The position numbers and the translations under genes were made by a program. Below, one piece after another: positions 1 to 60,344 of a DNA stretch of 60,344 nt. Within the stretch, counting starts at the first letter, position 1. Each line of letters begins with the position of its first letter. Below the pieces are notes generated by a model. The model was not told the DNA's origin. It did not search any database and saw nothing but the letters and a program-made list of their open reading frames with translations. Source of the stretch: Deltaproteobacteria bacterium (GTDB taxonomy: Bacteria > Myxococcota_A > UBA9160 > UBA6930); assembly GCA_031387905.1 (NCBI GenBank), contig JANNDT010000277.1, positions 1-60,344 of the forward strand, read 5' to 3'.

Positions 1-1
1 C

Positions 2-352
<351 letters not shown>

Positions 353-391
353 TTCCTCCCCGCCGCGGCGCTAACGCCCCTCGCTGATCCC

Positions 392-3300
392 ATGCCCAAC
401 ACGCCGCTCCTCGACGCCAGCTACGAGCTCGACCACCGCTACACGCGCACGACCGGCCGCGTGTTCCTCACCGGCGTACAGGCGCTCGTGCGCCTCCCGA
501 TGCTTCAGCGCGAACGCGACCGCGCGGCGGGCCTCGCGACAGCGGGCTTCATCTCCGGCTATCGCGGCTCGCCGCTCGGCGGTTACGACCTCGGGCTCTG
601 GGAAGCGCGCGCGCACCTCGAGCGCTGCGACGTGCTCTTCCAGCCCGGCGTGAACGAGGACCTCGCGGCCACGGCGGTCTGGGGCACGCAGCAAGCGATG
701 GTGCAGCCGGGGCCCAAAAAAGACGGCGTGTTCGCGATCTGGTACGGCAAGGGCCCTGGCGTCGACCGCTCGCTCGACCCGATCAAGCACGGCAACTACA
801 TGGGCACCGCGAAGCACGGCGGCGTGCTCGCGCTGTGCGGCGACGACCCCGGCGCGAAGTCGAGCTCGATCGCGCACCAGAGCGAGCAGGCGATGATTCA
901 CGCCGGCATCCCGGTGCTGAACCCTGCGAGCGTGCAGGAGTACCTCGACTTCGGCGTGCTCGGCTTCGCGATGTCGCGCTTCTCAGGTTGTTGGGTCGCG
1001 ATGAAATGCCTGACCGACACCGTGGACAGCGGCGCGTCCGTCGAGGTTGGCCCCGAGCGCGTGCGCGTCGTCGTGCCCGAGTTCGCGTTCCCGGCGCGCG
1101 ATCACCACATCACGATGAACAACATCCCGCTCGAGATCGAGCGCGCGCTGTATCAGGTGAAGCTGCCGGCGGCGCAGGCGTTTGCGCGCGCGAACGCGGT
1201 CGATCGCGTGGCGCTGGATGCACCGTGGCGCCGTTTCGGAATTGTCACGGCTGGCAAGCCCTACCTCGACGTGCGCCAGGCGCTCGAGGAACTCGGCCTC
1301 GACGAGGCGAAGTGCGCTGCGCTCGGGCTGTGCATCTACAAGGTGGGGATGACCTGGCCGCTCGAGCCGGAGCGGATTCGCGCGTTTTGTTCGGGGCTCG
1401 AAGATGTGCTCGTCGTCGAGGAGAAGCGGCCGATCGTCGAGGAGCAGCTCGCGCGCGTGCTCTACAACGAGCCGCAGCGGCCACGCTTGTTGGGGAAACG
1501 CGACGAGAACGGCTCGCCGCTCGTGCCGAACGAGGGCGAACTCACGCCGAGCGCGATCGCCGCGGTGATCCGCGGCTGGCTCGAGCGCCGCGCGCCCGAG
1601 CACGCGGGCTCGTTGCGCGCCGCGGTCGCCAGCGCGCCGGTAGCGCCGCCGGCGCAGCTGATGCGCCTGCCGAGCTTCTGCTCGGGCTGCCCGCCTAACA
1701 CCTCGACCGTGGTGCCCGAAGACTCGATCGCGCTCGGCGGCATCGGCTGCCACGGCATGGCCGTTTGGCTCCCCGAACGTCGGACGTTCGGGGCCACCCA
1801 AATGGGCGGCGAAGGCGCGAACTGGATCGGCACCGCGCCGTTCACCTCGCTCCCGCACGTCTTCCAGAACCTCGGCGACGGCACCTACTTCCACAGCGGC
1901 CTGCTCGCGATCCGCGCCTGCGTCGCTGCCAACGTGAACATCACCTACAAGCTGCTCGTGAACGGCGCCGTCGCGATGACGGGCGGACAGCCGATCGAGG
2001 GCGAGCCGCTCGAAGGCGAAGTGACTTGCCCCGAGATCGCGCGGCAGCTCGTCGCGGAAGGCGTGAAGCGCGTGGTCGTCGTGACGGACGACGTCACCAA
2101 GTTCGACGAGGGCGTATTCCCGGCTGGCGTCGCCGTCCACGATCGCTCCGAGCTGATGACCGTGCAGAAGCGGCTGCGCGAAGTGCCGGGTGTTACGGCG
2201 ATCGTCTACGACCAGACCTGCGCGGCGGAAGCGCGCCGCCTGCGCCGGCAAGGCAAGTTCGACGACCCGGATCGCCGCATCCTGATCAACGAACTCGTGT
2301 GCGAGGGCTGCGGCGATTGCTCGGTGCAGAGCAACTGCATCTCGATCGAGCCGCTCGAAACCGAGTTCGGGCGCAAGCGGAAGATCAACCAATCGAGCTG
2401 CAACAAGGATTTCTCGTGCGTCAAAGGTTATTGCCCGAGCTTCGTCTCCGTAACAGGTGGCAAGCTGCGCAAGGCGGAAACGAAGCGAGCGGGCATCGAC
2501 GAGAGCGCGCTGTTTGCGGCGCTGCCGCAGCCGGCGCTGCCCGTGCTCGACGCGCCCTACAACGTGCTGCTCACGGGGATCGGCGGCACGGGCGTCGTCA
2601 CGGTGGGCGCGATCCTCGCGATGGCCGCGCACCTCGAAGGCCGCGGCGCGAGCGAACTCGACGTGACCGGCCTCGCGCAGAAGAACGGCGCGGTCGCTAG
2701 CCACGTGCGCATCGCGCGAACACCCGAGGCGATTCACGCCACGCGCATCGGCGCGGGCGGCGCGGATCTCGCGATCGGCTGCGACGTCGTCGTGATGACC
2801 AGTCTCGAGAATCTCCCGAAACTCTCGCCGCGCACCACGGCAGTGGTGAACTCGCACGTGCAGCCCACCGCGGAGTTCGCGACCAATGCGAACCTCGATC
2901 TCTCCGCCGACAAGATGCTGGGCGCGGTGCGTAGCGCGTGCGGCGAAGCGAACGTGCACGCCGTGGGCGCGAACGAGCTCGCGCTGGCTTTGCTCGGCGA
3001 CACGATCGCTACGAACATGTTATTGCTCGGCTTCGCCTGGCAGCGCGGCAAGCTGCCGGTGAGCCATGCCGCGCTCGACCGCGCGATGCTGCTGAACGGC
3101 CGCGGCGTCGAGCTGAACCGCCGCGCGTTCGCGTGGGGGCGGCTGCTCGCTCACGACCCCGAGGCGGTGAAGCGCGCAGCCAAGCCGCTGCTGCGCGAGC
3201 CCGCGGCGCTCGCGGACGCGACGCTCAACGCGCTGGTTGCGAAGCGCGCGGAGTTCCTCACCGCTTATCAGGGCGCCGCGTACGCGGAGCGCTACCGCAA

Positions 3301-3871
3301 GTTCGTCGCGCGCGTCGCGGAACACGAGCAACGAGCCGTGCGCGGGCACGACGCGCTGGCGAAAGCGGCGGCGCGTTACTACTTCAAGCTGCTCGCGTAC
3401 AAAGACGAGTACGAGGTGGCGCGGCTGTATTCGGACGGCTCGTTCGCCGCGCAGGTTTCGCGCGAGTTCGAGGGCGACTTCTCGCTCTCGCTCCACCTCT
3501 CGCCGCAGTTCCTGCCCGCGTTCCTCGCGCCGCGCGACCCCGAGACCGGCCGCGTGAAGAAGTGGTCGATTCCCATGCGCCTGATGCTGCCGGCGTTCAA
3601 GGCGATGGCGGCCCTGAAGTTCCTGCGCGGCAGCCCGCTCGACCCGTTCGGCTGGACGAAGCAGCGCCGCGACGAGCGCGCCGAAATCGTGCGCTACGAG
3701 ACGACGACGGGCGAGCTGCTCGATGCGCTCACGCGCGAGAACCTGCCGATCGCGGTAGAGATCGCGAGCCTGCCCGAAATCGTGCGCGGCTTCGACACGG
3801 TGAAGGAACGCCACCTCGAGCAGGCGCGCGGCAAAGAGCGCGAGTTGCTCGCGGCGTTTCGGCGAGCGTAG
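392..3871 (+). CDS. Indolepyruvate ferredoxin oxidoreductase family protein (fused IorA/IorB type)
   Basis: 1159-aa ORF. It has a 2-oxoacid:ferredoxin oxidoreductase-like N-half (GYRGSPLGG, WYGKGPGVDR), a Cys cluster CEGCGDCSVQSNC...CNKDFSCVKGYCPSF and a GIGGTGVVT gamma-like domain. Confidence 0.9.
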   Translation: MPNTPLLDASYELDHRYTRTTGRVFLTGVQALVRLPMLQRERDRAAGLATAGFISGYRGSPLGGYDLGLWEARAHLERCDVLFQPGVNEDLAATAVWGTQQAMVQPGPKKDGVFAIWYGKGPGVDRSLDPIKHGNYMGTAKHGGVLALCGDDPGAKSSSIAHQSEQAMIHAGIPVLNPASVQEYLDFGVLGFAMSRFSGCWVAMKCLTDTVDSGASVEVGPERVRVVVPEFAFPARDHHITMNNIPLEIERALYQVKLPAAQAFARANAVDRVALDAPWRRFGIVTAGKPYLDVRQALEELGLDEAKCAALGLCIYKVGMTWPLEPERIRAFCSGLEDVLVVEEKRPIVEEQLARVLYNEPQRPRLLGKRDENGSPLVPNEGELTPSAIAAVIRGWLERRAPEHAGSLRAAVASAPVAPPAQLMRLPSFCSGCPPNTSTVVPEDSIALGGIGCHGMAVWLPERRTFGATQMGGEGANWIGTAPFTSLPHVFQNLGDGTYFHSGLLAIRACVAANVNITYKLLVNGAVAMTGGQPIEGEPLEGEVTCPEIARQLVAEGVKRVVVVTDDVTKFDEGVFPAGVAVHDRSELMTVQKRLREVPGVTAIVYDQTCAAEARRLRRQGKFDDPDRRILINELVCEGCGDCSVQSNCISIEPLETEFGRKRKINQSSCNKDFSCVKGYCPSFVSVTGGKLRKAETKRAGIDESALFAALPQPALPVLDAPYNVLLTGIGGTGVVTVGAILAMAAHLEGRGASELDVTGLAQKNGAVASHVRIARTPEAIHATRIGAGGADLAIGCDVVVMTSLENLPKLSPRTTAVVNSHVQPTAEFATNANLDLSADKMLGAVRSACGEANVHAVGANELALALLGDTIATNMLLLGFAWQRGKLPVSHAALDRAMLLNGRGVELNRRAFAWGRLLAHDPEAVKRAAKPLLREPAALADATLNALVAKRAEFLTAYQGAAYAERYRKFVARVAEHEQRAVRGHDALAKAAARYYFKLLAYKDEYEVARLYSDGSFAAQVSREFEGDFSLSLHLSPQFLPAFLAPRDPETGRVKKWSIPMRLMLPAFKAMAALKFLRGSPLDPFGWTKQRRDERAEIVRYETTTGELLDALTRENLPIAVEIASLPEIVRGFDTVKERHLEQARGKERELLAAFRRA

Positions 3872-3895
3872 TCATTTTTCCTGAGGAGAAGCGCG

Positions 3896-5137
3896 ATGGC
3901 GCGACTAGTTCTGAAGAACGCGAATCTGCTCGACGGCGACAGCGCTGCGAAACCCGGCACGAACATCGTGATCGACGGCGAGCGCATCGCGAGCGTCGGC
4001 GCCGCTCCTGTGGCCGCGAAGCCCGGTGATCGCGTGATCGAGCTCGCGGGCAAGACAGTGATGCCCGGCATCGTCTCTGGCCACTTTCACGCCTCGTACA
4101 ACAACATCACGATCCAGCCCGAACCGCTCGGCGTCGAGCGCCCTGAGAACTACCTCGCGCTCGTTGCGGCGAAGAACCTGAGACTCGCGCTCGAGTGCGG
4201 CATCACGAGCGTGGTGTCGAGCGGCGCGAACGCTGGCACCATCGACGCCGACGTGTGGCTCGCGATCCAAGAAGGCCTAATCCCCGGCCCGCGAATGATG
4301 CCCGCGAGCCGCGGTCTCGACGCCGTCGGCGGCTACACCGACACCGAGAAGTGGTGGTGGAACCTAGGCAACAAGGGCGCGCAGCTGCTCTGCTCCGGCC
4401 CTGATGAGTTCGAGCGCGCCGTGCGCACCGAGATCAAGCGTGGCGCGCGCATGATCAAGCTGTTCCTCTCGGGCGGACACGCCGTGCCCGAGTACGAAGG
4501 CGCGATGAGCCTCTCGAGAGCCGAACTCGACGCCGTGATGCGCACTGCGCACTCGCGGAACGCCAAGGTGCGCGCGCACTGTGTGTGGAAGAACGTGCTG
4601 CTCGAAGCCGTCGCCGCCGGTATCGACGTGATCGATCACGGCGATCAGATGGACGAAGAGTGCATGGACGCGATGCAAGCGCGCGGTGTGTTCTGGGTGC
4701 CGAGCGCGTTCTTCACCGCGCAGATGATCGCGCCTGATGCGGCGCTCTCGATGGCGACGCCCGAGCAAATGGCGCCGCTGCGCAACGAGTTCGAGAACGT
4801 GCTGCGCCGCGTGCAGCAAGCGCGCGCGAACGGCATGAAAGTCGTGCTCGGCGATGACTATGGAATCATCGTCCTGCCCCATGGCCGCTACATGGAAGAG
4901 CTCGAGTTCTACGTCAAACAAGTGGGCATTCCCGCGCTCGACGTGATCCGCTGGGGCACGAAGAACGGCGGCGAGCTACTCGGCGGCGCGATCAAGACCG
5001 GCATGATTCGGGAGGGTTACTACGCAGACCTGCTAGTGGTGGACGGCGACCCGTCCGCCGATATCGCGCTGCTCCAGAACAAAACCAAGGTTCGCGCCAT
5101 CCTAAAGGGCGGCGCGTTCGTGCGGGACGCGCTGTAA
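3896..5137 (+). CDS. Amidohydrolase family metal-dependent hydrolase
   Basis: 413 aa with a GAGGAG RBS upstream. Motifs: KTVMPGIVSGHFH, KLFLSGG, IDHGD, ADLLVVDGDP. Confidence 0.85.
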   Translation: MARLVLKNANLLDGDSAAKPGTNIVIDGERIASVGAAPVAAKPGDRVIELAGKTVMPGIVSGHFHASYNNITIQPEPLGVERPENYLALVAAKNLRLALECGITSVVSSGANAGTIDADVWLAIQEGLIPGPRMMPASRGLDAVGGYTDTEKWWWNLGNKGAQLLCSGPDEFERAVRTEIKRGARMIKLFLSGGHAVPEYEGAMSLSRAELDAVMRTAHSRNAKVRAHCVWKNVLLEAVAAGIDVIDHGDQMDEECMDAMQARGVFWVPSAFFTAQMIAPDAALSMATPEQMAPLRNEFENVLRRVQQARANGMKVVLGDDYGIIVLPHGRYMEELEFYVKQVGIPALDVIRWGTKNGGELLGGAIKTGMIREGYYADLLVVDGDPSADIALLQNKTKVRAILKGGAFVRDAL

Positions 5138-5150
5138 CGAGGGGAACCCC

Positions 5151-5696
5151 ATGCGTTCGCGCGAGATCGTGCTGCTGATCGGTGTCGCCGCGCTGGCCTG
5201 CGCCTCGTCGCTGCCGATCGAGCGGCGCGACTACATCCTCGCCCACCCGCACGGCTGGGTAGAGGTGAAGATCGACGACCGCGGCGTGCCGCTCGTGCCC
5301 GAACACGAAACCAAGGACGGGAAACAAGTCGTCAAAGACTGGGTGAAGCCGACGTACTGCACCGTTTCGGTCGCGGTCGATGGCGAGGAGTTCGTCGAAC
5401 GCGTCCAAGTGTTTCCGCAGGGCGACCGCGCCCCCTTCCGCGCCGACTCGGGGATCCGCTTCCCCGCGCTGATCGGCACGCCGATCGTGAAGCTCTCGTG
5501 GTACGGCTGCCGCGTGAAGGGCGAAGACACCGAGACAGTCGAGCAGGAGATCTTCGTCGCGGTCGAGCGCGATCTCGTGACGGACATCTCCTTCGACGGC
5601 GCGCAGCTCTTCACCGCCGCGCCGCGCGCGGACACCGTCGTAACACTTGACGACGTGTACGAAGCCGTGACCGGCGGGCGGAAGAAGGCGCAGTAG
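5151..5696 (+). CDS. Hypothetical lipoprotein
   Basis: The N-terminus MRSREIVLLIGVAALACASS has a lipobox-like LAC. Amino-acid composition is coding-like, and it lies 13 nt after the preceding gene. Confidence 0.6.
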   Translation: MRSREIVLLIGVAALACASSLPIERRDYILAHPHGWVEVKIDDRGVPLVPEHETKDGKQVVKDWVKPTYCTVSVAVDGEEFVERVQVFPQGDRAPFRADSGIRFPALIGTPIVKLSWYGCRVKGEDTETVEQEIFVAVERDLVTDISFDGAQLFTAAPRADTVVTLDDVYEAVTGGRKKAQ

Positions 5697-5716
5697 CGCG
5701 GAAGAGAGCTCGCGAG

Positions 5717-5938
5717 GTGCGGCACGACTACGCGCGCGAGGCCGCACAGCGCGCTGCAAGTTCGGGCGGCGCGCTCACACCGGAGGACGCGATCCTGCAC
5801 GCGCTGCTCGCGGGCGCGCCGGAGCAGCTCGCCGAAGCCGCGCGCATCCTGGCCGCGACGCCGCTGCTCGACCGCGATTACCTCGAATACTGGGTCGACG
5901 GGCTCGGCTTGCAGGAGCGCTGGCGCGCGCTGGGCTGA
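5717..5938 (+). CDS. Small hypothetical protein (73 aa)
   Basis: GTG-start ORF directly after the lipoprotein gene. Composition is protein-like and I recognise no family. Confidence 0.35.
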   Translation: MRHDYAREAAQRAASSGGALTPEDAILHALLAGAPEQLAEAARILAATPLLDRDYLEYWVDGLGLQERWRALG

Positions 5939-5952
5939 GTCCGCGGCGCGAG

Positions 5953-6822
5953 TTATTGCGGAAGTCCGCGCTGCGCGAGCCCAGATTCGGTCGCCGGCTC
6001 GCCGGCGATCCGGGTGTGATGCATGACGCGCGGCTGCGCGGGATCGAACGGGCGCGCGCGATGCAGCACGCAGCGGTTGTCCCAGATCGCGGCGTCACCC
6101 GCCTGCCAGCGATGCTGCCAGGTGCGCGGTGGCTGGCACGCGAACGCGAGCAACGCGCTGAGCAAGCGCTCGGATTCTTGCTCGGCGAGGCCGGGTATCC
6201 CATACGCGTGGCGACCGATGAACAGCGAGCGGCGGCCTGTTACTGGGTGTCGCTTCACGAGCGGGCGCAGCGGCGGCGCGTGGCCCTCCGACCCGTACGC
6301 GAGCGCGCTGCTCGCGCGTTCGCCGATCTTCGCCTGCGAGTAGACGAGCGAGTGATGCGCCGCGAAGCCGTCGATGCGCGCCCGCGTGCCCGGCTCGAGC
6401 GCATCGTAGGCGGCGCGCATGTCGGCCCACTCCGTTTCGCCGCCGCTCATGGTGGGCACTTCGGCGGAGAGAATCGACGCCTTCGCCGCCAGCGGCATGT
6501 AGGAGCTGTCGGTGTGCCAGCCCTCGTTTCCGCGCAGAATCCCTAACACCGGGTCCGCCGGGTCGCGCAGGCTTCCGTCGGGCCGCAAATTGCTGATCGG
6601 CACCGTGCCGGTCTTCGCGACGAGCGAATCGAGTTCGCCAAAGCGCCGGCCGAACGCCGTCTGCTGCTCACGGTTCAAGTGCTGGCCCGGGAACACGAGA
6701 ACGCCGTGGGCGTGAAATGCCGCCTCGATCACGCGCCACTCGGTGTCGCTCAGTCGCGCGAGCCGCACGCCGGTGACGACGGCGCCAAGGGTCGCGTCGG
6801 CCCGAGTCACTTGGCAGTTCAT
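5953..6822 (-). CDS. TauD/TfdA family Fe(II)/2-oxoglutarate dioxygenase
   Basis: Motifs: GWHTDSSYMPLAAKASILSAEVPTMSGGETEWADM, HRARPF. I chose the ATG at 6822, which has GGAG 7 nt upstream, rather than the track start at 6861. Confidence 0.85.
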   Translation of the reverse strand: MNCQVTRADATLGAVVTGVRLARLSDTEWRVIEAAFHAHGVLVFPGQHLNREQQTAFGRRFGELDSLVAKTGTVPISNLRPDGSLRDPADPVLGILRGNEGWHTDSSYMPLAAKASILSAEVPTMSGGETEWADMRAAYDALEPGTRARIDGFAAHHSLVYSQAKIGERASSALAYGSEGHAPPLRPLVKRHPVTGRRSLFIGRHAYGIPGLAEQESERLLSALLAFACQPPRTWQHRWQAGDAAIWDNRCVLHRARPFDPAQPRVMHHTRIAGEPATESGLAQRGLPQ

Positions 6823-6883
6823 GGTGCGACTCCCCGCTTCGTCAGGCGAACCATGGCGCACTCCGGCCTTGGCACGCTCGCGC

Positions 6884-7657
6884 TCAGCCGCGCTTGCGCA
6901 CTCTCCAGACTTCTTCGCACGGCCACTTGCGCGCCCAGTCGAGCGTGACGAAGTCCCAGCTCGTGGTCGCGTCCGCGGGCGGGCGCACCTCGAGCAGCGC
7001 CTCGATCTCGAAGCCCGCGCCGCGCAGCACGCGAATCCACTCGGCGTGCGTGAGGTGGAACTCGACGCCCGGGTCGTTGGGCCACTCGAGTCGGTAGAGC
7101 CCGAAGGCCGGGCGCAGCAACTCGTTCGTCGCCGGCACTCCCTGAACGGGCTGCGTCGTCAGCGACATCAGCATCGAGTTCACGAGGAACACGAGGCGGC
7201 CGCCCGGCCGTAACAAGCGCGCGGCTTCTGGAACCCAGCGCTGCGGATCGGCCCACAGGCACGCGCCGTACTCGGAGATCGCGAAGTCGAAGCTCGCGTC
7301 GGGGTACGGCACGGCCTCGGCGTTGCCGTGCACGAGCGGGAACTCGAGACCGTGCTCGCGCTGCATCGCGCGCGCGGTTTCGAGCTGCTTCGCCGAGTTG
7401 TCGATGCCGACGACGCGTGCGCCGCGGCGCGCCATCCACGCCGAGACGTAGGCGGTTCCGCAGCCGAGCTCGATCGCGTCCTTGCCCGCGAGGTCGTCGG
7501 GCAGCATGCGCAGCTCGACCTCGGGCGCGCCGAAGATTCCCCACGTCGGCTCCGCGCGCGTCCAGCTCGCTGCGACTCTTTGGGCGTAATCGGGCGCCCA
7601 GCTGTCCCATGCCTCGCGGTTGCGCTGCACGTGCTCGGGCAAATCACTCATCGCCAT
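6884..7657 (-). CDS. Class I SAM-dependent methyltransferase
   Basis: Motif I (AIELGCGTAYVS), then VVGIDNS and a later PYPDASFDFAISEYGA motif. Confidence 0.85.
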   Translation of the reverse strand: MAMSDLPEHVQRNREAWDSWAPDYAQRVAASWTRAEPTWGIFGAPEVELRMLPDDLAGKDAIELGCGTAYVSAWMARRGARVVGIDNSAKQLETARAMQREHGLEFPLVHGNAEAVPYPDASFDFAISEYGACLWADPQRWVPEAARLLRPGGRLVFLVNSMLMSLTTQPVQGVPATNELLRPAFGLYRLEWPNDPGVEFHLTHAEWIRVLRGAGFEIEALLEVRPPADATTSWDFVTLDWARKWPCEEVWRVRKRG

Positions 7658-8262
7658 GCCTCCAGCACGTCTGCGGTCGTCGCGAGCGTCGCGACGTTGC
7701 GCAGCGTGTGCTCAAACACCTGCTCCGCGTACTCGCGCGGCGTACCGGCGATCGCATCCGTCGGCAGCACGACCTGATAACCCGCGTTCACCGCGTCGAA
7801 CGTGAGGTTCATGATCGCGACGTTCACCGATACGCCAACGCCGACGATCGTCGTAATGCCCTCGTTGCGCAGCACGAAGTCGAGCTCGGTGCCGTGGAAC
7901 GGAGAGAGCCCGTGAATGCGCGCCAGCACGAGATCGCTCGGCGCTACGGCGACTTCGGGCACGATTTCCACCGCCGCAGAACCGGTCACCAGCTTTGGCT
8001 CCGCCTTCGCCATGTACTGGAAGATGCGCGCGTTCTTGTTCGCGCCGAGCCCATCGGCGCGGCGAATCGCCGTGCAGTGAATCACGCGCACGCCGCGCGC
8101 GCGCGCCGCCTCGCATAGCCGTGCGATGTTCGGGACGACGCGCTGCCCCTCTCGCGCGAGCTCGGGCAACGCCGAGAGATCTCCGATCACTCCGCGCTGG
8201 ATCTCTTGGGTCACGAGCGCGGTGTGCGCGGGGGAAATCAGCGCAGCGAGATCGATCGCCAT
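7648..8262 (-). CDS. Isochorismatase-family cysteine hydrolase
   Basis: 204 aa. ALVTQEIQRGVIG, VIHCT and GVGVSVNVAIMNLTFDAVNAGYQVVL are typical of the isochorismatase fold. Confidence 0.8.
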   Translation of the reverse strand: MAIDLAALISPAHTALVTQEIQRGVIGDLSALPELAREGQRVVPNIARLCEAARARGVRVIHCTAIRRADGLGANKNARIFQYMAKAEPKLVTGSAAVEIVPEVAVAPSDLVLARIHGLSPFHGTELDFVLRNEGITTIVGVGVSVNVAIMNLTFDAVNAGYQVVLPTDAIAGTPREYAEQVFEHTLRNVATLATTADVLEAWR

Positions 8263-8272
8263 CTAGGACTCC

Positions 8273-9067
8273 TCAGCTCACCATCAGCGCGCCACCATTC
8301 GGGTGGAGCACCTGCCCTGTCATGTAGCGGCTCGCGTCGCTCGCGAGGTAGACGACGGCGTGCGCGATGTCGCGCGGCTCGCCGGGGATGCCGAGCGGGC
8401 TGCGCTCGCTCATCTCGGCCAGCATCGCGGCGCGCTGCTCGGGCGTCTGGCTGCCGTCGGCATTCCGATAGCGGCGCCCGGCCATCTGCGTGTCGACCAT
8501 GCCGGGCGCGATGGCGTTCACGCGAATGCCGCTCTTCGCGAGCTCGAGGGCGAGCGTGCGCGTGAGCGCGACGACGCCGGCCTTGGTGGCGCCGTAGATG
8601 CCGTACTTCGGGTACGCCTGATAAGCGGCGCTCGAGGCGATGTTCACGATCGCGCCGCTGCCTTGCGGCGCCATCACGCGCGCGGCCGAGCGGCAGCCGT
8701 TGAGCACGCCCTTCAGGTTGACCGAGAGCAAGAGGTCGATGTCGGGTTCCGCCATCTCGAGCGTCGGCGCGACGCGCAGCATGCCGGCGACGTTGGCGAG
8801 AATGTCGAGGCGGCCGAAGCGCTGCACGGCGGTGTCGACGAGTGCGTCGAAGTCGGCGCGCTTCGAGACATCGGCCCGCATCGCGACCACGCGCCCGACG
8901 CTCTTCGCCGCGAGCCCATCGTGCCCGCCCGCGATGATGTCCGCTGCGATCACGCGCGCGCCGGCTTCTGCGAGTAGCTCCACCACACCGAGCCCGATTC
9001 CGCGCGCCGCGCCCGTAACAACTGCGACTTTTCCTTCGATGCGAAAGCCAGCCAGTCCATCACTCAT
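8273..9067 (-). CDS. SDR family oxidoreductase
   Basis: Motifs: GKVAVVTGAARGIGLG, NVAG, YGATKAG, PGMVDT. Confidence 0.9.
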   Translation of the reverse strand: MSDGLAGFRIEGKVAVVTGAARGIGLGVVELLAEAGARVIAADIIAGGHDGLAAKSVGRVVAMRADVSKRADFDALVDTAVQRFGRLDILANVAGMLRVAPTLEMAEPDIDLLLSVNLKGVLNGCRSAARVMAPQGSGAIVNIASSAAYQAYPKYGIYGATKAGVVALTRTLALELAKSGIRVNAIAPGMVDTQMAGRRYRNADGSQTPEQRAAMLAEMSERSPLGIPGEPRDIAHAVVYLASDASRYMTGQVLHPNGGALMVS

Positions 9068-9648
9068 TTCTCTGGCGACCTCTCTTTAGTCAAGCCTCCG
9101 CCTGCCTTCGTCCTATCAGCGCACTCGACGAACCTGCCCCTCACGTGCTGTTCGTAGTCGCGCGCGGATCGCAACGCGACGACCCAAGCGATGGGATTGG
9201 CGACGCCGCGTGGGCGATGCGCGAACGCGAGGACGTCCCCAATGAAAGCAGGCTCGACCACAATCTCCGTCCGCTGCTCCCGATCGAACGTCTCTGAATC
9301 AATTAGCTCCGCTGAGGCCAACCGGTACCGCACAACGAACTCATCCTGCGTCCGAATCCAGGTGCCGCGGTAGGTCTCGATTCCATCGCTCGAACCGAGT
9401 TCGATAGAGTCGTCCGTCCTGTAGAAAATACCGGTCGCCATCCGAAACTCACCGTTCGGGCAAAAGTTCGCGATCAGAGCCGGGGCGGTCGCCATGGCGT
9501 ATCCAAGCTCGAGTTCTTTGTGTGCGACTTCCCACTTAGCGTTCCACGCCCAGATTCCTAACAGTTCAGGTTCCGGGGTGGCTCCCAGGGACGCGACTGC
9601 CAAACAAACGACCGTGAACAATCCTGTGCAACGCAAGCGCGATCTCAA
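9064..9648 (-). CDS. Hypothetical secreted protein or lipoprotein (194 aa), lower GC than its neighbours
   Basis: TTG start at 9648 with AGGAG 7 nt upstream. A TTGA overlap joins it to the CaiB stop and an ATGA overlap joins it to the SDR start. It has a hydrophobic N-terminus (RSRLRCTGLFTVVCLAVASLGA). The part of track ORF 9064..10194 above 9648 overlaps the CaiB gene and is rejected. Confidence 0.5.
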   Translation of the reverse strand: MRSRLRCTGLFTVVCLAVASLGATPEPELLGIWAWNAKWEVAHKELELGYAMATAPALIANFCPNGEFRMATGIFYRTDDSIELGSSDGIETYRGTWIRTQDEFVVRYRLASAELIDSETFDREQRTEIVVEPAFIGDVLAFAHRPRGVANPIAWVVALRSARDYEQHVRGRFVECADRTKAGGGLTKERSPEK

Positions 9649-10895
9649 GGAATCGCTCCTTCTTTGCGCAGCCGCGCGAGCTCCGCGTCGTCCGCGCCGA
9701 GCACGTCGCGCAGCACTTCCTCGGTGTGCGCGCCGAGCCGCGGCGCGGGCCCCACCGGGCCTTCGGCGAGGCGCGACATCTTCACCGGGTTGCCGACCAC
9801 GAGGTACGGGGGCTCGCCATCGCTGCGCGGCACTTCGATCAGCATGTCGCGCGCGGCGACATGCGGGTCGGCGGCGATGTCTTCGGCGAGGTTGCTCGGC
9901 CCGGCCGTAATGCCCAGCTCGGCGAGCGTGCGCGCGGCTTCGAGCTTGGTCTTGTCCGCGGCCCAGGCTTCCAGCACGGGGCGGATCACGCCCTCGGTCT
10001 GTTGCGCCCAGCCGACGCGCGTTGCAAAACGCGGATCGCTCAGCCACGCCTCGCGCCCCAACAACTTGCACAGCTTCTCGAACATGTGCTCGCGCAAGAC
10101 GGCGATCACGAAGTAGCCGTCGCGCGCCTTGAACGCGGCCACGAGCGCAGTCGTGCCAGGGCCAGCCATCGAGGCGGGCGCGCCCATCGACCACAGCTGC
10201 GGGACCATGTCGGCCATCGCGAGCATCGAGTCGTACATGGCGATGTCGACGTGCTGGCCGAGGCCACTGACATCGCGGTGGCGCAGCGCGGCGAGCGTGC
10301 CGATCACGGCGTAGAGCGCGGTGGCGTTGTCGCCTAACGCCCCAGCCACAACCACCGGAGGTGGTTGCCCGGGCTTTCGCGCGGGCTCGTAGATGCCGCC
10401 CATCGCCTCGCCGATCGGTGCGTAGGCGGGCCAGTCCGCGTACGGCGATGGCACGAGATTCCCGAAGCCCGAGAGCGACACATAAATGAGTCGTGGGTGG
10501 AGTGCGGCGAGCGCCGCGTAGCCGAGGCCGAGGCGCTGCATGCTGCCGGCGCGGAAGTTTTCGGCGACGACGTCGAAGTGCGGTGTGAGGCGCTTGAAGA
10601 GATCGCGGCCGGCGGCGGCTTTCAGGTCGATCTCGATGCTGCGTTTCGAGAGGTTGTTCCTGAGATACGTGGCGCCGACTTTGCGGCCGTCTTCGTCGAG
10701 CATGAACGGATTCGAAGCGCGGCCGGTTTCGCCGCGGCCCGGAGGCTCGACCTTCACGACCTCGGCGCCGAGGTGCGCGAGCAACTGCGTCGCATACGGC
10801 AGCGCCTGCATTTGCTCGGCCGCGAGCACTCGCACGCCGGCCAGGGGCTTGCCCGCTGCGCCGCGCTCCGGGTGGCGAACTTCTCCGACGCGCAT
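9645..10895 (-). CDS. CaiB/BaiF family (class III) CoA-transferase
   Basis: PLAGVRVLAAEQMQALPYATQLLAHLGAEVVKVEPP is the family N-terminal signature. The ATG at 10895 has GGAGG upstream. Confidence 0.9.
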   Translation of the reverse strand: MRVGEVRHPERGAAGKPLAGVRVLAAEQMQALPYATQLLAHLGAEVVKVEPPGRGETGRASNPFMLDEDGRKVGATYLRNNLSKRSIEIDLKAAAGRDLFKRLTPHFDVVAENFRAGSMQRLGLGYAALAALHPRLIYVSLSGFGNLVPSPYADWPAYAPIGEAMGGIYEPARKPGQPPPVVVAGALGDNATALYAVIGTLAALRHRDVSGLGQHVDIAMYDSMLAMADMVPQLWSMGAPASMAGPGTTALVAAFKARDGYFVIAVLREHMFEKLCKLLGREAWLSDPRFATRVGWAQQTEGVIRPVLEAWAADKTKLEAARTLAELGITAGPSNLAEDIAADPHVAARDMLIEVPRSDGEPPYLVVGNPVKMSRLAEGPVGPAPRLGAHTEEVLRDVLGADDAELARLRKEGAIP

Positions 10896-10943
10896 CGAGC
10901 CTCCGAGAGCGCGCGACTCTAGCGCGAGCACTCGCTGTTCTCA

Positions 10944-13652
10944 GTGCGCGACGCGGCTATCGTGCGCGCCGTGAAACGCTCGCGCGCACTTCTCAGGGTC
11001 TCTCTCCTCGCAGCACTGTTCGCCCCCGCCGCTGGACACTCCGGCGCACTTCTTGCCGAGCGAATTACGGCCCCGCACTTCGATGCGCTCGCGGTCGGTG
11101 GCCCCGATGCGGACGCCGGCGTCGGCGATTATGCGCTCTCGAACGGCGTGCTGTGCGCGGCCGTGGCGGCGCCCGAGCACGAGACGTTTCTCTCGCCGCG
11201 CGGCGGAACGCTGATCGATCTCGGGCACTGCGGCCGCGCCAACGACCAGTGGTCGAGCTTGCATTCGCTACCGAACTTCGATCGCGAGCGCGTGCTGCCG
11301 ATCTCGGCGGTGCGCACCGAAATCGCAAGCGGTGAAGCGCGCGTGATCTCGGAGGGCGAGAGCGATGGCCTGCGCGTGCGCATCACGCACGCGCTCTCGG
11401 CCGCGCGACCGCGCGCGCTGCGCGTCACCACCGAGATCACGCGGCTGCCAGGCGCAGGGCGCGTGTTCGGCTACGCAGAACTCGCGATGCACGCGAGCGC
11501 GCAGCTGCGCTCGTTCCACCTCATGCGCAGCCAGCGCGAGCGCTCGCACGGCTTCCAGCATCCGGGCGGCGATTCGATCTGGTCGATGCTCGAGATGGTT
11601 TCCAGCGAAGACGTACACGTGCTGGTCGGCGGCGAGGGCCTCCCGCCCATTTCTTATGGGCTCGAGCTGCGCTCCGCGCGCGCGGTCGGCGCTGATGGCA
11701 AGGCGCGCGAGCTGCCCACGTTCTCCGTAACAGGCGAAGACTTCACGCTAACCGCCGTCGTCGCGCGCGAGTTCTGGTTGGGCGGGGATCCGCCGCGTTT
11801 GCCGCAGCTGCTCCAGATTCCGCTGATGTCGCTGGACGAGAGCGAGACGCTGATTCTCGAGCGCTTGATTCACGTGGGCGAGCGCGCGGATGTCGCTTCG
11901 ACCGCGGACCGCCTGCTGCCGGGCGCCGTACCTGTTACGGGCCGCGTCAGCGACCCGCGAGCGCGCATCCACTTCGAGACCGCCAAGGGCGCGCCCGTGA
12001 GCGAGGCGCGCCCGCGGGCCGACGGCCGCTTCGCACTGCGGCTTCCGCCCGGGAGTTATCGAGCGCGCGTAGTGGCGCCAGGCGGGCGCAAGCTCGTCCG
12101 GGAATTCTCGCTCGGCGCGAAGGGCGGCGCGCTCGCAGCGCTCGAACTCGGCGGCGCGGCGACGCTCACGCTGCCGCGCGGCCAAACGATGCGGCTGGTG
12201 TTCGTCGGCCTCGGTGAAACGAAGACGCCGCACTTCGACGACGACGGCCTCGGGCTGCGCATTGGCAAGGGAAAGCTGCGCAAGGGCGGCGCGGACAACG
12301 TGATCTCGCTGGCGTCGGCGGAGACAGACCCGGCTGATGTGGTGCTCGCGCCGGGGCGCTACCGCGTGCTCGCGACGCGCGGGCTCGAGTACGACGTGCG
12401 CGAGACCGAGCTCACGCTCGCCGCGGGCGAGACGCGTGCGCTCGAGATCTCAGCGCCCGCGCGCGCTCTCGCGAGCCCTGGCTGGATCGGCGCGGACTTG
12501 CACGTACACAGCGCCGAGAGCATGGACGCGGCGCTGCCGCTGCCGCAGCAGCTCGCGGCGTTCACCGCGCAAGGCGGCGAGGTGGTCGTAACAACCGAGC
12601 ACGACCGCGTCATGGACGCGCGCCCCACGATCGCGCGGCTCGGGCTTGGGGACCGCATCGCGGGCATCGTCGGCGTCGAGGTCACCGGCACGTTCCACGG
12701 CGGCGACACGCCGTTCACGATCGGGCACCTGAACGCGTTTCCGCTGAACTCCGAGCGCACGGCCAGCCGCGGCGGCGCGCCGCACAGCGAAGGCGTGCGC
12801 ATTCGCGCCATCGTCGCGGAACTTCGCGCGGCGACGGACGAGCCGTTCGTGCAGATCAACCACCCGCGCGAAAGCAAGCCCAACAAAGTGGGCGACGGTT
12901 CTTATTTCTCGCACCTCGGCGTGAACGGCAAACCGTTCGATCCCGCTCGGCCACTCGACGCAAACGGCAACCGCGTGCTGCTCGAACGCGACGCGGCGAC
13001 GGGCCTGCGCGATCTCGACTTCTCAGGCATCGAGGTGCTGAACGGCAAGCGCTTCAGCCGCTACCGGTTGGTGCGGGCGGATTGGCTCTCGCTGCTGCTG
13101 CAAGGCGAGCGGCGCACCGCGACTGCGAACAGCGATTCGCACAGCCGCGGCGAGATCGTGGCGGTGCCGCGCAACTACATCGCGACGGCGGACGACGCGA
13201 TCAGCGCCTTCGACGAAGCCGCGCTGCTCGGGGCGCTGCGCGCGGGCCGCAGCTTCGGCACGACCGGGCCGCTGCCGTTCGTGCAGCTCGGGGGCGCCGG
13301 GCCGGGCGAGATGTTCGCAGGCACGGCCGGCGAGCTGCGCGTCACGGTGCGCGCGGCGCCGTGGGTGCCAGTCAGTGGGCTGCGCGTGTACGTGAACGCA
13401 GAACTCGCGGCGACGAAGCCGATCGCGGCAGGCCAGAGCATCGCGTTGCCGCTGCGCTTCGCGCGCGATTCGTTCGTGTTCATCGAGGTCGAGGGCGAAG
13501 CGAACGACACGTACGCCGCGGTTCTGCCGGGCTATACGCCCTTTGCATTCACGAATGCGATCTACGTCGATGCCGACCGCGATGGAAAGTGGAGCGCGCC
13601 CGGGCTTCCGAAACCCGCGCCGCCGCTGCTCGCGGACCCGCTCGGGAACTAG
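10944..13652 (+). CDS. Large secreted PHP-domain (CehA/McbA-like) metallohydrolase with carboxypeptidase-regulatory-like repeats
   Basis: 902 aa with a signal-like N-terminus (LLRVSLLAALFAPAAG). The PHP-type motif is GADLHVHSAESMD...VVVTTEHD...INHP. The start is uncertain, with an alternative GTG near 10971. Confidence 0.7.
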   Translation: MRDAAIVRAVKRSRALLRVSLLAALFAPAAGHSGALLAERITAPHFDALAVGGPDADAGVGDYALSNGVLCAAVAAPEHETFLSPRGGTLIDLGHCGRANDQWSSLHSLPNFDRERVLPISAVRTEIASGEARVISEGESDGLRVRITHALSAARPRALRVTTEITRLPGAGRVFGYAELAMHASAQLRSFHLMRSQRERSHGFQHPGGDSIWSMLEMVSSEDVHVLVGGEGLPPISYGLELRSARAVGADGKARELPTFSVTGEDFTLTAVVAREFWLGGDPPRLPQLLQIPLMSLDESETLILERLIHVGERADVASTADRLLPGAVPVTGRVSDPRARIHFETAKGAPVSEARPRADGRFALRLPPGSYRARVVAPGGRKLVREFSLGAKGGALAALELGGAATLTLPRGQTMRLVFVGLGETKTPHFDDDGLGLRIGKGKLRKGGADNVISLASAETDPADVVLAPGRYRVLATRGLEYDVRETELTLAAGETRALEISAPARALASPGWIGADLHVHSAESMDAALPLPQQLAAFTAQGGEVVVTTEHDRVMDARPTIARLGLGDRIAGIVGVEVTGTFHGGDTPFTIGHLNAFPLNSERTASRGGAPHSEGVRIRAIVAELRAATDEPFVQINHPRESKPNKVGDGSYFSHLGVNGKPFDPARPLDANGNRVLLERDAATGLRDLDFSGIEVLNGKRFSRYRLVRADWLSLLLQGERRTATANSDSHSRGEIVAVPRNYIATADDAISAFDEAALLGALRAGRSFGTTGPLPFVQLGGAGPGEMFAGTAGELRVTVRAAPWVPVSGLRVYVNAELAATKPIAAGQSIALPLRFARDSFVFIEVEGEANDTYAAVLPGYTPFAFTNAIYVDADRDGKWSAPGLPKPAPPLLADPLGN

Positions 13653-13714
13653 CAAGCGGGTGCGAAGCGACCGCCCTCCGTTACCGTCCGCGCCCCAACC
13701 GATGTGAGGCCCGC

Positions 13715-14311
13715 GTGAGCGACGAAGAAGACGACAAGCCCGAGGTTCCTGCGATCCCGAACGTGATGCAGCCGAAGATCGCCGAGCGATTATTCGAGTC
13801 GCGCACGATCCTGATCCACGGCGAAGTCACGTCGAGACTCGCGCAGGAGATCACGGCGCAGCTGCTCGCGCTCTCCACCGCGAGCGACGACCCGATCACG
13901 ATCTTCCTGCACTCCGAGGGCGGACACGTCGAGGCCGGCGACACGATCCACGACATGATCAAGTTCGTGAAGCCGCGTGTGCGCATCATCGGCACCGGCT
14001 GGGTCGCCAGCGCTGGCACGCACATCTACCTCGCAGCGGCCAAAAGGGATCGCTTCTGTTTGCCGAACACGCGCTTCATGATTCACCAGCCGCTCGGCGG
14101 GGTGGGCGGGCGCGCGACGGACATTCGGATCGAGGCGGAAGAGATCATCAAAGCGCGCGAGCGCCTCAACCGGACGATCGCCGACGCGACGGGCCAGCCG
14201 ATCGAAAAGGTCGAGATCGACACCGACCGCAATCACTGGATGTCGCCCGAAGAGGCGCAGGCCTACGGAATCGTCGGCAAAGTCATCAAGACTTCGAGCG
14301 ACTTGAACTGA
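13715..14311 (+). CDS. clpP: ATP-dependent Clp protease proteolytic subunit
   Basis: Ser-His-Asp context: GWVASAGT, MIHQP, DTDRNHWMSPEEA. The real start is taken as the GTG at 13715, which gives 198 aa. The rest of track ORF 13082..14311 overlaps the previous gene. Confidence 0.9.
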   Translation: MSDEEDDKPEVPAIPNVMQPKIAERLFESRTILIHGEVTSRLAQEITAQLLALSTASDDPITIFLHSEGGHVEAGDTIHDMIKFVKPRVRIIGTGWVASAGTHIYLAAAKRDRFCLPNTRFMIHQPLGGVGGRATDIRIEAEEIIKARERLNRTIADATGQPIEKVEIDTDRNHWMSPEEAQAYGIVGKVIKTSSDLN

Positions 14312-14368
14312 AGCAAGCGGAGCGCGCAGCGAGGCGCAGCCGAGCGAAGTCAACCGAGAAGAACGCGG

Positions 14369-14404
14369 GCGCGCAGCGACCGGCGGAGCGCGCAGCGACC
14401 GGCG
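14369..14404. repeat. Tandem direct repeat, 2 x 17 nt (GCGCGCAGCGACCGGCG), with a partial third copy near 14320
   Basis: Read directly. The copies are at 14369..14385 and 14388..14404, in the convergent intergenic region between clpP and the acyl-CoA dehydrogenase gene. Confidence 0.7.
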
Positions 14405-15508
14405 TCAGCTCGCGAGCCGCTCGCCCAGCAGCGCGAGCTGCTCAGAACCGCTGCCGAGGTGCAGCCCGATCTGGCGCGCCCACAGGTAGTAGCGATGGAT
14501 CGGGTAGTCGATGTCGACGCCGATGCCGCCGTGAAGATGCTGCGCTGCATAGGTGACGCGCGCGCCGCCTTCCGCCGCCCAGTACTTCGCGATGATTAGG
14601 TTCTCCGTCGCGTCCTCGCCGTTTTCGAGCAGGTGGAGCGCGCGCTGCAGGGTCAGTCGCATCGCCTGCACGTCGACGTAGGCGTCGGCGGCGCGCGTGT
14701 GCACCGCCTGGAAACTGCCGATGGGGCGATCGAACTGCTTGCGCTCGGTGACGTAGCGCGCGGTGATCTCGAGCGCGCGCTCGGCGACGCCGACCTGCAT
14801 CGCGCAGAGCGCGAGCGTCGCGCGCTGCGAGATCCACGCGAGGATCTCGTCGCCTTGGCCGACCGCGCCCACCACGTCCGCCGCCGCGACGCGCACGCCG
14901 CTCGCGTGAAAGTGTGGGCGCAGCTGTTCGTCCGTGGTCTCGACGCGTTCGAGCTTCACGCCCGCCGCGCGTGCATCGACCACGAACAGCGTGCTCCCCG
15001 CATCCGTGCGCGCTGGCACGAGAATCGCGTCTGCGACGTGCGCGGCCTGCACCAGCGAGCGCGTGCCATCGAGCACGAAGCCATCGCCTTCGCGCCGCGC
15101 GCTCAGCACGTCGATCGGGCGATCATCGACGATTGCGAGCGCGAGAATTGCCTCGCCCGAGGCGACACGCGGCAGCCACTTCGCACGCAGCGCCTCGCTG
15201 CCGTACGCGCTGATCGGCAGTGCGCCGAGCACGAGCGCCGGATACGCCGGGATAGGCGCGACTGCGCGGCCGATCTCTTCGAGCACGATCGCGAGTTCGG
15301 TGAGGCCCGTGCCGTTGCCGCCGAAGCGCTCCTCGATCGCGACACCCAACAAGTTCGCCTTGGCAAACTCGCGCCAGAGATTCCGGTCGATGCGCTCCGG
15401 CGTCGCCTTCACTTCCTTCAGGCGATCGTGCGTAGCGATCTCCTCGAGCATCTTGCGCGCGAGGTCCCGCAACGCCTGTTGATCTTCGGAATAAGAAAAA
15501 TCCATCAC
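14405..15508 (-). CDS. Acyl-CoA dehydrogenase family protein (367 aa, small partner of an adjacent pair)
   Basis: MDFSYSEDQQALRDLARKMLEE at the N-terminus and HGGIGVDIDYPIHRYYLWA in the C-terminal helical domain. Confidence 0.9.
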   Translation of the reverse strand: MMDFSYSEDQQALRDLARKMLEEIATHDRLKEVKATPERIDRNLWREFAKANLLGVAIEERFGGNGTGLTELAIVLEEIGRAVAPIPAYPALVLGALPISAYGSEALRAKWLPRVASGEAILALAIVDDRPIDVLSARREGDGFVLDGTRSLVQAAHVADAILVPARTDAGSTLFVVDARAAGVKLERVETTDEQLRPHFHASGVRVAAADVVGAVGQGDEILAWISQRATLALCAMQVGVAERALEITARYVTERKQFDRPIGSFQAVHTRAADAYVDVQAMRLTLQRALHLLENGEDATENLIIAKYWAAEGGARVTYAAQHLHGGIGVDIDYPIHRYYLWARQIGLHLGSGSEQLALLGERLAS

Positions 15509-15622
15509 TGCCCCTCAGAGCGGATCAGTCGCGGCGTCCCACGCCGCCAGCTGCATCCGCCATGCAATCAAATACGTTCGCACCGCGCCTTCCCTCGAAG
15601 CCGGTGCTCTGTGCCGTGCTCT

Positions 15623-16798
15623 TCACGTTTTGTAGTGAGGCATGCCGAGGCCGGCCATCGCGATGATGTCGCGCTGCACCTCGTTCGTGCCGCCGCCGAA
15701 CGTGAGGATCAGCACTGAGCGGTAGGTGCGCTCGATCTTGCCGCGCAGGAGCGCGCCCGGAGAACCGTCGCGAATCGTCCCGGCTTCGCCGAGCACTTCG
15801 CCGAGCAGCTGATAGCCCTCGACGTTGAACTCGCTCGCAAACACTTTCACGGCGGACGCCTGCGCAGGGTGCAGGCCGCCGCGTGTGATGTCCCAGGCCT
15901 GCTTCCAGTTGAGCACCTTCAGCACCTCGAGCTTCGCCTTGAACTTCGCGAGCGACTGCTGCACCCACGTGCGTGCGATCACTTTCCCGCCCTTCGGGTG
16001 CTCCGTCTCCTTCGCCCAGCGCACCACTTCATCGAAGTTCTCCGACATCGGGCCGTAGTTGAAGAGCGAAACGCGCTCGTGGTTCAGCTGGTTGGTGATC
16101 AGCGTCCAGCCGTTGTTCTCGCCGCCGATCAGATTCTCGGCGGGAACGCGCACATCGTCGTAATAAGTCGCGTTCGTGCGCACGCCGCCCATCGTCCAGA
16201 TCGGGGTGATCTTCACGCCCGGCGCATCCAGCGGCACGAGAATCATCGAGATGCCCCGATGCTTCGAGGCGGTTTGGCTGGTGCGCACTGCAAGCCACAC
16301 ATAGTCCGAGTGGTCCGCGAGGCTCGTGAACATCTTCTGGCCGTTGATCACGTACTCGTCGCCGTCGCGCACGGCGGTCGTCTTCAGCGCAGCGAGATCG
16401 GTGCCAGCGCCAGGTTCGGAGTAGCCGACGGCGAACAGCAGCTCGCCCGCAAGAATCTTCGGCAGGATGCGCATCTTCTGCTCATCCGTTCCGAACTTCA
16501 TGATGGTTGGGCCGACCGTGCCCAGCGTGAGGAACGGGATCGGAAAACCCGTGCGCTGAATCTCTTCGGCGAAGATGTACTGCTCGAGCGCGCTCATCGC
16601 GCGGCCGCCGTACTCCTTGGGCCAACCGATGCCGAGCCAGCCGTCCGCCCCGAGCTGGCGCATGACGCGGCGGAACTCCGGGCCACCGCCCTCGGAGCCG
16701 CGAATCTCCTCGAGCACCTTGGGCGTGATCAGCTTTTCGAAGTACGCGCGCAATTCGGCTGCGAGCTTCTTCTGTTCGGGCGTGAAATCGATCTGCAT
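15623..16798 (-). CDS. Acyl-CoA dehydrogenase family protein (391 aa, large partner)
   Basis: Motifs: MQIDFTPEQKKL, GYSEPGAGTDLAALKT, GGGTNEVQRDIIA. Confidence 0.9.
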   Translation of the reverse strand: MQIDFTPEQKKLAAELRAYFEKLITPKVLEEIRGSEGGGPEFRRVMRQLGADGWLGIGWPKEYGGRAMSALEQYIFAEEIQRTGFPIPFLTLGTVGPTIMKFGTDEQKMRILPKILAGELLFAVGYSEPGAGTDLAALKTTAVRDGDEYVINGQKMFTSLADHSDYVWLAVRTSQTASKHRGISMILVPLDAPGVKITPIWTMGGVRTNATYYDDVRVPAENLIGGENNGWTLITNQLNHERVSLFNYGPMSENFDEVVRWAKETEHPKGGKVIARTWVQQSLAKFKAKLEVLKVLNWKQAWDITRGGLHPAQASAVKVFASEFNVEGYQLLGEVLGEAGTIRDGSPGALLRGKIERTYRSVLILTFGGGTNEVQRDIIAMAGLGMPHYKT

Positions 16799-16860
16799 GG
16801 CGACCTCGTATTCGGGCGCGACTGTGTACCACGCCGAGGCTGAGTGAACACCGCCGCGCC

Positions 16861-16900
16861 CAAAAGCAAAGCGCCGAGTTCGACTGCTCGAACTCGGCGC
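16861..16900 (-). terminator. Rho-independent terminator after the PEP-CTERM gene
   Basis: Perfect 13-bp stem GCGCCGAGTTCGA / TCGAACTCGGCGC with a 4-nt loop. On the minus strand it is followed by TTTGCTTTTG. Confidence 0.6.
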
Positions 16901-16928
16901 TTCAGAGAGAGCGCGTCGAGGCGCGCGC

Positions 16929-17636
16929 TTAGTTTGCTCGCTGCCGGCGGATGGCTGCGCCGACGAGCAGCGCGCCGATGCCGAACACCGCGGCCGCAGC
17001 CGGCTCCGGGATCGGCGGCGTCACCGGCACGCCCATACCGGCGAAGCCGTTCACGCCGAGTTGGCTCGAGAACAGATCGGCATAGCGGATGCCGAAGTTC
17101 GAGAAGTCGATCGGCGAGGTCCAGTTGCCGAAGAACGCCAGGGTCACGTTCGCGTGGCCGACCTGGCCGATCTGCGTTGCGTTATTGGCTGGACCGTTGC
17201 ACTGATTCAGGCGACCGCTGACGCAGACCTCGACCACGAAGCCGGCTCCGGTCGGAAGCTTCTTGTTCAGCGCTACGAAACCGTAGTCGCCGCTCGAGCC
17301 GCTGCCGGCGCGCTTGACGTTCGGGTTCGTGTCGAAGCCGATGCCCGACACCGTCGCGTGCTGCCAGATCGATGCATTGGTCGTGTTCTTCACCGTGATG
17401 TCCATCTCGAGGAACGTCCGATTCAAACCCGCGTCGTAGTACATTCCAGTGACTTTGAAGCCGACGCGCGCCGAGAGGCCCGGCATCACCGTCGCGACGC
17501 CGTTCACATCGACGATGCCGTTGTAGTCGAGAAACCAGTGGTCGCCTACGGCGGTAACCTGCCGCAGCACCGGGGTGGCAAAGGCCGGCGCCGCAAACAA
17601 CACCAGCGCGAGTACCACCAACTTGAGGGCCTTCAT
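16929..17636 (-). CDS. PEP-CTERM sorting-domain secreted protein
   Basis: Signal peptide MKALKLVVLALVLFAAPAFA. The C-terminus PIPEPAAAAVFGIGALLVGAAIRRQRAN has the PEP motif, a TM helix and a basic tail. Confidence 0.8.
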   Translation of the reverse strand: MKALKLVVLALVLFAAPAFATPVLRQVTAVGDHWFLDYNGIVDVNGVATVMPGLSARVGFKVTGMYYDAGLNRTFLEMDITVKNTTNASIWQHATVSGIGFDTNPNVKRAGSGSSGDYGFVALNKKLPTGAGFVVEVCVSGRLNQCNGPANNATQIGQVGHANVTLAFFGNWTSPIDFSNFGIRYADLFSSQLGVNGFAGMGVPVTPPIPEPAAAAVFGIGALLVGAAIRRQRAN

Positions 17637-18001
17637 CTCGTTCTCCAGAGTGATCAGCTTTTGGGGGAGTCGATGTGCCTGCGTTCGCTCGACGCTGCGT
17701 CGACGAAACTCGAGGGCACCCGAAGCGGAGGCAAACTAACACGAAAGGCCACCGATCTGCTGAGTGAGTGGCCCTGTAAACGCTCGGGTGGTGCTCGCAT
17801 TTTGTGTGGGCTGGCTCACAAGACTCTGGTGGGGATGGGCGCGAGATCCACGTCCCACGGAGGGGAAGCCTGCGATGCGAAGTCTCCGTCGGCGCTCGAG
17901 CGATAGGCAACTCGCCGTCCGAACTGGTTGATTCGCTGCTGCTTTGGGCGCTCAGCGCCCCTCCCTTTGCGACCGGCTATCGCTGCCGACCCAGCGCGGG
18001 C

Positions 18002-18030
18002 TTGACGCTGACCCGCGTTCGCTCTGGATT
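18002..18030 (+). promoter_or_regulatory. Candidate sigma70-type promoter (TTGACG-N17-TGGATT) for the enoyl-CoA hydratase gene
   Basis: Hexamers read by eye 23 nt upstream of the ATG at 18053. The -10 element is weak. Confidence 0.25.
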
Positions 18031-18052
18031 CCCAGGCCCTGAAGGAGTGCGC

Positions 18053-18856
18053 ATGCCCGAACCGGTCGTCGTGGTCGAGCGCGAGGAGCATGTGCTCGTC
18101 GTAACGCTGAACCGGCCCGAAAAGAAGAACGCCGTGAACTGCGAGGTGATGTGCCGGCTCTACGACGCGTGGCGACAGCTCGATGAGGATCCCGGGCTGC
18201 GCGTCGCGATCCTCACCGGCCGCGGCGACACGTTTTGTGCGGGCATGGATCTCGCCGAGATCGGGAAGCTGCGAAGCGGACTCAGCGACAACCCGTACAT
18301 GGAGCGCGTGAAGAAAGAGCCGCACGTGATCTACGGCGCATGGCTGAAGACGTATCGGCCTAACAAGCCGGTGATCCTCGCGGCCGAGAGCTTCGCGCGC
18401 GCAGGCGGCACCGAAATCCTGCCGGGCACCGACATCCGCGTCGCCGGCGAGAGCGCGAAGTTCGGCGTCACCGAGGTGCAGCGCGGGCTGTTCCCGATGG
18501 CGGGCTCCGCGGTTCGGCTGCGCCGCCAGATCGGGTACGCCGTGGCCGCGGAGATGCTGCTCGTTGGCGGCGACCTGTCGGCGCGGCGCGCTCACGGGCT
18601 CGGCCTAATCAATCACGTCGTGCCGGACGGACAGGCGCTCGCCAAGGCGAAAGAGATCGCGCAGCGCATCGCGGAGAACTGGCCGCTCGCGGTGAGACCG
18701 ATCCTCGCGAGGCTGCGCGAGACGGAGGCGATGCCGGAGGAGAAAGCTTTCGAGATCGAGCAGCGGTATGGCATGCAGGCGATGGCTTCCGAGGATGCGG
18801 CCGAGGGGCCACGCGCATTCCTCGAGAAGCGAAAGCCGGTGTTCAAGGGGCGCTGA
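18053..18856 (+). CDS. Enoyl-CoA hydratase/isomerase (crotonase) family protein
   Basis: VLVVTLNRPEKKNAVN and FCAGMDL. The ATG at 18053 has GAAGGAG upstream. The upstream part of the track ORF is not protein-like. Confidence 0.9.
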   Translation: MPEPVVVVEREEHVLVVTLNRPEKKNAVNCEVMCRLYDAWRQLDEDPGLRVAILTGRGDTFCAGMDLAEIGKLRSGLSDNPYMERVKKEPHVIYGAWLKTYRPNKPVILAAESFARAGGTEILPGTDIRVAGESAKFGVTEVQRGLFPMAGSAVRLRRQIGYAVAAEMLLVGGDLSARRAHGLGLINHVVPDGQALAKAKEIAQRIAENWPLAVRPILARLRETEAMPEEKAFEIEQRYGMQAMASEDAAEGPRAFLEKRKPVFKGR

Positions 18857-19049
18857 GCAGAGGCGCCGCTGCGCCGCACTTCGCGCAGATGCAGACGACG
18901 CCGAGCGCCTCCTCCGGAATTCGGGCGAGCGCGGCGCTCGAGAGCTGCACGTCGAAGCACCAGCAGCGCTCCTCGCCGGCGGCGGGGCCGCACGAGTTCG
19001 GCCCCGCACAGAGCGGGCAGCTCGTGGGATCGAGTTCGGGCTTCGGCAT
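18843..19049 (-). CDS. Cysteine-rich CWC family small protein (68 aa)
   Basis: MPKPELDPTSCPLCAGPNSCG...RCWCFDV...CICAKCG. The start is the ATG at 19049, inside the longer track ORF. Confidence 0.6.
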   Translation of the reverse strand: MPKPELDPTSCPLCAGPNSCGPAAGEERCWCFDVQLSSAALARIPEEALGVVCICAKCGAAAPLLSAP

Positions 19050-19071
19050 CGCGCCTAACACCTCGCGCGAG

Positions 19072-19749
19072 TCAGCTGCGCTCGTAGCGCGCGCCGCTCG
19101 CGAGCATCGAGAAGCGATGGCGCGCGCCCGGCGTGTGCGGGTCGCGCGCTTCGTAGCCCGCGTCGCCGTCGTACAGCATGCACATGCCATCTTCGAGCCT
19201 GCACGGACGCGGGCGGAAGGTGACCAGCGGGCGCACGGGCAACTCGCGCAGCGCATGTTCGGCGCGCGAGAAGTCTGCGAGCCACGCGAGCGTCACGAAC
19301 TGCGGCGGCGCGAGCGCGAACTCCTTGGCGTGGTGCAGATCGAGCGCAGCTCCGGGCGTGAGCCAGCGGTGCTCGGTCATCTCGGAGCCGCAAACCACCA
19401 CCGCCTCGTCCGCGCGGAGCGCGCCGAGGAAAAACCAGGTGTCGAAGCGCTTCGGGCGAACCTCGGGCGTGATCCAGCGCGCGATCAGTGGCAGCCGTGC
19501 GCCGGCCAGGTTCACGCCAGCTTCCTCGTGCGTCTCGCGAATGGCGGCGCGCAGTGCGGAATCGACCGAGCCGGCGTCGCCGCCGACCACGTCGCTCGGC
19601 TCCACCTTCCCGCCGGGAAACACCCAGTCGCCGTGTGCGGACTTGTCGGCGCGGTGCAGCAATAACACTTCGAGCCCAGCGCCTCCGTCGCGCAAGAGCA
19701 CGGCGGTGCCCGAAGGCTTGGGGATCGCAGGCACCGCGGGCGTTTCCAT
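19072..19749 (-). CDS. NUDIX hydrolase
   Basis: Nudix box GGKVEPSDVVGGDAGSVDSALRAAIRETHEEAGV. Confidence 0.8.
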   Translation of the reverse strand: METPAVPAIPKPSGTAVLLRDGGAGLEVLLLHRADKSAHGDWVFPGGKVEPSDVVGGDAGSVDSALRAAIRETHEEAGVNLAGARLPLIARWITPEVRPKRFDTWFFLGALRADEAVVVCGSEMTEHRWLTPGAALDLHHAKEFALAPPQFVTLAWLADFSRAEHALRELPVRPLVTFRPRPCRLEDGMCMLYDGDAGYEARDPHTPGARHRFSMLASGARYERS

Positions 19750-19761
19750 GACGTCATCCCC

Positions 19762-21312
19762 CTAGATGTTTCGAGTGCGCCCGGCCCAATGAGGGTCCCG
19801 CAACTTCCGCTTGTAGAGCTTCCCGTTCGGGTCGCGCGGCATCTCCGCCACGTAGTCGATGCTCCTCGGCGTCTTGTACTTCGCGAGCCTTTCGCGGCAC
19901 CAATCGAGCAGCTCGCGCGTGAGCGCATCACTTGCCACTACGCCGTGCGCGGGCTCGACCACCGCCTTCACTTCCTCGCCCCATTCCTCGTGCGGAATCC
20001 CGAACACGGCGACGTCACCGACACTCGGGTGCGTCAAGAAAACCGACTCGATCTCGGCCGGATAGATGTTCACGCCGCCGGAAATGATCATGTCGTTCTT
20101 GCGGTCGCAAAGGAATAAGTAGCCATCAGGGTCGAGGTAGCCGATGTCGCCCACGGTGAAGTAGCGGCCGCGGCGCGCCTTGTCGGTCTTCTCTTTGTCC
20201 TTGTAGTACTCGAAGTCGGCTTGGCCGCGGAGCATGTAGACGGTGCCGGGCGTGCCGGTCGCGGCCTCGTTGCCGTCGTCGTCGAGAATCTTGATCTCGC
20301 TGTTCGGCCAGGCTTTGCCGACTGTGCCTGGCTTATTGCGCCACTCTCCCGGCGACACGATCGTGCCACCGCCCTCGGTCGCGGCGTAATACTCCCAGAT
20401 CGAGTCGCCCCACCACGCGAGCATCTTCTGCTTCACGTCGGGCGGGCACGGCGCCGCGGCGTGCACCATCGCGCGGGTGGACGAACAGTCGTACTTCGCG
20501 CGAACTTCGGCGGGCAGCTGCAGCATGCGGTGAAACTGCGTCGGCACCATGTGACTGGTTGTTACGCGGTACTTCGCGATCAGGCGCAGCATCTCCTCGG
20601 GCGTCCAGCGATCCATCAGCACGACCGCATGGCCCATGTGCAACGCACCCGACGCAAACATCAGGACTGCGGTGTGATAGAGCGGCGAGCCGGTGATGTG
20701 AACGTTCCCGTCGAGGGGCTTCACGCCGAACATCTGCTGGAAGCCGGTGAACAGGCTGCCCATTAGATCGGGGTCGAGGCCAGTCAGTGGGCGCCGCACT
20801 CCCTTCGGCTGGCCGGTGGTGCCGGACGTGTAGTTCATGATCGCGCCGGCAGTGCGCTCATCAGGCGGCGCGCTGGATTGCCCCGCGCTGAGTTCCTCGT
20901 AGGGCCGGAAGCCATCGAGCTCGCCGAGCGCGAAGCGGTGCGAAGGCGGGATCTTCAGCTCCGCCGCCGCCTTCTGAATGGGCTCCGCGAAGCGCGCGCT
21001 ACCGACGAACACTCTGGCCTCGGAGTTCGCGGCGATGTACGCGATCTCGGGCCCCGCCAGGTGGTGATTGATCGGGACGAGGTAGAGCCCGGTCTGGAAG
21101 CACGCGAGATACAGCTCGATGAACGCGGCGCCGTTCTCGACGACGGCGGCTACCGATTCGCCCGGCGCGAGCCCCAGCGCCGCGAGCCCCCGCGCAACCT
21201 GGTTGCCCCGCGCCGCGAGCTCGCCGCGCGTGAAGCGCCGCTCATCCGGCGCAACCAGCGCGAGCGCACCCGGATCCTTCCCCGCAAACGTCCAGAAGCC
21301 CAGATCCGCCAT
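19762..21312 (-). CDS. Acyl-CoA synthetase (AMP-forming, ANL superfamily)
   Basis: Motifs: MNYTSGTTGQPKGV, YYAATEGG, FTVGDIGYLDPDGYLFLCDRKNDMIISGGVNIYP. The ATG at 21312 gives 516 aa, and the track ORF extension is Arg-rich junk. Confidence 0.9.
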   Translation of the reverse strand: MADLGFWTFAGKDPGALALVAPDERRFTRGELAARGNQVARGLAALGLAPGESVAAVVENGAAFIELYLACFQTGLYLVPINHHLAGPEIAYIAANSEARVFVGSARFAEPIQKAAAELKIPPSHRFALGELDGFRPYEELSAGQSSAPPDERTAGAIMNYTSGTTGQPKGVRRPLTGLDPDLMGSLFTGFQQMFGVKPLDGNVHITGSPLYHTAVLMFASGALHMGHAVVLMDRWTPEEMLRLIAKYRVTTSHMVPTQFHRMLQLPAEVRAKYDCSSTRAMVHAAAPCPPDVKQKMLAWWGDSIWEYYAATEGGGTIVSPGEWRNKPGTVGKAWPNSEIKILDDDGNEAATGTPGTVYMLRGQADFEYYKDKEKTDKARRGRYFTVGDIGYLDPDGYLFLCDRKNDMIISGGVNIYPAEIESVFLTHPSVGDVAVFGIPHEEWGEEVKAVVEPAHGVVASDALTRELLDWCRERLAKYKTPRSIDYVAEMPRDPNGKLYKRKLRDPHWAGRTRNI

Positions 21313-21336
21313 CGCCCTCTCCCATCCGACATGACG

Positions 21337-21379
21337 CACCAGCGAAGGATCGGGGTCTGACCCCTTTCTTTCGCTGGTG
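21337..21379. repeat. REP-like palindromic element, copy 1
   Basis: CACCAGCGAAGGATCGGGGTCTGACCCCTTTCTTTCGCTGGTG. The outer 10-bp arms are CACCAGCGAA/TTCGCTGGTG and the inner arms are GGGGTC/GACCCC. Confidence 0.65.
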
Positions 21380-21424
21380 TCGCAACTAACGACCGAACCC
21401 CCCGAAAACCCTCTTACCGCCCCC

Positions 21425-21464
21425 CACCAGCGAAAGATTGGGGTCTGGCCCCGTTCTTTCGGTG
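21425..21464. repeat. REP-like palindromic element, copy 2 (direct orientation, about 88% identical to copy 1)
   Basis: CACCAGCGAAAGATTGGGGTCTGGCCCCGTTCTTTCGGTG. Confidence 0.6.
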
Positions 21465-21478
21465 CGCGACGCGCTGCG

Positions 21479-22636
21479 TCACGGTTTTGCGCTGCTGACG
21501 ATCCACGTCGAGAAGTACTGCGAGCCGCCGCCGTAGGCGTGCCCGAGCGCCTTTTTCGCGCCGTCCACCTGATGCGCGCCCGCCATGCCGCGCACTTGCA
21601 GCGCGCTCTCGGCAAAGCGAATCAAGCCCGACGCGCCGATCGGGTTCGAGGAGAGCACGCCGCCGCTCATGTTGACCGGGAAGTCGCCTGTTAGGGCCGT
21701 CGCGCCCTCGTAGGTCATCTTCCAGCCTTCGTTGCGCTCGGCGATCAGCATGCCTTCCATCCACATCGGCTCGAACCAGGAGAACGGCACGTAGATCTCG
21801 GCGCAGTCGAGTTCTTTGCGCGGGTTCGTGATGCCGGCTTTCTTGTAGAGCGACTTCGCGTTGTCGAGCGTCGCGCGCGGCATCACTTGGTCGCGTCCCG
21901 AGAAAGACGTCGGCTCGCTGCGCATCTCGGTCGCGTGAATCCACGCCACCTTCCTTGGGCTGCGCTCGGCGATCTTCTCGCGCGCCATCACCATCGCGCA
22001 CGCACCATCCGAAGACGGGCACGTCTCGAGGTACCGCACCGGGTCCCAGAGCATCGGCGAGTTCGCGACCTTCTCGAAGCTGATGTCTTCGAGTTGAATG
22101 TGCGCGTACGGGTTCTTGAGCGCGTTCTGGCGATCCTTCACCGCGACGCGAATGCCGGTGTCCTCCGGCGCTCCCGAGCGCCGAATGTATCCCCTAATGA
22201 GCGGCGCAAAGTAGCCACCGGCGCCTGCGACGGTGGCCACACTGAACGGCAGCGAGATCGAGAGCGCCCAGGTCGCGTTCGACTCGCTCTGTTTCTCGTA
22301 CGCCACGGTGAGCACGCGGTCGTGCACGCCGCTCTGCACGAGGCTCGCCGCGACGATGCCCGTCGAGCCGCCCACGCTGCCGGCGGTGTGCACGCGCAGC
22401 ATCGGCTTGTAGGCGCCGCCGATGGCCTCGGCGAGGAACAGCTCCGGCATCATCACGCCCTCGAACATGTCGGGGGCTTTCCCGATCACGACGGCGTCGA
22501 TGTCCTTCCAGGTGCATTCGGCGTCCGCCAGCGCGCGCTCGGCTGCCTCCCGTAACAAGCCCGCCATCGAGACGTCTTTGCGCCGCGCGTCGTACTTCGT
22601 CTGACCGACCCCAATGACTCCGCACAGTTCGGCCAT
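21479..22636 (-). CDS. Thiolase-like (SCP-x/Ltp-type) protein, 385 aa
   Basis: MAELCGVIGVGQTKYDARRKDVSMAGLLREAAERALADA at the N-terminus and NMSGGVLSSNPIGASG at the C-terminus. The ATG is at 22636. Confidence 0.85.
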   Translation of the reverse strand: MAELCGVIGVGQTKYDARRKDVSMAGLLREAAERALADAECTWKDIDAVVIGKAPDMFEGVMMPELFLAEAIGGAYKPMLRVHTAGSVGGSTGIVAASLVQSGVHDRVLTVAYEKQSESNATWALSISLPFSVATVAGAGGYFAPLIRGYIRRSGAPEDTGIRVAVKDRQNALKNPYAHIQLEDISFEKVANSPMLWDPVRYLETCPSSDGACAMVMAREKIAERSPRKVAWIHATEMRSEPTSFSGRDQVMPRATLDNAKSLYKKAGITNPRKELDCAEIYVPFSWFEPMWMEGMLIAERNEGWKMTYEGATALTGDFPVNMSGGVLSSNPIGASGLIRFAESALQVRGMAGAHQVDGAKKALGHAYGGGSQYFSTWIVSSAKP

Positions 22637-22638
22637 GA

Positions 22639-23694
22639 CTACTTGCCCTCCAGCACGCACACGAGGTTCTGCTGCAGGCAGGGTCCCGAAGTCGCGTGGG
22701 CGACCGCGCGATCGGCGCTGCCGTCCCACACACGTCGCGCCGCTTCGCCGATGCGCGAGAGGCCCACCGCCATCATCGGGTTGCCCGCGAGCGCGCCGCC
22801 CGACGGGTTCACGTTCGTCCTCGCCGACAGCCCGAGTGCGCGCTCCACCAGGATCTCCTGATGCGTGAACGGCGCCGACAGCTCGGCCGCGTCCACCTTG
22901 TCGCGCCACACGCCGGCTTTCTGCGCAGCCATCTCGGCCCCGCGCGAGCGTGTTAGGTCGCGCACGCCCAGATCCATCGGCTCGAGGATGTGCGAGATGC
23001 CCGTGATCCAAGCGGGCCGCTTGCACAGCTGCTTCGCCCGCTCGCCAGCGGCGAGGATGATCCCGCTCGCGCCATCGCTGATTGGCGCGCAGTCGTGCTT
23101 GCGCAGCGGCGAGACGAGGTACGGCTCGCTCAGCAACTTCGCCACCTCGAAATCGCCCTTCAGCTGCGCGTACGGGTTCGCCTTCGCGTTCTTGCGATCG
23201 CGCACCGCGCGCTCGGCCATCTCGCGCTCGCTCACGTGCCCGTTCTCGAGCAGCACGCGCGCCTGCAGCGCCGCGATCGAAACGGCGTCGGGCCAGAGCG
23301 GTGTCGCGGTATACGGGTCGAGCTGCAGCGCCATCGTCATCGGCAGATCGCCCATCGACGGCTTGCCGAAGCCGTACACCAGCGCGATGTCCGCGTAGCC
23401 CATCTGCATCTTCACCCAGGCCTCGTAGAGCGCGAAGGCGCCGTCCATCTCGACGTGCGACTCGGAGACCGGCGGCCAGGCGCCGACTGCGTCGAGCCCG
23501 GAGACGAACGCGAACGCCTGCCCGGCCAAATAATCACTCGAGCCCGAGCACACGAACTGGATCTGGTCGTTCGCGATGCCGACGCTCTTCTTCAACTCCG
23601 CGATCACCGGGACGAGGATTTCGATCTCGTTGCGGTTCGGCTCGCGCCGCATCGAGAGCGACTGCGCGAAGCCGACGACTGCCACGTCGCGCAT
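22639..23694 (-). CDS. Thiolase-like (SCP-x/Ltp-type) protein, 351 aa
   Basis: MRDVAVVGFAQS and NPSGGALAGNPMMAVG. The ATG at 23694 overlaps the stop of the upstream DUF35 gene. Confidence 0.8.
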   Translation of the reverse strand: MRDVAVVGFAQSLSMRREPNRNEIEILVPVIAELKKSVGIANDQIQFVCSGSSDYLAGQAFAFVSGLDAVGAWPPVSESHVEMDGAFALYEAWVKMQMGYADIALVYGFGKPSMGDLPMTMALQLDPYTATPLWPDAVSIAALQARVLLENGHVSEREMAERAVRDRKNAKANPYAQLKGDFEVAKLLSEPYLVSPLRKHDCAPISDGASGIILAAGERAKQLCKRPAWITGISHILEPMDLGVRDLTRSRGAEMAAQKAGVWRDKVDAAELSAPFTHQEILVERALGLSARTNVNPSGGALAGNPMMAVGLSRIGEAARRVWDGSADRAVAHATSGPCLQQNLVCVLEGK

Positions 23695-24200
23695 CAGATG
23701 TGCTCCTTGTACGTCTCGTAGGGCGCGTCCGGCTCGCCGCTCGGCTCGAAGTAGAGAATGTTCGCGACCGAAGTCGTCCACTGTTCGCGCGGTTTCCAGA
23801 CGGCTTTCACGCGCATGCCCATGTGCACGTCTTCGAGCTTGCACTTGAGCAGGTGCATCAGAATCGTGTTCGCGCCGTCGAGCAGAACCTGCGCCGTGAT
23901 GTACGGCAGCTCGAGCGGAATGTTCGCGCTCGGCACGCGCACGATCGAATACGTGACGAGCGTGCCGCAATCCGCCAGCTCGACCGGCTCACCGTCGATC
24001 ACGACGCCGTGCTGCGGACACGAACCACGCGTCGGGAAGTAGACGCGCCCGTCCACCGGGCAGCGCTGCCCCAACAACTTTCCCTGCGCGATCGCGCGCA
24101 GAAAGCGCGATGCGCTCTGCCCGGCCGAGAACGTGTAGTCGAGCTCGATCGGCGTCAGCAGGATTTCCACGGGCCCCAAAGCTTGCGGCTTGTCGCTCAT
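23694..24200 (-). CDS. DUF35 OB-fold / zinc-ribbon protein (168 aa)
   Basis: FLRAIAQGKLLGQRCPVDGRVYFPTRGSCPQHG is the rubredoxin-like knuckle, followed by an OB-fold segment. Confidence 0.8.
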   Translation of the reverse strand: MSDKPQALGPVEILLTPIELDYTFSAGQSASRFLRAIAQGKLLGQRCPVDGRVYFPTRGSCPQHGVVIDGEPVELADCGTLVTYSIVRVPSANIPLELPYITAQVLLDGANTILMHLLKCKLEDVHMGMRVKAVWKPREQWTTSVANILYFEPSGEPDAPYETYKEHI

Positions 24201-24201
24201 C

Positions 24202-24651
24202 TCAAGCCTCCGGCACGAACGCGGTGATGTCGGTGATCGCGCCGACGGTCTCGGCTCGCCAGCGCGCGCGCACGCGCATACCCGTCTTCATTAGGCTCTC
24301 GCTGCCCGCATCGACGACGTGCAGCAGCGGCGTCGCCGCGCCGTCGAGCTGAATCAGTGCGTAGGCGAACGGGTGCGCGAGCGGCTGTTGCTTGCGCGGC
24401 GTGTACACCCACGCCCAGCTCTTGACGACGCCCGCGTCCCTAACAGGCACGAGTTCGGTGAGCGCCTCCGCAGTGTCCGGGTCGTACTCCTTCGGCGGCA
24501 CCATCACGCTGCCGTCCTTGCGCCGCACGCCGAGGATCTGGCGATCGCGCAGCGCTGTGAAAAACTTGCCGAGCACGGGCCCGAGCGAGCGCTTGTAGGT
24601 GTACGAGAGCTTGTGCGGCGCGGTGAGCGCGGGCTCGCTGGGTTGGGTCAT
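24202..24651 (-). CDS. DUF35 OB-fold protein (149 aa)
   Basis: MTQPSEPALTAPHKLSYTYKRSLGPVLGKFFTALRDRQILGVRRKDGSVMVPPKEYDP. The ATG is at 24651. Confidence 0.75.
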   Translation of the reverse strand: MTQPSEPALTAPHKLSYTYKRSLGPVLGKFFTALRDRQILGVRRKDGSVMVPPKEYDPDTAEALTELVPVRDAGVVKSWAWVYTPRKQQPLAHPFAYALIQLDGAATPLLHVVDAGSESLMKTGMRVRARWRAETVGAITDITAFVPEA

Positions 24652-24678
24652 GCGCGGGGCCTCCTGCGGGGAAGGAAG

Positions 24679-24692
24679 TGAAACAGGTTCCA
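24679..24692. promoter_or_regulatory. KstR-type operator match TGAAACAGGTTCCA (TnnAACnnGTTnnA)
   Basis: Full match to all 8 fixed positions, 28 nt upstream of the DUF35 ATG at 24651. Confidence 0.55.
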
Positions 24693-24717
24693 ATTCGCGA
24701 AACAAGCCGCAGCGTTC

Positions 24718-25749
24718 TCAACTCTCGCGCAAATCGGAGACGACCCGCGCGAACACCGCGTCGTGCATCGAGTCCGCCGGCATGCGCAGGCTAATGCCGT
24801 CCGCGCTGCCCGCGTAGCGCGCTCGGATCAGCGCCGCGATTTCGCTGAAGCCCGCGCTCGGCACGAGCACCTCGAGCATCTCGTCGGTGATGACACTCTT
24901 CATGCCCGCCCAGTCGTTCGCGCGCGTCTTTGCGAGCAGCGCGCGGCCCACGTCGCCCCAGCCGTGATGCTCGAGCGTTCCCCAATAAGCGGGCGTCGAA
25001 TAGGTGAAGGCGAGCACCTCGCGGGCGGCCTCGCGTTCGCGCGCGACGCAAGCGGCGTCGGGGCCCGTCGCGACCATCGGATTCGCGATGACTCGAATCG
25101 CGCTCGCCGCGCGGCCCGCCTTGGCCGCGCCCTCCGCGAGCCTCGGCCGCATTTCATCTCTCAGATATGTCGGCGAAGAGTTCGTGGGGTGCGCGATCAC
25201 GCAGTCTGCGACTTCGCCTGCTACGCCGGTCATCAGGGGACCGATCGCGCCCAGCCAGACCGGGATGCGGGCGTGCTCGGGCGGCAGCGCATCCGGCCTG
25301 AAGAACGGCTGCATGCGCGTGAGCGAGTACGACGCGCTCCGGTACGCGAGCGGCTCGCCCGTCTGGAACGCCTCGAAGCACGCGCGCAGCGCGCCGACGT
25401 AATCGCGCATGCGCGCAGCCGGTGCGCTCCACGGCATGCCGAAGCGGCCCTCGACATTGCCTTTGACTTGCGGCCCGAGCCCGATCGCGAAGCGGCCGCC
25501 TGATAACTGCGCGAGCGCCCAGCTGTCCTGCGCCACGAGCATCGGGCTGCGCGCGAACGCGACGATCACGCCCGTAGCGACGCGCAGCCGCGTCGTACTC
25601 GCGAGCGCGAGCGTCGCGGCGGGAATCGCGTCGTACGCCGCCTCGGGCACGACGAGCCCGTCGAAGCCCAAGCGCTCTGCCCGCTGTGCGTGCGCCGCCA
25701 TCCTCGCGAGCGGCATGCGCACATCGTCGACGGAAGCCCAGACTTGCAT
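24718..25749 (-). CDS. LLM-class (luciferase-like) flavin/F420-dependent oxidoreductase
   Basis: 343 aa. AERLGFDGLVVPEA and GRFAIGLGPQVKGNVEGRFGMPW are typical of the LLM TIM-barrel. Confidence 0.85.
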   Translation of the reverse strand: MQVWASVDDVRMPLARMAAHAQRAERLGFDGLVVPEAAYDAIPAATLALASTTRLRVATGVIVAFARSPMLVAQDSWALAQLSGGRFAIGLGPQVKGNVEGRFGMPWSAPAARMRDYVGALRACFEAFQTGEPLAYRSASYSLTRMQPFFRPDALPPEHARIPVWLGAIGPLMTGVAGEVADCVIAHPTNSSPTYLRDEMRPRLAEGAAKAGRAASAIRVIANPMVATGPDAACVAREREAAREVLAFTYSTPAYWGTLEHHGWGDVGRALLAKTRANDWAGMKSVITDEMLEVLVPSAGFSEIAALIRARYAGSADGISLRMPADSMHDAVFARVVSDLRES

Positions 25750-25756
25750 CGGCTTC

Positions 25757-26677
25757 CTACGCCATCGGTAGCGCGAAGGAATCGTCGATCGGCTTCCTCG
25801 TCGCGAAGAACGGGCCGAGCACTTTCTGTAGCTCGTCGACCGTCCACGGCACGTCGTGCTCGTGGTCGAGCGCGGGTTTCGGCGCGGCGTACACGCGCAC
25901 GTGCTTGCCCCACATCTGGATCAGGTTGCCGCTGACGTTCTGCGCGAGCGGCGAGGCGATCCATGCGACCACGGGGCCGATGTGTTCCGGCGCGTAGGTG
26001 TCGAAGCCTTCCGCTGGCGGCTTGTACATCTCCGCCCAGGCCGAGGCCATCGTCATGCGCGTGCGCGCGCGCGGCAAGATCACGTTCGCCGTCGCGCCGA
26101 GGCGCTGGCACTCACGCGCGGCCGATAGTGTTAGGTGCGTGAGCGCCGCCTTCGCCGCTGCGTAATTCGACTGACCGAGGTTGCCCATCATGAACGAGTC
26201 CGATGCAGTGCTGATCAGGCGCCCGTAGACCGGCTCGCCGCCGTTCGCTCTCGAGCGATCGCGCCAGTGAGCCATGGTGTGGCGGATCATGCAGAAGTGG
26301 CCCTTGGCGTGGACGCGCAGCACCGAGTCCCATTGCTCCTCGCTCATCTTCTGGAGCATGCCGTCGCGCGAGAAGCCGGCGTTGTTGACGAGGATGTTGA
26401 GATCGCCGAACGCGTCGACCGCGCTCTTCACGATGCGCTCGGATTGCGTGAAGTCCGCGACGTCGCCGAACGCGGCGATCGCGCGGCCGCCTGCGGCCTC
26501 GATCTCGCGCACGACTTCGCGCGCTGGCGCATCGCTCGTGCCACTGCCGTCGGCATTCGTGCCGAGGTCGTTCACGACCACGGCTGCACCTTGGCGCGCC
26601 AGTTCGAGCGCCTCGATGCGCCCGAGCCCGCCGCCCGCGCCCGTAACAATCGCAACTCTGCCTGCCAGAACCGACAT
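25757..26677 (-). CDS. SDR, MFE-2/Hsd4A-like (R)-3-hydroxyacyl-CoA dehydrogenase type
   Basis: Motifs: GRVAIVTGAGGGLGRIEALELARQGAAVVVNDLG, NNAG, YAAAKAA. The ATG at 26677 gives 306 aa. Confidence 0.85.
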   Translation of the reverse strand: MSVLAGRVAIVTGAGGGLGRIEALELARQGAAVVVNDLGTNADGSGTSDAPAREVVREIEAAGGRAIAAFGDVADFTQSERIVKSAVDAFGDLNILVNNAGFSRDGMLQKMSEEQWDSVLRVHAKGHFCMIRHTMAHWRDRSRANGGEPVYGRLISTASDSFMMGNLGQSNYAAAKAALTHLTLSAARECQRLGATANVILPRARTRMTMASAWAEMYKPPAEGFDTYAPEHIGPVVAWIASPLAQNVSGNLIQMWGKHVRVYAAPKPALDHEHDVPWTVDELQKVLGPFFATRKPIDDSFALPMA

Positions 26678-26703
26678 CTCGATTTCCTCTTTGACTGGTT
26701 GCT

Positions 26704-27885
26704 TCAGATCCGCTCGATCAGCGTGGCCGTGCCGATCGCCGAGCCGCAGCACATCGTGATCAGCGCGCGGCTCTTGCCCGTGCGCTCGAGTTCGTGCAGC
26801 GCGGACACGATCAGTCGCGAGCCGGTCGCGCCAACCGGGTGGCCGAGCGCGATCGCGCCGCCGTTCGGGTTCACGCGCGCGGGGTCGATCTCGGGGAACG
26901 CGCGCTGCCACGCGAGCACCACGGCGGCGAAGGCTTCGTTGCACTCGAACACGTCGACTTCGCGCAAGTCGAGCTTGGTCTTCGCGAGCAACTTGCGCGT
27001 CGCATCGATCGGGCCTTCGAGCAGGAACGACGGATCGCAACCGACGACGACGTCGTGGCGGATGCGCGCGCGCGCGCGCAGGCCATGCGCCTTGGCCTTC
27101 TCGGCGCTCATGTAGAGCAGGCCCGCCGCGCCGTCCGAAACCTGAGAAGAGTTGCCCGCCGTGTGAATGCCGCCGGCCTGCACGGGCTTCAGCGCTGCGA
27201 GGCCCTCGCGCGTCGTCGCGCGGATGCCTTGATCGGTGACGATGCGCTGCGTCGCGCCGGTGGGCTTGCCGTCCTCCCCAACAACTGGCGCCTCGATCGG
27301 CAGAATCTCGCGCGCGAAGTGGCCCGCGGCCGTGGCTCTCGCGGCGAGGTCCTGCGAGCGCAGCGCGAGAGCATCGACGTCGTCGCGCGTGATTCCCCAC
27401 TTCGCGGCGATGCGCTCGATCGCGATGAACTGCGACATCGGCTCGTCCCACGGAAAGCCGGGAGGCAAGAAGAAGCCGGGGCCGTGCATCACGTTGGCGC
27501 CGAGCCCGACGTGGCTCATCAGCTCGATACCGCAGGCGATGCCGCAATCGATCGAGCCGCCCTTGATGAGTGCGCTCACCAGGTTGTTCGCTTGCTGGCC
27601 CGAGCCGCACTGGACGTCCAGCGTGGTGCCCGCGGTGGAGTAGTCGCTCGCGACCGCACCGAGCCAGGCGTGGCGCGCGATGTTATTGGACTGCTCGCCC
27701 GCCTGGGTCACGCAGCCGCCGAAGATCTGCTCGACCTCTCTCGGCTCGATGCCGGCCTTCTCGACCAAGCCGATCTGCAAGCGTCCGAGCAACTGCGCAG
27801 CGTGAAACCCCGAGAGGTCGCCCTTCCCCAGCTTCCCGCGCCCGAGCGGCGTGCGAAGTGCTTCGACGATTACCGCGTCTGCCAT
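26704..27885 (-). CDS. Acetyl-CoA C-acyltransferase (true thiolase, FadA-like)
   Basis: Motifs: LDVQCGSGQQA, NPNGGAIALGHPVGATG, CCGSAIGTA. The ATG at 27885 gives 393 aa. Confidence 0.9.
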   Translation of the reverse strand: MADAVIVEALRTPLGRGKLGKGDLSGFHAAQLLGRLQIGLVEKAGIEPREVEQIFGGCVTQAGEQSNNIARHAWLGAVASDYSTAGTTLDVQCGSGQQANNLVSALIKGGSIDCGIACGIELMSHVGLGANVMHGPGFFLPPGFPWDEPMSQFIAIERIAAKWGITRDDVDALALRSQDLAARATAAGHFAREILPIEAPVVGEDGKPTGATQRIVTDQGIRATTREGLAALKPVQAGGIHTAGNSSQVSDGAAGLLYMSAEKAKAHGLRARARIRHDVVVGCDPSFLLEGPIDATRKLLAKTKLDLREVDVFECNEAFAAVVLAWQRAFPEIDPARVNPNGGAIALGHPVGATGSRLIVSALHELERTGKSRALITMCCGSAIGTATLIERI

Positions 27886-27905
27886 CTCATCCTCCAAGTC
27901 TCCGC

Positions 27906-29075
27906 TCACGCTCTTCCGAGAATCAAGGCGCCGGTCGGAACGCCGACGCCGCTGGTGACGAGCACGTGGTCGGCTCGCGCGGGCTGGTTCGCGGATTGCC
28001 CGCGCACGAGGCGCGCGCCTTCGGCGATGCCGTTCACGCCGTGGATGTAGGCCTCGCTGAGCAGGCCGCCGTGCGTGTTGTTGGGGAGCCGGCCGCCCAC
28101 TTCGAGCGCGCCGCCTTTGATGAAGTCCTTGGCCTCGCCCTTCTTGCAGAAGCCGAACGATTCGAGCTGGATCAGCACCTCGGGCGTGAACGCGTCGTAA
28201 AGAATCGTCGCGTCGATGTCCTTGGGGCCGAGCTTGGCCTGCGCGTAGACCTGTTTGCCCGCGAGCTCCATCTCGGGCAGCGCCGCCATGTCGGGGCGAT
28301 AGAAGCTCGTCATTTGCTCCTGGCCCGCGGCCGAAGCCTGCGCGACCCCGCGAATCAGCGCGGCCGGCTGCTGGAGATCGCGCGCGCGCTCGGGCGTGGT
28401 GATGAGGAGCGCGCAGCCGCCGTCGGTCTCCTGGCAGCAGTCGTAGAGCCGCAGCGGCTCCGTCACCCAGCGCGCCGCGAAGTACTGCTCGCGCGTGAGC
28501 GGCTGCTGATAGAACGCGGCGTTCGGGTTCGTGACCGCGTGCTTGCGCGTCGCGAGCGCGATCGTCGCGAGGTCGTCGCAGGTCGCGCCGTACTCGTGCA
28601 TGTAACGCTGCGCGCAGAGCGCCACCCACGAGGCGGGCGTCAACATCCCGAACGGCATGTACCAGGACCAATGAATTAGGTCGCTGGTGATGATGTTGCC
28701 GCTGACGCCTTGCCCCATGCGCTGGCCCGAGCGCCCGTTCAGCGCGCGGTAGACGACGACGTACTTCGCGGCGCCCGTCGCCACCGCCATCGCGGCTTGG
28801 TGGACGAGCCCGACGCAGGCGCCGCCGCCGTACGCAATGCGGCTGAACAGCGTCATCTCGCCAATGCCGACCGTGCGCGCCACTTCGACTTCGTCGCTCG
28901 AGTCCATCAGGAACGTGACGAGTCCGTCGACATCGCGAGGCGAGAGGCCGGCGTCGTCGATCGCCGCGCGCACGGCCTGCGAGGCGAGGCTCAACTCCGA
29001 GACACCCGAGTTCTTCGAGTACTTCGTCTGCCCGATGCCCGCGATTGCGGCTTCGTTGTTCAGCGTGATCGGCAT
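27906..29075 (-). CDS. Thiolase-like lipid-transfer protein (Ltp2-like candidate aldolase)
   Basis: MPITLNNEAAIAGIGQTKYSKNSG and NTHGGLLSEAYIHGVNG. It is 389 aa and lies directly after the MaoC pair. Confidence 0.8.
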   Translation of the reverse strand: MPITLNNEAAIAGIGQTKYSKNSGVSELSLASQAVRAAIDDAGLSPRDVDGLVTFLMDSSDEVEVARTVGIGEMTLFSRIAYGGGACVGLVHQAAMAVATGAAKYVVVYRALNGRSGQRMGQGVSGNIITSDLIHWSWYMPFGMLTPASWVALCAQRYMHEYGATCDDLATIALATRKHAVTNPNAAFYQQPLTREQYFAARWVTEPLRLYDCCQETDGGCALLITTPERARDLQQPAALIRGVAQASAAGQEQMTSFYRPDMAALPEMELAGKQVYAQAKLGPKDIDATILYDAFTPEVLIQLESFGFCKKGEAKDFIKGGALEVGGRLPNNTHGGLLSEAYIHGVNGIAEGARLVRGQSANQPARADHVLVTSGVGVPTGALILGRA

Positions 29076-29085
29076 GCGCGGCTCC

Positions 29086-29499
29086 CTAAGCGCTCGGCAA
29101 CTGCACGCGCACTCTGGCGGTGACGTGGGTGCCCCAAGCGTTGTTGCCGGCCACTTCGATCTCGACGAGCTCGGGCGTCGCCGAGAGCACTCTGCCGCGC
29201 AGTCTGAGCGTGTCGCCCGGCAAGTTCGGACCGCCGAGCTTCAGCCAGACGCCCTTCACCACGGCGTTCGGGCCGCTCCAATCCGTGACGTAGCGCCCGA
29301 CCAGTCCTTTGGTGGTGAGGATGTTCATGAACATGTTGGGGAGGCCTTGCGCCTGCGCGGCGCCGGGGTCGTGGTGCACGGGCGTGTAGTCGCGCGAGGC
29401 GATCGCGCCGCCGGCGACGAGCGTCGCGGTGATCGGCAGATCGAGCGGCGGCAGCGCATCGCCGGGCTTCACGTCCGAGCTGCGAAGCGTCGGCTTCAT
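29086..29499 (-). CDS. MaoC-like hotdog hydratase, small subunit (ChsH1-like, 137 aa)
   Basis: GAIASRDYTPVHHDPGAAQAQGLPNMFMNILT. An ATGA overlap joins it to the upstream dehydrogenase stop. Confidence 0.8.
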   Translation of the reverse strand: MKPTLRSSDVKPGDALPPLDLPITATLVAGGAIASRDYTPVHHDPGAAQAQGLPNMFMNILTTKGLVGRYVTDWSGPNAVVKGVWLKLGGPNLPGDTLRLRGRVLSATPELVEIEVAGNNAWGTHVTARVRVQLPSA

Positions 29500-30629
29500 G
29501 CGTTCGCAAGGCCATGCGCGGCGAGGTCGGCGCCGAGTGCGGCGAGCTGCACCGAGGCGCCGCCGAGGGCGAGCTCGAGGCTCTTCGACCATAAGAAGTA
29601 GCGCTGGATCGGATAGTCGATGTCGGAGCCGATCCCGCCGTGCAGGTGCAGGGCGGCGTTCACGATGCGCGAGCCGCCCTCTGATGCCCAGATTTTCGCG
29701 ACGCGCGCTTCGCGCTGCGCGGGCAAGCCCTCCGCGAGGCGGTAGGCCGCGCGCCAGAGCGTCCAGCGCATCGCCTCGAGATCGATGAACGCGTCGGCCT
29801 CGCGATGCTGCACCGCCTGGAACGATCCGATCGGCACGCCGAACTGGACGCGTTCGCGCGTGTACTGCGCCGTGATCGCGAGCGCACGGTCGCACACGCC
29901 GGCTTGCAGCGCGGCGAGCGCCGTCAGCGCGCGCGGCTCGAGCCAGCGCAGAATCGCAGCGCCATCGGCGGGCAGCCGGGCTTCCTCGCTGACTCGCACA
30001 GCGCGGAGTGTTAGGTCGAACAGCGGCTCGCCGCTCGAGACGCGCTTCCCTTCGAGCGACACGCCGCTGCCCTGCGTCTCGACCACGAACACCGCGACGC
30101 CGCGCTCGGTGCTCGCGGGCACGAGCACCGCGCTAGCCGCGCGCGCGTGCGGCACGAAGCGCTTTGCGCCGTCGATCACCCAGTCGGCGCCTTCGCGGCG
30201 CGCGCGCGTCGCCGGTGCGAGCGCGTTCGCGGAGCCCGCGTCGTCGAGCGCCGCAGTCAGGATCGCCTCGCCCCTCGCGACGCGCGGCAGCCAGCGCGCT
30301 CGCTGCCCCGCGCTAGCGAACTCGGCGAGTGGCAGCGCGCCGAGCACGAGCGCGGCGAACGCCGCATTCGGCGCGGCTGCGCGGCCGATCTCTTCGAGCA
30401 GCACGCACAGCTCGCGAAAGCCCATGCCCATGCCGCCGTGCGCTTCGGGCAGCGCGATCCCCAACAAGTTGGCGGCGGCGAGTCGCTGCCAGAGCGCGGC
30501 ATCGATCCAGTCCTCGGTCTTTTCGGCCGCGCGCAGCCGCTCCTGTGTCGCTTCTTGCTCGAGAATCCCGCGCGCGAGGTCGCGCACGCTCTGCTGCTCT
30601 TCCGAGTAGGCAAAATCCATGGTTGTCAT
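29496..30629 (-). CDS. Acyl-CoA dehydrogenase family protein (377 aa)
   Basis: MDFAYSEEQQSVRDLARGILEQE and HGGIGSDIDYPIQRYFLWS. It overlaps the stop of the upstream gene. Confidence 0.9.
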   Translation of the reverse strand: MTTMDFAYSEEQQSVRDLARGILEQEATQERLRAAEKTEDWIDAALWQRLAAANLLGIALPEAHGGMGMGFRELCVLLEEIGRAAAPNAAFAALVLGALPLAEFASAGQRARWLPRVARGEAILTAALDDAGSANALAPATRARREGADWVIDGAKRFVPHARAASAVLVPASTERGVAVFVVETQGSGVSLEGKRVSSGEPLFDLTLRAVRVSEEARLPADGAAILRWLEPRALTALAALQAGVCDRALAITAQYTRERVQFGVPIGSFQAVQHREADAFIDLEAMRWTLWRAAYRLAEGLPAQREARVAKIWASEGGSRIVNAALHLHGGIGSDIDYPIQRYFLWSKSLELALGGASVQLAALGADLAAHGLANA

Positions 30630-31612
30630 GCCGCCGGCTTGAAGAGCGGCAGCTTGAAGCCGTCTTCATCGCTGTGAATGAAGCACTCGACGCGCATGCC
30701 GATCTTCACGTGCTTGGGATCGCAGCCGACGAGGTTCGAGAGGATGCGCTCGCCCTCTTCGAGGTCGACCAGCGCGGCGACGATCGGGAAGTCGTAACCC
30801 GGAAACTGCGGGTAGTGGATCACGGTGAAGCTGTGCAGTGTCCCGCGTCCGCTCGCCGCGATCGAATCCCAGGCGAGCGAGCCGCACGCGTCGCACATCG
30901 GGCGCGGTGGGTGGCGCAGCTTGTTACAAGCTTTGCAGCGCTGGATCGGCAGGTGGTTCTTCTCGGCGACCTCGGTCCACCACCAGCCGTTGTCGTGGCC
31001 CATCGGCGGCTTCAGGCGCGACGGCTTTGCGGCCTGCGTCGCACCGCCGCTCGCGGCGGCTGCCGCGCGCGGCGCTTCCTTCGGGATGAACTTCAGCACG
31101 CGGAACGTCTGCCAGCCGACCTCCGCGCCCGCTCGATCCGTGAAGCGCGTGCGCGTGGTGATGAAGAAGCCGACGCCCGCGCCGGTCGCCTTCTCTTCGC
31201 TGATCTTCTCGATCACGGTCTCGGCCGTGACCGCGTCTCCCGGCTTCAGGTAGCGGTGGAACGCCTGCTCGGTGTCGGTCCCTAACACGCCCGTGTAGCC
31301 CGCGTCGCTGAGCAGCTTGTGTAGGCGATGCTCTTCGTTCTGCGGCGTGTCGTAGCCCTTGTGCATCTCCCAGCCCTGCATCGTCCAGGCGTCGAGCATC
31401 ATCGGCGGCGCAACGAGCGTGCCGAACACGCTCTCCTTCGCGGCGGCCGGGTCGAGGTACACCGGGTTCGCATCGCCCATCGCATCGCACCACTGGCGAA
31501 TCATCGGCTCGTTCACCGCGTCGCGGCCCGTGAACTTCGGGCCAATCGGCTTGCCGACGAACGCGCGGATGCTCGTCTCGAGCGCTTGTTTTTGTCCCGC
31601 CGTGAGCGGCAT
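30626..31612 (-). CDS. MaoC N-terminal-type hydratase fused to a C-terminal DUF35 domain (ChsH2-like, 328 aa)
   Basis: The N-half has DAVNEPMIRQWCDAMGDANPVYLDP. The C-half has LPIQRCKACNKLRHPPRPMCDACGS plus an OB-fold. The ATG is at 31612. Confidence 0.8.
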   Translation of the reverse strand: MPLTAGQKQALETSIRAFVGKPIGPKFTGRDAVNEPMIRQWCDAMGDANPVYLDPAAAKESVFGTLVAPPMMLDAWTMQGWEMHKGYDTPQNEEHRLHKLLSDAGYTGVLGTDTEQAFHRYLKPGDAVTAETVIEKISEEKATGAGVGFFITTRTRFTDRAGAEVGWQTFRVLKFIPKEAPRAAAAASGGATQAAKPSRLKPPMGHDNGWWWTEVAEKNHLPIQRCKACNKLRHPPRPMCDACGSLAWDSIAASGRGTLHSFTVIHYPQFPGYDFPIVAALVDLEEGERILSNLVGCDPKHVKIGMRVECFIHSDEDGFKLPLFKPAA

Positions 31613-31623
31613 GTCGCTCTCCT

Positions 31624-32808
31624 CTACCTGCGCGAGCGCGGCTGGCCGAGGCCCGCCTGCGCGATGATGTCGCGCTGCACTTCGTTCACGCCGCCGCCGT
31701 AGGTGTTCACCATGGCGAGGCGGTAAGCGCCTTCCATTAGGCCGTCGGTCACCGAACCGGGCTCGCCGCGGCGCGCGATGCCGAGGGACTCGGTGATCTC
31801 GAGCAGCTGGCGATAACAATCGATCACCATCTCGGTGCCGAATACTTTCACGGCGCTGGCGTCGGCCATACCCGGCGTGCCCTGATCGATCAACCACGCG
31901 CTTCGCCAATTCAGCACTTTCAGCGCTTCGAGCTTCGCGTAGACGCGCGCGAGGTTGGCCTGCACCCACGGCACTCCCGCAACGAGCCCGCCGCCTGGCC
32001 GCTCCGTGGTGCGCGCCCACCCGACGACTTCCTCGTACACTTTTTCGAGCGAGGCCGGCATCGCGAGCGTGATGCGCTCGAGGTTCAGCTGGCCGGTGAT
32101 CAGGGTCCAGCCGCCGTTCACCGGGCCAACCGTGTTCGTGAGCGGAACGCGCACGTCTTCGTAGTAGGTGACGTTGGTGCGCTCACCGCCGAGCGTGGTG
32201 ATGGGCGTCGAGCTGAAGCCTTTCGCCGAGTTCGGCACGAGGATGATCGAGATGCCCTTGTGCTTCGGCACCTCGGAATCGGTGCGCGCCGCGAGCCAGA
32301 TGTAGTCGGACTCGTGACCGTGGGTGGTGAAGACCTTCTGGCCGTTGATCACCCACGCGTCGCCGTCGCGAACTGCGCGCGTCTTCAGCGACGCCAGATC
32401 GGTGCCGGCGGACGGCTCGGAGTAGCCGATCCCGAACAGCATCTCGCCGTTGCGAATCTTCCCTAAGAAGTGACTTTTCTGTTCGTCGCTCCCGTACTTC
32501 ATCAGCATCGGGCCGACCGTGTTCACCGTAATCAGCGGTAGCGGCGCGCGCGCGCGCCAGGTCTCGTCCCAGAAGATGAACTGCTCGAGGTGGCTGCGGC
32601 CTTGGCCGCCCCATTCGCGCGGCCAGCCGATCGTCAGCCAGCCGTCCTTGCCCATGCGGCCCATCGCTTCGCGAAACGCCGGGCCGCCGAGTTGGTCCCA
32701 CTCCGCGTCGAGCCGGGCGCGCAGGTCGCCTTCTGCGAACAGCTCCTTGTAGTAGGAGCGGATCTGCGCGCGCAGCGACTCTTGTTCGGGGGAGAGATCG
32801 ATCCGCAT
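31624..32808 (-). CDS. Acyl-CoA dehydrogenase family protein (394 aa)
   Basis: Motifs: MRIDLSPEQESLRAQI, GYSEPSAGTDLASLKT, GGGVNEVQRDIIA. The start is taken as the ATG at 32808, with an alternative TTG at 32826. Confidence 0.9.
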   Translation of the reverse strand: MRIDLSPEQESLRAQIRSYYKELFAEGDLRARLDAEWDQLGGPAFREAMGRMGKDGWLTIGWPREWGGQGRSHLEQFIFWDETWRARAPLPLITVNTVGPMLMKYGSDEQKSHFLGKIRNGEMLFGIGYSEPSAGTDLASLKTRAVRDGDAWVINGQKVFTTHGHESDYIWLAARTDSEVPKHKGISIILVPNSAKGFSSTPITTLGGERTNVTYYEDVRVPLTNTVGPVNGGWTLITGQLNLERITLAMPASLEKVYEEVVGWARTTERPGGGLVAGVPWVQANLARVYAKLEALKVLNWRSAWLIDQGTPGMADASAVKVFGTEMVIDCYRQLLEITESLGIARRGEPGSVTDGLMEGAYRLAMVNTYGGGVNEVQRDIIAQAGLGQPRSRR

Positions 32809-32836
32809 CGGGGGGCCACCGGGCAATTCACGTTTT

Positions 32837-32850
32837 TGAAACGTGTTCTA
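32837..32850. promoter_or_regulatory. KstR-type operator match TGAAACGTGTTCTA
   Basis: Full match to TnnAACnnGTTnnA, 29 nt upstream of the ATG at 32808. It lies between the TetR stop and the first dehydrogenase gene. Confidence 0.55.
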
Positions 32851-32911
32851 GTTTCGGATTATGCCCACGACGCGCCGTCGTGTCGAGAACGAAAGCCCTC
32901 GAACGCGCGGC

Positions 32912-33556
32912 TCAGCCGCCCTCGAGTACCAGCTCGATCGTCTCCTGCATGCGCTCCATCACGGTTGCGATCGGGTGGAGCCCGCTCGCCCAGCCGATCA
33001 GCGAGGAGAACCAGACGTGCTGGAGCACGCGCGCGATCAGGCGTTCGCGCTCGCTCCCGACGAGTTCGGAGAGCGGCGTCGCTGCGTCCGCGGGCTCGCC
33101 GCGCAGCGCCGCGACGATCATGCGCGACATGCGCAGGTGAAACGCGGCTTGCTGCACCGCGCTCGCGGCCTCGCTCGCCGCGATCGCGCGCAGCACGGCG
33201 CGCGCGAAGTTCGGTCGCCGCGTGAGCCCGCGCGTCGCGCGCGCGAACAGCTCGACCAGGCGCTCCGTCGCGCGCGCCGATTCGGGCGGGCGTGCGGCGA
33301 GGATCCGCAGCAGCTGCTCGTTGTCCTCGTTCACCGCGAAGAGCAGCACGTCTTCCTTGCTGCGGAAGTACTTGTAGAGCGTGCCGAGTGCGACGCCGGA
33401 GGCGTCGGCCACATCGCGCAGCCGCACCGCGTCGAAGCCGCCCGACTCCGCGAGCGCAATCGCCGCGTCGACGATGCGCCGGATGCGCTTCAGCTGCGAA
33501 ACCGCGAGCCGCGGCGGCGAGAACTCGCTCACGGGCTCAGCTGCGTCGGTGGGCAT
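32912..33556 (-). CDS. TetR/AcrR family transcriptional regulator (KstR-like by context)
   Basis: HTH region RRIVDAAIALAESGGFDAVRLRDVADASGVALGTLYKYFRSKEDVL. Confidence 0.9.
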   Translation of the reverse strand: MPTDAAEPVSEFSPPRLAVSQLKRIRRIVDAAIALAESGGFDAVRLRDVADASGVALGTLYKYFRSKEDVLLFAVNEDNEQLLRILAARPPESARATERLVELFARATRGLTRRPNFARAVLRAIAASEAASAVQQAAFHLRMSRMIVAALRGEPADAATPLSELVGSERERLIARVLQHVWFSSLIGWASGLHPIATVMERMQETIELVLEGG

Positions 33557-33564
33557 TTCGGAAT

Positions 33565-33578
33565 TAGAACATGTTGCA
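33565..33578. promoter_or_regulatory. KstR-type operator match TAGAACATGTTGCA
   Basis: Full match to TnnAACnnGTTnnA, 9 nt upstream of the TetR ATG at 33556. This is a candidate autoregulatory site. Confidence 0.55.
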
Positions 33579-33599
33579 GTTCGCGACGGAAGAGAAAAC

Positions 33600-33620
33600 C
33601 GCGGGGACGTTCCATAACTT
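33600..33620. repeat. Left terminal inverted repeat of the RAYT unit
   Basis: Read directly. It is followed by a tandem ATAACTTC ATAACTTC duplication. Confidence 0.8.
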
Positions 33621-34450
33621 CATAACTTCGCGCGGCGGAGCATCTTCGAGACTGCGGGTTGAGAGACGCCCAAGCGGCGGCCCACCGCGGTCAGCGACAT
33701 GCCGAGTTCCTGCACCGCCGCCCGCGCCAGCATCTCCCGCGCGCGAACCGCCGCGCGCGTCCGAGATCGCGACAGGAGCTCCCCGACCGAGCTCCCGGCA
33801 GCCCGCGCAGCATGGGCGGCAATCGCGTCGAAGTTCGCGCCTTGGAAGTCGGCGGGCGCACGCGTTGGCCTAGGCAGCCGCGGCTTCCAGTCTCGCGGCG
33901 CCGGAACGCGCCGAGCGTTCGCGACGGCTGCATGGGCAGCGGCGGGGTCGCGCTCAAACAGCGCGAGCGTCATCGCAGCCGCCTCGAAGGCGTGCGGTGG
34001 GCGCGCGCCGACGACCGCACCGTGGCCGCACCACGCGTACGCCGCGAGGTCATCCAGCAGCACGAGCTTCGCTTCGACTGGGTTTCGGTGGACGTAGGCG
34101 ACCGCGGCCGCGAGGTACGCGTCGGTGTCGACCACCGAAGACAGAAAGCGATTGTGGAAGACGTGCCCGATGCGACGGTGGCGGTTGTTGAAGTAGACCG
34201 CGTAGCCCGTAGCGAGGCGCCGCATCAGCAGCGACAGGCCGGCGTTACCGGAGCGCAACACCAGGTGGACGTGGTTTGGCATGAGAGCCCAGGCAAGGCA
34301 GAGGCAGCCGAGCTCTTGAATCAAGCGATCGAGGCGGGCGATGAACTCGAGACGGTCTGCGTCGTCGAGAAAGATCCGGTGTCGATCGATTCCTCGGAGT
34401 CGAACGTGATGGGTGACGCCCGGGGCGTCGAAGCGAGGGCCGCGGGGCAT
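33620..34450 (-). CDS. REP-associated tyrosine (Y1, HUH) transposase with a C-terminal DnaA-C-like HTH
   Basis: HUH motif PNHVHLVL, catalytic Tyr region AYVHRNPVEAKLV, and C-terminal LGMSLTAVGRRLGVSQPAVSKMLRRAKL. Confidence 0.85.
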   Translation of the reverse strand: MPRGPRFDAPGVTHHVRLRGIDRHRIFLDDADRLEFIARLDRLIQELGCLCLAWALMPNHVHLVLRSGNAGLSLLMRRLATGYAVYFNNRHRRIGHVFHNRFLSSVVDTDAYLAAAVAYVHRNPVEAKLVLLDDLAAYAWCGHGAVVGARPPHAFEAAAMTLALFERDPAAAHAAVANARRVPAPRDWKPRLPRPTRAPADFQGANFDAIAAHAARAAGSSVGELLSRSRTRAAVRAREMLARAAVQELGMSLTAVGRRLGVSQPAVSKMLRRAKL

Positions 34451-34535
34451 CGTGATTCGCCGCGGGACCGGTGGGGGATGAGGGCGACGCTAGCTGCGAG
34501 GCGTGAACCTGTCCGCGCGGGAGAGTTAGTTTGGA

Positions 34536-34556
34536 AAGTTATGGAACGTCCCCGCG
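34536..34556. repeat. Right terminal inverted repeat of the RAYT unit
   Basis: AAGTTATGGAACGTCCCCGCG. It overlaps the last 5 codons and the stop of the membrane-SDR gene. Confidence 0.8.
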
Positions 34557-35750
34557 CTTCACCCACTTCGCGATGACGCTCTTGGCGATCAGGGCGAGCA
34601 GACTGCGCGGGAGGAGGCGCATGCCGGCGTTGGCGCGCAGCCAGTTGAACCAGCCGGAGATCACCGACGGCTGGTAACCGAGCGCGTCGAACGCGTCGCG
34701 CACGACGCTGGCCGGGCTCGCGCCTTCGTGCGGGAGTTCGTCGGCGGCGACGGCGAACTCGGTGTCGGTCGAGCCGGGCAAGAGCGAGAGCGCATCGACG
34801 CCGGTGCCCTGCAGCTCGCCCCATAATGACTCGCCCAGGTAGTTGTCGAATGCCTTGCTGGCGCTGTAGAGCGCATGCAGCGGGAGCGGCTGCGAGCCCG
34901 AGACGGAGCCGGTGAAGATCAGAGCGCCGCGTTTGCGCGCGACCATCCTGGGAAGCAGCTCTGCTGTTAGGGCGACCGGGGTCGCGCAGTTGAGCTGCAC
35001 CATCGCGGCGAGGCGCGCGGGCTCCTGTTCGTGGAAGCGGCCGACGTAACCAACGCCGGCGTTGTTCACGAGCACCGCGATCTCGAGATCCGCGACGGCC
35101 GCGAGCAGCGTGCGCACGCCGGCTTCGCTCGCGAGATCGCAGGCGACGCAGCGCACGCGCACGCCACTGTCTTCGCGCAGCTCTTGCGCGAGCCGTTCGA
35201 GCTTGTCCGCGCGGCGCGCGGCGAGCACGAGCGAAACGCCGTCGCGTGCGAGCGCTCGCGCGAACTCGGCGCCAATCCCGGACGATGCGCCCGTGACTAG
35301 CGCCCAGTCGCCGTAACGCTCGCGCAGCGACATCCGGCGCGGCTGGAAGAGTTCGCGCGAACGCCAGAGTTCGCGGGCGATCACCCCGAACACGAACGCG
35401 GCAACGGCGCCGCTGGCGATCGCGAGGGGTTCCCGCTTGTACAGGAACGGCCACACCAGCATTGAGAAGGAAACCTGTGCGGCGTAGTAAGCCGCCCATG
35501 GCCACAGCCAGGCGCGCATCCGCCAGAAGCCGAGCACCCCGGCGCCATACACGAACCAATGCGCCGGCTCGAGCAGCTTCGCCCAGACGCCATCGAAGCG
35601 GATGCCGAACCACACTTCCTCGTCGTAGCGCGTCGGCTTCATCAGCAGGTCCCAGGGGACGTAGATGAACGCCATGAACGCGCAGAACAACAGCAGCGCA
35701 TTCATCCACCACGGGCGTCGCGCGAACTGGTGGCGTAGCCAAACGCGCAT
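34539..35750 (-). CDS. Membrane-anchored SDR: about 130-aa multi-TM N-domain fused to a classical SDR
   Basis: The N-domain is rich in W/F hydrophobic helices (WWMNALLLFCAFMAFIYVPW, WLWPWAAYYAAQVSFSMLVWPFLY). The SDR part has ALVTGASSGIGAEFARALARDG, NNAG and YSASKAF. Confidence 0.8.
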   Translation of the reverse strand: MRVWLRHQFARRPWWMNALLLFCAFMAFIYVPWDLLMKPTRYDEEVWFGIRFDGVWAKLLEPAHWFVYGAGVLGFWRMRAWLWPWAAYYAAQVSFSMLVWPFLYKREPLAIASGAVAAFVFGVIARELWRSRELFQPRRMSLRERYGDWALVTGASSGIGAEFARALARDGVSLVLAARRADKLERLAQELREDSGVRVRCVACDLASEAGVRTLLAAVADLEIAVLVNNAGVGYVGRFHEQEPARLAAMVQLNCATPVALTAELLPRMVARKRGALIFTGSVSGSQPLPLHALYSASKAFDNYLGESLWGELQGTGVDALSLLPGSTDTEFAVAADELPHEGASPASVVRDAFDALGYQPSVISGWFNWLRANAGMRLLPRSLLALIAKSVIAKWVKRGDVP

Positions 35751-35753
35751 CGA

Positions 35754-37094
35754 TTAGGCCTTGGCAGCGATGCGCGCGAGCGCGGCGTCGAGCGATTTGC
35801 GCAAGAGCGCGGCGCACTCGTCGAGTTCGGAGTCGCTCGCGTTCAGGGGCGGTCCGAGCACCACGACGTCCTGCGCGGGCGCGCAGCCGCCCGGATAGAA
35901 GAACGCGCCGTGCGCGAGCCCCGCGGCGACCACCGCGCCCGCCGCCTTTGCGTCTGCCGGGAACGGCTCGCCGGTCGCGCGATCGCGCACGAGCTCGATC
36001 GCCTGTAACAAGCCGCGCCCGCGGATCTCCGCGACGTTCGGGTGATCGCCGAGTTCCGCGACGAGACGTTCGCGCAACCGCTCGCCGCTTCTCGCCGCGC
36101 GCGCCACGAGCCCGTCGCGCTCCATGATCTCGAGCACTTTGTCGGCGATCGCGCACGAAGCCGGGTGCGCGCTGTACGTGTAATACATGACCTCCATGCC
36201 CGCGGCGCCGATCGGCTCCGCCACCGCGTCGGTCGCGTAGACGCCGCTCATCGGCGCGTAGCCCGCGGCGAGGCCTTTACCCGCAACCATTAGGTCCGGC
36301 AGAACGTTCCAGTGGTCCACCGCGAAGCGCGCGCCGGTGCGTCCGAAGCCGCACATCACTTCGTCGGCGATCAGCAGCACGCCGCGGCGGCGGCAGATCT
36401 CGGCGACGCGCGGCAAGTAGCCATCCGGCGGCACGAGCGCGCCCGCGGTCGAGCCGCCCACGGGCTCGAGGATCACGGCCGCCACGCTGTCCGCGCCCGC
36501 GCGCTCGATCGCTTCCTCGACGCCGTCCGCGCAGCGCGAGTTGCACGCACTCTCGCCGCGGCAACTCGTGCAACGCAGGGGATAACAAGCCGGCGCCTTC
36601 GGCCAATCGTGCAGCCACGGCTCCATGCCTTTGCGCCGTTTGGTGTGGCCGCCGACGTCGAGCGTCGAGAACGTCGTGCCGTGATAACTCAGCTCGCGGC
36701 CGATCACTTTGAAGCGCTGGGTTTCGCCTCTCGCGACGAAGTACTGGCGCGCGATGCGCAGCGCGAGGTCGACCGCCTCGGAGCCGCCGCTCGCGAAGAT
36801 GCAGCGCGTCATGCCCTTCGGCAGCCACGCGCGCTGCAGCCGCTCCACCAGCCGCGCGCGGTGCTCGGTAACGAACGGCGGCACCACGTAGCTCACCTCG
36901 GCGAGCGCGCGCGCCGCCGCCTCCACCACCTCGGGGTGACCGTGGCCGATGTTCGCCGCGATCGCCCCGCCAGCGGCGTCGAGGATGCGCCGCCCATCGG
37001 TCGTATAGAGGTAGGAGCCTTCGGCCCGCGCGACCTGCAGCCCGAGGCCGCCGAAAGGCAGGAACGGATATCGCTGCGCTTGTTCGGGAGTCAC
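35754..37094 (-). CDS. Class III (omega) aminotransferase family protein
   Basis: 446 aa. Motifs: GGAIAANIGHGHPEVVEA, LIADEVMCGFGRTG, MVAGKGLAAGYAPMSG. GTG start. Confidence 0.9.
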   Translation of the reverse strand: MTPEQAQRYPFLPFGGLGLQVARAEGSYLYTTDGRRILDAAGGAIAANIGHGHPEVVEAAARALAEVSYVVPPFVTEHRARLVERLQRAWLPKGMTRCIFASGGSEAVDLALRIARQYFVARGETQRFKVIGRELSYHGTTFSTLDVGGHTKRRKGMEPWLHDWPKAPACYPLRCTSCRGESACNSRCADGVEEAIERAGADSVAAVILEPVGGSTAGALVPPDGYLPRVAEICRRRGVLLIADEVMCGFGRTGARFAVDHWNVLPDLMVAGKGLAAGYAPMSGVYATDAVAEPIGAAGMEVMYYTYSAHPASCAIADKVLEIMERDGLVARAARSGERLRERLVAELGDHPNVAEIRGRGLLQAIELVRDRATGEPFPADAKAAGAVVAAGLAHGAFFYPGGCAPAQDVVVLGPPLNASDSELDECAALLRKSLDAALARIAAKA

Positions 37095-37150
37095 GCTCCC
37101 ATTCTGCGCTCGGGCGGACGATCAAGCCACGGTCTGCAGCGGAGGATCGC

Positions 37151-37624
37151 GTGAAAAGCGCAGCGTCTTCGCGTGTTCCGGGGTTTCGCGCACTGAACTG
37201 CGCGCTGCTCGCGTTGGCATTGGCCGGCTGCGGCGAGCCCGAGACCCCCGAAGCGCGAGTGGGGGCCGCGCTGGTCGAGCTCGAAAGCGCCGCCGAGGAG
37301 GGCGACGTGGGCGCGTTCCGCGAACTCATCTCCGAGCAGTACGAAGATGCCTTCGGCCACGACAAGCAGGCGCTCGCGGACTACGTCCGCTTCCACGTGC
37401 TGAGCCACCCGCGCGGGCGCGAAGTGATCTTGCGCGTGCGCGAGCTGCAGCTCACCAGCGAGACGACTGCGAGCGTGATGTTCCACGCCGGCTTCGTGGG
37501 CGCGGGCGAAAGCACGCTGCACGCCGACGCCTACGCGATCGATCTCGATCTCGCGCTGGAAGACGACGCCTGGCGCGTGAGCTGGGCACAGTGGAAACCG
37601 GCGGCGCCGACCGAGCTGTTGTGA
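37151..37624 (+). CDS. Hypothetical lipoprotein, NTF2/SnoaL-like fold suspected
   Basis: Lipobox LLALALAGCG. 157 aa with coding-like composition. Confidence 0.6.
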   Translation: MKSAASSRVPGFRALNCALLALALAGCGEPETPEARVGAALVELESAAEEGDVGAFRELISEQYEDAFGHDKQALADYVRFHVLSHPRGREVILRVRELQLTSETTASVMFHAGFVGAGESTLHADAYAIDLDLALEDDAWRVSWAQWKPAAPTELL

Positions 37625-37639
37625 GTGCGGGCGCGTCGA

Positions 37640-38410
37640 TTACGGAACTCGCAGCACGAGCGAGCAGCAGGTCACGCCGCCTTCCGCCTTGGCGAGTTCC
37701 GAGGCGTCGACGGACGTGACCGTGATGCAGCGCGCTCGCAGGCGCTCTGCGGTGCGCGGGAACGCGGCGCCGTAGAGCAGCGCGCCGCCAAGCCAGAGCG
37801 CGTTCGCCGCGAACGGCTCGGACGCAGCGATCTCGATGCGTTCCCAGCCCGCGAAGCGCGCCGCATCGACCCAGCGCGGGTTCACGAGCAGCGCGCGCTC
37901 GGCGACGCGCGTGACGGCTGTCTTCAGGTGCAGCGCGCCTTCAACCTGGATGCCTTCGACTCGATAAGCATGTGGCGCGACGAGGGCGCGCAGTTGCGTG
38001 ATCGCCTCCGCGTTCGTGCGGCGTGAGAGTCCGACGAAGAGCGTCCGGCCGAGCGCGAGCACGTCGCCGCCGTCGAGCGTCGCCGGCGCTTCGAGCCTGA
38101 GAAGTGGCCGATGCGCGCGCAGCGCCTCGGCGGCCGAAGCCACCTCGCCGCGCCGCGAGAGCGCACCCGGGCGCGTCAGGATCGCGGCTTCGTCGAGCAC
38201 GATCGCCACGTCCTCGACGAACACCGAGTCGGGATGCTCTGGAAGCTCGGGCAGCCGCAGCACCTCGCAGCCCGCCTGCGCGAGCGCGCGCTCGTAGGCC
38301 GCGTGCTGCACGCGCGCGAGTGCGAGATCGATCGGCGCGCGCGCGACGTGCGTGAGTTCGCAGGCCGCGATGCTCGCGGGCACCGCGCGCGTCAACGCGA
38401 GCATGCGCAT
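37640..38410 (-). CDS. Dimethylarginine dimethylaminohydrolase / amidinotransferase-fold protein
   Basis: PDSVFVEDVAIVLDE and C-terminal GGVTCCSLV, which carries the catalytic Cys context. The ATG at 38410 gives 256 aa. Confidence 0.75.
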   Translation of the reverse strand: MRMLALTRAVPASIAACELTHVARAPIDLALARVQHAAYERALAQAGCEVLRLPELPEHPDSVFVEDVAIVLDEAAILTRPGALSRRGEVASAAEALRAHRPLLRLEAPATLDGGDVLALGRTLFVGLSRRTNAEAITQLRALVAPHAYRVEGIQVEGALHLKTAVTRVAERALLVNPRWVDAARFAGWERIEIAASEPFAANALWLGGALLYGAAFPRTAERLRARCITVTSVDASELAKAEGGVTCCSLVLRVP

Positions 38411-38465
38411 TCCTCGATCGCCGCGTTCGCGACCGTCCCGCTCACCGGGAGTGCGCGGCGACCCT

Positions 38466-39014
38466 TCATCGGCTCTCCGCCTCACGCCACTCGCCGGGCT
38501 GAAGCGCTCCGAGTTCCATGTCGCCAATGCGCACGCGAATCAGGCGCAGCGTGGGCAGCCCGACCGCGGCGGTCATGCGGCGCACCTGGCGATTGCGTCC
38601 CTCGCGCAGCGTGAGTGCGAGCCAGCTGGTGGGCACGTTCTTCCTGAAGCGCACCGGCGGCGTGCGCTGCCAGATCGCGGGCGGCGCGATCTCTTCGGCT
38701 CGCGCGGGCCGCGTCAGGCCGTCCTCGAGGCGCACGCCGCGCCGCAACTGCTCGAGCGCCTCGCGCGCCGGCGCCCCTTCCACTTGCACCCAATAAGTCT
38801 TGGACAGCTCGTGCTGCGGGTCGGCGATGCGCGCCTGGGTTGCGCCGTCGTCCGTCAGCAGCAGCAGGCCCTCGCTGTCGTAGTCGAGACGGCCCGCCGC
38901 GTAGACGCCCGGCACGCGCACGTAATCCGCGAGCGTCGCGCGGCCCGCGGCGTCGGTGAACTGGCACAGCACGCGGAACGGCTTGTTCAGAAGGATTAGG
39001 CGCGGGCGCGGCAT
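38466..39014 (-). CDS. rluE: RsuA/RluE-type pseudouridine synthase
   Basis: [14 protein letters not shown]...[19 protein letters not shown] contains the catalytic Asp motif. The length of 182 aa is typical of RluE. Confidence 0.8.
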
Positions 39015-39027
39015 CGTCCGGCGCGCG

Positions 39028-40002
39028 TCAGTGAATCTGCTTCAAGAAATCGAGCAACAGCGCATTCGTCTGTTCCGGGCGTTCCTGCTGGATCCAGTGG
39101 CCGGCGCCTTCGAGGATGTGCGAACCGCAGAGGCGCGGGAGCGTCTCGCCGAAGCGCGCGATCGCGGGCGCGCCCCAGATGGTGGGGCCGTCCTTCGAGC
39201 CGCCAACGAACAGCGCAGGCGGCTCGATCGGCCGCCCGGCGAGAGCCGCGAGATCTTCCCAATCGCGATCGACGTTGCGGTAGCGGCAGAGCGGGCCGAA
39301 GAAACCCGAGTACTCGAACTCGCGCGTGTAAATGTCGAGGTCGGCGTCGCTGAGCCAACGCGGCATGCGCTCGGGGAACAGGAACTTGTCGCGCAGCTTC
39401 TTGCCGCGCTCGACGAGCCCGATGTTCGGGCCGTTCACGATGTCGCCTGAGCCGCACCAGTAGAAGCCGAGCAGCCAGCTGCGCACGTCCTCTTCGATCT
39501 CCGCTTCGGCGCGGCCGGGGATCTGGAAGTAGTCGGCGTAGAACTCGTCCTTGCCGGCCAGGGCGCGCATGCGCTCGAGCGGGCTCGGGCCGACGTGCTG
39601 CGTAGGCGGCGCGTACGGAACCGAGAGCCCGGCGACGCCGCGAAACAGATCCGGCCGTAACAACGCGCTCGTCCACACGATCGGCGCGCCCCAATCGTGG
39701 CCGACCAGCGTGACGCGTTCGCCGCCGAGGCTCTGCGCGAGGCCGACGATGTCAGCGACGTTGTTGAGCATGCGGTAGTCGTCGTCGCGCGTGGGCTTCG
39801 AGGAACGCCCGTAGCCGCGCACGTCGACCGCGACGGCGTGATAACCCGCGGCGGCGAGCGCGGGCAGCTGGTAGCGCCACGAGTACCAAGACTCCGGGAA
39901 ACCGTGCACGAGCACGACGCTCGGTCCGGAGCCGCACTCGGCGACGTGCAAGCGCACTCCGTTGGTGGCGAGCGAGCGGTGCTTGACTTGCGACATGAGC
40001 AC
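39028..40002 (-). CDS. Alpha/beta-fold epoxide hydrolase-like protein
   Basis: [55 protein letters not shown] and the nucleophile elbow GHDWGA. Confidence 0.85.
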
Positions 40003-40031
40003 TCCGGGTGTTGGGATCTCGCTGGGTCAGC

Positions 40032-41321
40032 TCAGGATAATCGCGCTGAGATGGACGTGAATCCACGGAAGCGCGCGCGGCCGCCTCGGATCGGAGGCGC
40101 TGCGAGCGCGAACTTCGGGAAGCGCGCGAGGAAGCGGCCGATCGCGACGCGGCCTTCGAGGCGCGCGACGTTCATGCCGATGCACTGGTGCGGCCCTGCC
40201 GCGAATGCGAGGTGGCGATTCGGCGTGCGCGCGAGATCGAGCCGGTCGGGCTCGGCGAAGCGCTCGGGATCGCGATTCGCGGCGCCGATCGCGAGCGTGA
40301 TGGAAGTGCCCGCAGCGAGCGCTACGCCGCCGATCTCGGTCGGGCGCGTCGTGCGCCGGTTGCCGAGCTGGTTCGAGCTCTCGAAGCGCAGGCACTCTTC
40401 GACCGCGCTAGCGATGAGGCTCGGCTCGGCAAGCAACCGCGCGCGCTCACCCGGCCACTCGCAGAGCAACACGAGCGCGTTGCCGATCAAGTTCGTGGTC
40501 GTCTCGTGGCCCGCGTTCAGGATGAACACGCAGTTCTGCAGCAACTCGTGCTCGCTGAGCCGCTCGCCGTCCGCCTCGCCGATGATTAGGCGCGTGAGCA
40601 CGTCGCGCGCGGGATCGCCGGGCTGCGCGCGCCGCGCGGCGACGAGGCGCCCCAAGTACTCCGTGAAATCGCGCACCGCGGCGTTGCCGCGCGCGAGCTG
40701 CTCGGGCGTCGGCGCGGGCTCGAGCGCACCGAGGATCGCGAGCGACCACGCGCGCAGTGGCCAGCGCTCGTCGCGCGGCACCGCGAGCAAGTTGCCGATC
40801 ACCTCGACCGGAATCGCCGCCGCGAAATCCTCGATCAGGTCCGCGCTGCCCTTGGCTTCGAGCGCATCGAGAAGCCGATCGACGAGCGCCGCAACAGGCG
40901 CCTCGAGTTCAGAGATCGCGCGCGGCGTGAGCGCGCCCGCGAGAATGCGCCGCACGCGCGCGTGCTGCGCGCCGTCGTTGAAGACGAGGCTGGCGGTGTG
41001 GTGTGCGAAGAGCGCGCTGTCCTCACCAAACTTCGGCGCGAACTCGATGCGCTTGTCGGAGCAGAACGTCGCGGGGTCGCGGTAGACGGCGTCGAGATCG
41101 GCCCAGCGCGACAGCAGCACGCTGCCCGAGAGCATGCGGTGCACGGGCGCGAACATGCACAGCGCGTGATAAACCGGATACGGATCGGCGTGGAAACCGG
41201 CAGGGAGGAGCGTCACGTCGAACGCGCTCGCGACGCAGCGGGCCTCCGCTTCAGGCATTAGGCGAAGCCCGTTCGCGTCGAGAGCGCGACTACTCAGGAA
41301 TGGCTCATGGGCCGCGCTCAA
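40032..41321 (-). CDS. Cytochrome P450
   Basis: Heme-binding loop FAAGPHQCIGMNVARLE, I-helix ILNAGHETTTN and ExxR (ECLR). Confidence 0.9.
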   Translation of the reverse strand: MSAAHEPFLSSRALDANGLRLMPEAEARCVASAFDVTLLPAGFHADPYPVYHALCMFAPVHRMLSGSVLLSRWADLDAVYRDPATFCSDKRIEFAPKFGEDSALFAHHTASLVFNDGAQHARVRRILAGALTPRAISELEAPVAALVDRLLDALEAKGSADLIEDFAAAIPVEVIGNLLAVPRDERWPLRAWSLAILGALEPAPTPEQLARGNAAVRDFTEYLGRLVAARRAQPGDPARDVLTRLIIGEADGERLSEHELLQNCVFILNAGHETTTNLIGNALVLLCEWPGERARLLAEPSLIASAVEECLRFESSNQLGNRRTTRPTEIGGVALAAGTSITLAIGAANRDPERFAEPDRLDLARTPNRHLAFAAGPHQCIGMNVARLEGRVAIGRFLARFPKFALAAPPIRGGRARFRGFTSISARLS

Positions 41322-41354
41322 CGCTCGGCTCGTCCCAACAACCGCGCGCCGCCG

Positions 41355-41939
41355 CTACCCGTTCAGCAGCTTGCACGCCTCGTTCATGAACTCGATCGTC
41401 GAGCGCTCGTCTTGCGCGATCGTGCGCAGCAGCGACTGCGTCTCGGGATCATGATCGAGCCGGCAGGCGATCTCGTAAATCGGCGCGAGCGCCTTGTCCG
41501 CGTCGCCAACGCTCTTCACGAAATCGAGCACCTTGGCGGCGTCGCCCTTCTGCTTGTCGCCAAGCGAGCGCAGCGCCTTGACCTGCGCTTCCTGGGGAAC
41601 GTCGCGCGTGCACGCGCCGCCGAGCTGCTTGATGCGCTCGGCGAGCAGCCGCGCATGCATGCCTTCGCGCTGCTGCACGACGCGCAGCCCGCCGCGCACG
41701 CACGCGACGTCGCTCGCGTCGAGCCACACGCCGGTCGAGATCTCGCCAAACGCTTCGCCTGCGCGGAAGCGGTCGAGGAAGCGGATCGTCTCTTCGCGGC
41801 TCGCGGCCATGCCACCCTTCGCGGCCAGCGCATCGACGCGCTTGCTGAGCGAACCCACTTCCTTGCAGAGCACGTCCTGCTGGGCGGCGACCTTGCAGAG
41901 GGTTTCTTCGATGCGGGCGAGGAGTGCGGAGTCGGCCAT
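41355..41939 (-). CDS. Hypothetical protein (194 aa), first gene of the P450 operon
   Basis: Clean ORF with coding-like composition and a coiled-coil-like N-terminus. I recognise no family. Confidence 0.6.
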   Translation of the reverse strand: MADSALLARIEETLCKVAAQQDVLCKEVGSLSKRVDALAAKGGMAASREETIRFLDRFRAGEAFGEISTGVWLDASDVACVRGGLRVVQQREGMHARLLAERIKQLGGACTRDVPQEAQVKALRSLGDKQKGDAAKVLDFVKSVGDADKALAPIYEIACRLDHDPETQSLLRTIAQDERSTIEFMNEACKLLNG

Positions 41940-42153
41940 GGGTGGCTCCTATCTATAGAGGGTGTGCGGCCGACTCTATCACGGGCCTGCAAGTGATCGG
42001 CATCACGGCTTCTCTGCCCGCGAGCCCGGAAGATTTGGACTCCTGGACGAAGCGTGAATGCCTGCACGAAACGCTGCGTCCGAAACTTCAGCCCGCGCTT
42101 CGAGTTCAAGCCGGGGCGCGCTTCAGCAACACCAGGATCGAGGAGTGCTTCCG

Positions 42154-42507
42154 ATGCCGATTTCGATGCAGACAGCGCTGCGCCGCGGGATGATCGCGGC
42201 CTGCTTGTTCGCGGGCGTGTTGCTCGCGGTCGCGCCCGCGAGTGCCGACCACGGGCGGCGCTATCGCCACTACAGCTCTCACCGCCCGCACGTCGCGGTG
42301 TTCGTGGGCCTGCCGCCGATCGTGCTGCACGCGGGCTACCCGCGATACCGCGAGCCGTACTACCGCGACGAGCGCGGCTATCGCGACGATTACGCCTACG
42401 AAGAAGGCTATGGCGACGGCTACGACGACCGCGCCCGCGAAGAGTGGTGGCGGCGCGAGCACTACCGGCGCCATCGGCATCACGACCACCACGACTGCGA
42501 CGATTAG
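42154..42507 (+). CDS. Small secreted His/Arg/Tyr/Asp-rich protein (117 aa)
   Basis: AGGAG lies 8 nt upstream of the ATG at 42154. The signal peptide is MPISMQTALRRGMIAACLFAGVLLAVAPASA. The mature part is a low-complexity R/Y/D/E/H sequence ending HYRRHRHHDHHDCDD. Confidence 0.5.
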   Translation: MPISMQTALRRGMIAACLFAGVLLAVAPASADHGRRYRHYSSHRPHVAVFVGLPPIVLHAGYPRYREPYYRDERGYRDDYAYEEGYGDGYDDRAREEWWRREHYRRHRHHDHHDCDD

Positions 42508-42992
42508 GCTGCCGCGCGCTCGGTCCTCCAGCGCGGCCAGAGCCGCCAGCCAAGCACGGCCGGCGCAATCAGCCACGGCAAGTTGAACGGTAGGTAGACG
42601 CCGAGATGTGGCGGCGGCAGCGGGCCGCTGAGCGTCTCGAAGAAGTAGAACCACATGTTGAGGACGCCGGCGCCTGCGTAGACGAGACCGAGCGGGCGCG
42701 ACCAGGCGCGGCGGCGCACGAGCCCAACAATTAGGGCGACGAGCAGCGGCGTCTGCACGAAGCCGTCGAAGAGCGTGCTCGCGATCAGCGTGCGCGGCGG
42801 ATCCAGATGCGTCGGCTCCTGTTCGACGGCCCAGCCATGCAGCGAGCGCAGCGGCGGCCAGGGGCTATCGGGCGCTACCGGCAGGCCGAGGCTCTCGGGC
42901 AGACTGAAGAGCGCGCCGTACACCACCGAAATCGCGAAGAACGGGATCAGGATGTAGTCGAGCGGGTGGCGCGCGAACTCGCGCCCGTTCAC
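42504..42992 (-). CDS. Four-TM membrane protein, EXPERA/DUF2781 (TMEM97/EBP)-like
   Basis: The GTG at 42992 overlaps the upstream stop (GTGA). The family call is by eye only, from HPLDYILIPFFAISVVYGALF, WAVEQEPTHLDPP and DGFVQTPLLVALIVGL...W pattern. Confidence 0.5.
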   Translation of the reverse strand: MNGREFARHPLDYILIPFFAISVVYGALFSLPESLGLPVAPDSPWPPLRSLHGWAVEQEPTHLDPPRTLIASTLFDGFVQTPLLVALIVGLVRRRAWSRPLGLVYAGAGVLNMWFYFFETLSGPLPPPHLGVYLPFNLPWLIAPAVLGWRLWPRWRTERAAA

Positions 42993-43357
42993 GTCATGGC
43001 CCGCTGATAAGTCGCCATGTCGAAGTAGTCGCGCCAGATCTTGATCTTGCCGCCCTCGAGCAAGAAGACGCCGGTGCAGGGCAGATCGACCGCCTTGGCG
43101 CCGGCCTTGCTGCGGTCGAGTCGCTCGGCGATCACGACGTCGCCAGCGCAGAGCAAGTTCAGGATGTCCCAGCGCGTCTCGGTCCAGGTCGAGACGAAGC
43201 CGCGGATCAGCCGCTCGACGTTGGCGCGGCCGGCGACCGGCGGGCCCGGCATGTTGTGATAGACGCCGTCCTCGCTGAAGTAGGCGCTGAGTTCCTTCGG
43301 GTCGAGGCGCGACCAGGCGGCGATGAAGTCGCGAATCAGCTTCTCGTTGGGTTGCAT
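42989..43357 (-). CDS. SnoaL/NTF2-fold protein, limonene-1,2-epoxide hydrolase-like (122 aa)
   Basis: MQPNEKLIRDFIAAWSRLDPKELSAYFSEDGVYHNMPGPP...GGKIKIWRDYFD. GAGGAGGG RBS. Only the last 123 codons of track ORF 42989..44911 are used. Confidence 0.75.
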   Translation of the reverse strand: MQPNEKLIRDFIAAWSRLDPKELSAYFSEDGVYHNMPGPPVAGRANVERLIRGFVSTWTETRWDILNLLCAGDVVIAERLDRSKAGAKAVDLPCTGVFLLEGGKIKIWRDYFDMATYQRAMT

Positions 43358-43438
43358 GCGGTCCCTCCTCATGCGGCGTGCGAGCGAAGGCCGCGGCACG
43401 CGCGATAGCTTCGAGCATCGCACAGCGAGGACGCGCAG

Positions 43439-44602
43439 ATGCCCTACGCCACTGGCCGCGAGATTCACGACGCCGACGCGCATGTGATGGAGACGCCCGA
43501 TTGGCTCGTGCCTTTCGCCGACCCGGCGATTCGTCCGCGCTTGCCGCAGCTCTATCTCGCGACCACGAGACCCGGCGAGGATCGCTTGATCGACAAGTTC
43601 GCGCGCATGCACGCGGACCCGGCCTATCGCGCGCGCGACGCCGAAGAGATCATGCAGCGCAAGAACTGGGCGGCGACGGGCTCGTTCCTGAAGCACGACC
43701 GCCCGCAGGCGCTCGACTTGTTGGGGTTCAAGAGCCAGCTGTTGTTCAACACTTTCCAGAACGAGACCCTCGGCAAGCTCGAGCACGCGGACGATCTCGA
43801 GCTCGCCTACGGCGTCGCGCGCGCACACAACCGCGCGATGGCGGATTTCTGCGCCGTGGACGCGCGCCTGCTCGCGACGGCCTACGTGCCGCTCGCAGAT
43901 TTCGGGCGCGCCCGAGCGATGGCGGAGGAAGCGCTCGCGCTCGGCGCGAAGGCGCTGCTGATTCCTTCGCGCTGCCCGCGCCATCACTCGCCGAGCCACA
44001 TCGCGTTCGACCCGGTCTGGGCGATTGCGCAGGAAGCGCGCGTGCCGGTGCTGTTCCACGTCGGCGGCGGCGCCCCGCTCTGCTCGCCGAAGTATTTCGA
44101 GAACGGCCTGCCCGCCGAGAAGGACTTCCACGGCGGCGACGAGAACTTCCAAAGCATCGACCACATGGCGATTCCGTTTCCGCCGATGCAAACGCTCTCG
44201 ACCATGATCTTCGACGGCGTTTTCGAGCGGCACCCACTTCTCATGTTCGGCGTGATCGAGCAGGGCGCGCTCTGGTTGCCGAGCTGGATGCGTGCGATGG
44301 ACGCGGCGCTCGAAGCTTATGGCCGGCACGAGCGGCGGCTCGCGAAGCTGCGGCTCAAGCCGAGCGAGTACGTACGGCGGCAGCTGCGCGTGACGCCCTA
44401 CCCGACCGAGGACGTGGGCTGGATCGTGCGCGAGGCGGGCGAGGAGGTGTGCCTGTTCTCCTCCGACTACCCGCACGTCGAAGGCGGGCGCAATCCGCTG
44501 CGGCGCTTCGCGACGACGACGCAGGGGCTCGGCGAGCGCGCGCTCGACCGGTTTTACCGCGCAAACTTCGCGGAGCTGATGGGGCCGCACACGCCCCAAT
44601 AA
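43439..44602 (+). CDS. Amidohydrolase_2 (ACMSD/decarboxylase-like) family protein
   Basis: 387 aa. Motifs: IHDADAHVMETPDW, PVLFHVGGG, LFSSDYPHVEGG. Confidence 0.85.
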   Translation: MPYATGREIHDADAHVMETPDWLVPFADPAIRPRLPQLYLATTRPGEDRLIDKFARMHADPAYRARDAEEIMQRKNWAATGSFLKHDRPQALDLLGFKSQLLFNTFQNETLGKLEHADDLELAYGVARAHNRAMADFCAVDARLLATAYVPLADFGRARAMAEEALALGAKALLIPSRCPRHHSPSHIAFDPVWAIAQEARVPVLFHVGGGAPLCSPKYFENGLPAEKDFHGGDENFQSIDHMAIPFPPMQTLSTMIFDGVFERHPLLMFGVIEQGALWLPSWMRAMDAALEAYGRHERRLAKLRLKPSEYVRRQLRVTPYPTEDVGWIVREAGEEVCLFSSDYPHVEGGRNPLRRFATTTQGLGERALDRFYRANFAELMGPHTPQ

Positions 44603-44614
44603 CAAGGACTGCCA

Positions 44615-45478
44615 GTGGCGAGCACAGCGCAGCAAGTCGATCCGTGGCGCTTCACGGGCACGTTCCTCGAGAACCTGCTCTCGCGCGGCATCCCGAAGGA
44701 GCCGGCGTGGCCGCCGATTCCGTGGACGCCGCTCGCGAAGCCCCTGGCGCAGTGCCGCGTTGCGCTGCTCTCGACCGCGGGCATCAGCCAGCGCGGCGAC
44801 GCGCCGTTCGACATGGAGTACGAGCGCCAGAACCCGACGCGCGGCGATTCCTCGTGGCGGCGGCTGCGCGCGGATTCCAGCCCGGCGACGATCGAGGCGA
44901 ACCACCTGCACATCGACACCAGCTACATCGCGCGCGATCTGAATGTCGCGCTGCCACTCGATCGGCTGCGCGAACTCGCGGCCTTGGGCGAGGTGGGCTC
45001 AGTCGCGCCAAGCCACTACTCGATCATGGGTTATCAGGGCGGCGACTCGTCCGCGCTCGAACAGCGCAGCGCGCCCGAGATCGCGGCGGCGATGAAGAGC
45101 GAAGAGGCCGATCTCGCGATTCTCGTTCCGGTTTGACCGGACTGCTGCCGGTCCGTGGGACTGGTCGCACGGGTGATCGAGGCCGCAGGCATCACGACCG
45201 TCACCTTGAACCCACTCTGGGTGCATCACCTGCGCGTCGGCATGCCGCGGGTCGCGGCGGTGGAGCATCCGTTCGGGCGGCCGATGGGCGATGTCGGCGA
45301 TGCGGAGACGCAGCGCGCCGTGTTGCGCGCGGCGCTCGCTGTGGCGGTGAACGCGCGCGAAGCGGGGCACGTCGAGCACTTGCCGTTCCGCTGGCACGAA
45401 GAACCGGCCGCGACGAAATGGCACCCGGCCGAACCGAGCCCAATCATCGCGTACATGAAGCAGCGCCAACGGGGCTGA
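44615..45478 (+). CDS. GrdB/PrdB-family reductase-like protein with an in-frame TGA at 45134..45136 read as selenocysteine (287 residues)
   Basis: Track ORFs 44615..45136 and 45155..45478 share one frame. Read-through gives LAILVPV-U-PDCCRSVGLVARVIEAAGITTV...EHPFGRPMGD, placing a U-x-x-C motif where the family carries Sec or Cys. Confidence 0.7.
45143..45169 (+). promoter_or_regulatory. Candidate bacterial SECIS hairpin downstream of the UGA
   Basis: CCGGUCC (45148..45154) pairs with GGACUGG (45158..45164), including one G-U pair, around a GUG loop. The stem can be extended through UGC/GCA. The apical loop lies about 19-21 nt after the UGA. Confidence 0.3.
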
Positions 45479-45542
45479 GCGCCGCGCAGTAAGCGCGCTC
45501 GGCCAGGCGGCGGCGGCGCGCGCCGCGGTAACGTCGCGCGTC

Positions 45543-46643
45543 GTGCGACCTCTCGTCTCGATCATCGCGCTCGCGCTTCTCATTCCCCTCGCGCTGAGCG
45601 CGTGCGGCCAGGGCCCACCCGGCGGCCCTCCGCAGTTCCCGCCCGCGCCGGTGCAGGTCATCACGGCCGAGGCGCGCAAATTGCCGCGCACCCTAACAGC
45701 CGTGGGTTCGCTCGAGAGCCCGCAGATGACGACCGTCTCGAGCGAAATCGATGGGCGTGTCGAATCGCTCGCGCTGCCCGAGGGCCAGCAGGTGCAGGCG
45801 GGCGCGTCGCTCGCGCGGCTCGACACGAAGACGGTCACCGCCGCGCTCGCCGTGGCGCAGGCGCGGCTGCAGAACGCGACGGATCGCCTCGCGCGGCTCG
45901 AGCCGTTGCGCGCGCAGGGCGTGGCGTCGGAGCAGGCGGTCGACGACGCGAAGGCCGAATTCGATGCGGCCACCGGCGCACACGACGAGGTCGCGACGCG
46001 CCTCGCGAAGCACACCATCCGAGCGCCGTTCGCGGGCACGCTCGGGCTCAAGCAGGTGAACGTCGGGCAGTTCGTGAAGGCGGGCGATCCGATCGTCGAG
46101 ATCACGCCGGCGCACGCGCTCGAGCTGCACTTCGCGGTGCCTCAGCAGTTCGTGCAGGAAGTCGCGGTAGGCCAACCGGTCGAGGGCGTGGTCGGGCGCT
46201 GTCAGCTGCGCTTCGAGGGAATTGTTACGGCGGTCGACCCGCGCGTCGATCCGCGCACGCGCATGGTGGGCCTGCGCGCGGGCGTCACCAAGACGAGCGG
46301 CGAACTCGTGCCGGGCATGGCGGTGCGCGTGCGGCTCGTGGTCGCAGAACTGTCGAACGCGATCGTGCTGCCGCAGGAAGCGATCGTGCGCCAAGGCTCG
46401 CAGCACCTGGTGTTCACGCTCGATGCTGCGAATCAGGCCGTGCCTCACGACGTAACGCTCGGTGAGTTCTTCCTCGACGGCGTGCACGTCGCGAGCGGCA
46501 TCGCCGCGGGCGAGATCGTGGTGGTCGCCGGCCACCAGAAGCTGCGCCCCGGTGCGCAGGCCGCACCGAGCCCGTGGACTGCGGTTGTCAATCCGAACAT
46601 CGACGTCGGGCGTTACGGCCCGGCTGATTGCGACGTGCGGTGA
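45543..46643 (+). CDS. RND efflux periplasmic adaptor (MFP) lipoprotein
   Basis: Lipobox LALSACG, plus barrel-sandwich and alpha-hairpin segments typical of the HlyD_D23 type. Confidence 0.9.
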   Translation: MRPLVSIIALALLIPLALSACGQGPPGGPPQFPPAPVQVITAEARKLPRTLTAVGSLESPQMTTVSSEIDGRVESLALPEGQQVQAGASLARLDTKTVTAALAVAQARLQNATDRLARLEPLRAQGVASEQAVDDAKAEFDAATGAHDEVATRLAKHTIRAPFAGTLGLKQVNVGQFVKAGDPIVEITPAHALELHFAVPQQFVQEVAVGQPVEGVVGRCQLRFEGIVTAVDPRVDPRTRMVGLRAGVTKTSGELVPGMAVRVRLVVAELSNAIVLPQEAIVRQGSQHLVFTLDAANQAVPHDVTLGEFFLDGVHVASGIAAGEIVVVAGHQKLRPGAQAAPSPWTAVVNPNIDVGRYGPADCDVR

Positions 46644-49600
46644 GGCTCTCCGATATCTCGATCGAGCGGCCCGTCTTCGCGACGGTGATGAGCCTGCTGA
46701 TCCTGGTCGCCGGTGTGGCGGCGTTCTTCTCACTGCCGATTCGCGAATTGCCGGACGTGGATTCGCCGGTCGTTGGGATCACCACGCTCTACGTCGGCGC
46801 GAGCCCGGAGACGGTGGAGGCGAGCGTCACCAAGCCGCTCGAAGACGTGATGAACGGCATCGAGGGCATCCGCAACATCGATTCGCTCTCCGCGTTCGGC
46901 GTCTCGACGATCAACGTGCACTTCGTCGCGGACCGCGATGTCGATACCGCCGCCACCGACGTCTCGAACGCGATCCAGCGCGCGCTCGGCGATCTGCCGC
47001 AGGAAGCCGAGCGCCCGATCGTGCGCAAGTCAGGCGCCAATAACACTCCGATCATGTTCATCAACGTGTTCGGCGACTCGCACTCGGCAGTCGATCGCAC
47101 GGACGTCGCGGATCGCTTGGTGAAAACGCCACTTCAGCTATTGCCCGGCGTCTCGCAGGCGATCATCAGCGGCGAGCGGCGTTACGCGATGCGCATCTGG
47201 CTCGACCCGGCGCGCATGGCGGCGCTGCACGTCGACCCGTCCGATGTCCGCCGCGCGCTCCAGGAGAGCAACCTCCAGCTACCCGCCGGCGAAGTGGAGG
47301 CCGCCACGCGCAAGTTCACGATCAATGCGGACGCGCGGCTCGAGAGCCCGGAGGCGTTCGGCGCGATCGTGATCCGCGAAGAAGCCGAGAACCCGGTGCG
47401 CATCCGCGACGTCGGCTGGGTCGAACTCGGCAGCGAGAATTATCAGATGATCACGCGCTTCACGGCGCGCGACACGGTGGGCGTCGGCATCGTGCGCCAA
47501 TCGCGCGCGAACGAGCTCGAAGTTTCCGACGCGGTGCACGCGCGGCTCGAAGAAGTGAAGAAGACGATGCCCGAAGGCTTCGAGACGAGCGTCGCCGTCG
47601 ACTGGACCCAGTACGTGCGCGACTCGCTGCGCGAAGTTTCCTTCACGCTCGCAATCGCGTTCGCGGTGGTCGTGCTCGTGAACCTCATCTTCTTGCAGTC
47701 GAAGACAGCGACTCTCGTCGCGAGCGTCGCGATCCCGATCAGTCTGATCGGCACCTTCGCCGGCATGGCTCTGCTCGGTTTCTCCCTGAACATGCTCACG
47801 CTGCTCGGGCTCGTGCTCTCGATCGGGCTGGTGGTGGACGACGCGATCGTCGTGCTCGAAAACGTGTATCGCCGCCAGGAACTCGGCGAGCCGATGCTGC
47901 AAGCTGCGCGGAACGGCGCGCGCGAAGTGGGCTTCCCGGTGCTCGCCACTACCGCGGCGCTCGTCGCCGTAATGATTCCGCTGGGCATGATGTCGGGCGA
48001 CACGGGCCGGCTCTTCCGCGAGTTCGCGCTGGCCGTCGCCGTCGCGATCGCGATCTCGGCGTTCGTGGCGCTCACGATCGTGCCGATGGTCTGCTCGCGC
48101 TGGCTGCAAGTGAAGCAGCGCAGCGACCGCGTCTCGCGCGCGATCAACGCGAACGTCGACGGCGCGCGCGACGCCTACGACCGCGTGCTCGCGTTCGCGC
48201 TCGCTCACCGCCGCGGCGTGATGACGATCTTTCTCGCGATGCTCGTCGCCACGGTGGGCATCTTCCGAGTGCTGCCGCAAACGTTCCTGCCGATCGAGGA
48301 CCGCGGTCGATTCATTACGGCGATCCGCGCGCCCGAGGGCTCCACCATCGCCTACACGCGCGCGGTGCTCGACAAAGTCGAGAAGACGCTGCTCGCGACG
48401 CCCGAGGTGGACACCTTCTTCGCCGCGATCGGCATCGGCTTCGGCGCGCCGGCGAGCTCGTCGACCGGCATCGTGTTCTCCTCGATGAAGGACTGGGGCG
48501 AGCGCGAGCGTTCCCAACAAGAGGTGGTCGCCGAACTGTTCCCGAAGTTCATGGCGATCCCCGAGGCGCTGGTGTTCGTGTTCAGCCCGTCGTCGTTGCA
48601 GCGCCAGAGCAACGCCGACGTCGAGATCGCGCTCACCAGCAGCAATGCGTCCCTCGACGAGTTTGCCGTCGCGATGAACGCGATCCTCGGGCGCGTGCGC
48701 CAGCTGCCGATGCTCGTGAACGTCGACAGCGACTTGCGGCTCGCGAACCCGCAGCTCGACATCCACTTCGATCGCGAGCGCGCCGCAGATCTCGGCGTGC
48801 CCGTGAGCGCCGTCTCACAAGCGCTCGCGATGCTCGTCTCGCAGGGCAAGGCCGACGATTTCATCCTGCGCAACGAACAATACGACGTGGTGATGGCGCT
48901 CGAATCGCCGTTTCGCAGCGTGCCCGAGCAACTCGGCCAGATTCACGTGCGCGCACGCGGCGGCGCCATGATTCCGCTCTCGGCGATGATCGAGGCGAGC
49001 CCGCAGATCGGGCCGACCTTCTTGAATCATTATGACTTGCAGCGCTCGGCGACTCTGACGGCGAACCTCGCCCCGGGCGCCGCGCTCGGCCCTGCCCTCG
49101 CAGCCGCCGAGCAGATCGTCGACGAAGAACTTCCGGACGGCTTCAGCAAGGCGCTGCGCGGCACCTCGCGCGAGTTCCGCGAATCCGGGGCCGCCATCTA
49201 CTTCACCTTCGCGCTCGCACTGCTCGTCATCTACCTCGTGCTCGCCGCGCAGTTCGAGAGCTTCCTCCACCCGTTCACCGTGTTGTTATCGGTGCCGCTC
49301 GCGACGCTCGGCGCGCTGCTCTCGCTGCTCGCCACCGGCAACACGATGAACCTCTACAGCCAGATCGGGATCATCCTGCTCGTCGGCCTCGTCACGAAGA
49401 ACGCAATCCTGCTCGTCGACTTCGCGAACCAGGAGCGCGCCCGCGGCGCGACCTTGATCGACGCGCTGCGCCGCGCCGGGCACACGCGCTTCCGGCCAAT
49501 TCTGATGACGAGCGCCACCTCGATCCTCGGCGCAATTCCGCTCGTCGTGCCGATGGGCCCCGGCGCCGAGAGCCGCGCCGCGATCGGCACCGCCGTAATT

Positions 49601-49726
49601 GGAGGACTCTTGTTCAGCACCGTGTTCACGCTCGTGATGATTCCGGTGTTCCATTACGGCGTGGTGACGCTCGCCGAGCGGCTCGGCCTGAAGACGATTC
49701 CGCCGCGCGTGGAGTTCGAGGGGTGA
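46640..49726 (+). CDS. RND efflux permease (AcrB/HAE1-like)
   Basis: MRLSDISIERPVFATVMSLLI. A GTGA overlap joins it to the MFP stop. 1028 aa with two large periplasmic loops and 12 TM segments. Confidence 0.95.
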   Translation: MRLSDISIERPVFATVMSLLILVAGVAAFFSLPIRELPDVDSPVVGITTLYVGASPETVEASVTKPLEDVMNGIEGIRNIDSLSAFGVSTINVHFVADRDVDTAATDVSNAIQRALGDLPQEAERPIVRKSGANNTPIMFINVFGDSHSAVDRTDVADRLVKTPLQLLPGVSQAIISGERRYAMRIWLDPARMAALHVDPSDVRRALQESNLQLPAGEVEAATRKFTINADARLESPEAFGAIVIREEAENPVRIRDVGWVELGSENYQMITRFTARDTVGVGIVRQSRANELEVSDAVHARLEEVKKTMPEGFETSVAVDWTQYVRDSLREVSFTLAIAFAVVVLVNLIFLQSKTATLVASVAIPISLIGTFAGMALLGFSLNMLTLLGLVLSIGLVVDDAIVVLENVYRRQELGEPMLQAARNGAREVGFPVLATTAALVAVMIPLGMMSGDTGRLFREFALAVAVAIAISAFVALTIVPMVCSRWLQVKQRSDRVSRAINANVDGARDAYDRVLAFALAHRRGVMTIFLAMLVATVGIFRVLPQTFLPIEDRGRFITAIRAPEGSTIAYTRAVLDKVEKTLLATPEVDTFFAAIGIGFGAPASSSTGIVFSSMKDWGERERSQQEVVAELFPKFMAIPEALVFVFSPSSLQRQSNADVEIALTSSNASLDEFAVAMNAILGRVRQLPMLVNVDSDLRLANPQLDIHFDRERAADLGVPVSAVSQALAMLVSQGKADDFILRNEQYDVVMALESPFRSVPEQLGQIHVRARGGAMIPLSAMIEASPQIGPTFLNHYDLQRSATLTANLAPGAALGPALAAAEQIVDEELPDGFSKALRGTSREFRESGAAIYFTFALALLVIYLVLAAQFESFLHPFTVLLSVPLATLGALLSLLATGNTMNLYSQIGIILLVGLVTKNAILLVDFANQERARGATLIDALRRAGHTRFRPILMTSATSILGAIPLVVPMGPGAESRAAIGTAVIGGLLFSTVFTLVMIPVFHYGVVTLAERLGLKTIPPRVEFEG

Positions 49727-49780
49727 TCAGGTTGGGGGCGTTCCACGAGGGCATGAATCGCCCGGTCATCGCGATGCGGA

Positions 49781-50515
49781 CTAGATGTAGAAGGGCCAGC
49801 CCCCGGCGAGAGTTCCCGCAGACAGACCCTGCGATGCGTCGAGGCTCGGCAAGAAGAAGTACGCGCTTCCTTTGACGTGCACGAAGCGCGGAAGCTTCCA
49901 CGCGAACGTCGGGGCGCTCGCTCCGGGCATCAGGAGCTTCCCGGTGCCGTCGTGCGCCCCGATCCAAGGATCTTTGTCCTCAGCGAGCGTGAGCGCAGAC
50001 GACGAGAGCGTGCTGTTGATCCAGTTCGCCTGCACGTACTCGAACTGGCGTGGGCGCCGACCGGACAGGCGTGCCCCTTGTTGTCGCCGGAGTAGCGGAA
50101 GTTGTTGTTACGGCTCGCAGCGTCGGCCAGCGCGAGACGTCCGCACTCGGGGCCAGGATCAGTGGCGCGCCGCTGCGCCAGCCCCCGCAGCTCCCCGCGT
50201 GCGCCGCGGCCGCCTGCGGGATCCTCCGCTTGTACTACGCCGTGAACCTGCGGCGTCTCGGCTTCCCCTCAGCTTCCGTGCCGCGCGTGTCCATCGCGAA
50301 CGCCATCGTATGCTCGGTCGTCACCCTCTACAAAGAACTCAGAGTGCCTGGGTGCCTCACGGACGTTGGCGCGGAGGGGGCACGCCCCGCGCTTGCGAGA
50401 CCGCGCACACACCGGTCGGTGCAGAGTGTGGCCTCGCAACGCTCACGACCACGGATCCCATAATCGGCGCCCACGACGGACCCAGAGGGCTTATGATTCC
50501 CGGCGGAATGGGCAT
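49781..50515 (-). pseudogene. Decayed DyP-type peroxidase gene (at least two frameshifts plus an internal deletion)
   Basis: DyP hallmarks are spread over three frames. These are PPGIISP near the ATG at 50515, GWRSGAPLILAP, NNNFRYSGDNKGHACPVGAHA, then QFEYVQANWINS...DPWIGAHDG...FVHVKGSAYFFLPSLDA directly after. The segment that normally follows the proximal His is missing. Confidence 0.7.
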
Positions 50516-50632
50516 GACTTCGAGTGGAACCCGCCGCACTCACTGAGAACGGGCGGCTGCGGGCCGCGGGGGCGAGGGGCGTCAAGCACGCGGCCGGGCG
50601 GACCGCGCTCCGTACCGAGGGGAAGCGACGCG

Positions 50633-53600
50633 GTGAACTGCGCCGACTGCCAGCACGAGAACTCCGCAAATGCGCGCTTCTGCGAGAGCTGCGGCGCGCG
50701 CCTGCAGCGAATGTGCGTGGACTGCGGTGAGCCGTTGCCGCCAGCGGCGCGCTTCTGCTCGCAGTGCGGTCGGTTCGTCGCCGAGGCCGGAGCAAAGGCG
50801 CTGAGCTCGCCCGCGGCTTCACCACAGGATCTCCCGCTTGCGCCTTCCGACGGAGAGCGGCGCCAGATCACGGCGATGTTCTGCGACCTCGTCGACTCGA
50901 CCGAGCTGAGCGAGCGCCTCGACGGCGAGGATTTCCGCGACCTGATCGCCACCTACCACGAGACCTGCTCCGCCGCGGTGAAGAGATTCGACGGGTACGT
51001 GGCGCAGCTGCTCGGCGACGGTGTGCTCGCTTATTTCGGCTTCCCACGGGCGCACGAGGACGACGCGCAGCGAGCGATTCGCGCGGGACTGGAGATCCAG
51101 TCAGCGCTCGCAGCTGCCAACCTGTCTCGCAGCGCCGCGGCGTTGCCCCAGGTCTTCGCCCGCATCGGCATCCACAGCGGCCCCGTGGTTGTCAGTCGGC
51201 TCGGCGGCGACGGGCGCCACGAGATGCTCGCACTCGGCGAGACGGTCAACGTCGCCGCGCGACTCCAAGCGGTCGCCTCGCCCGGCGGCTTGGTCGTGAC
51301 TGACGCGACCCTTCGTCTCGCGCCCGGCGTGTTCGTCACGCGCGATCTCGGTACGCCCGTCCTGAAGGGCATCTCGCTTCCAGTGCGCGTACATGCCGTC
51401 GAGCGCGCGCTCGGCAGCGCGGCCCGTCGCGTCGGGTTTCCGAAGGCGCCGCTCCTCGGGAGGGACCACGAACTCGACATGCTGCTCGCGCGCTGGGAGC
51501 GCGCCCTGGACGGACAGGGCCAGGTTGTCGCCGTCTCGGGCGAGCCGGGCATCGGGAAATCGCGGTTGCTAGCCGACTTCCGCGAGCGGATCGCTAGCGC
51601 GCCACACAGCGCGATTGAGCTTTACTGCTCTCCCTACGTGGCAGGGAGCGCGTTCCAGCCCTCTGTCGAAGCGTTCGAGACCGGGCTTGGCTTCGAGGAA
51701 AGCGACGAGCCAGAGGCGCGACTCGCGAAACTCGAGCAAGGCATGGCCCAGTTACCCGGCGTCGAGTTGACCGACGTGGTGCCCTACCTCGCTGCGCTCC
51801 TCAATCTGCCGCCGTCGCCGCGCTTCCCTCTCGAGCACATGAGCGTCGACGTTCAGCGCGAGAGGACACTGCAAGCGCTCCTCGCGCCATTGCTCGCGAT
51901 GGAGCGGATTCAGCCGGTCGTGATCGTCTTTGAAGATCTGCACTGGGCAGATCAGTCGTCGCTCGAGCTGATCGGGCGGCTCATCGATCAGACGCCAACG
52001 TTGCGCATGATGCTCGTGCTGACATACAGGCCTTCGTTCGCGCCGCCTTGGCCGCTCACACGTTCCTTCGTGACTCCGCTATCGCTCTCCCGCCTCGGAC
52101 GTCGCGCGATCCGAGCGTTGATCGAGGCGTGTGCGGGCCGGGCGCTTCCGGATCGAGTGCTGGAGGACATCGCTGCGCGCGCCGATGGAGTCCCGCTGTT
52201 CGCAGAGGAGCTCGCCCGTGCAGTGGTTGCGTCCGCTGTCGTGACCGAGAGCGGCGCGGCGTACGAGCCGTTCGGGCAACACGAGGACATCTCGATCCCA
52301 ACGACCTTGCAAGGCTCGCTCATGGCGCGCCTCGACCGTCTGAGCCAGGCGCGCCCAGTCGCGCAACTCGGATCAATACTCGGCCGAGAGTTCTCCTTCG
52401 GGCTGATCGAAGCGGTCTCCGACTTGGACGCCTCTTCACTGCGCAGCGGGCTCGACCAACTCGTAGCGGCGGACGTCCTGTACGTGCGCGGTTCGCCGCC
52501 CGTAGCGAGCTACACGTTCAAGCACGTGTTGCTCCAGGACACGGCGTACGCATCGCAGCTGAAGAGCCGCCGGCGTGAGTTGCATGCGCGCGCCGCGATA
52601 GCACTCGAAGAGCGCTTCCCCATGCGCGTCGCAGCCGAGCCGCAGGTCGTTGCGCGGCATTGCTCGGAGGGGGGACTCACGGCGCGCGCGATCGCGCACT
52701 TCGCGATTGCCGGACAACAGGCGATCGCGCGCCTCGCGAACCCTGAGGCGGCCGATCACTACGAGCAAGCGCTCGCGCTCTTGGCGACCCTGCCGGAGGA
52801 CACGGCGCGAAATCAGCAGGAGCTGACGCTGCGACTCGCGCTCGCAGGCCCGCTCTCAGCGCGCGGATACGACCACCCCAGCGTGCTCGCGAACTTCGCG
52901 CGAGCCGAGGCACTGTGCGAGGGCCTCGGCAGCGGGCCGGATCGGCTGCCCGGCCTCGTGAGTCTTGCTGTGTTGCACCAAGCGCGGGGAGATCTCGCTC
53001 GCGCGGGCCGTTGGGCGCGCGAGTTGCTGGCCGTCGCGGACGGCTTGGGTCTCGCGCCACTCCAACTGGCGGCTCACGCCATGCTCGGAGCGGTAACCGC
53101 GGGGTTCGGTTCCATCCCAGATTCGTGCGACCACTACGCACGCGTGTACTCGATCGCGTCGAGCCACGTAATCCCGCCACCGGTCGCGGCTTTCGACCTG
53201 GACATCGCGTCGGGCTTATCAGGCGGCTACGCGATCAGCCTCGTGCTGGCAGGCCGCCCGGATCAGGCGTTTCTAGAGCTCGACCGGGGGCTGACCCGCG
53301 CACGCGAGATCGGGCACCCGCACACGCTCGCTCTCGCGCTCTCGACTGGAGTGGTCGCCGCACACCTGAGCGAGGATCATGATCGCTTGCTCGCGCTCTC
53401 CGAGGAATGCTTGCAGGTGACGCGCGGGCGCGGCTTCGTACAGAACGAAGCGATCGCCGTCGCGTTCGGGGGATGGGCGCGCGTAATGCTCGGAGACGAC
53501 TCGGGTGCGGCGGCCTTCGACACGGGCCTCTCGAGGTTGCACGACTCTGGTGCAGTAGGAGGGGTGCACCAGTTCTACGTCGCCGCGACCGAAATCGCGA

Positions 53601-53971
53601 TGAAGCGCAGTCGGTTCGATGAGGCGCGAGCGCGGCTCGCCAACCTCGCCGGGTGGGTGGACCGCCTTGGGATGAAGACAATCGCCGCCAATGTTCCCAT
53701 GCTGGACGCCGAACTTCTGCTCGCCGAGCGCGGCGACCCGTTCGAGGCTGAGCGGCTGCTACTCGAGTCGATCGAAGGTTGGCGCACCGTCTTTCGTTCG
53801 CCGTGGATGGAGTTGCGCTCGGCCTTGCGATTGGCCGAGATCGCGCCGCGCACGGGCAACCTGAAGAGAGAGCGCGAGCGGCTCGCGGCGCTCGTTGGCG
53901 AGTTCAGAGAGGGTTTTGACACGAAACGACTTCGCGAAGCGAAGCGGTTGCTCGTGTCATTGGATTCCTGA
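50633..53971 (+). CDS. Double zinc-ribbon / class III adenylate-guanylate cyclase / AAA(STAND) ATPase / TPR multidomain protein
   Basis: The GTG at 50633 follows GAGGGGA. Motifs: VNCADCQHENSANARFCESCGARLQRMCVDCGEPLPPAARFCSQCG, cyclase core ITAMFCDLVDSTELSE...LLGDGVLAYFGFP, P-loop GEPGIGKS, and a long C-terminal helical repeat region. Confidence 0.85.
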   Translation: MNCADCQHENSANARFCESCGARLQRMCVDCGEPLPPAARFCSQCGRFVAEAGAKALSSPAASPQDLPLAPSDGERRQITAMFCDLVDSTELSERLDGEDFRDLIATYHETCSAAVKRFDGYVAQLLGDGVLAYFGFPRAHEDDAQRAIRAGLEIQSALAAANLSRSAAALPQVFARIGIHSGPVVVSRLGGDGRHEMLALGETVNVAARLQAVASPGGLVVTDATLRLAPGVFVTRDLGTPVLKGISLPVRVHAVERALGSAARRVGFPKAPLLGRDHELDMLLARWERALDGQGQVVAVSGEPGIGKSRLLADFRERIASAPHSAIELYCSPYVAGSAFQPSVEAFETGLGFEESDEPEARLAKLEQGMAQLPGVELTDVVPYLAALLNLPPSPRFPLEHMSVDVQRERTLQALLAPLLAMERIQPVVIVFEDLHWADQSSLELIGRLIDQTPTLRMMLVLTYRPSFAPPWPLTRSFVTPLSLSRLGRRAIRALIEACAGRALPDRVLEDIAARADGVPLFAEELARAVVASAVVTESGAAYEPFGQHEDISIPTTLQGSLMARLDRLSQARPVAQLGSILGREFSFGLIEAVSDLDASSLRSGLDQLVAADVLYVRGSPPVASYTFKHVLLQDTAYASQLKSRRRELHARAAIALEERFPMRVAAEPQVVARHCSEGGLTARAIAHFAIAGQQAIARLANPEAADHYEQALALLATLPEDTARNQQELTLRLALAGPLSARGYDHPSVLANFARAEALCEGLGSGPDRLPGLVSLAVLHQARGDLARAGRWARELLAVADGLGLAPLQLAAHAMLGAVTAGFGSIPDSCDHYARVYSIASSHVIPPPVAAFDLDIASGLSGGYAISLVLAGRPDQAFLELDRGLTRAREIGHPHTLALALSTGVVAAHLSEDHDRLLALSEECLQVTRGRGFVQNEAIAVAFGGWARVMLGDDSGAAAFDTGLSRLHDSGAVGGVHQFYVAATEIAMKRSRFDEARARLANLAGWVDRLGMKTIAANVPMLDAELLLAERGDPFEAERLLLESIEGWRTVFRSPWMELRSALRLAEIAPRTGNLKRERERLAALVGEFREGFDTKRLREAKRLLVSLDS

Positions 53972-54016
53972 ACTCGGTTCGAGCATCGGGTTCGATCGAG
54001 CTAGGGCTGCGGGCCG

Positions 54017-54997
54017 ATGAACAGCGAGCACACAGCAATGACGAAAATCGTATTTGGCTCGTGCATGCATGTAGTAGACAACGCCACGCAGAGCGTTTGG
54101 AACGAAGCCGCCGCCCACAACCCGGATTGGCTAATACTGGGCGGCGACAACATTTACATGAACTACGGCCCGGCTTGGTTTGGACCGCGCAGATGGTCTC
54201 CGCATGAGTTCGCAGCGAAGATGCTGGAACGCTACACGGCTCAATTCTCTGTTCCGTCATTTCGGGCGCTGATCGAGCCCATTCCCATTGGACAGGTGAT
54301 TGGAGTCTGGGATGATCACGATTTTGGTTGGAACAACTGTTACGGAACCTCGATCAAGGACCAGATGCCCGCCAAGAGCCTCATCGCGCATGCGATGTTT
54401 CACCACTACTTCGCGGCACTCAACGTGCGGCCCCTGCCGGCATCTCTGCCCTCGCTGTCATTGGCCGGCCTACCCCACCTGATCGACTCGACGAAGGAGG
54501 CTTACCGTGCGCTCGATCTCGGCCCACTGCGGGTTTTGCTTTGCGACGGGCGGAGCTATCGCGAAGAGAATCAGAGCAATCCGGCCGGCGCCTCCCTTCT
54601 CGGTACCCAACAGGAGTCATGGCTGCTTACGGAGATCGCTAACGCCAGCAAGCCAGTCCTGATCGTCTCCGGTTCGACGATGACCAGCGATGGGGGAGAC
54701 CAAAGCTGGGACCACTTCGCAGATTTCTTCAAGTTGAAATTTCTACCAGCCACGAAGTCAAAGGTCGTGATGCTTCTGGGCGGCGATGTGCACGAAAATC
54801 GACTGCCTACGCCTCCGAATGATTTTCCTGTGGAGATAATCTCGTCTGGCGCTGCCATTGGTAAGTGTTTTCGTAAGCGAAATTTTGGAGTTCTCGAAGT
54901 GTCGTCTGCTGACGCGACTATCCGTCTCTTCAAGAAGGGCGTCGTTCAGTACTCCGGGCATCTCGACCTTGCGAGCGGCGCGTTTGCCCTCACGTAA
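54017..54997 (+). CDS. PhoD-like metallophosphatase (326 aa, no signal peptide), compositionally atypical
   Basis: Motifs: LILGGDNIYMN, GVWDDHDFGWNN, GGDVHEN. A hand count of the first 130 nt gives about 55% GC. Confidence 0.8.
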   Translation: MNSEHTAMTKIVFGSCMHVVDNATQSVWNEAAAHNPDWLILGGDNIYMNYGPAWFGPRRWSPHEFAAKMLERYTAQFSVPSFRALIEPIPIGQVIGVWDDHDFGWNNCYGTSIKDQMPAKSLIAHAMFHHYFAALNVRPLPASLPSLSLAGLPHLIDSTKEAYRALDLGPLRVLLCDGRSYREENQSNPAGASLLGTQQESWLLTEIANASKPVLIVSGSTMTSDGGDQSWDHFADFFKLKFLPATKSKVVMLLGGDVHENRLPTPPNDFPVEIISSGAAIGKCFRKRNFGVLEVSSADATIRLFKKGVVQYSGHLDLASGAFALT

Positions 54998-55112
54998 CGC
55001 TGGGGGACTAGGGAGCGACTGCCCGGCAGCCACGCGAGACACACCGGCACGCCATGGTTCGCCACTGATGCTCGTCTTCATCCGGGACTTCTGAGCGATT
55101 AGGGAACGCTTC

Positions 55113-56294
55113 TCAATCCGCCTCGGGCGCGAGCCCGAAGCGTTCCATGTACGGCCCGAACGCCTGCCGTACTTTCGCCGGGTCGACGCCGAAATCCGCG
55201 GGCGCGTAGCGATGGATGCCGTCCTTGCCCTTCGGATGGTCGGCGATGAAGGCGCGCATGCGCTGGGCGCCGGCGGCAGTCATCGGCAAGCCGAGCGCCG
55301 CGTAGATCTTCTCGACCTCGGAGAACTGGTCGCGCACGAAATCCTGGAAGTGCATGTCGTAGAAGACGGCGCGCGGGTACTGCTTCGCGCTTCTCACCGC
55401 GACGCCGTGCTCGAGCACGCGCCCCAGGCGCGCGGTCCAGTCGGCGGCGATCTCGAGCGGATCGACTTGGTCGCTGCCCATGCTGCGCACGAGCGTGGTG
55501 AGGCTGGCGTAAGAGGTCAGCGACTTCACCGGGTCGCGATGTGTGAAGACGATGCGCGCGTCGGGGTAGGTCTCGAGCAGGTGCTCGAGGCCCCACAGGT
55601 GCGCGCCGGTCTTCAGCACCCAGCGCTCGCGGCGATTGCGCCACTGCAGGTGCTGGAGCTGCCGGCGGTGAAAGACGTACACGTGTGACCAGTCCGCCTC
55701 GTGGTCGACCCAGTCTTGATAAGTCGGCACGCGAAACTGGTTGTGGAAGAGTGGCGTGCACATGGCTTCGCCCATCATCGTCACGCACTCTTGCGAGAGC
55801 GTGGCGCCCATCGGGTGCATCGCCTTGAAGGCGGGGATCTGGAGATCGACCGAAGGGAAGGTGGCGGCGCAGCGCGCGATGCGCGGATCGCTGTCGAAGG
55901 TGGCGGCCTCCGGCGGAGGCGACGGGAACATCGCCTCCCAGGTGAGCGGCGCGCGGTTATCAGGGTCTTGCGCGAGGATGTCGTGAAGGATCGTGGTGCC
56001 GGTGCGCGGCATGCCGATGATGAAGACCGGCTTCACAATCTCCTCGCGCGCGATCTCGGCGAAGCGTTTGCGATCGGCGACGTAGCCGAGGCGATTCACG
56101 GTGTGGCCGAGCACGCGCTCGCGCGCGATCAGGCGGCCGAGCGCGTTCAGGCGGCTCTCGCGCTCGAGGGAATCGAGCAGCAGCCTGAGCGGCGCGAGGA
56201 AGGGGCCGTCGCCAAGGTCATCGAGCCCGCCCGCGCGCCGCCTCGCCTCGCTGAGAATCGCGTCGAACTCGAGGCTCACAGTGGGGTCACTCAT
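55113..56294 (-). CDS. Sulfotransferase family protein
   Basis: PAPS 5'-phosphosulfate loop IIGMPRTGTTILHDIL. 393 aa from the ATG at 56294, with an alternative ATG at 56309. The track ORF extension is junk. Confidence 0.85.
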   Translation of the reverse strand: MSDPTVSLEFDAILSEARRRAGGLDDLGDGPFLAPLRLLLDSLERESRLNALGRLIARERVLGHTVNRLGYVADRKRFAEIAREEIVKPVFIIGMPRTGTTILHDILAQDPDNRAPLTWEAMFPSPPPEAATFDSDPRIARCAATFPSVDLQIPAFKAMHPMGATLSQECVTMMGEAMCTPLFHNQFRVPTYQDWVDHEADWSHVYVFHRRQLQHLQWRNRRERWVLKTGAHLWGLEHLLETYPDARIVFTHRDPVKSLTSYASLTTLVRSMGSDQVDPLEIAADWTARLGRVLEHGVAVRSAKQYPRAVFYDMHFQDFVRDQFSEVEKIYAALGLPMTAAGAQRMRAFIADHPKGKDGIHRYAPADFGVDPAKVRQAFGPYMERFGLAPEAD

Positions 56295-56374
56295 CGCGAT
56301 CCTTCTCATGCGCGGCTCCCGGAATCCCGGCGGCGCCGCAGAGTGGCACACTGCCGTCACGCGGGGAGAGAAGC

Positions 56375-57598
56375 GTGATGAAGCTTCGCGGGCCGGTTGC
56401 GCTCGCTTCGAGCATTGCGCGCGCAGCGGCGCAGCTCCTGCTCGATGGCGCGCGCGAGCCATTAGGGCTCTCGCTCCCGCGAACGCCGGAGGCGCTGACG
56501 CGTGCCGGCACTGTGGACGCACTGCTCCGCGACTACGCGCCCACTGGGGCGCCGGTGCTGCCGCGCGTGGCGGCGGCGCGTTTGGCCGGCGTCGACTTCG
56601 AGAGCAGCAACTGCAGGAACTTCCTGATCGAGCTCGACTACGCCGAGCGCGGAACGGAGGCCGCCGCGCCGCGCACGCTCTACGCGAAGCTGCCCAGCGA
56701 TTCGCTCGCGACGCGCCTCTTCGCCGGGGCGCTCGGCTTCTGGGCGCTCGAGTGCACGTTCTGCGAGCGCGTGGCGGCGCAAGTGCCGATCCGCGTGCCG
56801 CGCGTCTACGCGGTCGCACGGCGCGGCGCGCGCTTCGTGCTGCTGCTCGAGAATCTCCGCGAGTCGCCGGGCGTGCGGCTCTTCAACAATCGCGACATGG
56901 CCGCGGGCACGACGCCCGAACGTGCGCGCCTCTGTCTGAGCGCGTTCGCCGAGCTGCACGCGGCCTTCCACGGCTGGAGCCCCGAGCGACGCGAGGCGTT
57001 ATTGCCGATCGCGCTGCATCTGTTTCTAGCGCCGCGGCAACGCGCGATCACGCGAGCGCTGAACGCCGCGGCGATCGGCCCAGCGCAGCGCGCGGCGCCG
57101 GAGCTGTTCCCGCCGGAGATCGCCGCGCTCTGCCGGCGCGCGCTCGAGCGCTGGGATGCGCTGCTGGCGTTCTGGTATCGCGAGCCCCTCACTCTCGTGC
57201 ACGGCGACAGCCACGTCGCGAACTGCTTCGAGTACGCGACCCCCTCCGGCCCGCGCATGGGCATGCTCGACTTCCAGGCCGTGCACTGGTCCAAGGGCAT
57301 CCGCGACGTGCAGTACTTCCTGATCCACTCGCTCGAGCCAGAGGTGCTCGCCGTCCACGAGGACGCCCTAATCGATCACTACCTCGCCGAGTTGGCGCGC
57401 TTCGGCGTGAGCCTCGACCCCGCGGAGACCCGCGAGCAATACCGCGCCTTCTCGTTCCAGACCCTCATGGTGGGCGCAGTCTCGATCGGCCTCGGCACGC
57501 TGACCGAACGCGAGGCGACCGTGCGCACCGTGCTGCGGCGCGAGGTCGCGGCGATTCGCCGCCTCCGCTTCGGCGACTGGCTCGACGGGCTCGGGTGA
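56375..57598 (+). CDS. APH/choline-kinase/EcKL-like phosphotransferase family protein
   Basis: Catalytic loop LVHGDSHVANCF and metal-binding MLDFQAVHW. Confidence 0.75.
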   Translation: MMKLRGPVALASSIARAAAQLLLDGAREPLGLSLPRTPEALTRAGTVDALLRDYAPTGAPVLPRVAAARLAGVDFESSNCRNFLIELDYAERGTEAAAPRTLYAKLPSDSLATRLFAGALGFWALECTFCERVAAQVPIRVPRVYAVARRGARFVLLLENLRESPGVRLFNNRDMAAGTTPERARLCLSAFAELHAAFHGWSPERREALLPIALHLFLAPRQRAITRALNAAAIGPAQRAAPELFPPEIAALCRRALERWDALLAFWYREPLTLVHGDSHVANCFEYATPSGPRMGMLDFQAVHWSKGIRDVQYFLIHSLEPEVLAVHEDALIDHYLAELARFGVSLDPAETREQYRAFSFQTLMVGAVSIGLGTLTEREATVRTVLRREVAAIRRLRFGDWLDGLG

Positions 57599-57639
57599 GC
57601 GCCTGCGATTGCGACGATCTATCCGCAGATGCATCTCTC

Positions 57640-58443
57640 TCACCGATCGTCAGCGACTAACACCCCGTCCTCGACCCATCTCCCCAGCACGCTCGCAGCG
57701 AACGCAGCCCCGGCTTCGTCGGCGCGCTCTTCTGCGGCCAGCGCGCACAGCTCGCCGAAGCGCACACCGTGCTGCGCGCGCGCGAGCAGCGTGGCCTCGC
57801 TCGCTTCGAGCGCGCGGTGCATCACTCGCTCTTCGCGCCGCCACACGAACACGCACTCGGCTGCGGCCGCGAGCGTCGCGAGCGCGAGCGGCTGCTCGGC
57901 GTCGTGGGCGGCGCGCACGGCGCGAACGGGCCACGCGAGCGTGAGCAGCTGCGCACCAGGAACTACGGCCAGCGCGAGCTGGTCCCACAGTTCGGGCGGC
58001 AGCGCGGTGAGATCGGCGCGCGTGAGCAGCTTGCTGTCGACTGCGTCGAACGCGTCGGTGACGGCGAGCTCGAAGCGCGCGAGGTCTGCGGCCCAGGGCG
58101 CGCTCAGGCGAAGCTCTGCGGCGGCCGGCGCGGCGTGCTCTGCGATGAACGCGGGGAGGCGCGCGCCGGCGTAGCGCAGCGAGGGGTGCTGCGAAGGATT
58201 CGCGTGCAGGTACGCAGCAGCGAGCGCGGTGAAACAGGCGTCGCCGAGCGCGCGTTTCAGCGCGGGGAAGTCGTCGCCGAGCGCGGAAATGATGCGCGCG
58301 CTGTAAGCGTTGCGATAGACGCCGAGACGCTCCGCCGCACTCGCGCGCGCATCGCCAAACAGCCCGGGCGTCGCGGCCGGGTCTTCGCGCGCCATCAGCC
58401 AGCCGGCAAAAGCGCCCTGCGCGCGCGTAAGCGGCTCGCTCAC
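57640..58443 (-). CDS. DUF2063 protein (BufC/MbnC-like RiPP precursor-binding partner)
   Basis: RLGVYRNAYSARIISALGDDFPALKRALGDACFTALAAAYL. The GTG start overlaps the DUF692 stop (GTGA). Confidence 0.8.
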   Translation of the reverse strand: MSEPLTRAQGAFAGWLMAREDPAATPGLFGDARASAAERLGVYRNAYSARIISALGDDFPALKRALGDACFTALAAAYLHANPSQHPSLRYAGARLPAFIAEHAAPAAAELRLSAPWAADLARFELAVTDAFDAVDSKLLTRADLTALPPELWDQLALAVVPGAQLLTLAWPVRAVRAAHDAEQPLALATLAAAAECVFVWRREERVMHRALEASEATLLARAQHGVRFGELCALAAEERADEAGAAFAASVLGRWVEDGVLVADDR

Positions 58444-59288
58444 GCCGCTACTTCCGCGGTGCCAGGACGGCGTACTTCAGCGCCGCACACACGCTCGAGG
58501 ATCTCCCGCGCGCGCGCCGCTTCCGCGACGACGCGCTCCCACGGCGGGATGCGGTCATCCCACTCGATGAGCGTCGAGACGGGGCCGAGCCGCGCGAGCG
58601 TGCGCTCGAACAGCGCCCAGACTTCGTCGCGCACCGGGTAGTCGTGCGTGTCGATGAGCAGCGCGCCGGCTTCGCTCGGGCCCGCGAGGTGAATCTGGAA
58701 GACGCGGGCGGGATCGAGCGCGGCGATTGCGGCGTCGGCGTCGATGCCGTGATTATGCGCGTTCACGAACAAGTTGTTGAGGTCGAGCAGAATGCCGCAG
58801 TCGGCCTCCGCCGAAATTGCGTCCAGGAACTCTCCCTCGCTCATGGCGTCGTGCGTGAAGCGCACGTAGCTCGAGACGTTCTCGATCGCGATGCGGCGGC
58901 CGAGCCGCTCTTGCACTTCGCGAATACGCGCGGCCACGTGCCGCACGGCTTCCTCGGTGTGCGGCAGCGGCAGTAAATCGTGCAGGTGCGCGCCCCTGTG
59001 GGCGGTCCAGCACAGGTGATCGGAGAGCCACGCGGGCTGAAAACGGCCGGCGAGCGCGGCGAGTTCGCCGAGGTACTTCGCATCGAGCGGATCGCTCGCG
59101 CCGAGATCGAGCGAGACGCCGTGCAGCACGAGCGGCGCGAGTTCGCGTACCTCGCCGAGAATGCGCAGCGGGCGGCCGCCAGGGATTAGGTAGTTCTCGG
59201 AGATCGCTTCGAAGAAATCTGCGCCGGCGCCGCCGCACGCGGCGATCTCGGCGTAGTGGCGCGGGCGCAGGCCGATGCCGACGCCCAG
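58440..59288 (-). CDS. DUF692 / MNIO (multinuclear non-heme iron oxidative) enzyme, BufB/MbnB-like
   Basis: Motifs: GVGIGLRPRHY, DFFEAISENY, LVLHGVSLDLG, IENVSSY, TLIEWDD. The conserved N-terminal motifs lie upstream of the first ATG/GTG/TTG (59129), so a CTG at 59288 preceded by GAGG-N8 is proposed. The start is uncertain. Confidence 0.75.
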   Translation of the reverse strand: MGVGIGLRPRHYAEIAACGGAGADFFEAISENYLIPGGRPLRILGEVRELAPLVLHGVSLDLGASDPLDAKYLGELAALAGRFQPAWLSDHLCWTAHRGAHLHDLLPLPHTEEAVRHVAARIREVQERLGRRIAIENVSSYVRFTHDAMSEGEFLDAISAEADCGILLDLNNLFVNAHNHGIDADAAIAALDPARVFQIHLAGPSEAGALLIDTHDYPVRDEVWALFERTLARLGPVSTLIEWDDRIPPWERVVAEAARAREILERVCGAEVRRPGTAEVAA

Positions 59289-59343
59289 GTAGGGCGCCTC
59301 GGGAGGGCGAGGCGGTGCGCCGCGCCCTCCCTCAGCGTTTTCA

Positions 59344-59595
59344 CTACTTCTTCTCAGCGGCCTTTGCCTTCGCCGCGTCGCACTCGGCGGCCGTCATCTC
59401 CATGACGCCCTGGCCGGCGCAACCGTTCTTGCCCGCGCACTCGTTGTGCGCGGTCGCGCAGGAACCTTTGCCCTTGCACGAGTTCACGCCTTCGCACTTC
59501 ACCTTGGCCTCATCGGCGCTGGCGAGTCCGGCGACCGGCGCGCCCATCAGGAAAAGCGCCGCGGCCGCCGCGGCGAGAGCTGCTGTCTTGTTCAC
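59344..59595 (-). CDS. Bufferin-like Cys-rich RiPP precursor with a Sec signal peptide (83 aa)
   Basis: The GTG at 59595 lies 7 nt after GGAGGA. The sequence is MNKTAALAAAAAALFLMGAPVAGLASA / DEAKVKCEGVNSCKGKGSCATAHNECAGKNGCAGQGVMEMTAAECDAAKAKAAEKK, with six Cys. Confidence 0.7.
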   Translation of the reverse strand: MNKTAALAAAAAALFLMGAPVAGLASADEAKVKCEGVNSCKGKGSCATAHNECAGKNGCAGQGVMEMTAAECDAAKAKAAEKK

Positions 59596-59629
59596 AGTGA
59601 GATCCTCCATGTGGCGCATCGAGGCGCCT

Positions 59630-59655
59630 GGTCGCGGTAACGCTGCACCGCGACC
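59630..59655 (-). promoter_or_regulatory. Perfect 9-bp-stem hairpin between the nitrile hydratase accessory gene and the precursor gene
   Basis: GGTCGCGGT-N8-ACCGCGACC. There is no U-tract, so it could be an attenuator, a processing site or a protein-binding site. Confidence 0.3.
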
Positions 59656-59725
59656 GTTGGTTTCATCGAACACCAGGCTAGATGCGCTGGCAGCGAGCAG
59701 GGTCACACTTACGCAGATCGCCGCG

Positions 59726-60097
59726 CTACGGGTGGTCCCAGCCCGCAGGCCGGGCGGCGAGTCCGGCGACGCGGGCTTCGAGCGCGTCTGGCGCGAGCAA
59801 CTGCTTGCGGGCCGCGAGGCGCTCGAAGGCTTCGAGCCAGCGCTCCCAGTAGCGATAGCCCTCGCCGCTCGTGCCGTGCGCGCGCTCCCACGTGCCGATC
59901 GATTCGATCAGCAGCGCCTGGAACTCGCGCCACTCGAACGCGCCGGCTTCGTAGAGCGCCAGGGTGAGGCCAAACACGCGGCTCTCCCAAAGTTCTGCGA
60001 ACTGCAATTCGCCGTTCTTGCGCGGCGGCGAGAGCGGACCCTCGAAACTCACGGGGCTTCGCTCGTCACTCACGCGGCGCGCCCGCTCTCGCGACAC
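59726..60097 (-). CDS. Nitrile hydratase accessory (activator) protein
   Basis: [44 protein letters not shown]...[13 protein letters not shown]. The start is uncertain, either 60097 or the GTG at 60073. Confidence 0.8.
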
Positions 60098-60344
60098 CGA
60101 TCAGCGCGTCGCGCGTGACGAGCGCTGCGAGCTGTTCCTCGCTCGCGTGCTCGGTGCCCGCGGGCCGCTCGGGCAGCACCAGGTAGCGAAGCTCGGCGCT
60201 CGAATCCCAGACGCGCACTTCGTCGCTCGCGGGCAGCTCGAGCCCGAACTCGCGCAGCACCGCGCGCGGCTCGCGCACCACGCGCGCGCGGTAGGGCGGG
60301 CTCTTGTACCACGTGGGCGGCAGCCCTAACAACGACGACGGGTA
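60066..60344 (-). CDS. Nitrile hydratase alpha subunit, C-terminal part (5' end outside the window)
   Basis: [65 protein letters not shown]. The frame is open to the window edge. Confidence 0.85.

What the first reader, a model, noticed from the sequence alone, without database searches (positions are those of the whole stretch)
57640..59595. Bufferin-like RiPP locus (6-Cys signal-peptide precursor + MNIO/DUF692 + DUF2063) without a DoxX gene, fused to the tail of a nitrile hydratase operon
Seen in the sequence:
- (i) An 83-aa ORF with a Sec signal peptide (MNKTAALAAAAAALFLMGAPVAGLASA). Its core has six Cys, each flanked by small residues (KCEG, SCKG, SCAT, ECAG, GCAG, ECDA).
- (ii) About 55 nt downstream, a DUF692-type ORF (GVGIGLRPRHY, DFFEAISENY, LVLHGVSL, IENVSSY, IEWDD).
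- (iii) A DUF2063 ORF joined to it by a GTGA overlap.

Established knowledge: MNIO enzymes with DUF2063 partners convert Cys of exported precursors into 5-thiooxazoles. The products are the bufferins, periplasmic copper-binding RiPPs, and the usual operons also carry a DoxX-type gene.

Inference: this is a 6-Cys variant that lacks DoxX, because the next gene is convergent. It sits directly downstream of nitrile hydratase alpha and accessory genes, which belong to a Co/Fe metalloenzyme system. Metal specificity or physiological role may therefore differ from the described bufferins.
Basis: partly seen in the sequence, partly recalled or inferred. Interest (0 to 1): 0.8.

Follow-up and report, generated by a model that had tools for sequence, protein, structure and literature searches.

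The report
Ordinary Buf2-type bufferin gene cluster
This is a standard three-gene cluster for a "bufferin", an exported cysteine-rich peptide that an iron enzyme converts into a copper-binding compound; it is a typical member of the known Buf2 family, and the nitrile hydratase genes beside it are most likely just neighbours.

Summary
The three ORFs are real and lie on the minus strand at the stated coordinates.
- The 83-aa precursor passes NCBIfam's BufA2 model (75 bits, cut-off 60).
- The MNIO passes the BufB model (343 bits, cut-off 310) and keeps all nine residues that match the MbnB iron ligands.
- The third gene has a DUF2063 domain and overlaps bufB by GTGA.

The founding Buf2 operon of Caulobacter also has a six-Cys, Sec-exported precursor and no DoxX gene. 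Among related loci with enough flank, 28 of 52 lack DoxX.

The nitrile hydratase adjacency holds only in one narrow Myxococcota clade, in 8 distinct assemblies.
- One clade member keeps the same neighbourhood and bufABC without the hydratase.
- An ECF-sigma-type promoter motif (AACC-N16-CGT) sits directly upstream of bufA in 11 related loci.
- The cluster is therefore its own unit.

One oddity remains. In the window, bufB has no ATG, GTG or TTG start ahead of its conserved N-terminus. Only CTG codons are available, and a conserved strong hairpin separates bufA from the bufB core. The gene is nevertheless under purifying selection.

Verdict: a new member of a known kind, of low interest.

The parts
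59344..59595 (-). bufA2: bufferin precursor of 83 aa. It has a predicted Sec signal peptide (cleavage after ASA, residue 27) and a 56-aa core with six Cys.
   Evidence: - ORF and translation.
- NCBIfam NF050166 Cu_RiPP_BufA2 scores 75 bits against a cut-off of 60, covering profile positions 2-77 of 79.
- The six Cys align with those of about 50 BufA2-like precursors from related loci.
- 748 homologues at E <= 1e-3.
59604..59608 (-). Shine-Dalgarno sequence GGAGG of bufA, 8 nt before the GTG start.
   Evidence: Read directly from the sequence. The same GGAGG is present in L001 and L081.
59638..59665 (-). Putative ECF-sigma-type promoter of bufABC: TGAAACC-N16-CGTTA. The transcription start is expected near 59631.
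   Evidence: - AACC-N16-CGT is invariant while the spacer varies, upstream of bufA in the window, L001, L002, L003, L007, L081, L161, L164, L165, L167 and L168.
- It resembles the Caulobacter sigma-F site GTAACC-N16-CGAA that drives the buf operons (PMC3511200).
- This rests on motif conservation only; there is no transcript evidence.
59301..59331 (-). Conserved GC-rich hairpin (GGGAGGGCG-N13-CGCCCTCCC) between the bufA stop and the conserved bufB core.
   Evidence: - MFE is -48.4 kcal/mol for the 81-nt context, z = -4.9 against shuffles.
- The stem is kept in 9 relatives, with 86.5% of cells paired against at most 63.5% when the partners are slid.
- Three pairs change on both sides, which is weak statistically: 83 of 500 shuffles reach that number.
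58440..59357 (-). bufB: MNIO (DUF692) bufferin maturase. The conserved core is 59288..58443. The start codon is unresolved; the candidates are CTG 59357..59355 and CTG 59288..59286.
   Evidence: - NF050167 MNIO_BufB scores 343 bits (cut-off 310); PF05114 scores 339 bits.
- PDB relatives are 3bww, TglH and MbnB.
- H56, H91, E136, D169, N172, H200, D213, H215 and E242 are invariant in 81 homologues and correspond to the MbnB Fe ligands (PMC9060507).
- There is no canonical start in the frame.
- dN/dS is 0.16-0.19.
57640..58443 (-). bufC: DUF2063-domain partner protein of 267 aa, with a GTGA overlap with the bufB stop.
   Evidence: - PF09836 DUF2063 scores 78.5 bits over residues 8-100.
- There is a weak full-length match to NF050145 HvfC (59 bits, below its cut-off of 142).
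- No solved relative was found by sequence.
59726..60097 (-). Neighbour, not part of the cluster: nitrile hydratase accessory protein.
   Evidence: TIGR03889 scores 65.7 bits against a cut-off of 46.
60066..60344 (-). Neighbour, not part of the cluster: the C-terminal 92 aa of the nitrile hydratase alpha subunit, cut by the window end.
   Evidence: PF02979 matches profile positions 100-184 of 184, E = 7e-42. Orthologues in L001 and L002 carry VCTLCSC, which I recall as the cobalt-type motif.

Best explanation
This is a Buf2-type bufferin (captophorin) biosynthetic cluster, bufA2-bufB-bufC, from an uncultured Myxococcota bacterium.

Shown here: the family assignments, the intact catalytic residues and the gene layout.

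Inferred by homology with the Caulobacter Buf2 system:
1. The 83-aa precursor is bound in the cytoplasm by the BufB (multinuclear iron oxidase) and BufC (DUF2063 plus RRE-like) complex.
2. That complex converts the four central Cys into 5-thiooxazoles, a change of -4 Da each.
3. The Sec system exports the peptide and signal peptidase cuts after ASA27.
4. The first and last Cys form a disulfide.
5. The 56-aa product chelates excess copper in the periplasm.

Inferred from motif conservation: the cluster is most likely transcribed from its own ECF-sigma-dependent promoter just upstream of bufA.

Inferred: a strong hairpin between bufA and the bufB core, together with a non-canonical (CTG) bufB start, probably keeps enzyme levels well below precursor levels.

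The nitrile hydratase genes upstream are neighbours, not components.
For: - BufA2 and BufB HMMs are both above the curated equivalog cut-offs, and DUF2063 is above the Pfam cut-off.
- The six Cys sit in the family pattern.
- All nine MbnB-equivalent iron ligands are present and invariant in 81 homologues.
- The gene order A-B-C with a GTGA overlap matches the founding Buf2 operon, which also lacks DoxX (PMC11626156).
- bufB is under purifying selection, with dN/dS 0.16-0.19. Ratios for bufA and bufC against the three closest relatives are 0.38-0.51.
- The AACC-N16-CGT promoter motif is conserved with variable spacers in 11 loci, including one without the hydratase. It resembles the sigma-F site of the Caulobacter buf operons.
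- The hairpin is thermodynamically strong and conserved.
Against: - In the window, bufB has no ATG, GTG or TTG start before its conserved N-terminus, so expression of the enzyme is not assured.
- BufC reaches only 59 bits on the nearest NCBIfam model, HvfC (cut-off 142).
- Signal-peptide cleavage, the modification chemistry, copper binding and promoter activity are all inferred, not tested.
- No intrinsic terminator was found after the hydratase accessory gene, so read-through co-transcription cannot be excluded.
Confidence: 0.82

Rival explanations
1. The bufferin cluster is functionally tied to the adjacent cobalt-type nitrile hydratase. For example, it could be co-transcribed with it and buffer or deliver cobalt rather than copper.
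For: - The order NHase alpha, accessory, bufA is kept in 8 distinct assemblies of the clade: the window, L001, L002, L081/82, L164, L165/166, L167 and L168.
- In the window, synteny downstream of bufC is broken.
- No clear terminator lies between the accessory gene and bufA.
- The orthologous alpha subunits carry VCTLCSC, the cobalt-type motif by my recollection.
Against: - All cases fall within one shallow clade, with BufB at least 84% identical.
- L161-L163, in the same clade, keep the neighbourhood desaturase, Sacchrp_dh, X235, bufABC without any hydratase.
- More distant Myxococcota with full flanks (L005, L006) lack the hydratase, as do about 150 other related loci.
- The conserved promoter motif lies between the two units and persists in L161.
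- The hydratase is cytoplasmic, whereas the bufferin is exported.
- None of the ten top-ranked MNIO and bufferin papers mentions nitrile hydratase.
Confidence: 0.05
2. The locus is silent or decaying: bufB has lost its start codon and makes no enzyme, so the precursor stays unmodified.
For: - The window's bufB frame contains no canonical start for 35 codons upstream of the conserved core, whereas 147 of 159 related loci have one within -15..+1.
- Relatives L081, L005 and L006 have TTG at the position where the window has CTG.
Against: - The same lack of a nearby canonical start recurs in independent assemblies of the clade: L002, L161 and L167 have none upstream of the core, L164 shows only CTG codons in the stretch read, and L001 and L003 have one only 21-27 codons upstream.
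- The ORF is otherwise intact, and every catalytic residue is kept.
- dN/dS is 0.16-0.19.
- CTG is an allowed, if weak, initiation codon in translation table 11. The gene call on record for L164, from an NCBI genome, starts at the equivalent CTG and gives 301 aa.
Confidence: 0.1
3. It belongs to another MNIO RiPP class (Buf1/DUF2282, oxazolin/HvfABC-type, or methanobactin) rather than Buf2.
For: The MNIO also hits the HvfB, ApyH and MbnB models, and BufC hits HvfC. Some precursor homologues carry a precomputed DUF2282 hit.
Against: - HvfB scores 250 bits (cut-off 360), MbnB 66 (cut-off 325) and ApyH 85 (cut-off 400). Only BufB passes its cut-off.
- The precursor has no Pfam DUF2282 hit, has no EGKCG repeats, and passes the BufA2 model.
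Confidence: 0.03

Closest known systems
Buf2 operon of Caulobacter vibrioides (bufA2B2C2, CCNA_03001-02999), the founding member of the BUF_6/12Cys bufferins (PMC11626156)
   Same: - Three genes in the order precursor, MNIO, DUF2063 partner.
- A Sec signal peptide.
- A core of about 56-61 residues with six Cys.
- No doxX gene.
- An ECF-type promoter motif upstream. In Caulobacter this is sigma-F, GTAACC-N16-CGAA.
   Different: - The host is an uncultured Myxococcota bacterium rather than an alphaproteobacterium.
- Two of the usual CKG motifs read CAG.
- bufB lacks a canonical start codon and is preceded by a strong conserved hairpin.
- The sigma factor and the inducing metal are unknown here.
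Buf1 / gig operons (DUF2282 precursor, MNIO, DUF2063, DoxX), e.g. Caulobacter buf1ABCD
   Same: The same enzyme pair and the same chemistry (Cys to 5-thiooxazole), with an exported copper-binding product.
   Different: Buf1 has a four-Cys DUF2282 precursor, a DoxX gene and often sigF-nrsF in the cluster. The window's precursor does not match DUF2282, and no DoxX is present in the window.
Oxazolin / HvfABC and fontiphorin-type captophorins (PMC11252979, PMC13097082)
   Same: An MNIO plus an RRE-containing DUF2063 partner that installs 5-thiooxazoles on an exported Cys-rich peptide for copper handling.
   Different: Their precursors carry EGKCG-type repeats. The HvfB and HvfC models score below cut-off here.
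Methanobactin MbnABC
   Same: An MNIO fold with the same iron-ligand set, modifying Cys in a copper-binding RiPP.
   Different: - The partner is MbnC, not DUF2063.
- The precursor has a leader peptide and no Sec signal.
- The modification is oxazolone/thioamide.
- The product is a secreted copper-acquiring chalkophore.
- The MbnB model scores 66 bits against a cut-off of 325.

Membership tests
Buf2 (BufA2 / BUF_6/12Cys) bufferin cluster | The precursor matches the BufA2 family profile. | tested here: met
   NF050166 scores 75 bits against a cut-off of 60, covering profile positions 2-77 of 79.
Buf2 (BufA2 / BUF_6/12Cys) bufferin cluster | Six (or twelve) conserved Cys in the core. | tested here: met
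   The six Cys, in the contexts KCEG, SCKG, SCAT, ECAG, GCAG and ECDA, match the V[KH]C.G.N.CKG...C..A.N.C.G.N.CKG.G......C pattern of about 50 relatives. Six Cys occur in 90% of Buf2 precursors (PMC12452194).
Buf2 (BufA2 / BUF_6/12Cys) bufferin cluster | An N-terminal Sec signal peptide on the precursor. | tested here: inconclusive
   By inspection only: MNK, a 21-residue hydrophobic stretch, and ASA|DE following the AxA rule, with no lipobox Cys. No signal-peptide predictor was available.
Buf2 (BufA2 / BUF_6/12Cys) bufferin cluster | An adjacent MNIO of the BufB type with a complete iron-ligand set. | tested here: met
   NF050167 scores 343 bits against a cut-off of 310. H56, H91, E136, D169, N172, H200, D213, H215 and E242 are present and invariant in 81 sequences. 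They were matched to MbnB H54, H90, E133, D163, N166, H192, D208, H210 and E239: six lie in register in the phmmer alignment, H192 and E239 are 1-2 residues out of register, and H54 lies outside the aligned stretch and was assigned from the HG motif.
Buf2 (BufA2 / BUF_6/12Cys) bufferin cluster | An adjacent DUF2063-domain partner (BufC). | tested here: met
   PF09836 scores 78.5 bits against a cut-off of 27.2, and the gene overlaps bufB by GTGA. The C-terminal RRE-like fold was not tested.
Buf2 (BufA2 / BUF_6/12Cys) bufferin cluster | All three genes are expressible. | tested here: inconclusive
   bufA and bufC have GTG starts. bufB has only CTG candidates, but it is under purifying selection.
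Buf2 (BufA2 / BUF_6/12Cys) bufferin cluster | The central Cys are converted to 5-thiooxazoles, and the product binds copper and protects against copper stress. | not testable with these tools
   This needs co-expression, LC-MS/MS, metal-binding assays and a growth phenotype.
Buf1 (DUF2282) bufferin cluster | The precursor matches Pfam DUF2282 (PF10048) with four conserved Cys. | tested here: not met
   No Pfam family matched at E <= 0.01, and the precursor has six Cys.
Buf1 (DUF2282) bufferin cluster | A DoxX gene, and often sigF-nrsF, in the cluster. | tested here: not met
   tblastn with four DoxX sequences found nothing in the 60-kb window (the DoxX family of two of the four query sequences was confirmed). 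A crude motif scan found no ECF sigma. Caveat: relatives L161 and L164 have a weak DoxX-family gene about 4 kb upstream of bufA, in a region that lies beyond the window end.
Oxazolin / HvfABC-type captophorin cluster | HvfB- and HvfC-type enzymes and an EGKCG-repeat precursor. | tested here: not met
   HvfB scores 250 bits against 360 and HvfC 59 against 142. The precursor has no EGKCG repeats.
Nitrile hydratase operon (bufABC as an integral part) | Co-occurrence beyond close relatives and no separate promoter. | tested here: not met
   The adjacency occurs only in a clade with at least 84% BufB identity. L161 lacks the hydratase, and it is absent from about 150 other loci. A conserved promoter motif lies between the two units.

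The most novel reading that the evidence does not exclude
In this Myxococcota lineage the bufferin has been recruited to serve the neighbouring cobalt-type nitrile hydratase. It would buffer or scavenge cobalt in the periplasm, so the thiooxazole peptide would have a metal role other than copper detoxification. The adjacency persists in 8 distinct assemblies although the downstream flank has been rearranged in the window, and co-transcription is not excluded.
Probability: 0.05. Interest if true: 0.6.

Novelty: new member of a known kind. Interest (0 to 1): 0.2.

Why it matters
The locus adds a Myxococcota example to a family already counted in the thousands, so it changes little on its own. 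The practical value is corrective: six Cys with no DoxX is the canonical Buf2 layout, not a variant.

Two minor points might interest RiPP specialists:
- There is a conserved hairpin in the bufA-bufB spacer, and bufB has no canonical start codon across a whole clade. That may be a built-in way to keep the maturase scarce relative to its substrate, and it makes gene callers truncate bufB.
- An ECF-type promoter motif sits upstream of Buf2 operons well outside Alphaproteobacteria. This hints that sigma-factor control of bufferins is widespread even where no sigma gene is nearby.

Tried and rejected
- **Frameshift or sequencing error in bufB.** Rejected: the same arrangement recurs in independent assemblies.
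- **A +1 frameshift giving a BufA-BufB fusion.** The spacer length is 1 mod 3 in five loci, but 2 mod 3 in L003 and 0 mod 3 in L081. A fusion would also export the enzyme. Rejected.
- **The GAGG after the hairpin as the bufB Shine-Dalgarno sequence, with codon 0 as the start.**
  - For: TTG at codon 0 in L081, L005 and L006.
  - Against: CTC at codon 0 in L001-L003 and L161.
  - Against: in L167, synonymous changes (ccg gaa) remove GAGG but keep the peptide PPEAP. This points to an upstream start, CTG -23/-24.
  - Left unresolved.
- **Hairpin covariation.** Only 3 pairs change on both sides, and 83 of 500 shuffles reach that number. This is suggestive, not proof.
- **The other three GAAACC-N16-CGT sites in the window.** All lie inside ORFs, so they are treated as chance matches.
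- **Rfam scan of the whole window.** Nothing found.
- **PDB sequence search with BufC.** Nothing found.
- **Consensus terminator scan.** No convincing terminator between the hydratase genes and bufA.
- **Regex scan for an ECF sigma factor in the window.** Nothing found, but the test is crude.
- **Search for paralogous buf genes in the window.** None.
- **Structure prediction.** Not run, because it would not change the verdict.
Full report

Yes. All three genes lie on the minus strand.
- bufA runs from 59595 to 59344. It starts with GTG, has GGAGG 8 nt upstream, and encodes 83 aa: MNKTAALAAAAAALFLMGAPVAGLASA|DEAKVKCEGVNSCKGKGSCATAHNECAGKNGCAGQGVMEMTAAECDAAKAKAAEKK.
- The conserved MNIO core begins 55 nt after the bufA stop, at LGVGIGLRPRHY (59288), and ends at TGA 58442..58440.
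- The DUF2063 gene starts at GTG 58443 inside a GTGA overlap and ends at 57640.
- Upstream on the same strand are a nitrile hydratase accessory gene and the last 92 residues of an alpha subunit, which is cut by the window end. Downstream is a convergent EcKL-kinase-like gene.

**2. What is it?**

Profile searches settle the family.
- The precursor scores 75 bits on NCBIfam NF050166, "BufA2 family periplasmic bufferin-type metallophore" (cut-off 60).
- The MNIO scores 343 bits on NF050167, "MNIO family bufferin maturase" (cut-off 310). The HvfB, ApyH, MbnB and ChrH models all fall below their cut-offs.
- The third protein matches Pfam DUF2063 at 78.5 bits.
- The precursor has no Pfam DUF2282 hit, so it is not Buf1 type.

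The enzyme looks catalytically intact.
- By sequence it is related to the solved DUF692 protein 3bww (E = 9e-50), to TglH and to MbnB.
- The MbnB iron ligands are His54, His90, Glu133, Asp163, Asn166, His192, Asp208, His210 and Glu239 (PMC9060507).
- Their counterparts in the window protein are H56, H91, E136, D169, N172, H200, D213, H215 and E242. All nine are invariant across 81 homologues.

The precursor follows the family pattern. Its six Cys sit where they do in about 50 BufA2-like peptides recovered next to related MNIO genes. The precursor has 748 homologues at E <= 1e-3, mostly unnamed metagenomic proteins.

**3. Is "six Cys, no DoxX" a variant?**

No.
- The founding Buf2 operon of Caulobacter vibrioides (CCNA_02999-03001) has a Sec-signal precursor with a 61-residue, six-Cys core and "lacks a bufD1-like gene" (PMC11626156).
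- DoxX is dispensable even in Buf1 (same paper).
- Six Cys occur in 90% of Buf2 precursors (PMC12452194).
- I checked this on 160 related loci from genome and metagenome collections. The DoxX family of two of the four tblastn query sequences was confirmed with Pfam.
- Among 52 loci with an adjacent BufA2-like gene and enough flank, 28 have no DoxX. Among those with at least 50% BufB identity to the window, 19 of 23 have none. The DoxX-positive loci are nearly all Acidobacteriaceae.
- The window itself has no DoxX homologue.
- One caveat: in relatives L161 and L164 a weak DoxX-family gene (25 bits in L161, Pfam cut-off 23.6) lies about 4 kb upstream of bufA in a separate unit. The corresponding region lies beyond the window end.

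**4. Is it tied to the nitrile hydratase?**

The closest relatives are uncultured Myxococcota.
- The order hydratase alpha, accessory, bufA is present in 8 distinct assemblies: the window, L001, L002, L081/82, L164, L165/166, L167 and L168. All have at least 84% BufB identity to the window.
- In L001 and L002 the full context is desaturase, saccharopine-dehydrogenase-like, hydratase beta, alpha (VCTLCSC, which I recall as the cobalt type), accessory, bufABC.
- L161-L163 belong to the same clade (BufB 85% identical). They carry desaturase, Sacchrp_dh, a 235-aa unknown protein, then bufABC, with no hydratase. A homologue of that 235-aa protein also sits in L001, upstream of the hydratase. The hydratase is therefore an optional module.
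- More distant Myxococcota with full flanks (L005, L006) lack it, as do about 150 other loci.
- Between the accessory gene and bufA lies TGAAACC-N16-CGTTA (59665..59638). The AACC-N16-CGT core is invariant in 11 loci while the spacers differ, and it is present in the hydratase-free L161.
- This is the shape of an ECF-sigma promoter. It is close to the Caulobacter sigma-F site GTAACC-N16-CGAA that drives both buf operons (PMC3511200).
- I conclude that bufABC is its own unit. Read-through from the hydratase genes cannot be excluded, because no clear terminator was found.

**5. How does it most likely work?**

This is inferred by homology with Buf2 (PMC11626156) and the wider captophorin class (PMC13097082).
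1. BufB and BufC act on the precursor in the cytoplasm.
2. They convert the four central Cys to 5-thiooxazoles.
3. The Sec system exports the peptide, and signal peptidase cleaves after ASA27.
4. Cys I and Cys VI form a disulfide.
5. The 56-aa product binds excess periplasmic copper.

None of these chemical steps could be tested here.

**6. The one real oddity: the bufB start**

- The bufB frame is open for 35 codons upstream of the conserved Leu (59288) but contains no ATG, GTG or TTG.
- By contrast, 147 of 159 related loci have a canonical start within -15..+1 of that Leu.
- The lack of a nearby canonical start is clade-wide. L002, L161 and L167 have no canonical start upstream of the core. 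L164 shows only CTG codons in the stretch read. L001 and L003 have one only 21-27 codons upstream. L081, L005 and L006 have TTG at codon 0.
- The window has two candidates. One is CTG at 59288. The other is CTG at 59357, which lies inside the last codons of bufA. The gene call on record for L164, from an NCBI genome, starts at the equivalent CTG and gives 301 aa.
- In L167, synonymous changes destroy the GAGG after the hairpin but keep the peptide RPPEAP. This favours the upstream start and translation through the hairpin.
- The hairpin at 59331..59301 is strong (z = -4.9) and conserved, with a few compensatory changes whose statistics are weak.
- bufB is clearly under purifying selection, with dN/dS 0.16-0.19, so it is not a dead gene.
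- My reading, as inference only, is weak CTG initiation coupled to bufA translation. Together with the hairpin, this would hold the enzyme well below the precursor in abundance.

**7. Verdict**

The family assignment is right. The two novelty claims, a DoxX-less six-Cys variant and a link to the nitrile hydratase, are not supported. This is a new member of a known kind and of low interest.

Noticed in passing
window 59286-59396 (-): bufB has no ATG, GTG or TTG start before its conserved N-terminus; only CTG at 59357 and at 59288 are available. The same lack of a nearby canonical start recurs across the Myxococcota clade, yet dN/dS is 0.16-0.19. Gene callers truncate the protein to 229 aa here and 242 aa in L161.
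   Followed up: partly
window 59301-59331 (-): A strong conserved hairpin, GGGAGGGCG-N13-CGCCCTCCC, lies between the bufA stop and the bufB core. A second small stem holds the CTG at 59288 in its loop. It may act as an attenuator or mRNA-stability element that sets the precursor-to-enzyme ratio.
   Followed up: partly
window 59638-59665 (-): An ECF-sigma-type promoter motif, TGAAACC-N16-CGTTA, lies upstream of bufA. It is conserved in 11 related loci with variable spacers. An inverted repeat, GGTCGCGGT-N8-ACCGCGACC, overlaps its -10 element; L001 has a different repeat at the same place.
   Followed up: partly
window 3435-3459, 10706-10730, 34062-34086 (all -): There are three further exact matches to GAAACC-N16-CGT, making 4 in the window against 0.49 expected. 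All three lie inside long ORFs, so they are probably chance matches.
   Followed up: yes
L161 1838-2233 and L164 838-1233: In close relatives a weak DoxX-family gene, paired with a PNPOx/F420-type oxidoreductase gene, lies about 4 kb upstream of bufA. The equivalent region is beyond the window end, so the genome may still carry a DoxX gene nearby.
   Followed up: partly
window 54017-57598, compared with L161 7911-12246 and L164 7960-12279: Synteny breaks immediately 3' of bufC. Relatives there have convergent DUF1295 and RND-efflux genes (ACR_tran in both, plus an adaptor with CusB/CzcB-like domains in L164). The window instead has EcKL-kinase-like, sulfotransferase and PhoD-like genes.
   Followed up: partly
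L001 4174-4839 and L002 3145-4140: The nitrile hydratase alpha subunits of the relatives have a His/Asp-rich N-terminal extension, for example MAHEHDHDGEHGHDHAHE, which might bind metal. The window's copy is cut before this region.
   Followed up: no
L161 5171-5878; L001 about 2963-3549: A 235-aa protein with a signal-like N-terminus and a C-terminal hydrophobic segment has no family match. It occupies the slot between Sacchrp_dh and bufA in L161, and between Sacchrp_dh and the hydratase in L001.
   Followed up: partly
L047, L057, L059, L062, L065, L071, L073 (bufA positions as): Several Acidobacteriaceae BufA2-like precursors have only four Cys: the third and fourth are replaced (...CKGQGGGK..AGKNDCKG...). 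This would be a natural reduced-Cys variant of Buf2.
   Followed up: no
L002 (CAYWRY010000076.1): This contig is labelled 'uncultured Spirochaetales' but shares 84% BufB identity and full synteny with Myxococcota MAGs, so it is probably mis-binned.
   Followed up: no
window 33620-34450 (-): By eye, this ORF resembles an IS200-like or REP-associated tyrosine transposase (…HVHLVLR…) with a C-terminal helix-turn-helix. It was not checked against any profile.
   Followed up: no
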